A program made the position numbers and the translations under genes. A stretch of 35,227 nt of DNA from a virus (taxonomy: Duplodnaviria > Heunggongvirae > Uroviricota > Caudoviricetes), in IMG/VR virus record IMGVR_UViG_2778261451_000005; one strand, given 5' to 3'. A model generated the notes under the pieces. It searched no databases. It saw only the letters and a list, made by a program, of their open reading frames with translations, and had not been told where the DNA came from. Below are positions 1 to 35,227 of this stretch, in pieces. The stretch's first letter is position 1. Each line of letters opens with the position of its first letter.

Positions 1-318
1 ATGAAAAAGATAGCTGCTATATCATTAATTAGTATTTTTATTATGTCTGGTTGTGCTGTGCATAATGATGAGACAAGTATCGGTAAATTTGGTCTTGCAT
101 ATAAAAGTAATATTCAGCGTAAACTCGATAACCAATACTACACCGAAGCCGAAGCTTCTTTAGCCAGGGGCAGAATATCTGGTGCAGAAAATATAGTAAA
201 AAATGATGCAGCCCATTTCTGTGTTACTCAGGGCAAAAAAATGCAGATAGTTGACCTGAAGACAGAAGGTGCAGGATTACATGGCGTCGCTCGTCTGACA
301 TTCAAATGTGGAGAGTGA
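1..318 (+). CDS. Small lipoprotein (chromosomal flank, outside att)
   Basis: 105-aa ATG ORF with signal peptide and lipobox (IMSGC); lies on the bacterial side of attL; possibly the yegR-type ORF that neighbours this locus in E. coli (recalled, unverified). Confidence 0.6.
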   Translation: MKKIAAISLISIFIMSGCAVHNDETSIGKFGLAYKSNIQRKLDNQYYTEAEASLARGRISGAENIVKNDAAHFCVTQGKKMQIVDLKTEGAGLHGVARLTFKCGE

Positions 319-380
319 GAATATTTTTTGGTAAGCGTCAAACATGCGCGTTCTGGTTGTGCTTAGCCGGAACCTGTGCG

Positions 381-413
381 AGCACGATGCCGTTACGTGA
401 AAGGCATCGTGCT
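381..413. repeat. Perfect 11-bp stem hairpin (agcacgatgcc / ggcatcgtgct) with 11-nt loop
   Basis: Read directly from sequence; no U-tract follows, so function is unclear (terminator-like or protein binding site). Confidence 0.5.
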
Positions 414-430
414 ATGAAGGGAGATTCTAT

Positions 431-460
431 CGATGTGGTCAATGGAAGACGGTGACCAGG
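431..460. promoter_or_regulatory. Relic of a phage P-arm integrase arm-type site on the chromosomal side of attL
   Basis: cgatgtggtcaatg...gacggtgaccag closely matches the phage P arm at 33633..33660 (tcgatgtggtcaatgtgtggacgtgaccag) but lies outside the prophage. Confidence 0.45.
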
Positions 461-476
461 GATAGGGCTTATGCAT

Positions 477-503
477 AAAAAATAAGCCCGTGTAAGGGAG
501 ATT
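477..503. repeat. attL core (27 bp)
   Basis: Exact direct repeat of 33695..33721; matches the recalled P2 att core sequence. Confidence 0.9.
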
Positions 504-582
504 TAGGGTGTCACCAGTAGGGGCTTTCAACGGTACAATGCGGGTTTGAGCGGCATAAATTACCACTGAAAGCCCTTAAACG

Positions 583-1596
583 TTACTCTACTGTGGACAC
601 TGTGTGGACACTCTCGGCTTCAGTACCACCTCTTAGCGGATTAAGAGAAATGGCGTCCTGAAGGTACTCTGGCGCAAAATGAGCGTAAACCATAGTTTGC
701 TCAATCCGCGTGTGACCTAGTATCCGTTGTAGCGTGATAATACTTCCTCCATTAATCATGAAATGAGTGGCAAAGCTGTGCCTTAGTGCATGTGTGGCTT
801 GCCCCGTTGGCAAATCCGGTTTTATTGCTTTCATTGTTCGTCTGAAGCGAGGGTAATCAGCATCAGGGAATAAAAAACCTCGTTTGTTATCCGCGATCAT
901 TTTGGCAACAGCCTCTGAGATCGGGACGGTGCGTGGTTTGTTTGTTTTCGTTTTAACAAACGTGACGCGGTTATGGATGATATTTTCTGCTTTCAAACGA
1001 GCTGCTTCTCCCCAACGTGCTCCTGTACTCAGGCAAAGAATCGCAATCTTTTTATTGTCGCCGTCAAGTGCTGCAAGCAGTAAGGCAATTTCTTCCTGTG
1101 TGAGATAGCCTGTTTCTGGTTTTTCCTCCTTAAGCCTCTTTGTCCCTCTGATAGGGTGCTCACCAAAGAATAACTCCGCTTCAATCAGGGCTGTAAACAT
1201 GCCGCTAATACATGTTAAATCACGATTGATACTCGAAGGTTTAATACCCTGACTTCTTCGGGTGGCGCAGTACTGGCTGATAAGGGATTTCGTGATTTGA
1301 AATGCGCATGGGTCATTCGTTATTTTTGTGAAGATTTCAATTTTTCCAAGATTAGATTTCCCATGCTCTTCGTGTTTACCCTTTAAATCCCACCAGATCT
1401 GTGTCAGTTCCGACAGACGTCGTTTGTCTGTTGGTTTTGATAGCCATTCTTTATTGTGGTGGTTGTACAACGTGTATTTTTCGAAAGCGACAGCTTCGCT
1501 TTTCTTATCAAACTTCCTACGGATGCGTTTTCCGTTACGTCCAGTAGGGCGGATGTCCACTTCATATCGACCATCATCGAGTTTTTTGATTGCCAT
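583..1596 (-). CDS. int: Tyrosine integrase, P2 Int
   Basis: 337 aa, ATG start with GGAGGG SD; sequence essentially identical to recalled P2 integrase; adjacent to attL. Confidence 0.95.
   Translation of the reverse strand: MAIKKLDDGRYEVDIRPTGRNGKRIRRKFDKKSEAVAFEKYTLYNHHNKEWLSKPTDKRRLSELTQIWWDLKGKHEEHGKSNLGKIEIFTKITNDPCAFQITKSLISQYCATRRSQGIKPSSINRDLTCISGMFTALIEAELFFGEHPIRGTKRLKEEKPETGYLTQEEIALLLAALDGDNKKIAILCLSTGARWGEAARLKAENIIHNRVTFVKTKTNKPRTVPISEAVAKMIADNKRGFLFPDADYPRFRRTMKAIKPDLPTGQATHALRHSFATHFMINGGSIITLQRILGHTRIEQTMVYAHFAPEYLQDAISLNPLRGGTEAESVHTVSTVE
592..611. promoter_or_regulatory. P' arm-type Int binding repeats (TGTGGACAC x2, 11-bp period)
   Basis: Two direct repeats of tgtggacac one helical turn apart; same TGTGGnCA motif as the P-arm repeats near attR. 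Confidence 0.55.
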
Positions 1597-1711
1597 CAGA
1601 AAACCCTCCGAGTGGTACTTTTTTTTGCTACTACTAATCGCTTTTTTCGTGGTGGCTGAAATTTAGCCACCAATAGTAGGCACTTGTGATGAATATATTC
1701 ACGATAAATTG

Positions 1712-2011
1712 TTAACCAGTCTTTTGACCGGAGTGGGGCGACGTTGTTTCGTTTTGCCCAAAGTGTGCGAGAGCGGGCGCAATTTGCCCGGCTTCTGGAG
1801 CTACCTGATCAGTCATGAACCACAAAGTATATTTAGTAAATCTGGGATGTTGTAAGACCTTCATTATGGCTTCAACTCCAGCGTTTTTTGACCGGCTCTC
1901 ATAGCTCGAAAGTGAGCTGTAGGCTACACCAGTTAATTCACTGAATTCTTTACGGTTTAACCTTTCAGATTCACGGATTAGCTTCAACTTCTCCGAAACG
2001 TCTATTGACAT
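1712..2011 (-). CDS. C: Immunity repressor C
   Basis: 99 aa from ATG at 2011; C-terminal half matches recalled P2 C (…FTKYTLWFM…QIAPALAHFGQNETTSPHSGQKTG); divergent from cox. ORF-track start 2083 is a TTG extension. Confidence 0.88.
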   Translation of the reverse strand: MSIDVSEKLKLIRESERLNRKEFSELTGVAYSSLSSYESRSKNAGVEAIMKVLQHPRFTKYTLWFMTDQVAPEAGQIAPALAHFGQNETTSPHSGQKTG

Positions 2012-2132
2012 AATTACTCCGATTGCGTAATTTCTTGCTGATAGTGTGAAATGTTGCGCTTCTGGAGTTATCCTTTTAGGCAATAATTAGCCATTAGGAG
2101 CCATTAGAAGCACTAAGGGAGAATCGTAGCAG
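2012..2132. promoter_or_regulatory. Divergent Pc/Pe promoter-operator region of the lysis-lysogeny switch
   Basis: Position between divergent C and cox as in P2; contains a tandem 10-bp direct repeat agccattagg/agccattaga at 2089..2108; exact promoter hexamers not assigned. Confidence 0.5.
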
Positions 2133-2408
2133 ATGAATAGACAGCTTGTAAGCGTGACTGATGCCGTGCCTTATCAGGAGTTTGCAAAACTCATTGGTAA
2201 AACTCCAAGAGCTGTAAGGGGCATGATTGAGAAAGGGAAATTACCAGTTATTGAGATTACTGACCCTCAGTCAGTATCGGGGCGTGCTGGTGAATATTGG
2301 GTATACCTTCCGGCATGGAATAACGGACTAAAACTGGCTTATGAAAGCCGTCCTAAAGAGATTCGTGACGGCTGGTTGATGTGGTTAGGTCTCGGTGAAC
2401 CACGTTAA
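2133..2408 (+). CDS. cox: Cox (excisionase / transcriptional repressor of Pc)
   Basis: 91 aa; strong match to recalled P2 Cox (…YQEFAKLIGK…GRAGEYWVYLPAWNNGLKLAYESRPKEIRDGWLMWLGLGEPR). Confidence 0.93.
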   Translation: MNRQLVSVTDAVPYQEFAKLIGKTPRAVRGMIEKGKLPVIEITDPQSVSGRAGEYWVYLPAWNNGLKLAYESRPKEIRDGWLMWLGLGEPR

Positions 2409-2418
2409 GGAGAACCGT

Positions 2419-2589
2419 ATGAATGAGCCTCGTTGTATTGCTCAGTTATTGCGTAACGAAAGCCCCAGGGCGATTGACTTCACCATCACCCACGGGAAGG
2501 GACGCAAGGGAATCATTATCCGCACCAAAAAACAGAGTCCGTTAAAGAAGGCTCTGACCTTTCTGAAAAGCCGGAGGGGCTGGAAATGA
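2419..2589 (+). CDS. Small early protein (P2 orf78 position)
   Basis: ATG at 2419 preceded by TAAGGAG; 56 aa; conserved position between cox and B; ORF-track start 2395 is GTG. Confidence 0.6.
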   Translation: MNEPRCIAQLLRNESPRAIDFTITHGKGRKGIIIRTKKQSPLKKALTFLKSRRGWK

Positions 2590-3086
2590 CAGTGATGACG
2601 CTCAATCTCGTTGAAAAACAGCCAGCAACTATGCGCCGGATAATTGGTAAGCATCTTGCCGTTCCTCGCTGGCAGGAGACATGTGATTATTATAATCAGA
2701 TGATGGAGCGCGAACGGCTAACAGTTTGCTTTCATGCGCAGTTAAAACAACGTCACGCAACGATGCGTTTTGAAGAAATGAACGACGTCGAACGTGAACG
2801 GCTGGTTTGTGCAATTGATGAACTGCGTGGGGCATTCTCAAAACGCCGTCAGGTCGGTGCAAGTGAGTATGCATATATTAGTTTTTTAACAGTCAGTCAG
2901 CGTCGTACTTTATTTATGCATGCGGGATTGACAGAAAAAGAATTCAATCAGCCGTACTGGCGAATTAATGAAGAATCATGTTACTGGCGTGATGCTTTAT
3001 TCCGTGCATTACGTGAATTATTCAGTCTGTTTGAGTATGCACCGACAATTCTGACGTCGGTAAAACCAGAGCAATATCTGCATTAA
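2586..3086 (+). CDS. B: Replication protein B (helicase loading)
   Basis: 166 aa, same size and position as P2 B; ATG overlaps the upstream stop. Confidence 0.8.
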   Translation: MTVMTLNLVEKQPATMRRIIGKHLAVPRWQETCDYYNQMMERERLTVCFHAQLKQRHATMRFEEMNDVERERLVCAIDELRGAFSKRRQVGASEYAYISFLTVSQRRTLFMHAGLTEKEFNQPYWRINEESCYWRDALFRALRELFSLFEYAPTILTSVKPEQYLH

Positions 3087-3149
3087 GTAATTAACCAGAG
3101 TTTTTAACGCACTTAATCGTGCGGGGCTTCTTTTTGCCTGGAGAAAGTC

Positions 3150-3374
3150 ATGCATACAGTTTCTGAAAATCAGTGCGGTAAATACGCATTACTGCTGCAA
3201 CAGGCCAGAACCGAAGCACAGGCCGACGCTGCGACGCGCTTTTCTTCTCATCTTGACGCCATGATTCGCCACATCACAAAGGCGGAGTTATCCCGCGTGG
3301 AGATAGTCGAGCTGCTCAGTCAGGAGTCGGAAAAATTTCACAACATCGGATTGTCTCGCGGGGAGGTGCTTTGA
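3150..3374 (+). CDS. Early hypothetical protein (P2 orf80 position)
   Basis: 74 aa, ATG with GGAGAAAG SD; conserved position in P2 early operon. Confidence 0.65.
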
Positions 3375-3676
3375 TGTCCTGTTCTCATTCAGTTGTATTA
3401 CTGAACAATGCCTTAAAAATCGCCGTTATGAAAAATGGCGATTTGTCTCTTATTCAACTTGGTCTTGATAAAGAAAAACGCGAAATAACTGAATCTGTTA
3501 TCGCGATTTATCAGAGTGAATTAAACCTCCTGTCTGATGTGGTCAATTTACTTGTTAAACGCGCTGTATTTCACAAGCAAATTTCCTCCGTGGATGAACT
3601 GACGAAATTAACGACAGAAATCGCCAGCTATTGCGCTGATGAATTTAAAAAACTGAACGACAAAAGGAACTGGTAA
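3374..3676 (+). CDS. Early hypothetical protein (P2 orf81 position)
   Basis: ATG at 3374 overlapping upstream stop (ATGA); 100 aa. Confidence 0.65.
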   Translation: MSCSHSVVLLNNALKIAVMKNGDLSLIQLGLDKEKREITESVIAIYQSELNLLSDVVNLLVKRAVFHKQISSVDELTKLTTEIASYCADEFKKLNDKRNW

Positions 3677-3900
3677 TGCCGGACAACGTAGATTTTATTC
3701 AGGAACAACAGGCTGAATTACTGGAGCGCCAGATTAACGCGGCAAGGGTAAAACATTGTGGTGCTTCTGCGCTGGTTTGCGAAGAGTGTGACGCGCCAAT
3801 ACCTGCTGCCCGTCGTGCGGCTTATCCGTCAGCCACGCGTTGTGTTTCCTGTCAGTCAGTCTTTGAAGCAAAAAACAAACATTACCGGAGAACGGCATGA
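3676..3900 (+). CDS. TraR/DksA-type C4 zinc-finger protein (P2 orf82 position)
   Basis: 74 aa with CxxC…CxxC (CEECDAP…CVSCQ); translationally coupled to neighbours. Confidence 0.7.
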   Translation: MPDNVDFIQEQQAELLERQINAARVKHCGASALVCEECDAPIPAARRAAYPSATRCVSCQSVFEAKNKHYRRTA

Positions 3901-4172
3901 GTATTCGTATTGAAATTGGCGAACGTTATGTCGTTACCAGTGACAGCTTTCAGTTTATTCTCCACGAGAAAAAGAGAGCTGAAAGCGGTAAAAATGCCGG
4001 TCAGGAATGGCTGGCGGTAGTTGGTTATTACCCGAAATTAAGCCAGCTCGTTTCCGGCCTGATGCATCACGATATTCTGACCGGAAGCGCAAAATCTTTT
4101 GCTGATTTAAACGCGCAGGTTGAGCAACTCAGCAAGCGTTGTTCAGAGGCTTTTGGCTCACATGGCCGTTAA
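3897..4172 (+). CDS. Early hypothetical protein (P2 orf83 position)
   Basis: 91 aa; ATG overlaps upstream stop; ends inside the start of A. Confidence 0.6.
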   Translation: MSIRIEIGERYVVTSDSFQFILHEKKRAESGKNAGQEWLAVVGYYPKLSQLVSGLMHHDILTGSAKSFADLNAQVEQLSKRCSEAFGSHGR

Positions 4173-6447
4173 AGCCTCCGGGCATTTTGTCCCTCCGTCA
4201 GCATTTGCCGCAGGCACCGGTAAGACGTTTACCGGTGCTTATGCATGGAACGCGCCACGCGAGGCCGTCGGGCGCGAAAGACCCCTTACACGTGACGAGA
4301 TGCGTCAGGTGCAAGGTGTTTTATCCACGATTAACCGCCTGCCTTACTTTTTGCGCTCGCTGTTTACTTCACGCTATGACTACATCCGGCGCAATAAAAG
4401 CCCGGTGCACGGGTTTTATTTCCTCACATCCACTTTTCAGCGTCGTTTATGGCCGCGCATTGAGCGTGTGAATCAGCGCCATGAAATGAACACCGACGCG
4501 TCGTTACTGTTTCTGGCAGAGCGTGAGCACTATGCGCGCCTGCCGGGAATGAATGACAAGGAGCTGAAAAAGTTTGCCGCCCGTATCTCATCGCAGCTTT
4601 TCATAATGTATGAGGAACTCTGCGATGCCTGGGTGGATGCGCATGGCGAGAAAGAATCGCTGTTTACGGATGAGGCGCAGGCGCATCTGTATGGTCATGT
4701 TGCTGGCGCTGCACGTGCTTTCAATATTTCCCCGCTCTACTGGAAAAAATACCGTAAAGGACAGATGACCACGAGGCAGGCATATTCTGCCATTGCCCGT
4801 CTGTTTAACGATGAGTGGTGGACTCATCAGCTTAAAGGCCAGCGTATGCGCTGGCATGAGGCGTTACTGATTGCTGTCGGGGAGGTCAATAAAGACCGTT
4901 CTCCTTATGCCAGTAAACATGCCATTCGTGATGTGCGTGCACGCCGCCAGGCAAATCTGGAATTTCTTAAATCGTGTGACCTTGAAAACAGGGAAACCGG
5001 CGAGCGCATCGACCTTATCAGTAAGGTGATGGGCAGTATTTCTAATCCTGAAATTCGCCGGATGGAGCTGATGAACACCATTGCCGGTATTGAGCGTTAC
5101 GCCGCAGCAGAGGGTGATGTGGGGATGTTTATCACGCTGACCGCGCCGTCAAAGTATCACCCGACACGTCAGGTCAGAAAAGGCGAAAGTAAAACCGTCC
5201 AGCTAAATCACGGCTGGAACGATGAGGCATTTAATCCAAAGGATGCGCAGCGTTATCTCTGCCGTATCTGGAGCCTGATGCGCACGGCATTCAAGGATAA
5301 TGATTTACAGGTCTACGGTTTGCGTGTCGTCGAGCCACACCACGACGGAACGCCGCACTGGCATATGATGCTTTTTTGTAATCCGCGCCAGCGTAACCAG
5401 ATTATCGAAATCATGCGTCGCTATGCGCTCAAAGAGGATGGCGACGAAAGAGGAGCCGCGCGAAACCGTTTTCAGGCAAAACACCTTAATCGGGGCGGTG
5501 CTGCGGGGTATATCGCGAAATACATCTCAAAAAACATCGACGGCTATGCACTGGATGGTCAGCTCGATAACGATACCGGCAGACCTCTGAAAGATACTGC
5601 CGCGGCTGTTACTGCATGGGCGTCAACGTGGCGCATCCCGCAATTTAAAACGGTTGGTCTGCCGACAATGGGGGCTTACCGTGAACTACGCAAATTGCCG
5701 CGCGGTGTCAGCATTGCTGATGAGTTTGACGAGCGCGTCGAGGCTGCACGCGCCGCCGCAGACAGTGGTGATTTTGCGTTGTATATCAGCGCGCAGGGTG
5801 GGGCAAATGTCCCGCGCGATTGTCAGACTGTCAGGGTCGCCCGTAGCCCGTCGGATGACGTTAACGAGTACGAGGAAGAGGTCGAGAGAGTGGTCGGCAT
5901 TTACGCGCCGCATCTCGGCGCGCGTCATATTCATATCACCAGAACGACGGACTGGCGCATTGTGCCGAAAGCTCCGGTCGTTGAGCCTTTGACTTTAAAA
6001 AGCGGCATCGCCGCGCCTCGGAGTCCTGTCAATAACTGTGGAAAGCTCACCGGTGGTGATACTTCGTTACCGGCTCCCACACCTTCTGAGCACGCCGCAG
6101 CAGTGCTAAATCTGGTTGATGACGGTGTTATCGAATGGAATGACCCGGAGGTTGTGAGGACGCTCAGGGGTGCATTAAAACACGGCCTGAAAACACCAAA
6201 TCGTCAGCAAAGAAATGGAAGCCCGTTAAAACCACATGAAATAGCACCGTCGGCCAGACTGACCCGGTCGGAACGATTGCAAATTACCCGTATCCGCGTT
6301 GACCTCGCTCAGAACGGTATCAGGCCGCAACGATGGGAGCTTGAGGCGCTGGCGCGTGGCGCGACAGTAAATTATGACGGGAAAAAATTCACGTATCCGG
6401 TCGCTGATGAGTGGTCGGGATTCTCAACAGTAATGGAGTGGACATGA
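4162..6447 (+). CDS. A: Rolling-circle replication initiator (nickase) A
   Basis: 761 aa from ATG at 4162 (ORF-track start 4120 is TTG); large conserved P2 A homologue by size and position. Confidence 0.88.
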   Translation: MAVKASGHFVPPSAFAAGTGKTFTGAYAWNAPREAVGRERPLTRDEMRQVQGVLSTINRLPYFLRSLFTSRYDYIRRNKSPVHGFYFLTSTFQRRLWPRIERVNQRHEMNTDASLLFLAEREHYARLPGMNDKELKKFAARISSQLFIMYEELCDAWVDAHGEKESLFTDEAQAHLYGHVAGAARAFNISPLYWKKYRKGQMTTRQAYSAIARLFNDEWWTHQLKGQRMRWHEALLIAVGEVNKDRSPYASKHAIRDVRARRQANLEFLKSCDLENRETGERIDLISKVMGSISNPEIRRMELMNTIAGIERYAAAEGDVGMFITLTAPSKYHPTRQVRKGESKTVQLNHGWNDEAFNPKDAQRYLCRIWSLMRTAFKDNDLQVYGLRVVEPHHDGTPHWHMMLFCNPRQRNQIIEIMRRYALKEDGDERGAARNRFQAKHLNRGGAAGYIAKYISKNIDGYALDGQLDNDTGRPLKDTAAAVTAWASTWRIPQFKTVGLPTMGAYRELRKLPRGVSIADEFDERVEAARAAADSGDFALYISAQGGANVPRDCQTVRVARSPSDDVNEYEEEVERVVGIYAPHLGARHIHITRTTDWRIVPKAPVVEPLTLKSGIAAPRSPVNNCGKLTGGDTSLPAPTPSEHAAAVLNLVDDGVIEWNDPEVVRTLRGALKHGLKTPNRQQRNGSPLKPHEIAPSARLTRSERLQITRIRVDLAQNGIRPQRWELEALARGATVNYDGKKFTYPVADEWSGFSTVMEWT

Positions 6448-6899
6448 TGGCAAAAATTCACGAGGTAAAGCTGCACGCAAAATATTTCGACCTTGTGCTG
6501 GAAGGAAAGAAACGCGCAGAGTTTCGGAAAAATGACCGTAATTATGAGCGCGGGGACACGTTGATTTTGCATGAATGGGGGCAGGGTGTGTATACGGGGC
6601 GAAAGGTTGAAGCCCGGATAACAGATGTTACTGACCTGTCAGACTGGCTGGAAGATTATGTCTTGCTAAGTATTGAGCTGCTTAATACAGGCGCATATGA
6701 GATTGTGAACTGGAAAGAACTTAGTGAGCGTGGTCTGTTATTCAGAATTAATCATGAAATTATGCATAAGCTCGGCCTTGCTGTTATGTATGAACCAGAG
6801 ACGGGAATGTCTGGCGGGGCAATGGTTGCCACGGATGGAGCATGGAACTATTCAGATGAACAGATGGAGCGTGCACAGCAAAACGGGTGGCTTGGATAA
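6444..6899 (+). CDS. Hypothetical protein with ASCH/PUA-like (DUF3850-type) N-terminal region (P2 orf91 position)
   Basis: ATG overlaps A stop (ATGA); N-terminus KIHEVKLHAKYFDLVLEGKKRAEFRKNDRNYERGDTLILHEW resembles the DUF3850/ASCH pattern (from memory). Confidence 0.6.
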   Translation: MMAKIHEVKLHAKYFDLVLEGKKRAEFRKNDRNYERGDTLILHEWGQGVYTGRKVEARITDVTDLSDWLEDYVLLSIELLNTGAYEIVNWKELSERGLLFRINHEIMHKLGLAVMYEPETGMSGGAMVATDGAWNYSDEQMERAQQNGWLG

Positions 6900-7105
6900 T
6901 GCACAGAATACCAGGCGAGATACCGCACCATAAAACTAAAAATATCAAGCTGATTGCTATTGTTCAGCGTTTACAGCGGATTATGGTCAACGAAAATCTG
7001 ACGCCCGATGAGCTAGTCGGGTGTGCCGAAATAGTCCGGGATAATTACGGGCGGTTTAACTATATCGGTCAGTCCAGAGTTGCGCCACCACCACGCAGAC
7101 GATAG
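6899..7105 (+). CDS. Small hypothetical ORF (68 aa)
   Basis: ATG overlaps upstream stop; no recognisable motif; could be non-coding. Confidence 0.3.
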   Translation: MHRIPGEIPHHKTKNIKLIAIVQRLQRIMVNENLTPDELVGCAEIVRDNYGRFNYIGQSRVAPPPRRR

Positions 7106-7107
7106 AT

Positions 7108-7170
7108 AACGCCGCCAGTCGTGAAACTTGTTTTCAGGGCTGGCGGCGTTGAACAACGAGTGAAGCGAGG
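7108..7170. repeat. Copy 1 of a ~55-bp repeated element preceding cargo gene 1; contains an 11-bp perfect-stem hairpin
   Basis: aacgccgccag…ctggcggcgtt hairpin followed by gaacaacgagtgaagcgagg; about 75-80% identical (by eye) to 8086..8143. Confidence 0.7.
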
Positions 7171-7334
7171 CGTTAGTTGACATTCATATTTTTACTGCGT
7201 TGGTGCTGTTTTTTGACGGTTGAAAGGAGTTATCTCGGAGAGCTAAAGCTAACAACTTACAAATATTCAAAAGTAAGCTTCCTGTTGCTAACATAAGGTC
7301 GATTTTTTATGTGGATGATGCAAAAAGGATAGCT

Positions 7335-8066
7335 ATGGATACTATAATCGCTTTTCTATCACTCGCTTTTTTTGTTGCTTTTTTCATCGGGTTAATCAAG
7401 CCATCACTGGTGCGAATGCCAAGCCGCAAACGTGCAAGTGCGGTTTATCTCGGAGGAGGTTTTGTATTGAGCATAATTGGTTCAATACTCTATCCAACAG
7501 AAAAAAGCCAGCCAGTTGCTAAAACTGAAACATCAACCGTTGTAGAACACCAAGTCCAAAAAACATTCGAATATGGTGAAAAAACACTCAAGGAATATCG
7601 GAGCGAGCCAAAGAAAACTCGACACGATATTGTGAATAGTTACATTGACTTTAAGAAAGTTCCAGTCACCGCATCAGATGCATTTTATGCCTGCATGAGT
7701 GAGTATACATTTACCAAAGATGATGAGTTGAAACTCGGTGATGTTCTTGGGTGGTGCTTTAATGATTATGAAAATGACCCGAGTTCACTAAATAATAAAA
7801 TCAATCTTGATACATTTCAGAGTAATTTTAGTGGTTGGGATGGTTCTTATCGTCCATTGGAAAAACTAATTAAAGATAATATGAACGATGATTCATCTTA
7901 TAAACATGTATCAACGGTATATCATTTAGTTTTGAATAAAGACCCGCACGCCATTGTGAAAACGACGTTTCGCGGCACTAATGCTTATGGTGGCATGGTC
8001 AAACAGACTGTAGCAGCGCGAGTTGACGTGCGAACGGGTGAGATCGATTCAATACTCGACAATTAA
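7335..8066 (+). CDS. Cargo gene 1: membrane-anchored protein of unknown function (two N-terminal TM helices plus ~190-aa domain)
   Basis: ATG at 7335 with AAGGAT SD (ORF-track start 7311 is GTG); hydrophobic segments TIIAFLSLAFFVAFFIGLI and AVYLGGGFVLSIIGSILY separated by a basic loop; AT-rich; occupies the P2 tin/old position. Confidence 0.7.
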   Translation: MDTIIAFLSLAFFVAFFIGLIKPSLVRMPSRKRASAVYLGGGFVLSIIGSILYPTEKSQPVAKTETSTVVEHQVQKTFEYGEKTLKEYRSEPKKTRHDIVNSYIDFKKVPVTASDAFYACMSEYTFTKDDELKLGDVLGWCFNDYENDPSSLNNKINLDTFQSNFSGWDGSYRPLEKLIKDNMNDDSSYKHVSTVYHLVLNKDPHAIVKTTFRGTNAYGGMVKQTVAARVDVRTGEIDSILDN

Positions 8067-8085
8067 ATAATATAGTGACAGCTCC

Positions 8086-8143
8086 GTCAGTGATGAAACT
8101 TGCTTTTAGTCTTGGCGGGGTTGAGCAATGAGTCTTGCAAGGT
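8086..8143. repeat. Copy 2 of the ~55-bp repeated element, directly upstream of cargo gene 2
   Basis: cagtgatgaaacttgcttttagtcttggcggggttgagcaatgagtcttgcaagg aligns with 7115..7170. Confidence 0.7.
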
Positions 8144-8149
8144 GTTAGC

Positions 8150-8806
8150 ATGCGTAGAATGGAAGCTGCTTGGACGTGGGGTATTCATATGAATTTAAAA
8201 ATTTTCGGCATAATTGTCCTTTCTGCTTTGATGTTCGTTTTAGGTTTTTTTCTCGGTGGTTTTAATTGGGAATGGGCTGATAAGAATTATGCAGGTGAGG
8301 TGGCGTTGTGGAGTATGTTAGGAGGGTGGTTATCCGCAATTGCAACTCTGTTTGCCGTGTTGGTTTCATTATATATGGCGTATCAAGCTACTCAGAATGA
8401 GATTGAAAAAATCAGGGTTACTCATGGAGTAAGTATGAGTGTCACTCATGACAATGAGTTAAGTTGTAATCTCATTATTCAGAACTTGAGAAATATGAAA
8501 GTGAATATTACTGGTGTTTTTTTGTCTCTAGGTAAATCATCAGGTAAGTACTCTTTGGATAAAGTAATTGACAATCGTAATATAACGCTTTCATATAAAG
8601 GTGAAACAGAAAAGGTACAATTTGTAATCCATTCTGGGTATATTTGGTGGTCAATGTATAAATTATTCGATATGGATAAGAACATAGGTTTTGAAAAGGG
8701 TAAGATCTTTATAACAACCAACCTCAATACATATGAATTTGATTTGCCAAAAGAATATTTAAGAGCTTTTGAGAAAGCTTATTCGGAGTATCAGACAAAA
8801 AAATAA
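8150..8806 (+). CDS. Cargo gene 2: membrane-anchored protein of unknown function (two N-terminal TM helices plus ~130-aa domain)
   Basis: ATG at 8150 preceded by AAGGTG (ORF-track start 8135 is TTG); hydrophobic segments IFGIIVLSALMFVLGFFLGGF and LWSMLGGWLSAIATLFAVLVSLYMAY; strongly AT-rich. Confidence 0.7.
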   Translation: MRRMEAAWTWGIHMNLKIFGIIVLSALMFVLGFFLGGFNWEWADKNYAGEVALWSMLGGWLSAIATLFAVLVSLYMAYQATQNEIEKIRVTHGVSMSVTHDNELSCNLIIQNLRNMKVNITGVFLSLGKSSGKYSLDKVIDNRNITLSYKGETEKVQFVIHSGYIWWSMYKLFDMDKNIGFEKGKIFITTNLNTYEFDLPKEYLRAFEKAYSEYQTKK

Positions 8807-8812
8807 TGAGCT

Positions 8813-8841
8813 GCATGCAAAAGGTGCATGTTTTTGCATGT
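8813..8841 (+). terminator. Hairpin downstream of cargo gene 2 (putative terminator)
   Basis: catgcaaaa / ttttgcatg stem with 9-nt loop just after the stop; U-tract is not canonical. Confidence 0.35.
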
Positions 8842-8935
8842 GCTAAGTTCACTGGTTTTGTGTATATCGCTTCAGATCTAGCGTGGTTCCGGGGAGGGCA
8901 TGCAACTGCATTAAAACCGCTCCATGAAGCGGGCG

Positions 8936-8954
8936 GGCGAGGCGGGGAAAGCAC
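8936..8954. other. cos site (19-nt cohesive end sequence)
   Basis: ggcgaggcggggaaagcac matches the recalled P2 cohesive-end sequence; located between the cargo locus and Q, as in P2. Confidence 0.8.
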
Positions 8955-9095
8955 TGCGCGCTGGCGGTGGTGCTGATTTTATTTTTTCAGCGTCTGAGCG
9001 CGTCGTGATGGCGTTTAGATTGTTCGCCGGGGCGTTGGTGTGTCTGCGGGATGTTTTGTGCGGTGGTGAGCGTGTGAGGGCGTGATGACAGGGTG

Positions 9096-9117
9096 TAAAA
9101 AAGCCGCCCGCAGGCGG
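9096..9117 (-). terminator. Rho-independent terminator after Q
   Basis: On the minus strand, gccgcctgcgggcggc hairpin followed by TTTTTT, immediately downstream of the Q stop. Confidence 0.75.
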
Positions 9118-9123
9118 CGATGT

Positions 9124-10158
9124 TCAGCCGTTGTCAGTGTCCAGTGAGTAGTTTTTAAAGTGGATGACCTCCTGACCGAGCCAGCCGTTTATCTCGCGGA
9201 TCCTGTCCTGTAACGGGATAAGCTCATTGCGGACAAAGACCTTTGCCACTTTCTCAATATCACCCAGCGACCCGACGTTCTCCGGCTTGCCGCCCATCAA
9301 CTGAAAGGGGATGCGGTGCGCGTCCAGCAGGTCAGCGGCGCTGGCTTTTTTGATATTAAAAAAATCGTCCTTCGTTGCCACTTCACTGAGCGGGATAATT
9401 TTAATGCCGTCAGCTTTCCCCTGCGGGGCATAGAGAAACAGGTTTTTAAAGTTGTTGCGGCCTTTCGACTTCACCATGTTTTCGCGGAGCATTTCGATAT
9501 CGTTGCGATCCTGCACGGCATCAGTGACGTACATGATATATCCGGCATGAGCGCCGTTTTCGTAATACTTGCGGCGGAACAGCGTGGCTGATTCATTCAG
9601 CCAGGCAGAGTTAAGGGCGCTGAGATATTCCGGCAGACCGTACAGCTCCTGATTAATATCCGGCTCCAGCAGGTGAAACACGGAGCCGGGCGCGAAAGGT
9701 GTCGGCTCATGGAAGGACGGCACCCACCAGTAAACATCCTCTTCCACGCCACGGCGGGTATATTTTGCCGGTGAGGTTTCCAGTCTGATGACCTTACCGG
9801 TGGTGCTGTAACGCTTTTCCAGAAACGCATTACCGAACACCAGAAAATCCAGCACAAAGCGGCTGAAATCCTGCTGGGAAAGCCACGGATGCGGGATAAA
9901 TGTCGAGGACAGAATATTACGTTTGACGTAAATCGGGGAGCTGTGATGCACGGCAGCACGCAGGCTTTTTGCCAGACCGGTAAAGCTGACCGGTGGCTCA
10001 TACCATCTGCCGTTACTGATGCACTCGACGTAATCCAGAATGTCACGGCGGTCGAGTACCGGTACCGGCTCACCAAAGGTGAATGCCTCCATTTTCGGGG
10101 CGCTGGCGGTCATTGTTTTTGCCGCAGGTTGCGGTGTTTTCCCTTTTTTCTTGCTCAT
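9124..10158 (-). CDS. Q: Portal protein Q
   Basis: 344 aa; near-identical to recalled P2 Q (MSKKKGKTPQPAAKTMTASAPKMEAFTFGEP…). Confidence 0.95.
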   Translation of the reverse strand: MSKKKGKTPQPAAKTMTASAPKMEAFTFGEPVPVLDRRDILDYVECISNGRWYEPPVSFTGLAKSLRAAVHHSSPIYVKRNILSSTFIPHPWLSQQDFSRFVLDFLVFGNAFLEKRYSTTGKVIRLETSPAKYTRRGVEEDVYWWVPSFHEPTPFAPGSVFHLLEPDINQELYGLPEYLSALNSAWLNESATLFRRKYYENGAHAGYIMYVTDAVQDRNDIEMLRENMVKSKGRNNFKNLFLYAPQGKADGIKIIPLSEVATKDDFFNIKKASAADLLDAHRIPFQLMGGKPENVGSLGDIEKVAKVFVRNELIPLQDRIREINGWLGQEVIHFKNYSLDTDNG

Positions 10159-11930
10159 CAGTAAAACTCCAGAATGGTGGATGTCAGCGGAGTGCTGATA
10201 CCGGCGGTGAGTGGCTCATTTAACAGGGCGTGCATGGTCGCCCAGGCGAGGTCGGCGTGGCTGGCTTCCTCGCTGCGGCTGGCCTCATAGGTGGCGCTGC
10301 GTCCGCTGCTGGTCATGGTCTTGCGGATAGCCATAAACGAGCTGGTGATGTCGGTGGCGCTGACGTCATATTCCAGACAGCCTCGGCGGATAACGTCTTT
10401 TGCCTTGAGCACCATTGCGGTTTTCATTTCCGGCGTGTAGCGGATATCGCGCGCGGCGGGATAGAACGAGCGCACGAGCTGGAACACGCCGACACCGAGG
10501 CCGGTGGCATCAATACCGATGTATTCAACGTTATATTTTTCGGTGAGTTTGCGGATGGATTCAGCCTGGGTGGCAAAGTCCATGCCTTTCCACTGGTGAC
10601 GCTCAAGTATTCTGAATTTGCCACCGGCCACCACCGGCGGTGCCAGCACCACGCATCCGGCGCTGTCGCCACGGTGTGACGGGTCGTAACCAATCCATAC
10701 CGGGCGGGAGCCGAACGGATTGGCGGCAAATGGTGCATAGTCTTCCCATTCTTCCAGCGTGTCGACCATGCAGCGTTGCAGCTCCTCGAACGGGAACACC
10801 GACGCCTTGTCGTCAACAAATTCACACATGAACAGGTTTTTAAAATCGTCGGCGCTGTTTTCGCGTTTGAGCTGCTCAATGTCGAACAGCGTGCAGCCGC
10901 CTTTCAGGGCGTCCTCAATGGTGACAATCTGCCGCCACTGGCCGTCCGCACAGAGAAGACCTCCGGCAAGGGCGTTATGACTGACGTCGATTTCCACGCG
11001 TTCGGCGGCGCTGGCGCGTCCCCGGTTAAACAGTTCACCCGACCAGAACGGGTAGGCGTCGTGCGCCAGCGTGGACGGGGTGGAGAAATAGGTCGAACGC
11101 AGGTGACTCTGTGAGGCCATACCTGATGCCACCTTACGCAGTACCTGAAAATTCGGGATCCAGAAAATCTCGTCGACGTACAGGTCGCCGTTATGGCTCT
11201 GTGCGGTGTTGGAGTTGGTGCCGAGAAAAATCAGTTTTGCGCCGTTATTGCCCAGGACAATCGGGTCACCGGTCAGGTCAACGTCAACCAGCCGGGCAAA
11301 GGCGATGATGTATTCGCGGAACACATACGCCTGCGTTTTACTGGCCGACAGAAAAATCTGGTTATGACCGGTTTTCAGGGCGCGCAGCAGCGCCTCGCGG
11401 GAAAAATAAAACGTCGCGCCAATCTGGCGGGATTTCAGGATATCGCGGATGCGGTGCTCAAGCCCGGCGCGATACCAGTGCAACTGATATTCGAAAGACT
11501 GCTCAAAGAAAATCTGCTCCAGCTTTTCGATGGCTTCGTCACTGAAAAAATTCTTTTTCGGTTTGCGACGCCCACCTTTGTTGCGGTTAGCGATGTTCGG
11601 ATTAAGGTCTGCCTCGTTGCCGGTCTGGCTGTAACGGTTGACCCGTGCCAGTCGTTCAATCTGGCGTCCCAGCAGGTCAATTTCCTTGAAGTCCCCGCCG
11701 GTTTTCTGCGGTTTGATGATGAGCTGGGTCAGCCGCGCTTCCAGACTCATTTCGACACGGCTGATGGGGGCAACGCTGTCCCAGCCGTCGCGCTGTTTCC
11801 AGCTCTGCACCGTCGGGCGTTTCATCTGCAACATGGCGGCAATCTGCGGCACGGAAAATCCCTGCCAGTACAGCAGCGCCGCCTGACGACGCGGGTCGTG
11901 TAAAAGAGTGGTGTCTGTGGTGATGGTCAT
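10158..11930 (-). CDS. P: Terminase large subunit P
   Basis: 590 aa from ATG at 11930 (MTITTDTTLLHDPRRQAALLYWQGFSVPQI… as in P2); ORF-track start 11960 is an upstream extension. Confidence 0.93.
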   Translation of the reverse strand: MTITTDTTLLHDPRRQAALLYWQGFSVPQIAAMLQMKRPTVQSWKQRDGWDSVAPISRVEMSLEARLTQLIIKPQKTGGDFKEIDLLGRQIERLARVNRYSQTGNEADLNPNIANRNKGGRRKPKKNFFSDEAIEKLEQIFFEQSFEYQLHWYRAGLEHRIRDILKSRQIGATFYFSREALLRALKTGHNQIFLSASKTQAYVFREYIIAFARLVDVDLTGDPIVLGNNGAKLIFLGTNSNTAQSHNGDLYVDEIFWIPNFQVLRKVASGMASQSHLRSTYFSTPSTLAHDAYPFWSGELFNRGRASAAERVEIDVSHNALAGGLLCADGQWRQIVTIEDALKGGCTLFDIEQLKRENSADDFKNLFMCEFVDDKASVFPFEELQRCMVDTLEEWEDYAPFAANPFGSRPVWIGYDPSHRGDSAGCVVLAPPVVAGGKFRILERHQWKGMDFATQAESIRKLTEKYNVEYIGIDATGLGVGVFQLVRSFYPAARDIRYTPEMKTAMVLKAKDVIRRGCLEYDVSATDITSSFMAIRKTMTSSGRSATYEASRSEEASHADLAWATMHALLNEPLTAGISTPLTSTILEFY

Positions 11931-12103
11931 GAATACCTCGCCGTGATGAATACACGGCAAGGCTACTGAGTCGCGTCCCGCGATTCGCTAAGGTGCTGTT
12001 GTGTCAGTGATAAGCCATCCGGGACTGATGGCGGAGGATGCGCATCGTCGGGAAACTGATGCCGACATGTGACTCCTCTAATCACTATTCAGGACTCCTG
12101 ACA
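11931..12103. promoter_or_regulatory. Divergent late promoter region (P_P / P_O), expected Ogr-dependent
   Basis: Intergenic region between divergent P and O, as in P2; individual TGT-N12-ACA elements not confidently located. Confidence 0.5.
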
Positions 12104-12958
12104 ATGGCAAAAAAAGTCTCAAAATTCTTTCGTATCGGCGTTGAGGGTGACACCTGTGACGGGCGTGTCATCAGTGCGCAGGATATTCAGGAAATGGCCG
12201 AAACCTTTGACCCGCGTGTCTATGGTTGCCGTATTAACCTGGAACATCTGCGCGGCATCCTGCCTGACGGTATTTTTAAACGTTATGGTGATGTGGTCGA
12301 ACTGAAGGCCGAAAAGATTGACGATGATTCGGCGCTGAAAGGCAAATGGGCGCTGTTTGCGAAAATCACCCCGACCGATGACCTTATCGCGATGAACAAG
12401 GCCGCGCAGAAGGTCTATACCTCAATGGAAATTCAGCCGAACTTTGCCAACACCGGCAAATGTTATCTGGTGGGGCTGGCCGTCACCGATGACCCGGCAA
12501 GCCTCGGCACGGAATACCTGGAATTCTGCCGCACGGCAAAACACAACCCTCTGAACCGCTTCAAATTAAGCCCTGAAAACCTGATTTCAGTGGCAACGCC
12601 TGTTGAGCTGGAATTTGAAGACCTGCCTGAAACCGTGTTCACCGCCCTGACCGAAAAGGTGAAGTCCATTTTTGGCCGCAAACAGGCCAGCGATGATGCC
12701 CGTCTGAATGACGTGCATGACGCGGTGACCGCTGTTGCTGAACATGTGCAGGAAAAACTGAGCGCCACTGAGCAGCGCCTCGCTGAGATGGAAACCGCCT
12801 TTTCCGCACTTAAGCAGGAGGTGACTGACAGGGCGGATGAAACCAGCCAGGCATTCACCCGCCTGAAAAACAGTCTCGACCACACCGAAAGTCTGACCCA
12901 GCAGCGCCGCAGCAAGGCCACCGGTGGTGGCGGTGACGCCCTGATGACGAACTGCTGA
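12104..12958 (+). CDS. O: Capsid scaffolding protein O
   Basis: 284 aa from ATG at 12104 (MAKKVSKFFRIGVEGDTCDGRVISAQDIQEMAETFDPRVYG… as in P2). Confidence 0.93.
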   Translation: MAKKVSKFFRIGVEGDTCDGRVISAQDIQEMAETFDPRVYGCRINLEHLRGILPDGIFKRYGDVVELKAEKIDDDSALKGKWALFAKITPTDDLIAMNKAAQKVYTSMEIQPNFANTGKCYLVGLAVTDDPASLGTEYLEFCRTAKHNPLNRFKLSPENLISVATPVELEFEDLPETVFTALTEKVKSIFGRKQASDDARLNDVHDAVTAVAEHVQEKLSATEQRLAEMETAFSALKQEVTDRADETSQAFTRLKNSLDHTESLTQQRRSKATGGGGDALMTNC

Positions 12959-13016
12959 CCGGCGTCAGTCAGTCCGGGAAAACCTTCACGATTAACCCTT
13001 AATTTCAGGAAAAACT

Positions 13017-14090
13017 ATGCGCCAGGAAACCCGCTTTAAATTTAATGCCTACCTGTCCCGTGTTGCCGAACTGAACGGCATCGACGCCGGTGATGTGTCG
13101 AAAAAATTCACCGTTGAACCGTCGGTCACCCAGACCCTGATGAACACCATGCAGGAGTCCTCTGACTTTCTGACCCGCATCAACATTGTGCCGGTCAGCG
13201 AAATGAAAGGGGAAAAAATTGGTATCGGTGTCACCGGCCCCATTGCCAGCACCACCGACACTGCAGGAGGCACCGAGCGTCAGCCGAAGGACTTCTCGAA
13301 GCTGGCGTCCAACAAGTACGAATGCGACCAGGTTAACTTCGATTTTTATATCCGCTACAAAACGCTGGACCTGTGGGCGCGTTATCAGGATTTCCAGCTC
13401 CGTATCCGTAACGCCATTATCAAACGCCAGTCCCTTGATTTCATCATGGCCGGTTTTAACGGCGTGAAGCGTGCCGAAACCTCTGACCGCAGCAGCAATC
13501 CGATGCTGCAGGATGTGGCGGTCGGCTGGCTGCAGAAATACCGCAATGAAGCCCCGGCGCGCGTGATGAGCAAGGTCACTGACGAGGAAGGTCGCACCAC
13601 CTCTGAGGTCATCCGCGTGGGTAAGGGCGGTGATTATGCCAGCCTCGATGCACTGGTGATGGATGCGACCAACAACCTGATTGAGCCGTGGTATCAGGAA
13701 GACCCTGACCTTGTGGTGATTGTGGGGCGTCAGCTACTGGCGGACAAGTATTTCCCCATCGTTAACAAGGAGCAGGACAACAGCGAAATGCTGGCCGCTG
13801 ACGTCATCATCAGCCAGAAACGCATCGGTAACCTGCCGGCGGTACGCGTCCCGTACTTCCCGGCGGATGCGATGCTCATCACGAAGCTGGAAAACCTGTC
13901 CATCTACTACATGGATGACAGCCATCGCCGCGTGATTGAGGAAAACCCGAAACTCGACCGCGTGGAGAACTACGAGTCAATGAACATTGATTACGTGGTG
14001 GAAGACTACGCCGCCGGTTGTCTGGTGGAAAAAATTAAGGTCGGTGATTTCTCCACACCGGCTAAGGCGACCGCAGAGCCGGGAGCGTAA
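13017..14090 (+). CDS. N: Major capsid protein N
   Basis: 357 aa; size and position as P2 N; follows O. Confidence 0.93.
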   Translation: MRQETRFKFNAYLSRVAELNGIDAGDVSKKFTVEPSVTQTLMNTMQESSDFLTRINIVPVSEMKGEKIGIGVTGPIASTTDTAGGTERQPKDFSKLASNKYECDQVNFDFYIRYKTLDLWARYQDFQLRIRNAIIKRQSLDFIMAGFNGVKRAETSDRSSNPMLQDVAVGWLQKYRNEAPARVMSKVTDEEGRTTSEVIRVGKGGDYASLDALVMDATNNLIEPWYQEDPDLVVIVGRQLLADKYFPIVNKEQDNSEMLAADVIISQKRIGNLPAVRVPYFPADAMLITKLENLSIYYMDDSHRRVIEENPKLDRVENYESMNIDYVVEDYAAGCLVEKIKVGDFSTPAKATAEPGA

Positions 14091-14093
14091 CCG

Positions 14094-14837
14094 ATGACGA
14101 GTCCCGCACAGCGCCACATGATGCGGGTCTCGGCAGCGATAACCGCGCAGCGGGAAGCCGCCCCGCTGCGACATGCAACTGTCTATGAGCAGATGCTGGT
14201 TAAGCTGGCCGCAGACCAGCGCACACTGAAAGCAATTTATTCAAAAGAGCTGAAGGCCGCGAAAAAACGCGAACTGCTGCCGTTCTGGTTGCCGTGGGTG
14301 AACGGCGTGCTGGAGCAGGGCAAAGGTGCACAGGATGATATTCTGATGACGGTCATGCTGTGGCGTCTGGATACCGGCGATATTGCCGGTGCGCTGGAGA
14401 TTGCCCGTTATGCCCTGAAGTACGGTCTGACCATGCCGGGTAAACACCGCCGCACCCCGCCGTACATGTTCACCGAGGAGGTGGCGCTCGCGGCCATGCG
14501 CGCTCACGCTGCCGGTGAGTCTGTGGATCCCCGCCTGCTGACGGAGACCCTTGAACTGACCGCCACGGCTGACATGCCTGATGAAGTGCGCGCAAAGCTG
14601 CACAAAATCACCGGTCTGTTTCTGCGTGACGGTGGTGATGCCGCCGGTGCGCTGGCGCACCTGCAACGTGCGACACAGCTCGACTGTCAGGCAGGCGTCA
14701 AAAAAGAGATTGAACGACTGGAGCGGGAGCTGAAACCGAAGCCGGAGCCGCAGCCCAAAGCGGCCACCCGTACCCCGCGTAAGACCCGGAGCGTGACACC
14801 GGCAAAACGTGGACGCCCGAAAAAGAAAGCCAGTTAA
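14094..14837 (+). CDS. M: Terminase small subunit M
   Basis: 247 aa; basic C-terminal tail; P2 order. Confidence 0.9.
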   Translation: MTSPAQRHMMRVSAAITAQREAAPLRHATVYEQMLVKLAADQRTLKAIYSKELKAAKKRELLPFWLPWVNGVLEQGKGAQDDILMTVMLWRLDTGDIAGALEIARYALKYGLTMPGKHRRTPPYMFTEEVALAAMRAHAAGESVDPRLLTETLELTATADMPDEVRAKLHKITGLFLRDGGDAAGALAHLQRATQLDCQAGVKKEIERLERELKPKPEPQPKAATRTPRKTRSVTPAKRGRPKKKAS

Positions 14838-14936
14838 CAACCGAATGCGCCCCGCGCCAGGGCGGCACGCCGGTCAGTGAGGGTGAATCACCTGACACTG
14901 CACCGGCGTCCACCGCCCGACTTTTCAGAGGTGGTC

Positions 14937-15446
14937 ATGATGACGCTGATTATTCCGCGAAAGGAGGCTCCCGTGTCCGGTGAGGGTACGGTGGTCATCC
15001 CGCAACCGGCAGGCGACGAGCCGGTGATTAAAAACACGTTCTTTTTTCCCGATATCGACCCGAAGCGCGTCCGGGAACGTATGCGCCTTGAGCAGACCGT
15101 CGCCCCCGCCCGTCTGCGTGAGGCCATCAAGTCAGGCATGGCGGAGACGAATGCGGAGCTGTACGAGTACCGCGAACAGAAAATTGCTGCCGGTTTTACG
15201 CGTCTGGCGGACGTCCCGGCGGACGACATCGACGGTGAAAGCATCAAAGTTTTTTACTACGAGCGCGCCGTGTGTGCGATGGCGACCGCATCGCTTTATG
15301 AGCGTTATCGCGGCGTGGATGCCAGTGCGAAAGGCGACAAGAAGGCCGACAGCATTGACAGCACCATTGATGAGCTGTGGCGGGATATGCGCTGGGCGGT
15401 GGCGCGCATCCAGGACAAGCCGCGCTGCATCGTGAGTCAAATCTGA
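14937..15446 (+). CDS. L: Head completion protein L
   Basis: 169 aa from ATG at 14937 (MMTLIIPRKEAPVSGEG…); ORF-track start 14877 is GTG. Confidence 0.9.
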   Translation: MMTLIIPRKEAPVSGEGTVVIPQPAGDEPVIKNTFFFPDIDPKRVRERMRLEQTVAPARLREAIKSGMAETNAELYEYREQKIAAGFTRLADVPADDIDGESIKVFYYERAVCAMATASLYERYRGVDASAKGDKKADSIDSTIDELWRDMRWAVARIQDKPRCIVSQI

Positions 15447-15649
15447 TGAAGACCTTTGCGCTACAGGGCGACACGCTCGACGCCATTTGTGTCCGGTATT
15501 ACGGGCGCACTGAGGGCGTGGTTGAGACCGTGCTCGCCGCAAATCCGGGACTGGCTGAACTGGGCGCGGTGCTGCCGCACGGCACCGCCGTCGAACTGCC
15601 CGACGTTCAGACCGCGCCCGTGGCTGAAACTGTCAATCTGTGGGAGTAA
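15446..15649 (+). CDS. X: Tail protein X
   Basis: 67 aa (MKTFALQGDTLDAICVRYYGRTEGVVETVLAANPGLAELG…); ATG overlaps the L stop. Confidence 0.9.
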   Translation: MKTFALQGDTLDAICVRYYGRTEGVVETVLAANPGLAELGAVLPHGTAVELPDVQTAPVAETVNLWE

Positions 15650-15652
15650 CGC

Positions 15653-15934
15653 ATGACAGCAGAAGAAAAAAGCGTCCTGTCGCTTTTCATGATTGGGGTG
15701 CTGATTGTTGTCGGCAAGGTGCTTGCCGGTGGTGAACCCATCACCCCGCGTCTGTTTATCGGGCGCATGTTGCTCGGTGGTTTTGTCTCGATGGTTGCCG
15801 GTGTTGTTCTGGTGCAGTTTCCTGACCTGTCACTGCCTGCGGTGTGCGGCATCGGCTCCATGCTGGGTATCGCCGGTTATCAGGTGATTGAGATTGCCAT
15901 TCAGCGCCGCTTTAAGGGCAGGGGGAAACAGTAA
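15653..15934 (+). CDS. Y: Holin Y
   Basis: 93 aa with hydrophobic TM segments; first gene of lysis cassette as in P2. Confidence 0.9.
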   Translation: MTAEEKSVLSLFMIGVLIVVGKVLAGGEPITPRLFIGRMLLGGFVSMVAGVVLVQFPDLSLPAVCGIGSMLGIAGYQVIEIAIQRRFKGRGKQ

Positions 15935-16431
15935 TGCCGGTAATCAACACGCATCAGAATATCGCTGCCTTTCTCGACATGCTGGCCGTGTCCGAAGGGA
16001 CGGCGAATCATCCGCTGACGAAAAACCGTGGCTATGACGTGATAGTCACCGGACTGGACGGGAAGCCGGAAATTTTCACCGACTACAGTGACCACCCGTT
16101 CGCGCATGGCCGACCGGCGAAGGTGTTTAACCGTCGCGGTGAAAAATCAACGGCCTCCGGTCGCTATCAGCAGCTTTACCTGTTCTGGCCGCATTACCGC
16201 AAACAGCTTGCCCTGCCGGATTTCAGTCCGTTGTCACAGGACAGGCTCGCCATTCAGTTGATCCGCGAACGCGGTGCACTGGATGACATCCGGGCGGGAC
16301 GCATTGAGCGCGCCATTTCACGCTGTCGCAATATCTGGGCGTCCCTGCCGGGTGCCGGTTACGGTCAGCGTGAGCATTCACTGGAAAAACTGGTCACCGT
16401 CTGGCGTACCGCCGGCGGCGTACCGGCTTAA
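15934..16431 (+). CDS. K: Endolysin K (lysozyme)
   Basis: 165 aa; follows holin; P2 K size and position. Confidence 0.9.
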   Translation: MPVINTHQNIAAFLDMLAVSEGTANHPLTKNRGYDVIVTGLDGKPEIFTDYSDHPFAHGRPAKVFNRRGEKSTASGRYQQLYLFWPHYRKQLALPDFSPLSQDRLAIQLIRERGALDDIRAGRIERAISRCRNIWASLPGAGYGQREHSLEKLVTVWRTAGGVPA

Positions 16432-16445
16432 ACGGAGTAAACACC

Positions 16446-16871
16446 ATGAAGAAATTATCCCTTTCACTGATGCTGAACGTGTCGCTGGCGCTGATGCTGG
16501 CACTGTCCCTGATTTACCCGCAGAGCGTGGCCGTCAGTTTTGTCGCCACCTGGGCGATTCTGGCGACGGTTATCTGTGTGGTTGCCGGTGGTGTCGGCGT
16601 GTATGCCACGGAGTATGTGCTGGAACGCTACGGGCGGGAGCTGCCGCCGGAATCGCTGGCCGTGAAGATTGTCACGTCGCTGTTTTTGCAGCCGGTGCCG
16701 TGGCGCAGACGGGCGGCGGCTCTGGTGGTGATGGTGGCGACGTTTATCTCGCTGGTCGCTGCCGGGTGGATTTTTACCGCGCTGATTTATCTTGTGGCGT
16801 CGCTGTTTTTCCGGCTGATACGTAAAGCCTGTCGTCAGCGTCTTGAGGGGCGGGAACTATGTCAAAGCTGA
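16446..16871 (+). CDS. lysA: Lysis regulatory membrane protein LysA
   Basis: 141 aa, multiple TM helices. Confidence 0.85.
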   Translation: MKKLSLSLMLNVSLALMLALSLIYPQSVAVSFVATWAILATVICVVAGGVGVYATEYVLERYGRELPPESLAVKIVTSLFLQPVPWRRRAAALVVMVATFISLVAAGWIFTALIYLVASLFFRLIRKACRQRLEGRELCQS

Positions 16872-17284
16872 TGATTGTGCTGGTCGTGTTATTATCGCTG
16901 GCGGTGGCCGGTCTGTTTCTGGTGAAACACAAAAATGCCAGCCTGCGCGCCTCGCTGGACAGGGCGAATAACGTCGCCAGTGAACAGCAGACGACCATCA
17001 CCATGCTGAAAAATCAGCTTCATGTTGCCATCACCAGGGCAGACAAAAACGAGCTGGCGCAGGTGGCACTGCGTCAGGAACTGGAGAACGCCGCGAAGCG
17101 TGAAGCACAGCGCGAGAAAACCATCACGAGGTTACTCAATGAAAACGAAGATTTTCGCCGCTGGTACGGTGCTGACCTGCCTGATGCTGTGCGCCGGTTG
17201 CACCAGCGCCCGGCCTGCGCAGACGCCAGTGATTGTCCACAACGCCTGCCCGAAAGTGAGTCTTTGCCCGATGCCGGGCAGTGA
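16859..17284 (+). CDS. lysB: Rz-like spanin LysB
   Basis: 141 aa; N-terminal TM anchor then coiled-coil-like region. Confidence 0.85.
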   Translation: MSKLMIVLVVLLSLAVAGLFLVKHKNASLRASLDRANNVASEQQTTITMLKNQLHVAITRADKNELAQVALRQELENAAKREAQREKTITRLLNENEDFRRWYGADLPDAVRRLHQRPACADASDCPQRLPESESLPDAGQ

Positions 17285-17429
17285 CCCGCAGAAGAACGGC
17301 GATTTAAGTGCCGATATCCGGCTGCTTGAGAACGCGCTGGCACGCTGTGCCAGCCAGGTAAAAATGATTAAACACTGTCAGGACGAAAACGATGCTCAAA
17401 CCCGACAGCCTGCGCAGGGCGCTGACTGA
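17139..17429 (+). CDS. lysC: Rz1-like outer-membrane lipoprotein spanin LysC, embedded in +1 frame of lysB
   Basis: 96 aa from ATG at 17139 (MKTKIFAAGTVLTCLMLCAGC… lipobox LCAGC); overlaps lysB end and R start. Confidence 0.8.
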   Translation: MKTKIFAAGTVLTCLMLCAGCTSARPAQTPVIVHNACPKVSLCPMPGSDPQKNGDLSADIRLLENALARCASQVKMIKHCQDENDAQTRQPAQGAD

Positions 17430-17859
17430 TGCCGTCACGGTGCTGAAAACTAACCCCGATATGCTGCGGATATTCGTGGATAACGGGAGTATTGCCTCCA
17501 CACTGGCGACGTCGCTGTCATTCGAAAAGCGTTACACGCTCAATGTGATTGTGACCGACTTTACCGGTGATTTTGACCTGCTCATTGTGCCGGTGCTGGC
17601 GTGGCTGCGGGAAAATCAGCCCGACATCATGACCACCGACGCAGGCCAGAAAAAGGGCTTCACGTTTTATGCGGACATCAACAATGACAGCAGCTTTGAT
17701 ATCAGCATCAGCCTGATGCTGACCGAGCGAACGCTGGTCAGTGAGGTGGACGGCGCACTGCATGTGAAGAATATCCCGGAACCCCCGCCGCCGGAGCCGG
17801 TCACCCGCCCGATGGAGCTTTATATCAATGGCGAACTGGTGAGCAAGTGGGATGAATGA
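17392..17859 (+). CDS. R: Tail completion protein R
   Basis: 155 aa; P2 order. Confidence 0.9.
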   Translation: MLKPDSLRRALTDAVTVLKTNPDMLRIFVDNGSIASTLATSLSFEKRYTLNVIVTDFTGDFDLLIVPVLAWLRENQPDIMTTDAGQKKGFTFYADINNDSSFDISISLMLTERTLVSEVDGALHVKNIPEPPPPEPVTRPMELYINGELVSKWDE

Positions 17860-18304
17860 GTTTAAGCGTTTTGAAGACCGGCTGACCGGACTGATTGAGT
17901 CGCTGTCACCGTCAGGGCGTCGGCGGCTGAGTGCAGAGCTGGCGAAGCGTCTGCGGCAGAGTCAGCAGCGTCGGGTGATGGCACAGAAAGCCCCGGACGG
18001 CACACCCTACGCGCCACGCCAGCAGCAGAGCGCCAGAAAAAAGACCGGTCGTGTTAAGCGAAAAATGTTTGCGAAACTTATCAACAGTCGTTTTTTGCAT
18101 ATCCGCGCCAGCCCGGAACAGGCATCAATGGAATTTTACGGCGGGAAGTCGCCGAAAATCGCCAGTGTGCATCAGTTCGGTCTGTCGGAAGAAACCCGGA
18201 AAGACGGTAAGAAAATTGATTATCCGGCGCGTCCTCTGCTCGGCTTTACCGGTGAGGATGTGCAGATGATTGAAGAGATTATCCTGACTCACCTTGAGCG
18301 TTAG
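17852..18304 (+). CDS. S: Tail completion protein S
   Basis: 150 aa; P2 order. Confidence 0.9.
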   Translation: MNEFKRFEDRLTGLIESLSPSGRRRLSAELAKRLRQSQQRRVMAQKAPDGTPYAPRQQQSARKKTGRVKRKMFAKLINSRFLHIRASPEQASMEFYGGKSPKIASVHQFGLSEETRKDGKKIDYPARPLLGFTGEDVQMIEEIILTHLER

Positions 18305-18332
18305 TTTTATCCAGGCAGAGGCTGATGCGCAA

Positions 18333-18371
18333 TTAAACATTGAGCGGCCATGCTGGTCGCTCAATGTTTAG
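18333..18371. terminator. Bidirectional hairpin terminator between S and the antisense cargo gene
   Basis: 12-bp perfect stem aaacattgagcg / cgctcaatgttt with 11-nt loop, flanked by A/T-rich sequence on both sides. Confidence 0.6.
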
Positions 18372-18375
18372 AGGT

Positions 18376-19161
18376 TTATGAGTGATTTTTATTTGATGCT
18401 TTGTATTCTAAAACCTTCTTATTGGCGTAAAAGAATTTTGTATATGACAGGAATATAACCAGACCTGAAGTGAAATAGACGAGGGATAGTATTAATAATG
18501 CTTTTTTGTGACTGTTATTATCTTTAATCTCCTGGCTTAACCATTCGGAGTCCTCCTCGTTTAGCTGTAAGAGCTTATTGCAGGCGATCTCAGGAAGTGT
18601 GTCTTTTATAAATACGTTTTGCAGTCTCTTGCAATCGGCAAGGCTATAAGTTTTATTAAATTCAACTGCTTTATTTTTGAAGGATAAAAGAACTTTGTCA
18701 CTATAAACATAGTACATCATGTTTTTATATGGTATGCCTATGGCATCCCTTACTATAACGGATTGTTCGTTGTGTATGTAACATGCGAGGAGAATGTAAA
18801 AAATACTGGCCAGAATTACAATTATTGTTTTAATTATGTGTGGTGGTTTTGTTATGTCACCCCAGATGCGAGTAAGGAAAAAATACGATGTTTTTAGTTT
18901 TCCATCAATCAGTCCCTGCTGTATCATTCTCACATTTTCAATGCCTGATACATTGATTCCATTAATTATTTTAAATAGTTGAATGTCGCGCCACTCGCGG
19001 TCAAGTCTTTTTAATTTTTTGTCTGAATATCCAAAATTGAAATAATGTGCAATAAGCCTCATAAGGTTACTTTTACCAAAGCTAAAAAATGCTAATACTG
19101 CAAAGCTACAAAGGAAAAAAACGATTAGCCCCCACACATTAGTCACATTATAGCTGACCAT
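18376..19161 (-). CDS. Cargo gene: 261-aa integral membrane protein of unknown function (three predicted TM helices), antisense to the tail operon
   Basis: ATG at 19161 with AAGGAGAG SD on minus strand; hydrophobic segments VWGLIVFFLCSFAVLAFFSF, IIKTIIVILASIFYILLACYI, ALLILSLVYFTSGLVIFLSY; strongly AT-rich; inserted between S and V (P2 orf30 position). Confidence 0.75.
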   Translation of the reverse strand: MVSYNVTNVWGLIVFFLCSFAVLAFFSFGKSNLMRLIAHYFNFGYSDKKLKRLDREWRDIQLFKIINGINVSGIENVRMIQQGLIDGKLKTSYFFLTRIWGDITKPPHIIKTIIVILASIFYILLACYIHNEQSVIVRDAIGIPYKNMMYYVYSDKVLLSFKNKAVEFNKTYSLADCKRLQNVFIKDTLPEIACNKLLQLNEEDSEWLSQEIKDNNSHKKALLILSLVYFTSGLVIFLSYTKFFYANKKVLEYKASNKNHS

Positions 19162-19244
19162 TACGCTCTCCTTGAATGTTGTCTGGTAGTTCTACAAATG
19201 AATCCAGATAGCATAACTTTTATATATTGTGCAATCTCACATGC
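19162..19244. promoter_or_regulatory. Region expected to carry late promoter P_V, plus the divergent promoter of the antisense cargo gene
   Basis: Intergenic; contains tgt-N11/12-aca-like element (ttgtctggtagttctacaa) resembling the Ogr-dependent late promoter dyad; assignment tentative. Confidence 0.4.
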
Positions 19245-19880
19245 ATGAACACTCTCGCAAATATTCAGGAACTCGCGCGCGCACTGCGCAACATGATTCG
19301 CACCGGCATTATCGTCGAAACCGACCTTAACGCCGGTCGCTGCCGCGTGCAGACCGGCGGCATGTGCACCGACTGGCTTCAGTGGCTGACCCATCGCGCC
19401 GGTCGTTCGCGCACATGGTGGGCACCTTCCGTGGGGGAACAGGTGCTGATTCTGTCCGTGGGCGGTGAACTCGACACGGCATTCGTTCTGCCGGGAATTT
19501 ATTCCGGCGATAACCCCGCGCCGTCTGCGTCGGCGGATGCCCTGCATATCCGTTTCCCTGACGGGGCGGTGATTGAGTATGAACCCGAAACCAGTGCACT
19601 TACGGTAAGCGGAATTAAAACGGCCAGCGTGACGGCTTCTGATTCTGTTACTGCCACGGTGCCGGTGGTCATGGTGAAAGCATCAACCCGCGTCACCCTG
19701 GACACACCGGAGGTGGTCTGCACCAACAGGCTGATTACCGGCACGCTGGAAGTGCAGAAGGGCGGGACGATGCGCGGCAACATTGAACACACCGGCGGTG
19801 AACTCTCATCAAACGGTAAGGTACTGCATACCCATAAACACCCCGGCGACAGTGGCGGCACAACAGGGGGACCTCTATGA
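19245..19880 (+). CDS. V: Baseplate spike protein V
   Basis: 211 aa from ATG at 19245 (MNTLANIQELARALRNMIRTGIIVETDLNAGRCRVQTGG… as in P2). Confidence 0.93.
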   Translation: MNTLANIQELARALRNMIRTGIIVETDLNAGRCRVQTGGMCTDWLQWLTHRAGRSRTWWAPSVGEQVLILSVGGELDTAFVLPGIYSGDNPAPSASADALHIRFPDGAVIEYEPETSALTVSGIKTASVTASDSVTATVPVVMVKASTRVTLDTPEVVCTNRLITGTLEVQKGGTMRGNIEHTGGELSSNGKVLHTHKHPGDSGGTTGGPL

Positions 19881-20224
19881 CAGCGCGTTATCTCGGAATG
19901 AATCGCAGTGATGGCCTGACTGTCACTGACCTTGAGCATATCAGCCAGAGTATCGGCGATATCCTGCGCACACCGGTCGGCTCACGGGTGATGCGTCGTG
20001 ATTACGGCTCGTTGCTGGCGTCAATGATTGACCAGCCGCAGACCCCGGCGCTTGAGTTGCAGATTAAAGTCGCCTGTTACATGGCAGTGCTGAAATGGGA
20101 ACCCCGCGTCACCCTGTCATCCGTCACCACGGCGCGCAGTTTTGACGGGCGAATGACGGTCACGTTAACCGGCCAGCACAACGACACCGGCCAGCCACTT
20201 TCGTTAACCATCCCTGTGAGTTGA
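19877..20224 (+). CDS. W: Baseplate protein W (gp25-like)
   Basis: 115 aa; P2 order. Confidence 0.9.
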   Translation: MTARYLGMNRSDGLTVTDLEHISQSIGDILRTPVGSRVMRRDYGSLLASMIDQPQTPALELQIKVACYMAVLKWEPRVTLSSVTTARSFDGRMTVTLTGQHNDTGQPLSLTIPVS

Positions 20225-20228
20225 AACC

Positions 20229-21137
20229 ATGCCGATTATCGACCTGAACCAGCTACCCGCACCGGATGTGGTCGAGGAGCTGGACTTTGAAACCATTCTT
20301 GCTGAACGCAAGGCGACACTGATTTCCCTTTACCCGGAAGACCAGCAGGAGGCGGTCGCCCGTGCCCTGATGCTGGAATCCGAGCCTCTCGTCAAACTGC
20401 TGGAGGAAAATGCTTATCGTGAGCTTATCTGGCGTCAGCGTGTGAATGAGGCCGCACGGGCGGTAATGCTGGCCTGTGCCGCCGGTAATGACCTTGATGT
20501 GATTGGTGCCAATTACAACACCACGCGTCTGACTATCACCCCGGCAGATGATTCGACCCTCCCGCCGACACCGGCCGTGATGGAATCTGACACGGATTAT
20601 CGTCTGCGTATTCAGCAGGCGTTTGAAGGTTTAAGCGTCGCCGGGTCGGTGGGGGCTTATCAGTATCATGGTCGCAGTGCCGACGGGCGTGTCGCGGATA
20701 TCTCTGTCACCAGTCCGTCTCCGGCCTGCGTCACCATCTCTGTGCTGTCACGTGAAAATAACGGTGTCGCATCCGAAGACCTGCTGGCGGTGGTGCGTAA
20801 CGCCCTTAATGGCGAGGACGTCAGGCCGGTGGCCGACCGCGTGACCGTGCAGTCTGCCGCCATCGTTGAATACCAGATAAACGCCACGCTTTACCTTTAC
20901 CCTGGTCCCGAAAGCGAACCCATCCGCGCTGCTGCCGTGAAAAAACTGGAAGCGTACATCACGGCACAGCACCGGCTGGGGCGCGACATCCGTCTGTCTG
21001 CCATTTATGCCGCTTTGCATGTGGAAGGCGTGCAGCGTGTCGAACTGGCTGCACCACTGGTCGATATCGTGCTCAACAGTACGCAGGCGTCTTTCTGTAC
21101 CGAATACCACGTCGTGACCGGAGGCTCGGATGAGTGA
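20229..21137 (+). CDS. J: Baseplate protein J
   Basis: 302 aa; P2 order. Confidence 0.9.
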   Translation: MPIIDLNQLPAPDVVEELDFETILAERKATLISLYPEDQQEAVARALMLESEPLVKLLEENAYRELIWRQRVNEAARAVMLACAAGNDLDVIGANYNTTRLTITPADDSTLPPTPAVMESDTDYRLRIQQAFEGLSVAGSVGAYQYHGRSADGRVADISVTSPSPACVTISVLSRENNGVASEDLLAVVRNALNGEDVRPVADRVTVQSAAIVEYQINATLYLYPGPESEPIRAAAVKKLEAYITAQHRLGRDIRLSAIYAALHVEGVQRVELAAPLVDIVLNSTQASFCTEYHVVTGGSDE

Positions 21138-21660
21138 TTCGCGACTGCTGCCGACCGGCTCATCACCGCTTGAAGTTGCCGCCGCAAAAGCCTGTGCGGA
21201 AATTGAAAAAACGCCGGTCAGTATTCGTGATCTGTGGAACCCGAATACCTGTCCGGCAAATCTGCTGCCGTGGCTGGCGTGGGCGTTTTCGGTCGACAGA
21301 TGGGATGAAAAGTGGCCGGAAGCGACAAAACGCGCCGTTATCCGCGATGCCTATTTCATCCACTGTCATAAGGGCACGATAGGTGCAATCCGGCGTGTGG
21401 TGGAGCCGCTCGGCTATCTCATCAACGTGACGGAGTGGTGGGAAAACAGTGACCCGCCCGGCACCTTCCGGCTTGATATTGGTGTACTGGAAAGCGGTAT
21501 CACAGAGGCAATGTATCAGGAAATGGAACGGCTGATTGCTGATGCCAAACCTGCAAGCCGTCACCTTATTGGCCTGAACATTACCCGGGACATTCCCGGC
21601 TACCTGTTCGCCGGTGGTGTGGCTTACGACGGCGATGTAATTACGGTTTACCCCGGATAA
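21130..21660 (+). CDS. I: Baseplate protein I
   Basis: 176 aa; P2 order. Confidence 0.9.
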   Translation: MSDSRLLPTGSSPLEVAAAKACAEIEKTPVSIRDLWNPNTCPANLLPWLAWAFSVDRWDEKWPEATKRAVIRDAYFIHCHKGTIGAIRRVVEPLGYLINVTEWWENSDPPGTFRLDIGVLESGITEAMYQEMERLIADAKPASRHLIGLNITRDIPGYLFAGGVAYDGDVITVYPG

Positions 21661-21670
21661 GTGAGGAATA

Positions 21671-23776
21671 ATGAGCACAAAATTCAAAACCGTTATCACC
21701 ACTGCCGGTGCAGCAAAGCTGGCAGCGGCAACCGCACCGGGAGGGCGGAAGGTCAACATTACCACGATGGCCGTCGGGGATGGCGGTGGTAAATTGCCTG
21801 TCCCGGATGCCGGACAGACCGGGCTTATCCATGAAGTCTGGCGACATGCGCTGAACAAAATCACCCTGGACAAACGAAACAGTAATTATATTATCGCAGA
21901 GCTGGTTATTCCGCCGGAGGTGGGCGGTTTCTGGATGCGTGAGCTTGGCCTGTACGATGATGCGGGAACGCTAATTGCCGTGGCGAACATGGCTGAAAGT
22001 TATAAACCCGCTCTTGCCGAAGGCTCAGGGCGTTCGCAGACCTGCCGCATGGTCATCATCGTCAGCAGTGTGGCCTCAGTGGAGCTGACCATTGACACCA
22101 CAACGGTGATGGCAACGCAGGATTACGTTGATGACAAAATTGCAGAGCATGAACAGTCACGACGTCACCCGGACGCCTCGCTGACCGCAAAAGGTTTTAC
22201 TCAGTTAAGCAGTGCAACCAACAGCGCGTCTGAAACACTGGCTGCAACGCCGAAAGCGGTAAAGGCCGCGTATGACCTTGCTAACGGGAAATATACTGCG
22301 CAGGATGCCACCACAGCGCGAAAAGGTCTTGTCCAACTCAGTAGTGCCACCAACAGCACGTCTGAAACGCTCGCCGCAACACCAAAAGCGGTAAAGGCCG
22401 CGTATGACCTTGCTAACGGGAAATACACTGCACAGGACGCCACCACAGCGCGAAAAGGTCTTGTTCAGCTCAGTAGCGCCACCAACAGCGATTCTGAAAC
22501 GCTGGCCGCAACGCCAAAGGCGGTAAAGGTCGCGTATGACCTTGCTAACGGGAAATACACTGCACAGGACGCCACCACAGCGAGAAAAGGCCTTGTCCAG
22601 CTCAGTAGCGCCACCAACAGTGATTCTGAAACGCTTGCGGCAACGCCAAAGGCGGTAAAGGTCGCGTATGACCTTGCTAACGGGAAATACACTGCACAGG
22701 ATGCCACCACAGCGCGAAAAGGGCTTGTTCAGCTCAGTAGCGCCACCAACAGTGATTCTGAAACACTGGCCGCAACACCAAAAGCGGTGAAGTCTGCCTA
22801 TGACAATGCTGAAAAACGTCTTCAGAAAGATCAGAACGGTGCGGATATTCCTGATAAAAGATTATTCCTGCGCAATATTGGAGCAACAAATTCAACAACC
22901 ATGTCTTTTAGTGGTGGTACAGGATGGTTCAGGCTGGCAACTGTAACCATGCCCCAGGCCAGTTCCGTGGTTTACATAAGCCTGATTGGTGGTGCCGGAT
23001 ATAATGTTAACTCCCCTATGCAGGCTGGTATATCTGAACTTGTTCTTCGTGCGGGAAATGGAAATCCAAAAGGTCTTACTGGTGCGTTATGGCGACGGAC
23101 ATCGGTTGGATTTACTAATTTTGCATGGGTGAATACATCCGGTGATACCTATGATGTTTATGTTGAAATAGGTAATTACGCCACAGGTGTTAATATTCAG
23201 TGGGATTATACCAGTAACGCCAGCGTAACGATTCATACATCACCAACTTATACAGCGAATAAACCAACAGGCCTGACAGATGGAACTGTATATGTAATTT
23301 ACAGTTCGTACATTAAACCGACTGCTGCTGATGTTGGGGCGTTATCATTATCTGGTGGTCAATTGAATGGTGCTCTGGGTATAGGAACATCCAGTGCTCT
23401 TGGCGGTAATTCGATTGTTTTGGGTGATAATGACACGGGCTTTAAACAAAATGGTGATGGTAATCTGGATGTTTATGCTAATAGCGTCCATGTTATGCGC
23501 TTTGTCTCCGGAAGCGTTCAAAGTAATAAAACCATAAATATTACGGGGCGTGTTAATCCCTCGGATTACGGTAACTTTGATTCCCGCTATGTGAGAGATG
23601 TCAGACTTGGCACACGTGTTGTCCAGACCATGCAGAAAGGGGTGATGTATGAGAAAGCAGGGCACGTAATTACCGGGCTTGGTATTGTCGGTGAAGTCGA
23701 TGGTGATGACCCCGCAGTATTCAGACCAATACAAAAATACATCAATGGCACATGGTATAACGTCGCACAGGTGTAA
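21671..23776 (+). CDS. H: Tail fiber protein H with expanded internal repeats
   Basis: 701 aa; conserved N-terminus; about five tandem 44-aa repeats (…QLSSATNSxSETLAATPKAVKxAYDLANGKYTAQDATTARKG…); AT-richer C-terminal tip. Confidence 0.9.
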   Translation: MSTKFKTVITTAGAAKLAAATAPGGRKVNITTMAVGDGGGKLPVPDAGQTGLIHEVWRHALNKITLDKRNSNYIIAELVIPPEVGGFWMRELGLYDDAGTLIAVANMAESYKPALAEGSGRSQTCRMVIIVSSVASVELTIDTTTVMATQDYVDDKIAEHEQSRRHPDASLTAKGFTQLSSATNSASETLAATPKAVKAAYDLANGKYTAQDATTARKGLVQLSSATNSTSETLAATPKAVKAAYDLANGKYTAQDATTARKGLVQLSSATNSDSETLAATPKAVKVAYDLANGKYTAQDATTARKGLVQLSSATNSDSETLAATPKAVKVAYDLANGKYTAQDATTARKGLVQLSSATNSDSETLAATPKAVKSAYDNAEKRLQKDQNGADIPDKRLFLRNIGATNSTTMSFSGGTGWFRLATVTMPQASSVVYISLIGGAGYNVNSPMQAGISELVLRAGNGNPKGLTGALWRRTSVGFTNFAWVNTSGDTYDVYVEIGNYATGVNIQWDYTSNASVTIHTSPTYTANKPTGLTDGTVYVIYSSYIKPTAADVGALSLSGGQLNGALGIGTSSALGGNSIVLGDNDTGFKQNGDGNLDVYANSVHVMRFVSGSVQSNKTINITGRVNPSDYGNFDSRYVRDVRLGTRVVQTMQKGVMYEKAGHVITGLGIVGEVDGDDPAVFRPIQKYINGTWYNVAQV
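22189..22800 (+). repeat. About 4.6 tandem copies of a 132-bp coding repeat inside H
   Basis: Period 132 bp, nearly identical units; explains the spurious antisense ORFs 22201..22446 and 22465..22710. Confidence 0.85.
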
Positions 23777-23779
23777 TTT

Positions 23780-24307
23780 ATGCAGCATTTAAAAAATATT
23801 ACTGCGGGTAATCCAAAAACTGTTGCCCAATATCAACTGACAAAAAATTTTGATGTTATCTGGTTATGGTCCGAAGAGGGAAAAAACTGGTATGAGGAAG
23901 TAAGTAATTTTCAGGAAGACACGATAAAGATTGTTTACGATGAGAATAATATAATTGTCGGCATCACCAGAGATGCTTCAACGCTCAACCCTGAAGGTTT
24001 TAGCGTTGTCGAGGTTCCTGATATTACCGCCAACCGACGTGCTGATGACTCAGGTAAATGGATGTTTAAGGATGGTGCCGTGATTAAGCGGATTTATACG
24101 GCAGACGAACAGCTGCAACTGGCGGAATTACAGAAGTCAGCTTTGCTTTCCGAAGCTGAAACTATCATTCAGCCACTGGAACGCTCTGTCAGACTGAATA
24201 TGGCAACAGATGAGGAGCGTAGCCGACTGGAAGCATGGGAACGCTACAGTGTTCTGGTCAGCCGTGTGGATCCTGCAAATCCTGAATGGCCGGAAATGCC
24301 GCAATAA
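23780..24307 (+). CDS. G: Tail fiber assembly chaperone G
   Basis: 175 aa; follows H as in P2. Confidence 0.88.
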
Positions 24308-24341
24308 GTTGTATGATCTCTGGAGTGAGCTAACGTATCTA

Positions 24342-24383
24342 TAGCACAGAGTAAAGCCTAATCTGACAGTCTGCTCTGTGCTA
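24342..24383. repeat. Hairpin (10-bp stem tagcacagag / ctctgtgcta, 22-nt loop) carrying the left inverted-repeat site
   Basis: Read directly; no U-tract, so not a canonical terminator. Confidence 0.55.
24360..24375. repeat. Site L: 16-bp element aatctgacagtctgct, perfect inverted repeat of 26793..26808
   Basis: Exact reverse-complement match; candidate recombinase recognition site. Confidence 0.7.
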
Positions 24384-24485
24384 GGAGCGGACTGACCTGC
24401 TTCCCGATGATTAATACACAGCTATGCTAGTAATGTCCGTAGATCGCTGTGTGTTGCATCCATCGGTTGAACTCACAGTCCAAAC

Positions 24486-24506
24486 CAGACTGTCAGCTTT
24501 GATTAG
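24486..24506. repeat. Site M: cagactgtcagctttgattag, direct copy of site R (26795..26814) and inverted relative to site L
   Basis: 20 of 21 positions match site R, with one indel. Confidence 0.65.
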
Positions 24507-24659
24507 ATTCTACCTACTCAACCTGTCAGATAAGGTCTGAGCTAATACATCTAATATATGGCTTCGTGCAGGGGACGGCTATCGCGAACGTTAGGCCAGG
24601 TATCTGAATACGCACATTCACTTGGTTGTACTTCTTGCACTGATCTGCTATCCCGCACA

Positions 24660-24696
24660 GCTATTTATAGGTAATCTTCAGTGTATAATCTGCCAA
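24660..24696 (+). promoter_or_regulatory. Putative sigma70 promoter for the 280-aa cargo gene
   Basis: Perfect TATAAT at 24684..24689 with a weak -35; AGGAG SD at 24717..24721 before ATG 24728. Confidence 0.45.
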
Positions 24697-24727
24697 CTTA
24701 TGGAAGCTTGTACAACAGGAGAAATAT

Positions 24728-25570
24728 ATGAAAAAAGAATTGTTTGGACGTTGCCCGTTTGATCTTGACGAAGATGTAAAAAAAATAGCCGCGATAAATA
24801 AATATATCCATGCAAAATTTGAGGAGCATAAAAATAAAATAGACAACCTAAAGGGTGTGGAACAAAAATTGATGGTCTTACAGTACTTTAATGTACTGAA
24901 TGAACTTAGTAATCAGGCTATCTCTTCTTTGAATATAGGAGCCTTTTCAGCATCGGAAGTATTAGCTAGGGTTATAATAGAACAGGCTGCCAATCAATTT
25001 TATATAGCAATAGATGATGGCGAAAATGCACAAGCATTACTCAAGGCTAGTAAGAAATTAGTTCATAGTAATGGAAAACGGTGGCTGGAGTGTTTAAAAT
25101 CCAAAGGAATGACTAATCCAGCAGCAAATGAAAGGATTCGCATGGGAAAAGAACTAACTGATCTATTTAATAGATTGTGGCCAAATACACCTGAATATCC
25201 AGGAACCAGAAAACTTTTTGAATTAATTGGCTGGGAAACACACTATCATGCCCATTACGTTCCCCTTTGTGATTCAATACATACATTCTCTGATGATATG
25301 GTAAATATAGTATCTCTATATAATGCAATCCAAAGTGATGAAAATACTGCTATCGAATTCATTCTTGCAGTTAAACAAGAAAATAAACGGCTGGCAATTT
25401 ATAATTTTGTAATTGCTACGGCCCTTCGGTGTGAGGCCTTAGTAAATGTATTTAACTCTTTAGGTTATCAGGATATTATAACAGAAATGACACCAACAAT
25501 AGATACAGTCAACCAGACTATAATTCGATATGATGATTTTGATCATTCCAGAATTGATGATTGTCAATAA
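24728..25570 (+). CDS. Cargo gene: 280-aa soluble protein of unknown function (candidate defence/exclusion effector)
   Basis: ATG with AGGAG SD; AT-rich; no TM segments or motifs I recognise; in the P2 Z/fun position. Confidence 0.75.
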   Translation: MKKELFGRCPFDLDEDVKKIAAINKYIHAKFEEHKNKIDNLKGVEQKLMVLQYFNVLNELSNQAISSLNIGAFSASEVLARVIIEQAANQFYIAIDDGENAQALLKASKKLVHSNGKRWLECLKSKGMTNPAANERIRMGKELTDLFNRLWPNTPEYPGTRKLFELIGWETHYHAHYVPLCDSIHTFSDDMVNIVSLYNAIQSDENTAIEFILAVKQENKRLAIYNFVIATALRCEALVNVFNSLGYQDIITEMTPTIDTVNQTIIRYDDFDHSRIDDCQ

Positions 25571-25676
25571 TTAATTGACAGAATACGTACATGCGCAACA
25601 ACTAGTGATAGTTGACTTATTTTCGCTCTTGAGAGACAACCATACTCAAATCTCCCACATTGCAGGAGATTTGAAT

Positions 25677-26261
25677 ATGAAAACGTCACCGTGGAATAAA
25701 GACCGTACCATCGGTCAAAAAAGGCCACTTCAGATATCTCATATCTGGGGGATCCGGATTAGACTTGAGTTGGAAGGTAAAACACGCGATCTAGCTCTGT
25801 TCAACATGGCTTTGGACACTAAGCTACGGGGCTGTGATTTGGTCAAACTCAAAGTATCAGATGCTGCATATGGCAGTTCTGTCTCAAGCAGAGCAACGGT
25901 GTTGCAACAGAAAACCGGCAGCCCTGTCCAATTTGAGATAACCAAAGGGACAAGGGAAGCGGTTACTGCATTGATAAAGCTCGGCAACTGGCATAGTAAA
26001 GGCTTCCTGTTCCGCTCTCGGGTCGGAACTAACCACCATATATCAACCCGGCAATACAACCGAATTTTTCATGGGTGGGTAGAAAAGCTTGGTCTCGAAG
26101 ATTCGCTGTACAGCACACATTCCATGAGAAGAACAAAACCTTACTTAATCTACAAGAAAACCAAGAGTCTCCGGGTGATCCAACTTCTGTTGGGCCATAA
26201 GAAACTGGAAAGCACAGTCCGTTATTTGGGCATTGAAGTCGATATAGAAGGTCTCTTTTAA
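25677..26261 (+). CDS. Small tyrosine recombinase, catalytic domain only (FimB/FimE-like size)
   Basis: 194 aa from ATG at 25677 with AGGAG SD (ORF-track start 25575 rejected); catalytic signature R (…TKLRGCDL…), HxxR (…THSMRRT…), LLGHxxxxxTxxY (…LLGHKKLESTVRY…); lacks an N-terminal core-binding domain. Confidence 0.75.
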   Translation: MKTSPWNKDRTIGQKRPLQISHIWGIRIRLELEGKTRDLALFNMALDTKLRGCDLVKLKVSDAAYGSSVSSRATVLQQKTGSPVQFEITKGTREAVTALIKLGNWHSKGFLFRSRVGTNHHISTRQYNRIFHGWVEKLGLEDSLYSTHSMRRTKPYLIYKKTKSLRVIQLLLGHKKLESTVRYLGIEVDIEGLF

Positions 26262-26283
26262 GTTATGGGGGCTGATTTTATAT

Positions 26284-26661
26284 TCAATAGCGTATGCTCA
26301 TCGAAGAAATAAACTCATAAAATGTAAAGACAGCCAGCAAAAACATACAGATAAAGATAAGGGAAATAGCACACTTAACTAAGGGCTGAACCCCCCGAGG
26401 TGTTCCCCATGGTTTAGACATTTGGGTTATAACCCAAATAAATAAGGCCACAAAACAGCAAACACCAGCCAATCCGAGCAGAGATATTATGACAACTCCA
26501 AACAGATTTCCAACATCTAGTTTATCTGTTTTTGCAACTAGGGTTAACAAACCAGCAATAATAGTTGCAATCGATATTCCCGCAATGGTTGTGAGATCGG
26601 CGATAACAGCCAGTTTTTCTTTAGTATTTCCTTGAGTAAAAACCTCTAAAATTGATTTCAT
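26284..26661 (-). CDS. Cargo gene: 125-aa membrane protein (three predicted TM helices), convergent with the recombinase
   Basis: ATG at 26661 with AGGTGG SD; TATAAT-like -10 elements upstream on minus strand; hydrophobic segments throughout; AT-rich. Confidence 0.65.
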   Translation of the reverse strand: MKSILEVFTQGNTKEKLAVIADLTTIAGISIATIIAGLLTLVAKTDKLDVGNLFGVVIISLLGLAGVCCFVALFIWVITQMSKPWGTPRGVQPLVKCAISLIFICMFLLAVFTFYEFISSMSIRY

Positions 26662-26792
26662 GGAAATAACCACCTACTATCGATTATATTCAGGAGCTTT
26701 TTATTATAACGATATCAGATAGATAAGGACATTGTAATATTTTGGATGATTTAAACTTGCTTTTGTAACTCTAATGTCCACTTTTCGCTCAA

Positions 26793-26814
26793 AGCAGACT
26801 GTCAGATTTGATAG
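26793..26814. repeat. Site R: agcagactgtcagatttgatag (inverted partner of site L, direct partner of site M)
   Basis: Exact 16-bp reverse-complement match to 24360..24375; lies between the island and FI. Confidence 0.7.
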
Positions 26815-26867
26815 CATTTGGGCTATGTAAATTGTCAGGCGGAAAATGAGTGAGTACAAATCAGGAC

Positions 26868-26895
26868 AGGCGGGCGAATTGCCCGCCTTTTCTTT
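26868..26895 (+). terminator. Rho-independent terminator upstream of FI
   Basis: aggcgggc / gcccgcct stem, 5-nt loop, followed by TTTTCTTT. Confidence 0.7.
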
Positions 26896-26991
26896 ATCTG
26901 TTGTTTCATCCACTGACCAGTCAGGTCAAATAGCGTCTCATGCACTGCCCAACAGAAAATAGTTGCACCCATTAACCACGGAGTTAAACGG
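26896..26991 (+). promoter_or_regulatory. Region expected to contain late promoter P_F
   Basis: Position upstream of FI as in P2; specific Ogr dyad not confidently located. Confidence 0.4.
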
Positions 26992-28182
26992 ATGAGTGAC
27001 TATCATCATGGCGTGCAGGTGCTGGAGATTAACGACGGCACCCGCGTCATTTCCACCGTATCCACTGCCATTGTCGGCATGGTCTGCACGGCCAGCGATG
27101 CGGATGCGGAAACCTTCCCCCTCAATAAACCGGTGCTGATTACCAATGTGCAAAGCGCAATTGCAAAGGCCGGTAAAAAAGGCACGCTGGCGGCATCGTT
27201 GCAGGCCATCGCTGACCAGTCAAAACCGGTCACCGTTGTCGTGCGCGTGGAAGACGGCACCGGTGATGACGAGGAAACGAAACTCGCGCAGACCGTTTTC
27301 AATATCATCGGCACCACCGACGAAAACGGTCAGTACACCGGACTAAAAGCCCTGCTGGCGGCGGAGTCGGTAACCGGTGTTAAACCGCGTATTCTCGGTG
27401 TGCCGGGACTGGATACCAAAGAGGTGGCTGTTGCACTGGCATCCGTCTGTCAGAAGCTGCGCGCTTTCGGATATATCAGCGCATGGGGCTGTAAGACCAT
27501 TTCCGAGGTGAAAGCCTACCGCCAGAATTTCAGCCAGCGTGAGCTGATGGTCATCTGGCCGGATTTCCTCGCATGGGATACGGTCACCAGTACCACCGCC
27601 ACCGCGTATGCCACCGCCCGTGCGCTGGGTCTGCGCGCTAAAATCGACCAGGAGCAGGGCTGGCATAAAACGCTGTCCAACGTCGGGGTAAACGGTGTTA
27701 CCGGCATCAGCGCGTCCGTATTCTGGGATTTGCAGGAGTCCGGCACCGATGCTGACCTGCTTAACGAGTCAGGCGTCACAACGCTGATTCGCCGTGACGG
27801 TTTCCGCTTCTGGGGTAACCGTACCTGCTCTGATGACCCGCTGTTCCTCTTTGAAAACTACACCCGCACCGCGCAGGTGCTGGCCGACACGATGGCTGAG
27901 GCGCACATGTGGGCGGTGGACAAGCCCATCACCGCAACGCTGATTCGCGACATCGTTGACGGCATCAATGCCAAATTCCGAGAGCTGAAAACAAACGGCT
28001 ATATCGTGGATGCGACCTGCTGGTTCAGCGAAGAATCCAACGATGCGGAAACCCTCAAGGCCGGAAAACTGTATATCGACTACGACTATACCCCGGTGCC
28101 TCCTCTCGAAAACCTGACCCTGCGCCAGCGTATTACCGATAAATACCTGGCAAATCTGGTCACCTCGGTTAACAGCAATTAA
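26992..28182 (+). CDS. FI: Tail sheath protein FI
   Basis: 396 aa; P2 size and order. Confidence 0.93.
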   Translation: MSDYHHGVQVLEINDGTRVISTVSTAIVGMVCTASDADAETFPLNKPVLITNVQSAIAKAGKKGTLAASLQAIADQSKPVTVVVRVEDGTGDDEETKLAQTVFNIIGTTDENGQYTGLKALLAAESVTGVKPRILGVPGLDTKEVAVALASVCQKLRAFGYISAWGCKTISEVKAYRQNFSQRELMVIWPDFLAWDTVTSTTATAYATARALGLRAKIDQEQGWHKTLSNVGVNGVTGISASVFWDLQESGTDADLLNESGVTTLIRRDGFRFWGNRTCSDDPLFLFENYTRTAQVLADTMAEAHMWAVDKPITATLIRDIVDGINAKFRELKTNGYIVDATCWFSEESNDAETLKAGKLYIDYDYTPVPPLENLTLRQRITDKYLANLVTSVNSN

Positions 28183-28194
28183 GGAGCCTGACCG

Positions 28195-28713
28195 ATGGCA
28201 ATGCCGCGCAAACTCAAATACATGAATGTCTTTCTGAACGGCTACAGCTATCAGGGCGTTGCAACGTCCGTCACGCTGCCAAAACTGACCCGTAAGCTCG
28301 AAAATTATCGCGGTGCGGGGATGAACGGCAGCGCACCGGTAGACCTCGGCCTTGATGACGATGCGCTGTCAATGGAGTGGTCGCTCGGGGGTTTCCCGGA
28401 TTCGGTTATCTGGGAGCTTTACGCTGCAACCAGTGCTGATGCCGTACCGATTCGTTTTGCTGGTTCTTACCAGCGCGACGATACCGGCGAAACGGTGGCC
28501 GTCGAAGTGGTCATGCGTGGGCGTCAGAAAGAAGTCGACACCGGAGAGGGTAAACAGGGAGAGGATACCGAATCGAAACTCCCGGTGATTTGTACTTATT
28601 TCCGGCTGACGATGGACGGTAAGGAGCTGGTCGAAATCGACACCATCAACATGATTGAGAAGGTGAACGGCGTCGACCGGCTGGAGCAACACCGCCGAAA
28701 TATCGGCCTGTGA
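28195..28713 (+). CDS. FII: Tail tube protein FII
   Basis: 172 aa; follows sheath. Confidence 0.93.
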   Translation: MAMPRKLKYMNVFLNGYSYQGVATSVTLPKLTRKLENYRGAGMNGSAPVDLGLDDDALSMEWSLGGFPDSVIWELYAATSADAVPIRFAGSYQRDDTGETVAVEVVMRGRQKEVDTGEGKQGEDTESKLPVICTYFRLTMDGKELVEIDTINMIEKVNGVDRLEQHRRNIGL

Positions 28714-28769
28714 TTTTCATACGGTCAGCCAGGCTGACCGGTTAACCCTGATTCAGAAGTGAGAAAACC

Positions 28770-29045
28770 ATGAACAAAGAAAATGTCATTACCCTGGAAA
28801 ATCCGGTCAAACGTGGTGAGCAGGTTATCGAACAGGTCACGCTGATGAAACCCAATGCCGGGACGCTGCGCGGTGTCAGTCTGGCTGCGGTTGCAAACTC
28901 CGAAGTCGATGCACTGATTAAGGTGCTGCCGCGCATGACGGCACCGATGCTGACCGAGCAGGAAGTCGCCGCGCTGGAACTGCCTGACCTTGTGGCGCTG
29001 GCCGGTAAGGTGGTCGGTTTTTTGTCGCCGAACTCGGTGCAGTGA
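28770..29045 (+). CDS. E: Tail assembly chaperone E
   Basis: 91 aa; precedes tape measure. Confidence 0.88.
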   Translation: MNKENVITLENPVKRGEQVIEQVTLMKPNAGTLRGVSLAAVANSEVDALIKVLPRMTAPMLTEQEVAALELPDLVALAGKVVGFLSPNSVQ

Positions 29046-29197
29046 CGTTTCCGAAAAATCTGTCGGTCGATGACCTGATGGCGGATGTGGCAGTGATATT
29101 TCACTGGCCGCCATCAGAACTGTATCCCATGAGCCTGACCGAACTCATCACATGGCGCGAAAAGGCGCTCCGGCGAAGCGGAAACACGAATGAGTAA
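28770..29197 (+). CDS. E+E' tail chaperone made by programmed -1 ribosomal frameshift
   Basis: Slippery T_TTT_TTG at 29018..29024; -1 frame continues …FHWPPSELYPMSLTELITWREKALRRSGNTNE to stop at 29195..29197, giving 142 aa as in P2. Confidence 0.75.
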
Positions 29198-31637
29198 CAA
29201 TGTAAAATTACAGGTATTGCTCAGGGCTGTTGACCAGGCATCCCGCCCGTTTAAATCCATCCGTACAGCGAGCAAGTCGCTGTCGGGGGATATCCGGGAC
29301 ACACAAAAATCACTGCGCGAGCTGAACGGTCACGCATCCCGTATTGAGGGATTTCGCAAGACCAGCGCACAGCTCGCCGTGACTGGTCATGCACTTGAGA
29401 AGGCACGGCTGGAAGCCGAAGCCCTTGCCACACAGTTTAAAAATACCGAACGTCCGACCCGTGCTCAGGCGAAAGTGCTGGAATCCGCAAAGCGAGCGGC
29501 GGAGGACTTACAGGCGAAATATAACCGCCTGACGGATTCCGTTAAACGCCAGCAGCGGGAACTGGCTGCTGTGGGAATTAATACCCGCAATCTTGCACAT
29601 GATGAGCAGGGGCTGAAAAACCGTATCAGTGAAACCACCGCGCAGCTTAACCGGCAGCGTGACGCGCTGGCGCGTGTCAGCGCGCAACAGGCAAAACTTA
29701 ACGCAGTCAAACAGCGTTATCAGGCCGGAAAGGAACTGGCCGGAAATATGGCCTCAGTGGGCGCTGCCGGTGTGGGGATTGCGGCGGCGGGAACGATGGC
29801 CGGAGTTAAGCTGCTGATGCCCGGTTATGAGTTTGCGCAGAAAAACTCAGAATTACAGGCTGTGCTCGGCGTGGCAAAAGACTCCGCCGAAATGGCCGCG
29901 CTCCGCAAACAGGCGCGCCAGCTCGGCGACAACACCGCCGCCTCGGCGGATGATGCAGCCGGTGCGCAGATTATCATTGCAAAAGCCGGTGGGGATGTTG
30001 ATGCCATTCAGGCGGCAACGCCGGTCACGCTGAATATGGCGCTGGCGAACCGTCGCACGATGGAAGAAAACGCCGCCCTGCTGATGGGGATGAAATCCGC
30101 CTTTCAGCTTTCAAACGATAAGGTCGCTCATATCGGGGATGTTCTCTCCATGACGATGAACAAAACCGCCGCCGATTTTGACGGCATGAGCGATGCGCTG
30201 ACCTATGCCGCACCTGTGGCAAAAAATGCCGGTGTCAGCATTGAAGAAACCGCCGCAATGGTCGGGGCGCTGCATGATGCAAAAATCACAGGCTCAATGG
30301 CGGGGACGGGAAGCCGTGCCGTGTTAAGCCGCCTGCAGGCACCGACGGGAAAAGCGTGGGATGCACTGAAAGAGCTTGGTGTGAAAACCTCAGACAGCAA
30401 GGGAAACACCCGACCAGTATTTACCATTCTGAAAGAAATGCAGGCCAGTTTTGAGAAAAACCGGCTCGGTACTGCCCAGCAGGCTGAATACATGAAAACT
30501 ATTTTCGGGGAAGAGGCCAGCTCAGCCGCCGCCGTGCTGATGACTGCCGCCTCAACCGGAAAGCTGGACAAACTGACCGCTGCGTTTAAAGCCTCAGACG
30601 GGAAGACCGCCGAGCTGGTAAATATCATGCAGGACAACCTCGGCGGTGACTTTAAGGAGTTTCAGTCCGCTTATGAGGCGGTGGGGACTGACCTGTTTGA
30701 CCAGCAGGAAGGCGCACTGCGTAATCTCACGCAGACAGCCACAAAGTATGTGCTAAAACTCGACGGCTGGATCCAGAAAAACAAATCACTGGCGTCAACC
30801 ACCGGCCTCATTGCCGGTGGCGCACTGGCGCTGACTGGCATCATCGGTGCCATTGGTCTTGTAGCCTGGCCGGTTATCACCGGCATCAATGCCATTATCG
30901 CGGCAGCAGGCGCAATGGGGGCAATCTTCACGACGGTTGGCAGTGCTGTTATGACGGCCATCGGGGCGATTAGCTGGCCGGTTGTGGCCGTGGTGGCCGC
31001 CATTGTCGCCGGGGCGTTGCTTATCCGTAAATACTGGGAGCCTGTCAGCGCATTCTTTGGCGGTGTGGTGGAAGGGCTGAAAGCGGCATTTGCGCCGGTG
31101 GGGGAACTGTTCATGCCACTTAAGCCGGTGTTTGACTGGCTGGGCGAAAAGTTACAGGCCGCGTGGCAGTGGTTTAAAAACCTGATTGCCCCGGTCAAAG
31201 CCACCCAGGACACCCTGAACCGTTGCCGTGACACGGGTGTCATGTTCGGGCAGGCACTGGCTGACGCGCTGATGCTGCCGCTTAATGCGTTCAACAAACT
31301 GCGCAGCGGTATTGCCTGGGTACTGGAAAAGCTCGGGGTCATCAACAAAGAGTCAGACACACTTGACCAGACCGCCGCCAGAACTCATGCCGCCACGTAT
31401 GGCACCGGTGGTTATATTCCGGCGACCAGCTCTTATGCAGGCTATCAGGCTTATCAGCCAGTCACGGCACTGGCTGGCCGCTCTTATGTGGACCAGAGTA
31501 AAAACGAATATCACATCAGCCTGACGGGTGGTACTGCGCCGGGGACACAGCTTGACCGCCAGTTACAGGATGCGCTCGAAAAATACGAGCGGGATAAACG
31601 TGCGCGTGCCCGTGCCAGCATGATGCATGACGGTTAA
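29190..31637 (+). CDS. T: Tail tape measure protein T
   Basis: 815 aa; coiled-coil N-terminus and Gly/Ala-rich hydrophobic region. Confidence 0.93.
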   Translation: MSNNVKLQVLLRAVDQASRPFKSIRTASKSLSGDIRDTQKSLRELNGHASRIEGFRKTSAQLAVTGHALEKARLEAEALATQFKNTERPTRAQAKVLESAKRAAEDLQAKYNRLTDSVKRQQRELAAVGINTRNLAHDEQGLKNRISETTAQLNRQRDALARVSAQQAKLNAVKQRYQAGKELAGNMASVGAAGVGIAAAGTMAGVKLLMPGYEFAQKNSELQAVLGVAKDSAEMAALRKQARQLGDNTAASADDAAGAQIIIAKAGGDVDAIQAATPVTLNMALANRRTMEENAALLMGMKSAFQLSNDKVAHIGDVLSMTMNKTAADFDGMSDALTYAAPVAKNAGVSIEETAAMVGALHDAKITGSMAGTGSRAVLSRLQAPTGKAWDALKELGVKTSDSKGNTRPVFTILKEMQASFEKNRLGTAQQAEYMKTIFGEEASSAAAVLMTAASTGKLDKLTAAFKASDGKTAELVNIMQDNLGGDFKEFQSAYEAVGTDLFDQQEGALRNLTQTATKYVLKLDGWIQKNKSLASTTGLIAGGALALTGIIGAIGLVAWPVITGINAIIAAAGAMGAIFTTVGSAVMTAIGAISWPVVAVVAAIVAGALLIRKYWEPVSAFFGGVVEGLKAAFAPVGELFMPLKPVFDWLGEKLQAAWQWFKNLIAPVKATQDTLNRCRDTGVMFGQALADALMLPLNAFNKLRSGIAWVLEKLGVINKESDTLDQTAARTHAATYGTGGYIPATSSYAGYQAYQPVTALAGRSYVDQSKNEYHISLTGGTAPGTQLDRQLQDALEKYERDKRARARASMMHDG

Positions 31638-31651
31638 GGAGGTGACGAAAA

Positions 31652-32131
31652 ATGATGCTCGCGTTAGGTATGTTTGTTTTTATGCGCCAGACGCTGCCAC
31701 ACCAGACCATGCAGCGTGAATCAGATTATCGCTGGCCGTCAAATTCCCGTATCGGTAAACGGGATGCCTTTCAGTTTCTCGGTGTGGGTGAGGAAAACAT
31801 GACGCTTGCCGGCGTGCTTTATCCCGAACTGACCGGCGGGAAGCTGACGATGACCACGCTCAGGCTGATGGCAGAGGAAGGCCGGGCGTGGCCGTTGCTG
31901 GATGGCACCGGCATGATTTACGGCATGTATGTCATCAGCAGGGTGAGTGAAACAGGGAGTATTTTCTTTGCAGACGGCACACCCCGGAAAATTGATTTTA
32001 CGCTGTCGCTCACCCGCGTGGATGAATCACTGGCCGCGCTTTATGGCGATATCGGTAAACAGGCGGAATCGCTCATCGGTAAGGCTGGCAGTGTGGCGAC
32101 CAGATTCACGGGTATGACGGGGGCGGGATAA
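31652..32131 (+). CDS. U: Tail protein U
   Basis: 159 aa; P2 order. Confidence 0.9.
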   Translation: MMLALGMFVFMRQTLPHQTMQRESDYRWPSNSRIGKRDAFQFLGVGEENMTLAGVLYPELTGGKLTMTTLRLMAEEGRAWPLLDGTGMIYGMYVISRVSETGSIFFADGTPRKIDFTLSLTRVDESLAALYGDIGKQAESLIGKAGSVATRFTGMTGAG

Positions 32132-33294
32132 TGCTGGATGCGCTGACATTTGATGCAGGCAGTACGCTGACGCCGGATTACATGCTGATGCTCGACAGCA
32201 GGGATATTACCGGCAATATCAGCGACCGTCTGATGAGCATGACCCTGACGGATAACCGGGGCTTTGAGGCTGACCAGCTTGATATTGAACTGAACGATGC
32301 CGACGGGCAGGTCGAACTGCCGGTTCGTGGTGCTGTTCTGAAGGTGTATATCGGCTGGAAAGGTTTTGCCCTGGTATGCAAAGGGAAATTTACCGTTGAT
32401 GAGGTTGAACACCGGGGCGCACCGGATGTGGTCACCATCCGCGCCCGGAGTGCAGATTTTCGCGGGACGCTCAATTCCCGCCGTGAAGGGTCATGGCATG
32501 ACACCACGCTCGGTGCGATTGTTGAGGCGATAGCCTCCCGTAACAGGCTGGAAGCCAGTGTCGCGCCGTCACTGGCCGGAATTAAAATCCCGCACATCGA
32601 CCAGTCGCAGGAGTCTGATGCGAAATTCCTGACCCGTCTTGCAGAACGCAACGGCGGTGAGGTGTCGGTAAAAATGGGAAAACTGTTGTTTCTCAAAGCG
32701 GGGCAGGGGGTGACGGCCAGCGGTAAAAAAATCCCGCAGGTCACCATAACCCGCAGCGACGGCGACCGCCATCATTTTGCGATTGCTGACCGTGGAGCCT
32801 ATACCGGCGTAACGGCAAAGTGGTTACACACCAAAGACCCGAAGCCGCAAAAGCAGAAGGTAAAACTGAAACGCAAAAAGAAAGAGAAACACCTGCGCGC
32901 ACTGGAGCACCCGAAAGCGAAACCAGTCACGCAGAAGAAAGCGCCAAAAGTACCGGAAGCGCGCGAAGGTGAATACATGGCCGGTGAAGCTGACAACGTT
33001 TTTGCCCTGACCACGGTATATGCCACGAAAGCGCAGGCCATGCGCGCCGCTCAGGCGAAGTGGGATAAACTGCAACGGGGCGTTGCGGAGTTCTCCATCA
33101 GCCTTGCCACTGGTCGTGCTGATATTTACACGGAAACACCGGTCAGAGTGTCAGGCTTTAAGCGCGTCATAGACGAGCAGGACTGGACAATCACTAAGGT
33201 GACACATTTTCTGAATAATAGCGGCTTCACGACGTCCTTAGAGCTTGAGGTCAGGCTTTCTGATGTGGAGTACGAAACAGAAGATGATGATTAA
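32131..33294 (+). CDS. D: Tail protein D
   Basis: 387 aa; P2 order. Confidence 0.9.
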   Translation: MLDALTFDAGSTLTPDYMLMLDSRDITGNISDRLMSMTLTDNRGFEADQLDIELNDADGQVELPVRGAVLKVYIGWKGFALVCKGKFTVDEVEHRGAPDVVTIRARSADFRGTLNSRREGSWHDTTLGAIVEAIASRNRLEASVAPSLAGIKIPHIDQSQESDAKFLTRLAERNGGEVSVKMGKLLFLKAGQGVTASGKKIPQVTITRSDGDRHHFAIADRGAYTGVTAKWLHTKDPKPQKQKVKLKRKKKEKHLRALEHPKAKPVTQKKAPKVPEAREGEYMAGEADNVFALTTVYATKAQAMRAAQAKWDKLQRGVAEFSISLATGRADIYTETPVRVSGFKRVIDEQDWTITKVTHFLNNSGFTTSLELEVRLSDVEYETEDDD

Positions 33295-33374
33295 TGTTTT
33301 GTTTTATCTGTTTGTTTTATAAGGATAAATTAAATAAAATGGCACCATTAACAAAACCGGAAGAGGTGCTCGCG

Positions 33375-33593
33375 ATGTTTCATTGTCCTTTATGCCAGCA
33401 TGCCGCACATGCGCGTACAAGCCGCTATATCACTGACACGACAAAAGAGCGTTATCACCAGTGCCAGAACGTGAATTGCAGCGCCACGTTCATCACTTAT
33501 GAGTCGGTACAGAGATACATCGTGAAGCCGGGAGAAGTCCACGCCGTAAGGCCGCACCCGTTGCCGTCAGGGCAGCAAATTATGTGGATGTAA
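33375..33593 (+). CDS. ogr: Late gene activator Ogr (zinc finger)
   Basis: 72 aa from ATG at 33375 with GAGGTG SD (MFHCPLCQHAAHARTSRYITDTTKERYHQCQNVNCSATF…); four-Cys zinc finger; ORF-track start 33294 rejected. Confidence 0.93.
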   Translation: MFHCPLCQHAAHARTSRYITDTTKERYHQCQNVNCSATFITYESVQRYIVKPGEVHAVRPHPLPSGQQIMWM

Positions 33594-33605
33594 TTACAAA
33601 CAGAA

Positions 33606-33630
33606 AGCCCCTCAGTCGAGGGGCTTTTTT
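33606..33630 (+). terminator. Rho-independent terminator after ogr
   Basis: gcccctc / gaggggc stem followed by TTTTTT. Confidence 0.8.
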
Positions 33631-33635
33631 GTCGA

Positions 33636-33655
33636 TGTGGTCAATGTGTGGACGT
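33636..33655. promoter_or_regulatory. P-arm integrase arm-type repeats (tgtggtcaa, tgtggacgt; 11-bp period)
   Basis: Same TGTGGnCA motif and spacing as the repeats at 592..611. Confidence 0.55.
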
Positions 33656-33694
33656 GACCAGAAATAAATCCTTTTATTTCATTGTATTACGCGT

Positions 33695-33721
33695 AAAAAA
33701 TAAGCCCGTGTAAGGGAGATT
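33695..33721. repeat. attR core (27 bp), identical to 477..503
   Basis: Exact direct repeat; embedded in the cyaR terminator. Confidence 0.9.
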
Positions 33722-33781
33722 ACACAGGCTAAGGAGGTGGTTCCTGGTACAGCTAGCATTTTATGGGTTATGTTTTTCAGC
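33695..33781 (-). ncRNA. cyaR: CyaR (RyeE) Hfq-dependent small RNA
   Basis: Minus strand reads GCTGAAAAACATAACCCATAAAATGCTAGCTGTACCAGGAACCACCTCCTTAGCCTGTGTAATCTCCCTTACACGGGCTTATTTTTT, matching the recalled E. coli CyaR sequence including the terminator. Confidence 0.85.
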
Positions 33782-33835
33782 GAAACGGATGATAACCTTA
33801 ATAAATGCAGCTGTATGTGATCGGTTTCTAAGAAT
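33782..33835 (-). promoter_or_regulatory. cyaR promoter with class II CRP-like site
   Basis: -10 TATCAT at 33789..33794 (minus strand); TGTGA-N6-TCTAA at 33816..33831, centred about 42 bp upstream of the inferred start; CyaR is known to be CRP-activated. Confidence 0.45.
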
Positions 33836-33865
33836 TTTCCATCCGGGAAAAATAATCGAAATTAA

Positions 33866-35227
33866 TCACTTACCGTGGGGATTACGCGTGGTTTCCCCGG
33901 AGAAATTACGCATCAGCAGCGCGTAATTGAGCTCAAGATCCTGCGGGACCGGGAGCCACACAGTATAACCATCGCCTGGTGCTATCGGCATAGCTTCGCC
34001 TTTGGCGTTTTCCATGTGCTCAAGGGTAAAATTAATGTTGCCTTGCGGCGTCATCAGCTCAAGGCTGTCGCCAACGGAGAATTTATTTTTCACCGCTACC
34101 GCCGCGAGGTCCCCCTTGCGCTCACCGGTAAACTCACCAACAAACTGCTGGCGGTCAGAAACTGAATAACCGTATTCGTAGTTCTGATAATCGTCGTGAG
34201 TATGACGACGCAGGAAACCTTCGGTATAGCCACGATGCGCCAGACCTTCCAGAGTTTCCAGCAGGCTGGTATCGAACGGTTTTCCCGCAGCGGCGTCATC
34301 GATAGCTTTGCGGTAAACCTGTGCGGTGCGTGCACAATAGTAGAAAGATTTGGTACGACCTTCGATTTTCAGCGAATGCACGCCCATTTTGGTCAGGCGT
34401 TCTACATGGGCGATGGCGCGCAGATCTTTCGAGTTCATGATGTAAGTGCCGTGCTCATCTTCAAACGCGGTCATATACTCGCCCGGACGCTGGGCCTCTT
34501 CGATCATAAACACTTTGTCGGTTGGTGCGCCGATACCCAGCGTCGGCTCAACATTTTGCACCGGAATCGGCTCGTACTTGTGTACGATGTTGCCAACATC
34601 ATCTTCTTTCCCTTCCTGGACGTTGTACTCCCAGCGGCAGGCGTTGGTGCAGGTGCCCTGGTTCGGGTCGCGCTTGTTGATATAGCCAGAGAGCAGGCAG
34701 CGACCGGAGTAGGCCATGCACAGCGCGCCGTGAACGAAGATCTCGATCTCCATATCCGGCACCTGATTGCGGATCTCTTCAATCTCTTCCAGCGACAGCT
34801 CGCGAGAGAGGATCACGCGGGTCAGGCCCATTTGCTGCCAGAATTTCACCGTCGCCCAGTTCACGGCGTTAGCCTGCACCGAAAGGTGGATCGGCATTTC
34901 AGGGAAGTGCTCACGCACCAGCATAATCAGCCCTGGATCGGACATAATCAGCGCATCCGGCCCCATTTCCACCACCGGTTTCAGGTCACGGATAAAGGTT
35001 TTCAGCTTGGCGTTGTGCGGTGCAATGTTGACCACGACATAAAACTTTTTCCCCAGCGCGTGGGCTTCATTGATGCCGAGCTGAAGATTTTCGTGGTTGA
35101 ATTCGTTGTTGCGCACACGCAGGGAATAACGCGGCTGGCCCGCATAAACAGCATCTGCGCCATAAGCGAAAGCGTAACGCATATTTTTCAGCGTTCCCGC
35201 CGGGGAAAGGAGTTCCGGTTTAAACAT
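33866..35227 (-). CDS. yegQ: Peptidase U32-family protein YegQ (tRNA hydroxylation protein TrhP)
   Basis: 453 aa beginning MFKPELLSPAGTLKNMRYAFAYGADAVYAGQPRYSLRVRNNEF…; start codon is the last three bases of the window; known neighbour of cyaR. Confidence 0.9.
   Translation of the reverse strand: MFKPELLSPAGTLKNMRYAFAYGADAVYAGQPRYSLRVRNNEFNHENLQLGINEAHALGKKFYVVVNIAPHNAKLKTFIRDLKPVVEMGPDALIMSDPGLIMLVREHFPEMPIHLSVQANAVNWATVKFWQQMGLTRVILSRELSLEEIEEIRNQVPDMEIEIFVHGALCMAYSGRCLLSGYINKRDPNQGTCTNACRWEYNVQEGKEDDVGNIVHKYEPIPVQNVEPTLGIGAPTDKVFMIEEAQRPGEYMTAFEDEHGTYIMNSKDLRAIAHVERLTKMGVHSLKIEGRTKSFYYCARTAQVYRKAIDDAAAGKPFDTSLLETLEGLAHRGYTEGFLRRHTHDDYQNYEYGYSVSDRQQFVGEFTGERKGDLAAVAVKNKFSVGDSLELMTPQGNINFTLEHMENAKGEAMPIAPGDGYTVWLPVPQDLELNYALLMRNFSGETTRNPHGK

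Follow-up and report, generated by a model that had tools for sequence, protein, structure and literature searches.

[quoted passage not shown] Its gene, sieA, occupies the opposite strand to the late genes, converges on the last of these across a 22-bp gap and has its own promoter. Genome entry is also blocked by gp15 of phage HK97, a small inner-membrane protein that the prophage expresses and whose gene is a moron located within the tail operon (PMC3594210). In phage P2 the annotation shows fun(Z), which encodes 529 aa, on the minus strand adjoining the pF promoter; this lysogenic-conversion gene is non-essential, and its product blocks phage T5. The Imm protein of phage T4 is likewise of the exclusion type and acts alone in the inner membrane.

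Small three-helix membrane proteins also have other roles. Colicin immunity proteins of the E1/Ia type are about 100-115 aa long, with three helices arranged N-in/C-out, and each is encoded by a solitary convergent gene that has its own promoter. Class I holins (the lambda S type) are small proteins in which three transmembrane helices are arranged N-out/C-in and followed by a charged C-terminal tail, and their genes adjoin that for the endolysin within the late operon. New anti-phage genes are now being found mainly in prophage hotspots, and current detection tools ignore most of the small unannotated genes there.

The stretch of DNA that we analysed (35,227 nucleotides, referred to below as the window) is a complete P2-like (Peduovirus) prophage. 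Between the tail-fibre assembly gene G and the sheath gene FI it carries approximately 2.5 kb of AT-rich cargo, with a GC content of 0.32-0.40 compared with 0.55-0.60 for the late genes around it. In P2, fun(Z) occupies this same place, and P2-like phage records share only the flanks with our query (12% or less). The site is the classical Z/fun cargo hotspot of P2, which is known and has been described as 'mixed purpose' (bioRxiv 10.1101/2024.10.15.618418), and which a second study also treats as a known hotspot (bioRxiv 10.64898/2026.02.27.708500). Within the cargo lies a minus-strand gene that we term the 3TM gene, after the three transmembrane helices predicted for its product. The features considered in this work are as follows, with strands given for the cargo region:

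15653-15934: holin Y gene (PF04550, 2.6e-42), followed by an open reading frame in the endolysin K position
21671-23776: tail fibre gene H
23780-24307: tail-fibre assembly gene G (Caudo_TAP, 6.7e-34)
24393-26242, plus strand: DUF5677-recombinase module, between the P2 backbone and the 3TM cassette and not part of the cassette unit
24728-25570, plus strand: DUF5677 gene, 280 aa (Pfam DUF5677, 5e-10)
about 25677 (RefSeq start) to 26261, plus strand: small tyrosine recombinase gene (Phage_integrase, 1.5e-17)
26243-26799, minus strand: mobile one-gene cassette of about 0.56 kb (557 bp), made up of the junction motif, the putative promoter block, the open reading frame and about 40 bp of 3' sequence; limits from blastn
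26284-26661, minus strand: 3TM coding sequence (open reading frame; phrog_4155; identical to RefSeq WP_000836023.1; hydropathy; AlphaFold2 helices; dN/dS)
26670-26674, minus strand: SD-like GGTGG, 8 nt before the ATG, in a purine-rich block kept in homologous upstream regions
26683-26688, minus strand: second TATAAT, 21 nt before the ATG, in E. coli copies only
26708-26703, minus strand: distal -10 hexamer TATAAT, the 3' end of the conserved upstream block
26703-26734, minus strand: conserved upstream block CAATGTCCTTATCTATCTGATATCGT-TATAAT, that is CAATGTCCTTATCTATCTGATATCGTTATAAT (alignment of 7 upstream regions)
26776-26799, minus strand: junction motif GTCT-GCTTTGAGCGAAAAGTGGAC, the 5' edge of the cassette, forming an inverted repeat with 24360-24392
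26868-26888, plus strand: terminator-like GC hairpin with a T-run (scan), just upstream of the expected pF activator site
26992-28182: sheath gene FI
28195-28713: tube gene
from 29190: tape-measure gene

The 3TM open reading frame encodes 125 aa when counted from its ATG, and appears in a mechanical list of open reading frames with a longer start, a GTG at 26673, that would give 129 aa. The ATG is supported by the N-terminal sequence M-K/Q-S/T-I, which is conserved across 32 family members. An identical 125-aa protein is encoded by E. coli strains S88 and KSC207 and is recorded in RefSeq as a 'hypothetical protein' (WP_000836023.1). The gene is convergent with that for the small tyrosine recombinase, with 22 bp between the two stop codons at 26261 and 26284. 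When it was compared with homologues from Serratia, Yersinia, Pectobacterium and Citrobacter, dN/dS values of 0.11-0.41 were obtained, which rules out a spurious reading frame. We conclude that the 3TM gene is real and under purifying selection.

The 3TM protein matched the phrog_4155 profile over its full length (residues 1-125, E=8.3e-83). All 32 of the diverse relatives that we collected also matched phrog_4155, an unnamed PHROG family that has no assigned function, and they matched no other PHROG consistently. A word-indexed search returned 21 close clusters, and every one of these with a named source is from the Enterobacterales. When 1.8 billion representatives were searched with a profile, 56 family members were recovered, nearly all of them full-length proteins of 112-135 aa, the exceptions being a few shorter fragments and one protein of 183 aa. 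One distant member has been labelled 'YqjE' by JGI, a name that has no supporting Pfam match. An alignment of the 32 members revealed an N-terminal motif, G-x-x-K/R-E-K/R-L-A-v-I-A-D-l-x-S-I-x-G-V-S, in which D22 and G28 are invariant; G11, L17 and S30 are nearly invariant. The gene is carried by 64 of 5426 complete E. coli genomes, and among GTDB representative genomes homologues are present in Pectobacterium only. No homologue was found on plasmids, or in any of 50,697 deposited phage genomes when these were searched by tblastn with three family members as queries.

Hydropathy analysis of the 3TM protein (GRAVY = 1.14) indicated hydrophobic stretches at approximately residues 17-43, 52-80 and 94-118, and an AlphaFold2 model, of modest quality (pLDDT 69.6), placed helices at residues 13-44, 50-82 and 92-124. 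The product of the gene is therefore predicted, and likely, to be a small three-helix inner-membrane protein. Lysine and arginine residues were counted in each segment of the 32 members, giving means of 3.56 for the N-terminus, 0.84 for loop 1, 2.66 for loop 2 and 1.0 for the C-terminus. By the positive-inside rule this predicts an N-in/C-out topology with loop 1 outside and loop 2 inside. With such a topology the conserved N-terminal motif and the basic loop would be cytoplasmic, and the periplasmic parts would be short, with only some 6-8 residues exposed per segment. The C-terminus itself, EFISSMSIRY, is short and nearly uncharged. An earlier note on this DNA had described a convergent 125-aa membrane protein with three helices at 26284-26661, preceded by its own SD and TATAAT-like elements; the reading frame, the RefSeq entry, hydropathy and the AlphaFold2 model bear out the first part of this description, and the GGTGG and two TATAAT hexamers listed above agree with the second.

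We aligned seven regions upstream of 3TM genes, taken from P2-like and lambdoid prophages of E. coli and from Serratia, Yersinia and Pectobacterium. The distal -10 hexamer and approximately 25 nt before it are nearly invariant from E. coli to Pectobacterium, with divergent sequence on either side, and across genera the block at 26734-26703 is better conserved than the coding sequence. A consensus scan for a complete -35/-10 promoter in front of the gene found none, giving a good -10 with no recognisable -35. From its conservation, we consider the block at 26703-26734 a probable promoter or regulatory region that travels with the 3TM gene. Past the stop codon, no terminator-like site was found by scanning the minus strand, and the predicted folding of the 3' region was no more stable than that of shuffled sequence (z=0.79). 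The 3' end of the unit abuts the recombinase gene, and since the 3TM gene lacks a terminator, its transcript should run antisense into that gene.

On the plus strand, the site at 26868-26888 is the sole terminator-like site that the scan detected between G and FI; the position of the pF element next to it was assigned by analogy with the P2 annotation. Late transcripts from the H-G operon probably cross the island, in the sense direction for the DUF5677 and recombinase genes and antisense to the 3TM gene, and such antisense transcription would damp 3TM expression during lytic growth. A scan of the island against Rfam gave no match.

To delimit the mobile unit we used blastn. In window coordinates, homology extends over 26243-27100 in comparison with KSC207, 26243-26799 with SaT040 and 26245-26795 with a Serratia chromosome. 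The limits of the cassette are sharp and are the same in three backgrounds (26243/26245 to 26795/26799), and the unit is therefore about 557 bp in length. This 0.56-kb unit is found in two P2 arrangements, in a lambdoid prophage and in the Serratia chromosome. In KSC207 the stretch from G to FI contains no cargo other than the gene for the identical 3TM protein; in SaT040 and several IMG/VR contigs, a copy of 94% identity has a DUF6650 gene as its neighbour. In an O158:H23 strain the gene is in a lambdoid prophage, 0.6 kb from PD-T7-1 (PADLOC, 8e-159). Close homologues are also present in an ICE (integrative element) of Pectobacterium, in a Yersinia island and in the Serratia chromosome, where the gene adjoins one for a Sll1717-family P-loop ATPase; at both the Serratia and the Yersinia locus, DUF8093-toxin-like genes with a phospholipase or endonuclease domain are located a few kb away.

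Further homologues occupy other kinds of site. One of 49% identity occupies the other P2 hotspot, which is bounded by gpA and the portal gene, and has a type VI retron reverse transcriptase (RT) close by; another, of 60%, is flanked by icd and int in a lambdoid prophage. In an integron-like array with attC-like sites, the first cassette is a homologue of 42%, and it adjoins a degraded integrase fragment. The Providencia homologue directly follows the Q antiterminator of a lambdoid prophage, where the late genes start, and a distant homologue is found in a defence island among TIR-CHASE2, PIN, Abi_alpha and MmeI genes. When the open reading frames within 4 kb of the gene at 14 loci were compared by all-against-all BLAST, no recurrent partner gene emerged; only the 3TM protein itself was shared.

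In KSC207-type prophages the 3TM gene is followed by what remains, as a pseudogene, of the C-terminal part of the Serratia-type ATPase. The cassette was therefore taken up from a chromosomal context of this type and persisted as the ATPase gene degenerated. At position 26243 of the window this remnant is replaced by the DUF5677-recombinase module, which is itself absent from KSC207, SaT040 and L014, each of which has the 3TM gene. We conclude that the 3TM gene is an autonomous one-gene cassette, moving independently from one prophage cargo hotspot to another. Taking the three statements together, that the gene is real, that it encodes a membrane protein and that it forms an autonomous cassette, we hold them with high confidence.

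The unit has much of the character of a moron. It is an insertion relative to related phages and deviates in base composition (GC 0.33-0.40), and it has spread horizontally as an independent 0.56-kb unit into several backgrounds. It may also have a promoter of its own: the conserved -10 and upstream block have moved with the reading frame in all of these backgrounds, but there is no match to a -35. No terminator of its own was detected by scanning and folding of the 3' region. As an element it is of an ordinary kind, being a moron located in a hotspot that was already known; the family to which it belongs is uncharacterised.

Neither the 3TM protein nor its 32 relatives matched a named family in Pfam or NCBIfam, and no annotated PHROG family was matched consistently; a single member had a weak match to a PHROG holin family (E 0.16) that the rest of the family did not share. 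With PADLOC-DB v2 there was no match of the 3TM protein to a defence model, and in the 32 relatives only isolated matches at E>=0.005 were seen, to PycTM and SLATT models (E 0.005-0.011), again not shared among the family. Foldseek searches of PDB and BFVD with the AlphaFold2 model (pLDDT 69.6) returned nothing with E<0.5. When P22 SieA was compared with the 32-sequence family profile using hhalign, the probability was 0.2 over 2 aligned columns. No mention of the 3TM protein accessions was found in the literature. Because there is no match to a named family, a fold, SieA or the literature, the function of the protein has to be judged from its anatomy and from the company that its gene keeps.

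In its anatomy, an AT-rich insertion with a conserved block upstream as its putative promoter and with transcription against the late genes, the unit is like a lysogenic-conversion gene. The layout of the 3TM gene is that of P22 sieA, being on the opposite strand, convergent and separated from its neighbour by 22 bp, and it is by this layout and by the predicted helices that we liken the protein to SieA, a protein for which phage exclusion is established; however, SieA is longer (162-164 aa, compared with 125 aa) and has no detectable profile similarity. Like HK97 gp15, the 3TM protein is a small membrane protein, as predicted here, encoded by a self-contained moron in the tail-gene region of a temperate coliphage. 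It differs in that gp15 belongs to the YebO family, to which it has no PHROG or Pfam link, and in that the gp15 gene is embedded in the late operon; the 3TM gene runs antisense to that operon and has no detected terminator. Like fun(Z) of P2, the 3TM gene lies between G and FI, on the same strand and next to pF, although the 529-aa Fun(Z) is unrelated to the 125-aa 3TM protein and only the flanks of the locus are common with P2.

On this basis, we favour as the best explanation a stand-alone lysogenic-conversion membrane protein that gives protection of the superinfection-exclusion type, an assignment by analogy that we regard as a serious possibility, if a little short of probable. The 3TM gene would be an autonomous moron, that is, an AT-rich, horizontally mobile unit of approximately 0.56 kb comprising a conserved promoter block and one reading frame, situated in the Z/fun hotspot and transcribed against the late tail genes. 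With its own promoter block and with transcription opposite to that of the late tail genes, it could be expressed in the lysogen. The protein would work without a dedicated partner protein and would guard the lysogen against other phages while their infection is at the membrane stage, as P22 SieA, HK97 gp15 or T4 Imm do. We infer its expression in the lysogen, its anti-phage role and the step that it may block; protection at the membrane level is taken as the best explanation because the anatomy is like that of lysogenic-conversion genes and because defence genes keep it company in several independent contexts.

A superinfection-exclusion role had been suggested in the earlier note, and it is still the best guess, with family members found in defence hotspots beside PD-T7-1, a retron RT, TIR, PIN, Abi_alpha and MmeI. 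The location of PD-T7-1 0.6 kb away in the lambdoid context and the precedent of fun(Z) at the same site and on the same strand also favour it. If the 3TM protein does exclude phages, it would provide a minimal model, of 125 residues, for a block of DNA entry at the inner membrane, and its one-gene autonomy defines what is to be cloned: 557 bp, with no partner gene needed. The family is invisible to PADLOC, Pfam and NCBIfam.

Several observations count against exclusion. With only some 6-8 residues exposed per periplasmic segment, and with its most conserved parts predicted to face the cytoplasm, the protein does not at first sight look like one that contacts the tail tip of an incoming phage. 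The company of defence genes is a weak guide, as such hotspots also hold toxins, immunity genes and other functions. There is no similarity to known exclusion or defence families in PADLOC, PHROGs or P22 SieA, and no homologue in the 50,697 deposited phage genomes. Neither a -35 element nor a terminator was found for the gene. Finally, in one strain, MSI001, the 3TM gene is interrupted by an IS5 element, so the gene is dispensable.

We considered next whether the 3TM protein could be an orphan immunity protein that neutralises, within the membrane, a pore-forming or membrane-targeting toxin of competitors, such as an E1/Ia-type colicin, a microcin or a CDI/T6SS effector. The protein resembles the E1/Ia-type immunity proteins in size and in its predicted three helices and N-in/C-out topology, and its gene is solitary, has its own putative promoter and converges on its neighbour, as is the case for colicin immunity genes. 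The minimal periplasmic exposure would suit helix-helix action within the membrane, and the DUF8093-toxin-like genes mentioned above lie within a few kb of the Serratia and Yersinia homologues. However, none of the 32 members matched a Pfam colicin or microcin immunity family at E<=1, and at none of the 14 loci is there a colicin gene nearby or a toxin gene adjoining the 3TM gene. The best-conserved residues are in predicted cytoplasmic rather than intramembrane parts, and known phage-defence genes are nearby in three contexts. We therefore consider an immunity function unlikely. Even if this or another function proved correct, the tempting reading of the three island genes as one system would still have been corrected.

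It is about equally unlikely, in our estimation, that the 3TM protein is a self-contained membrane-lesion protein, of a holin-like or abortive-infection kind, that is inert until infection and then collapses the membrane potential, so that the cell would die before producing progeny; a membrane-disrupting effector had also been raised in the earlier note. Abortive-infection systems usually have small multi-helix membrane proteins as their effectors (Rousset et al., PMC9122126), and the single-member matches to the PHROG holin family and to the PycTM and SLATT models, along with the position of the Providencia homologue directly after Q, would fit such an activity. Class I holins and the 3TM protein are both small and phage-encoded, with three transmembrane helices (predicted in the latter case). 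Yet the weak matches are not common to the family, no sensor partner recurs at the 14 loci, and a constitutive lesion protein without an inhibitor would be costly. Moreover, unlike class I holins, the 3TM protein is predicted to be N-in/C-out, its C-terminal tail is short and nearly uncharged, and its gene is antisense to the late genes. The prophage also has its own holin Y (PF04550, at 15653-15934), followed by a reading frame in the endolysin K position, which speaks against a lesion protein and rules out the 3TM protein as the lysis holin of the prophage.

A lysogenic-conversion protein with a role in host physiology, for instance in stress tolerance, modulation of transport or an envelope property, is another candidate to which we give a similarly low rating. 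The 'mixed purpose' nature of the P2 Z/fun hotspot (bioRxiv 10.1101/2024.10.15.618418) would accommodate such a protein, the conserved cytoplasmic motif could dock a host protein, and PADLOC found no defence signature. Against this, the spread of the gene is patchy and narrow (64 of 5426 E. coli genomes; 21 close clusters), which, taken with its occurrence in integron-like arrays, ICEs, prophages and defence islands, is characteristic of conflict genes and not of genes for physiology.

Least credible is the reading that makes the 3TM gene a component of a multi-gene system with the DUF5677 gene, the recombinase gene or both, including expression switched by inversion. In its favour are the adjacency of the genes in 36 E. 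coli genomes, the inverted repeats on either side of the island and the recombinase gene inside it. However, the identical 3TM protein is encoded in other P2 prophages, and elsewhere, where neither neighbour is present, there is a sharp break in homology at 26243 between the modules, the inverted repeats belong to the hotspot backbone and the inverted junction is seen in none of 5426 genomes, so that we regard this reading as largely refuted and very improbable. The whole island (DUF5677, recombinase and 3TM) is present in 36 of the 5426 complete E. coli genomes, compared with 64 for the 3TM gene, and with the homology break this shows that conserved co-occurrence does not hold for a system built on DUF5677 and the recombinase. 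In the literature DUF5677 appears, in a preprint, only as an untested or enriched domain. The link to the 280-aa protein that had been suggested by their sharing of an island does not stand, given that the identical gene is the sole cargo in KSC207, that it pairs elsewhere with unrelated genes and that no partner recurs at 14 loci.

Nor did inversion of the island, which had also been raised, find support. An inverted junction was constructed from the repeat arms at 24360-24392 and 26776-26808 and was whole in 0 of the 5426 complete E. coli genomes, these being consensus assemblies from which minority inversions could escape. All 20 of the 20 whole-island carriers listed are collinear with the window over the full query, 36 of 36 carriers hold at least 80% of the island in one place, and the orientation of the 3TM gene is the same in every P2 context seen.

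Whatever cargo is present, the inverted repeats form part of the hotspot backbone. The junction motif that bounds the cassette on its 5' side belongs to the 'right inverted repeat' of the P2 Z region, as annotated in P2-EC58, and is a diverged copy of a hairpin-like GTCCGCT...AGCGGAC sequence seen at cargo borders elsewhere. It is possible, although we are doubtful, that phrog_4155 is a new single-protein membrane anti-phage family whose cassettes of about 0.56 kb have spread among P2-like and lambdoid prophage hotspots, ICEs, integron arrays and defence islands and are joined at a GTCCGCT-N10-AGCGGAC motif. Were this so, the presence of the motif at the borders of cargo in many phage genomes would be a hint that prophage defence hotspots share a mechanism of cassette exchange. 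Copies of the GTCCGCT-N10-AGCGGAC motif also bracket other cargo modules, and the hairpin-like junction motif is present in at least 120 IMG/VR contigs.

Borders of cargo modules are marked by a short hairpin-like motif, GTCY-GCTNTGAGCGANNAGYGGAC, the stem of which is GTCCGCT/AGCGGAC. Copies of this junction motif were found at the following positions in the window and in the comparison loci (L-numbers), which hold members of the family of the 3TM gene, encoding the three-helix membrane protein, or related cargo:

Window 26776-26799, minus strand: junction motif copy
Window 24360-24392: junction motif copy
L019 3741-3760, 4921-4940 and 5866-5885: junction motif copies
L020 433-452: junction motif copy
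L021 3994-4013 and 4893-4912: junction motif copies
L022 3993-4012 and 5835-5854: junction motif copies

The motif is present on both sides of DUF6650 in a P2 prophage and of PD-T7-1 in a lambdoid prophage, in Serratia its position is upstream of the 3TM gene, and in P2 it is located between fun(Z) and the late promoter pF. An exact-pattern scan of IMG/VR recovered it on at least 120 contigs, and 68 of the 81 copies among the matches listed in that scan were not adjacent to a P2 sheath gene. It can be seen that the flank on one side is drawn from a few backbone families, and that the opposite flank varies by locus. Possibly this motif corresponds to the recombination element that Nilsson et al. 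(2004) described.

The lambdoid prophage of Escherichia coli O158:H23 strain CFIAFB20140388 carries a truncated GIY-YIG gene and a PD-T7-1 homologue adjoining the 3TM gene (L022 4160-5811), and this homologue is full-length (PADLOC, 8.2e-159). In the window, the neighbour is a different module:

Window 24393-26242: insertion with the DUF5677 gene and a tyrosine recombinase gene, separating the 3TM cassette from the P2 backbone

The DUF5677 protein has 280 residues (phrog_4167) and the recombinase 194. In NCBIfam the latter came closest to models of integron integrases, of DNA invertases and of the XerA/XerC type, but every score was far under the cut-off of its model; judged from its sequence, the catalytic positions R, H-x-x-R, H and Y appear to be present.

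P2 prophages without the DUF5677 module have, downstream of the 3TM gene, a decayed C-terminal remnant of a Sll1717-family P-loop ATPase that is interrupted by an in-frame stop:

L023 about 3150-3330: ATPase remnant
L014 782-934: ATPase remnant
L017 6415-6600: ATPase remnant

In Serratia this ATPase gene is intact and adjoins the 3TM gene; its product matches NF047389 (1.5e-61) and, weakly, the DS41_1 anti-phage model. The source of the cassette is therefore apparent.

A family member of 42% identity opens an array of small genes that are unrelated to one another and all point in one direction:

L030 6668-14438: integron-like array, also in L031-L034

Among the array genes are those for an AadA-like nucleotidyltransferase, SLATT/DUF4231, a glyoxalase and TfoX_C, and attC-like imperfect palindromes (…AAC…GTT…) lie between them. 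The array adjoins a 37-residue integrase fragment, itself next to hrpA. Its appearance is that of a sedentary chromosomal integron whose intI has degraded.

Scanning of the plus strand from G to FI returned a single terminator-like site, placed just upstream of the pF activator site expected by analogy with P2:

Window 26868-26888, plus strand: strong terminator-like hairpin of 9 bp with seven G-C pairs and a T-run

Because there is no other such site in this interval, late transcription probably crosses the whole cargo island by read-through.

Further open reading frames are located elsewhere in the prophage:

Window 7311-8066, plus strand: 251-aa ORF, between gpA and the portal gene
Window 8135-8806, plus strand: 223-aa ORF, between gpA and the portal gene
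Window 18376-19161, minus strand (opposite to the late genes): 261-aa ORF, between the tail-completion genes and baseplate gene V

The gpA-portal interval is the main defence hotspot in P2-like phages. Neither of the two ORFs there had a Pfam match at E<=0.001, and they are therefore candidate unknown cargo. The 261-aa ORF, likewise without a Pfam match, occupies the position of P2 orf30. Finally, the translation of tail fibre gene H (21671-23776) contains four to five near-identical tandem units of about 44 residues (…TARKGLVQLSSATNSxSETLAATPKAVKxAYDLANGKYTAQDAT…).
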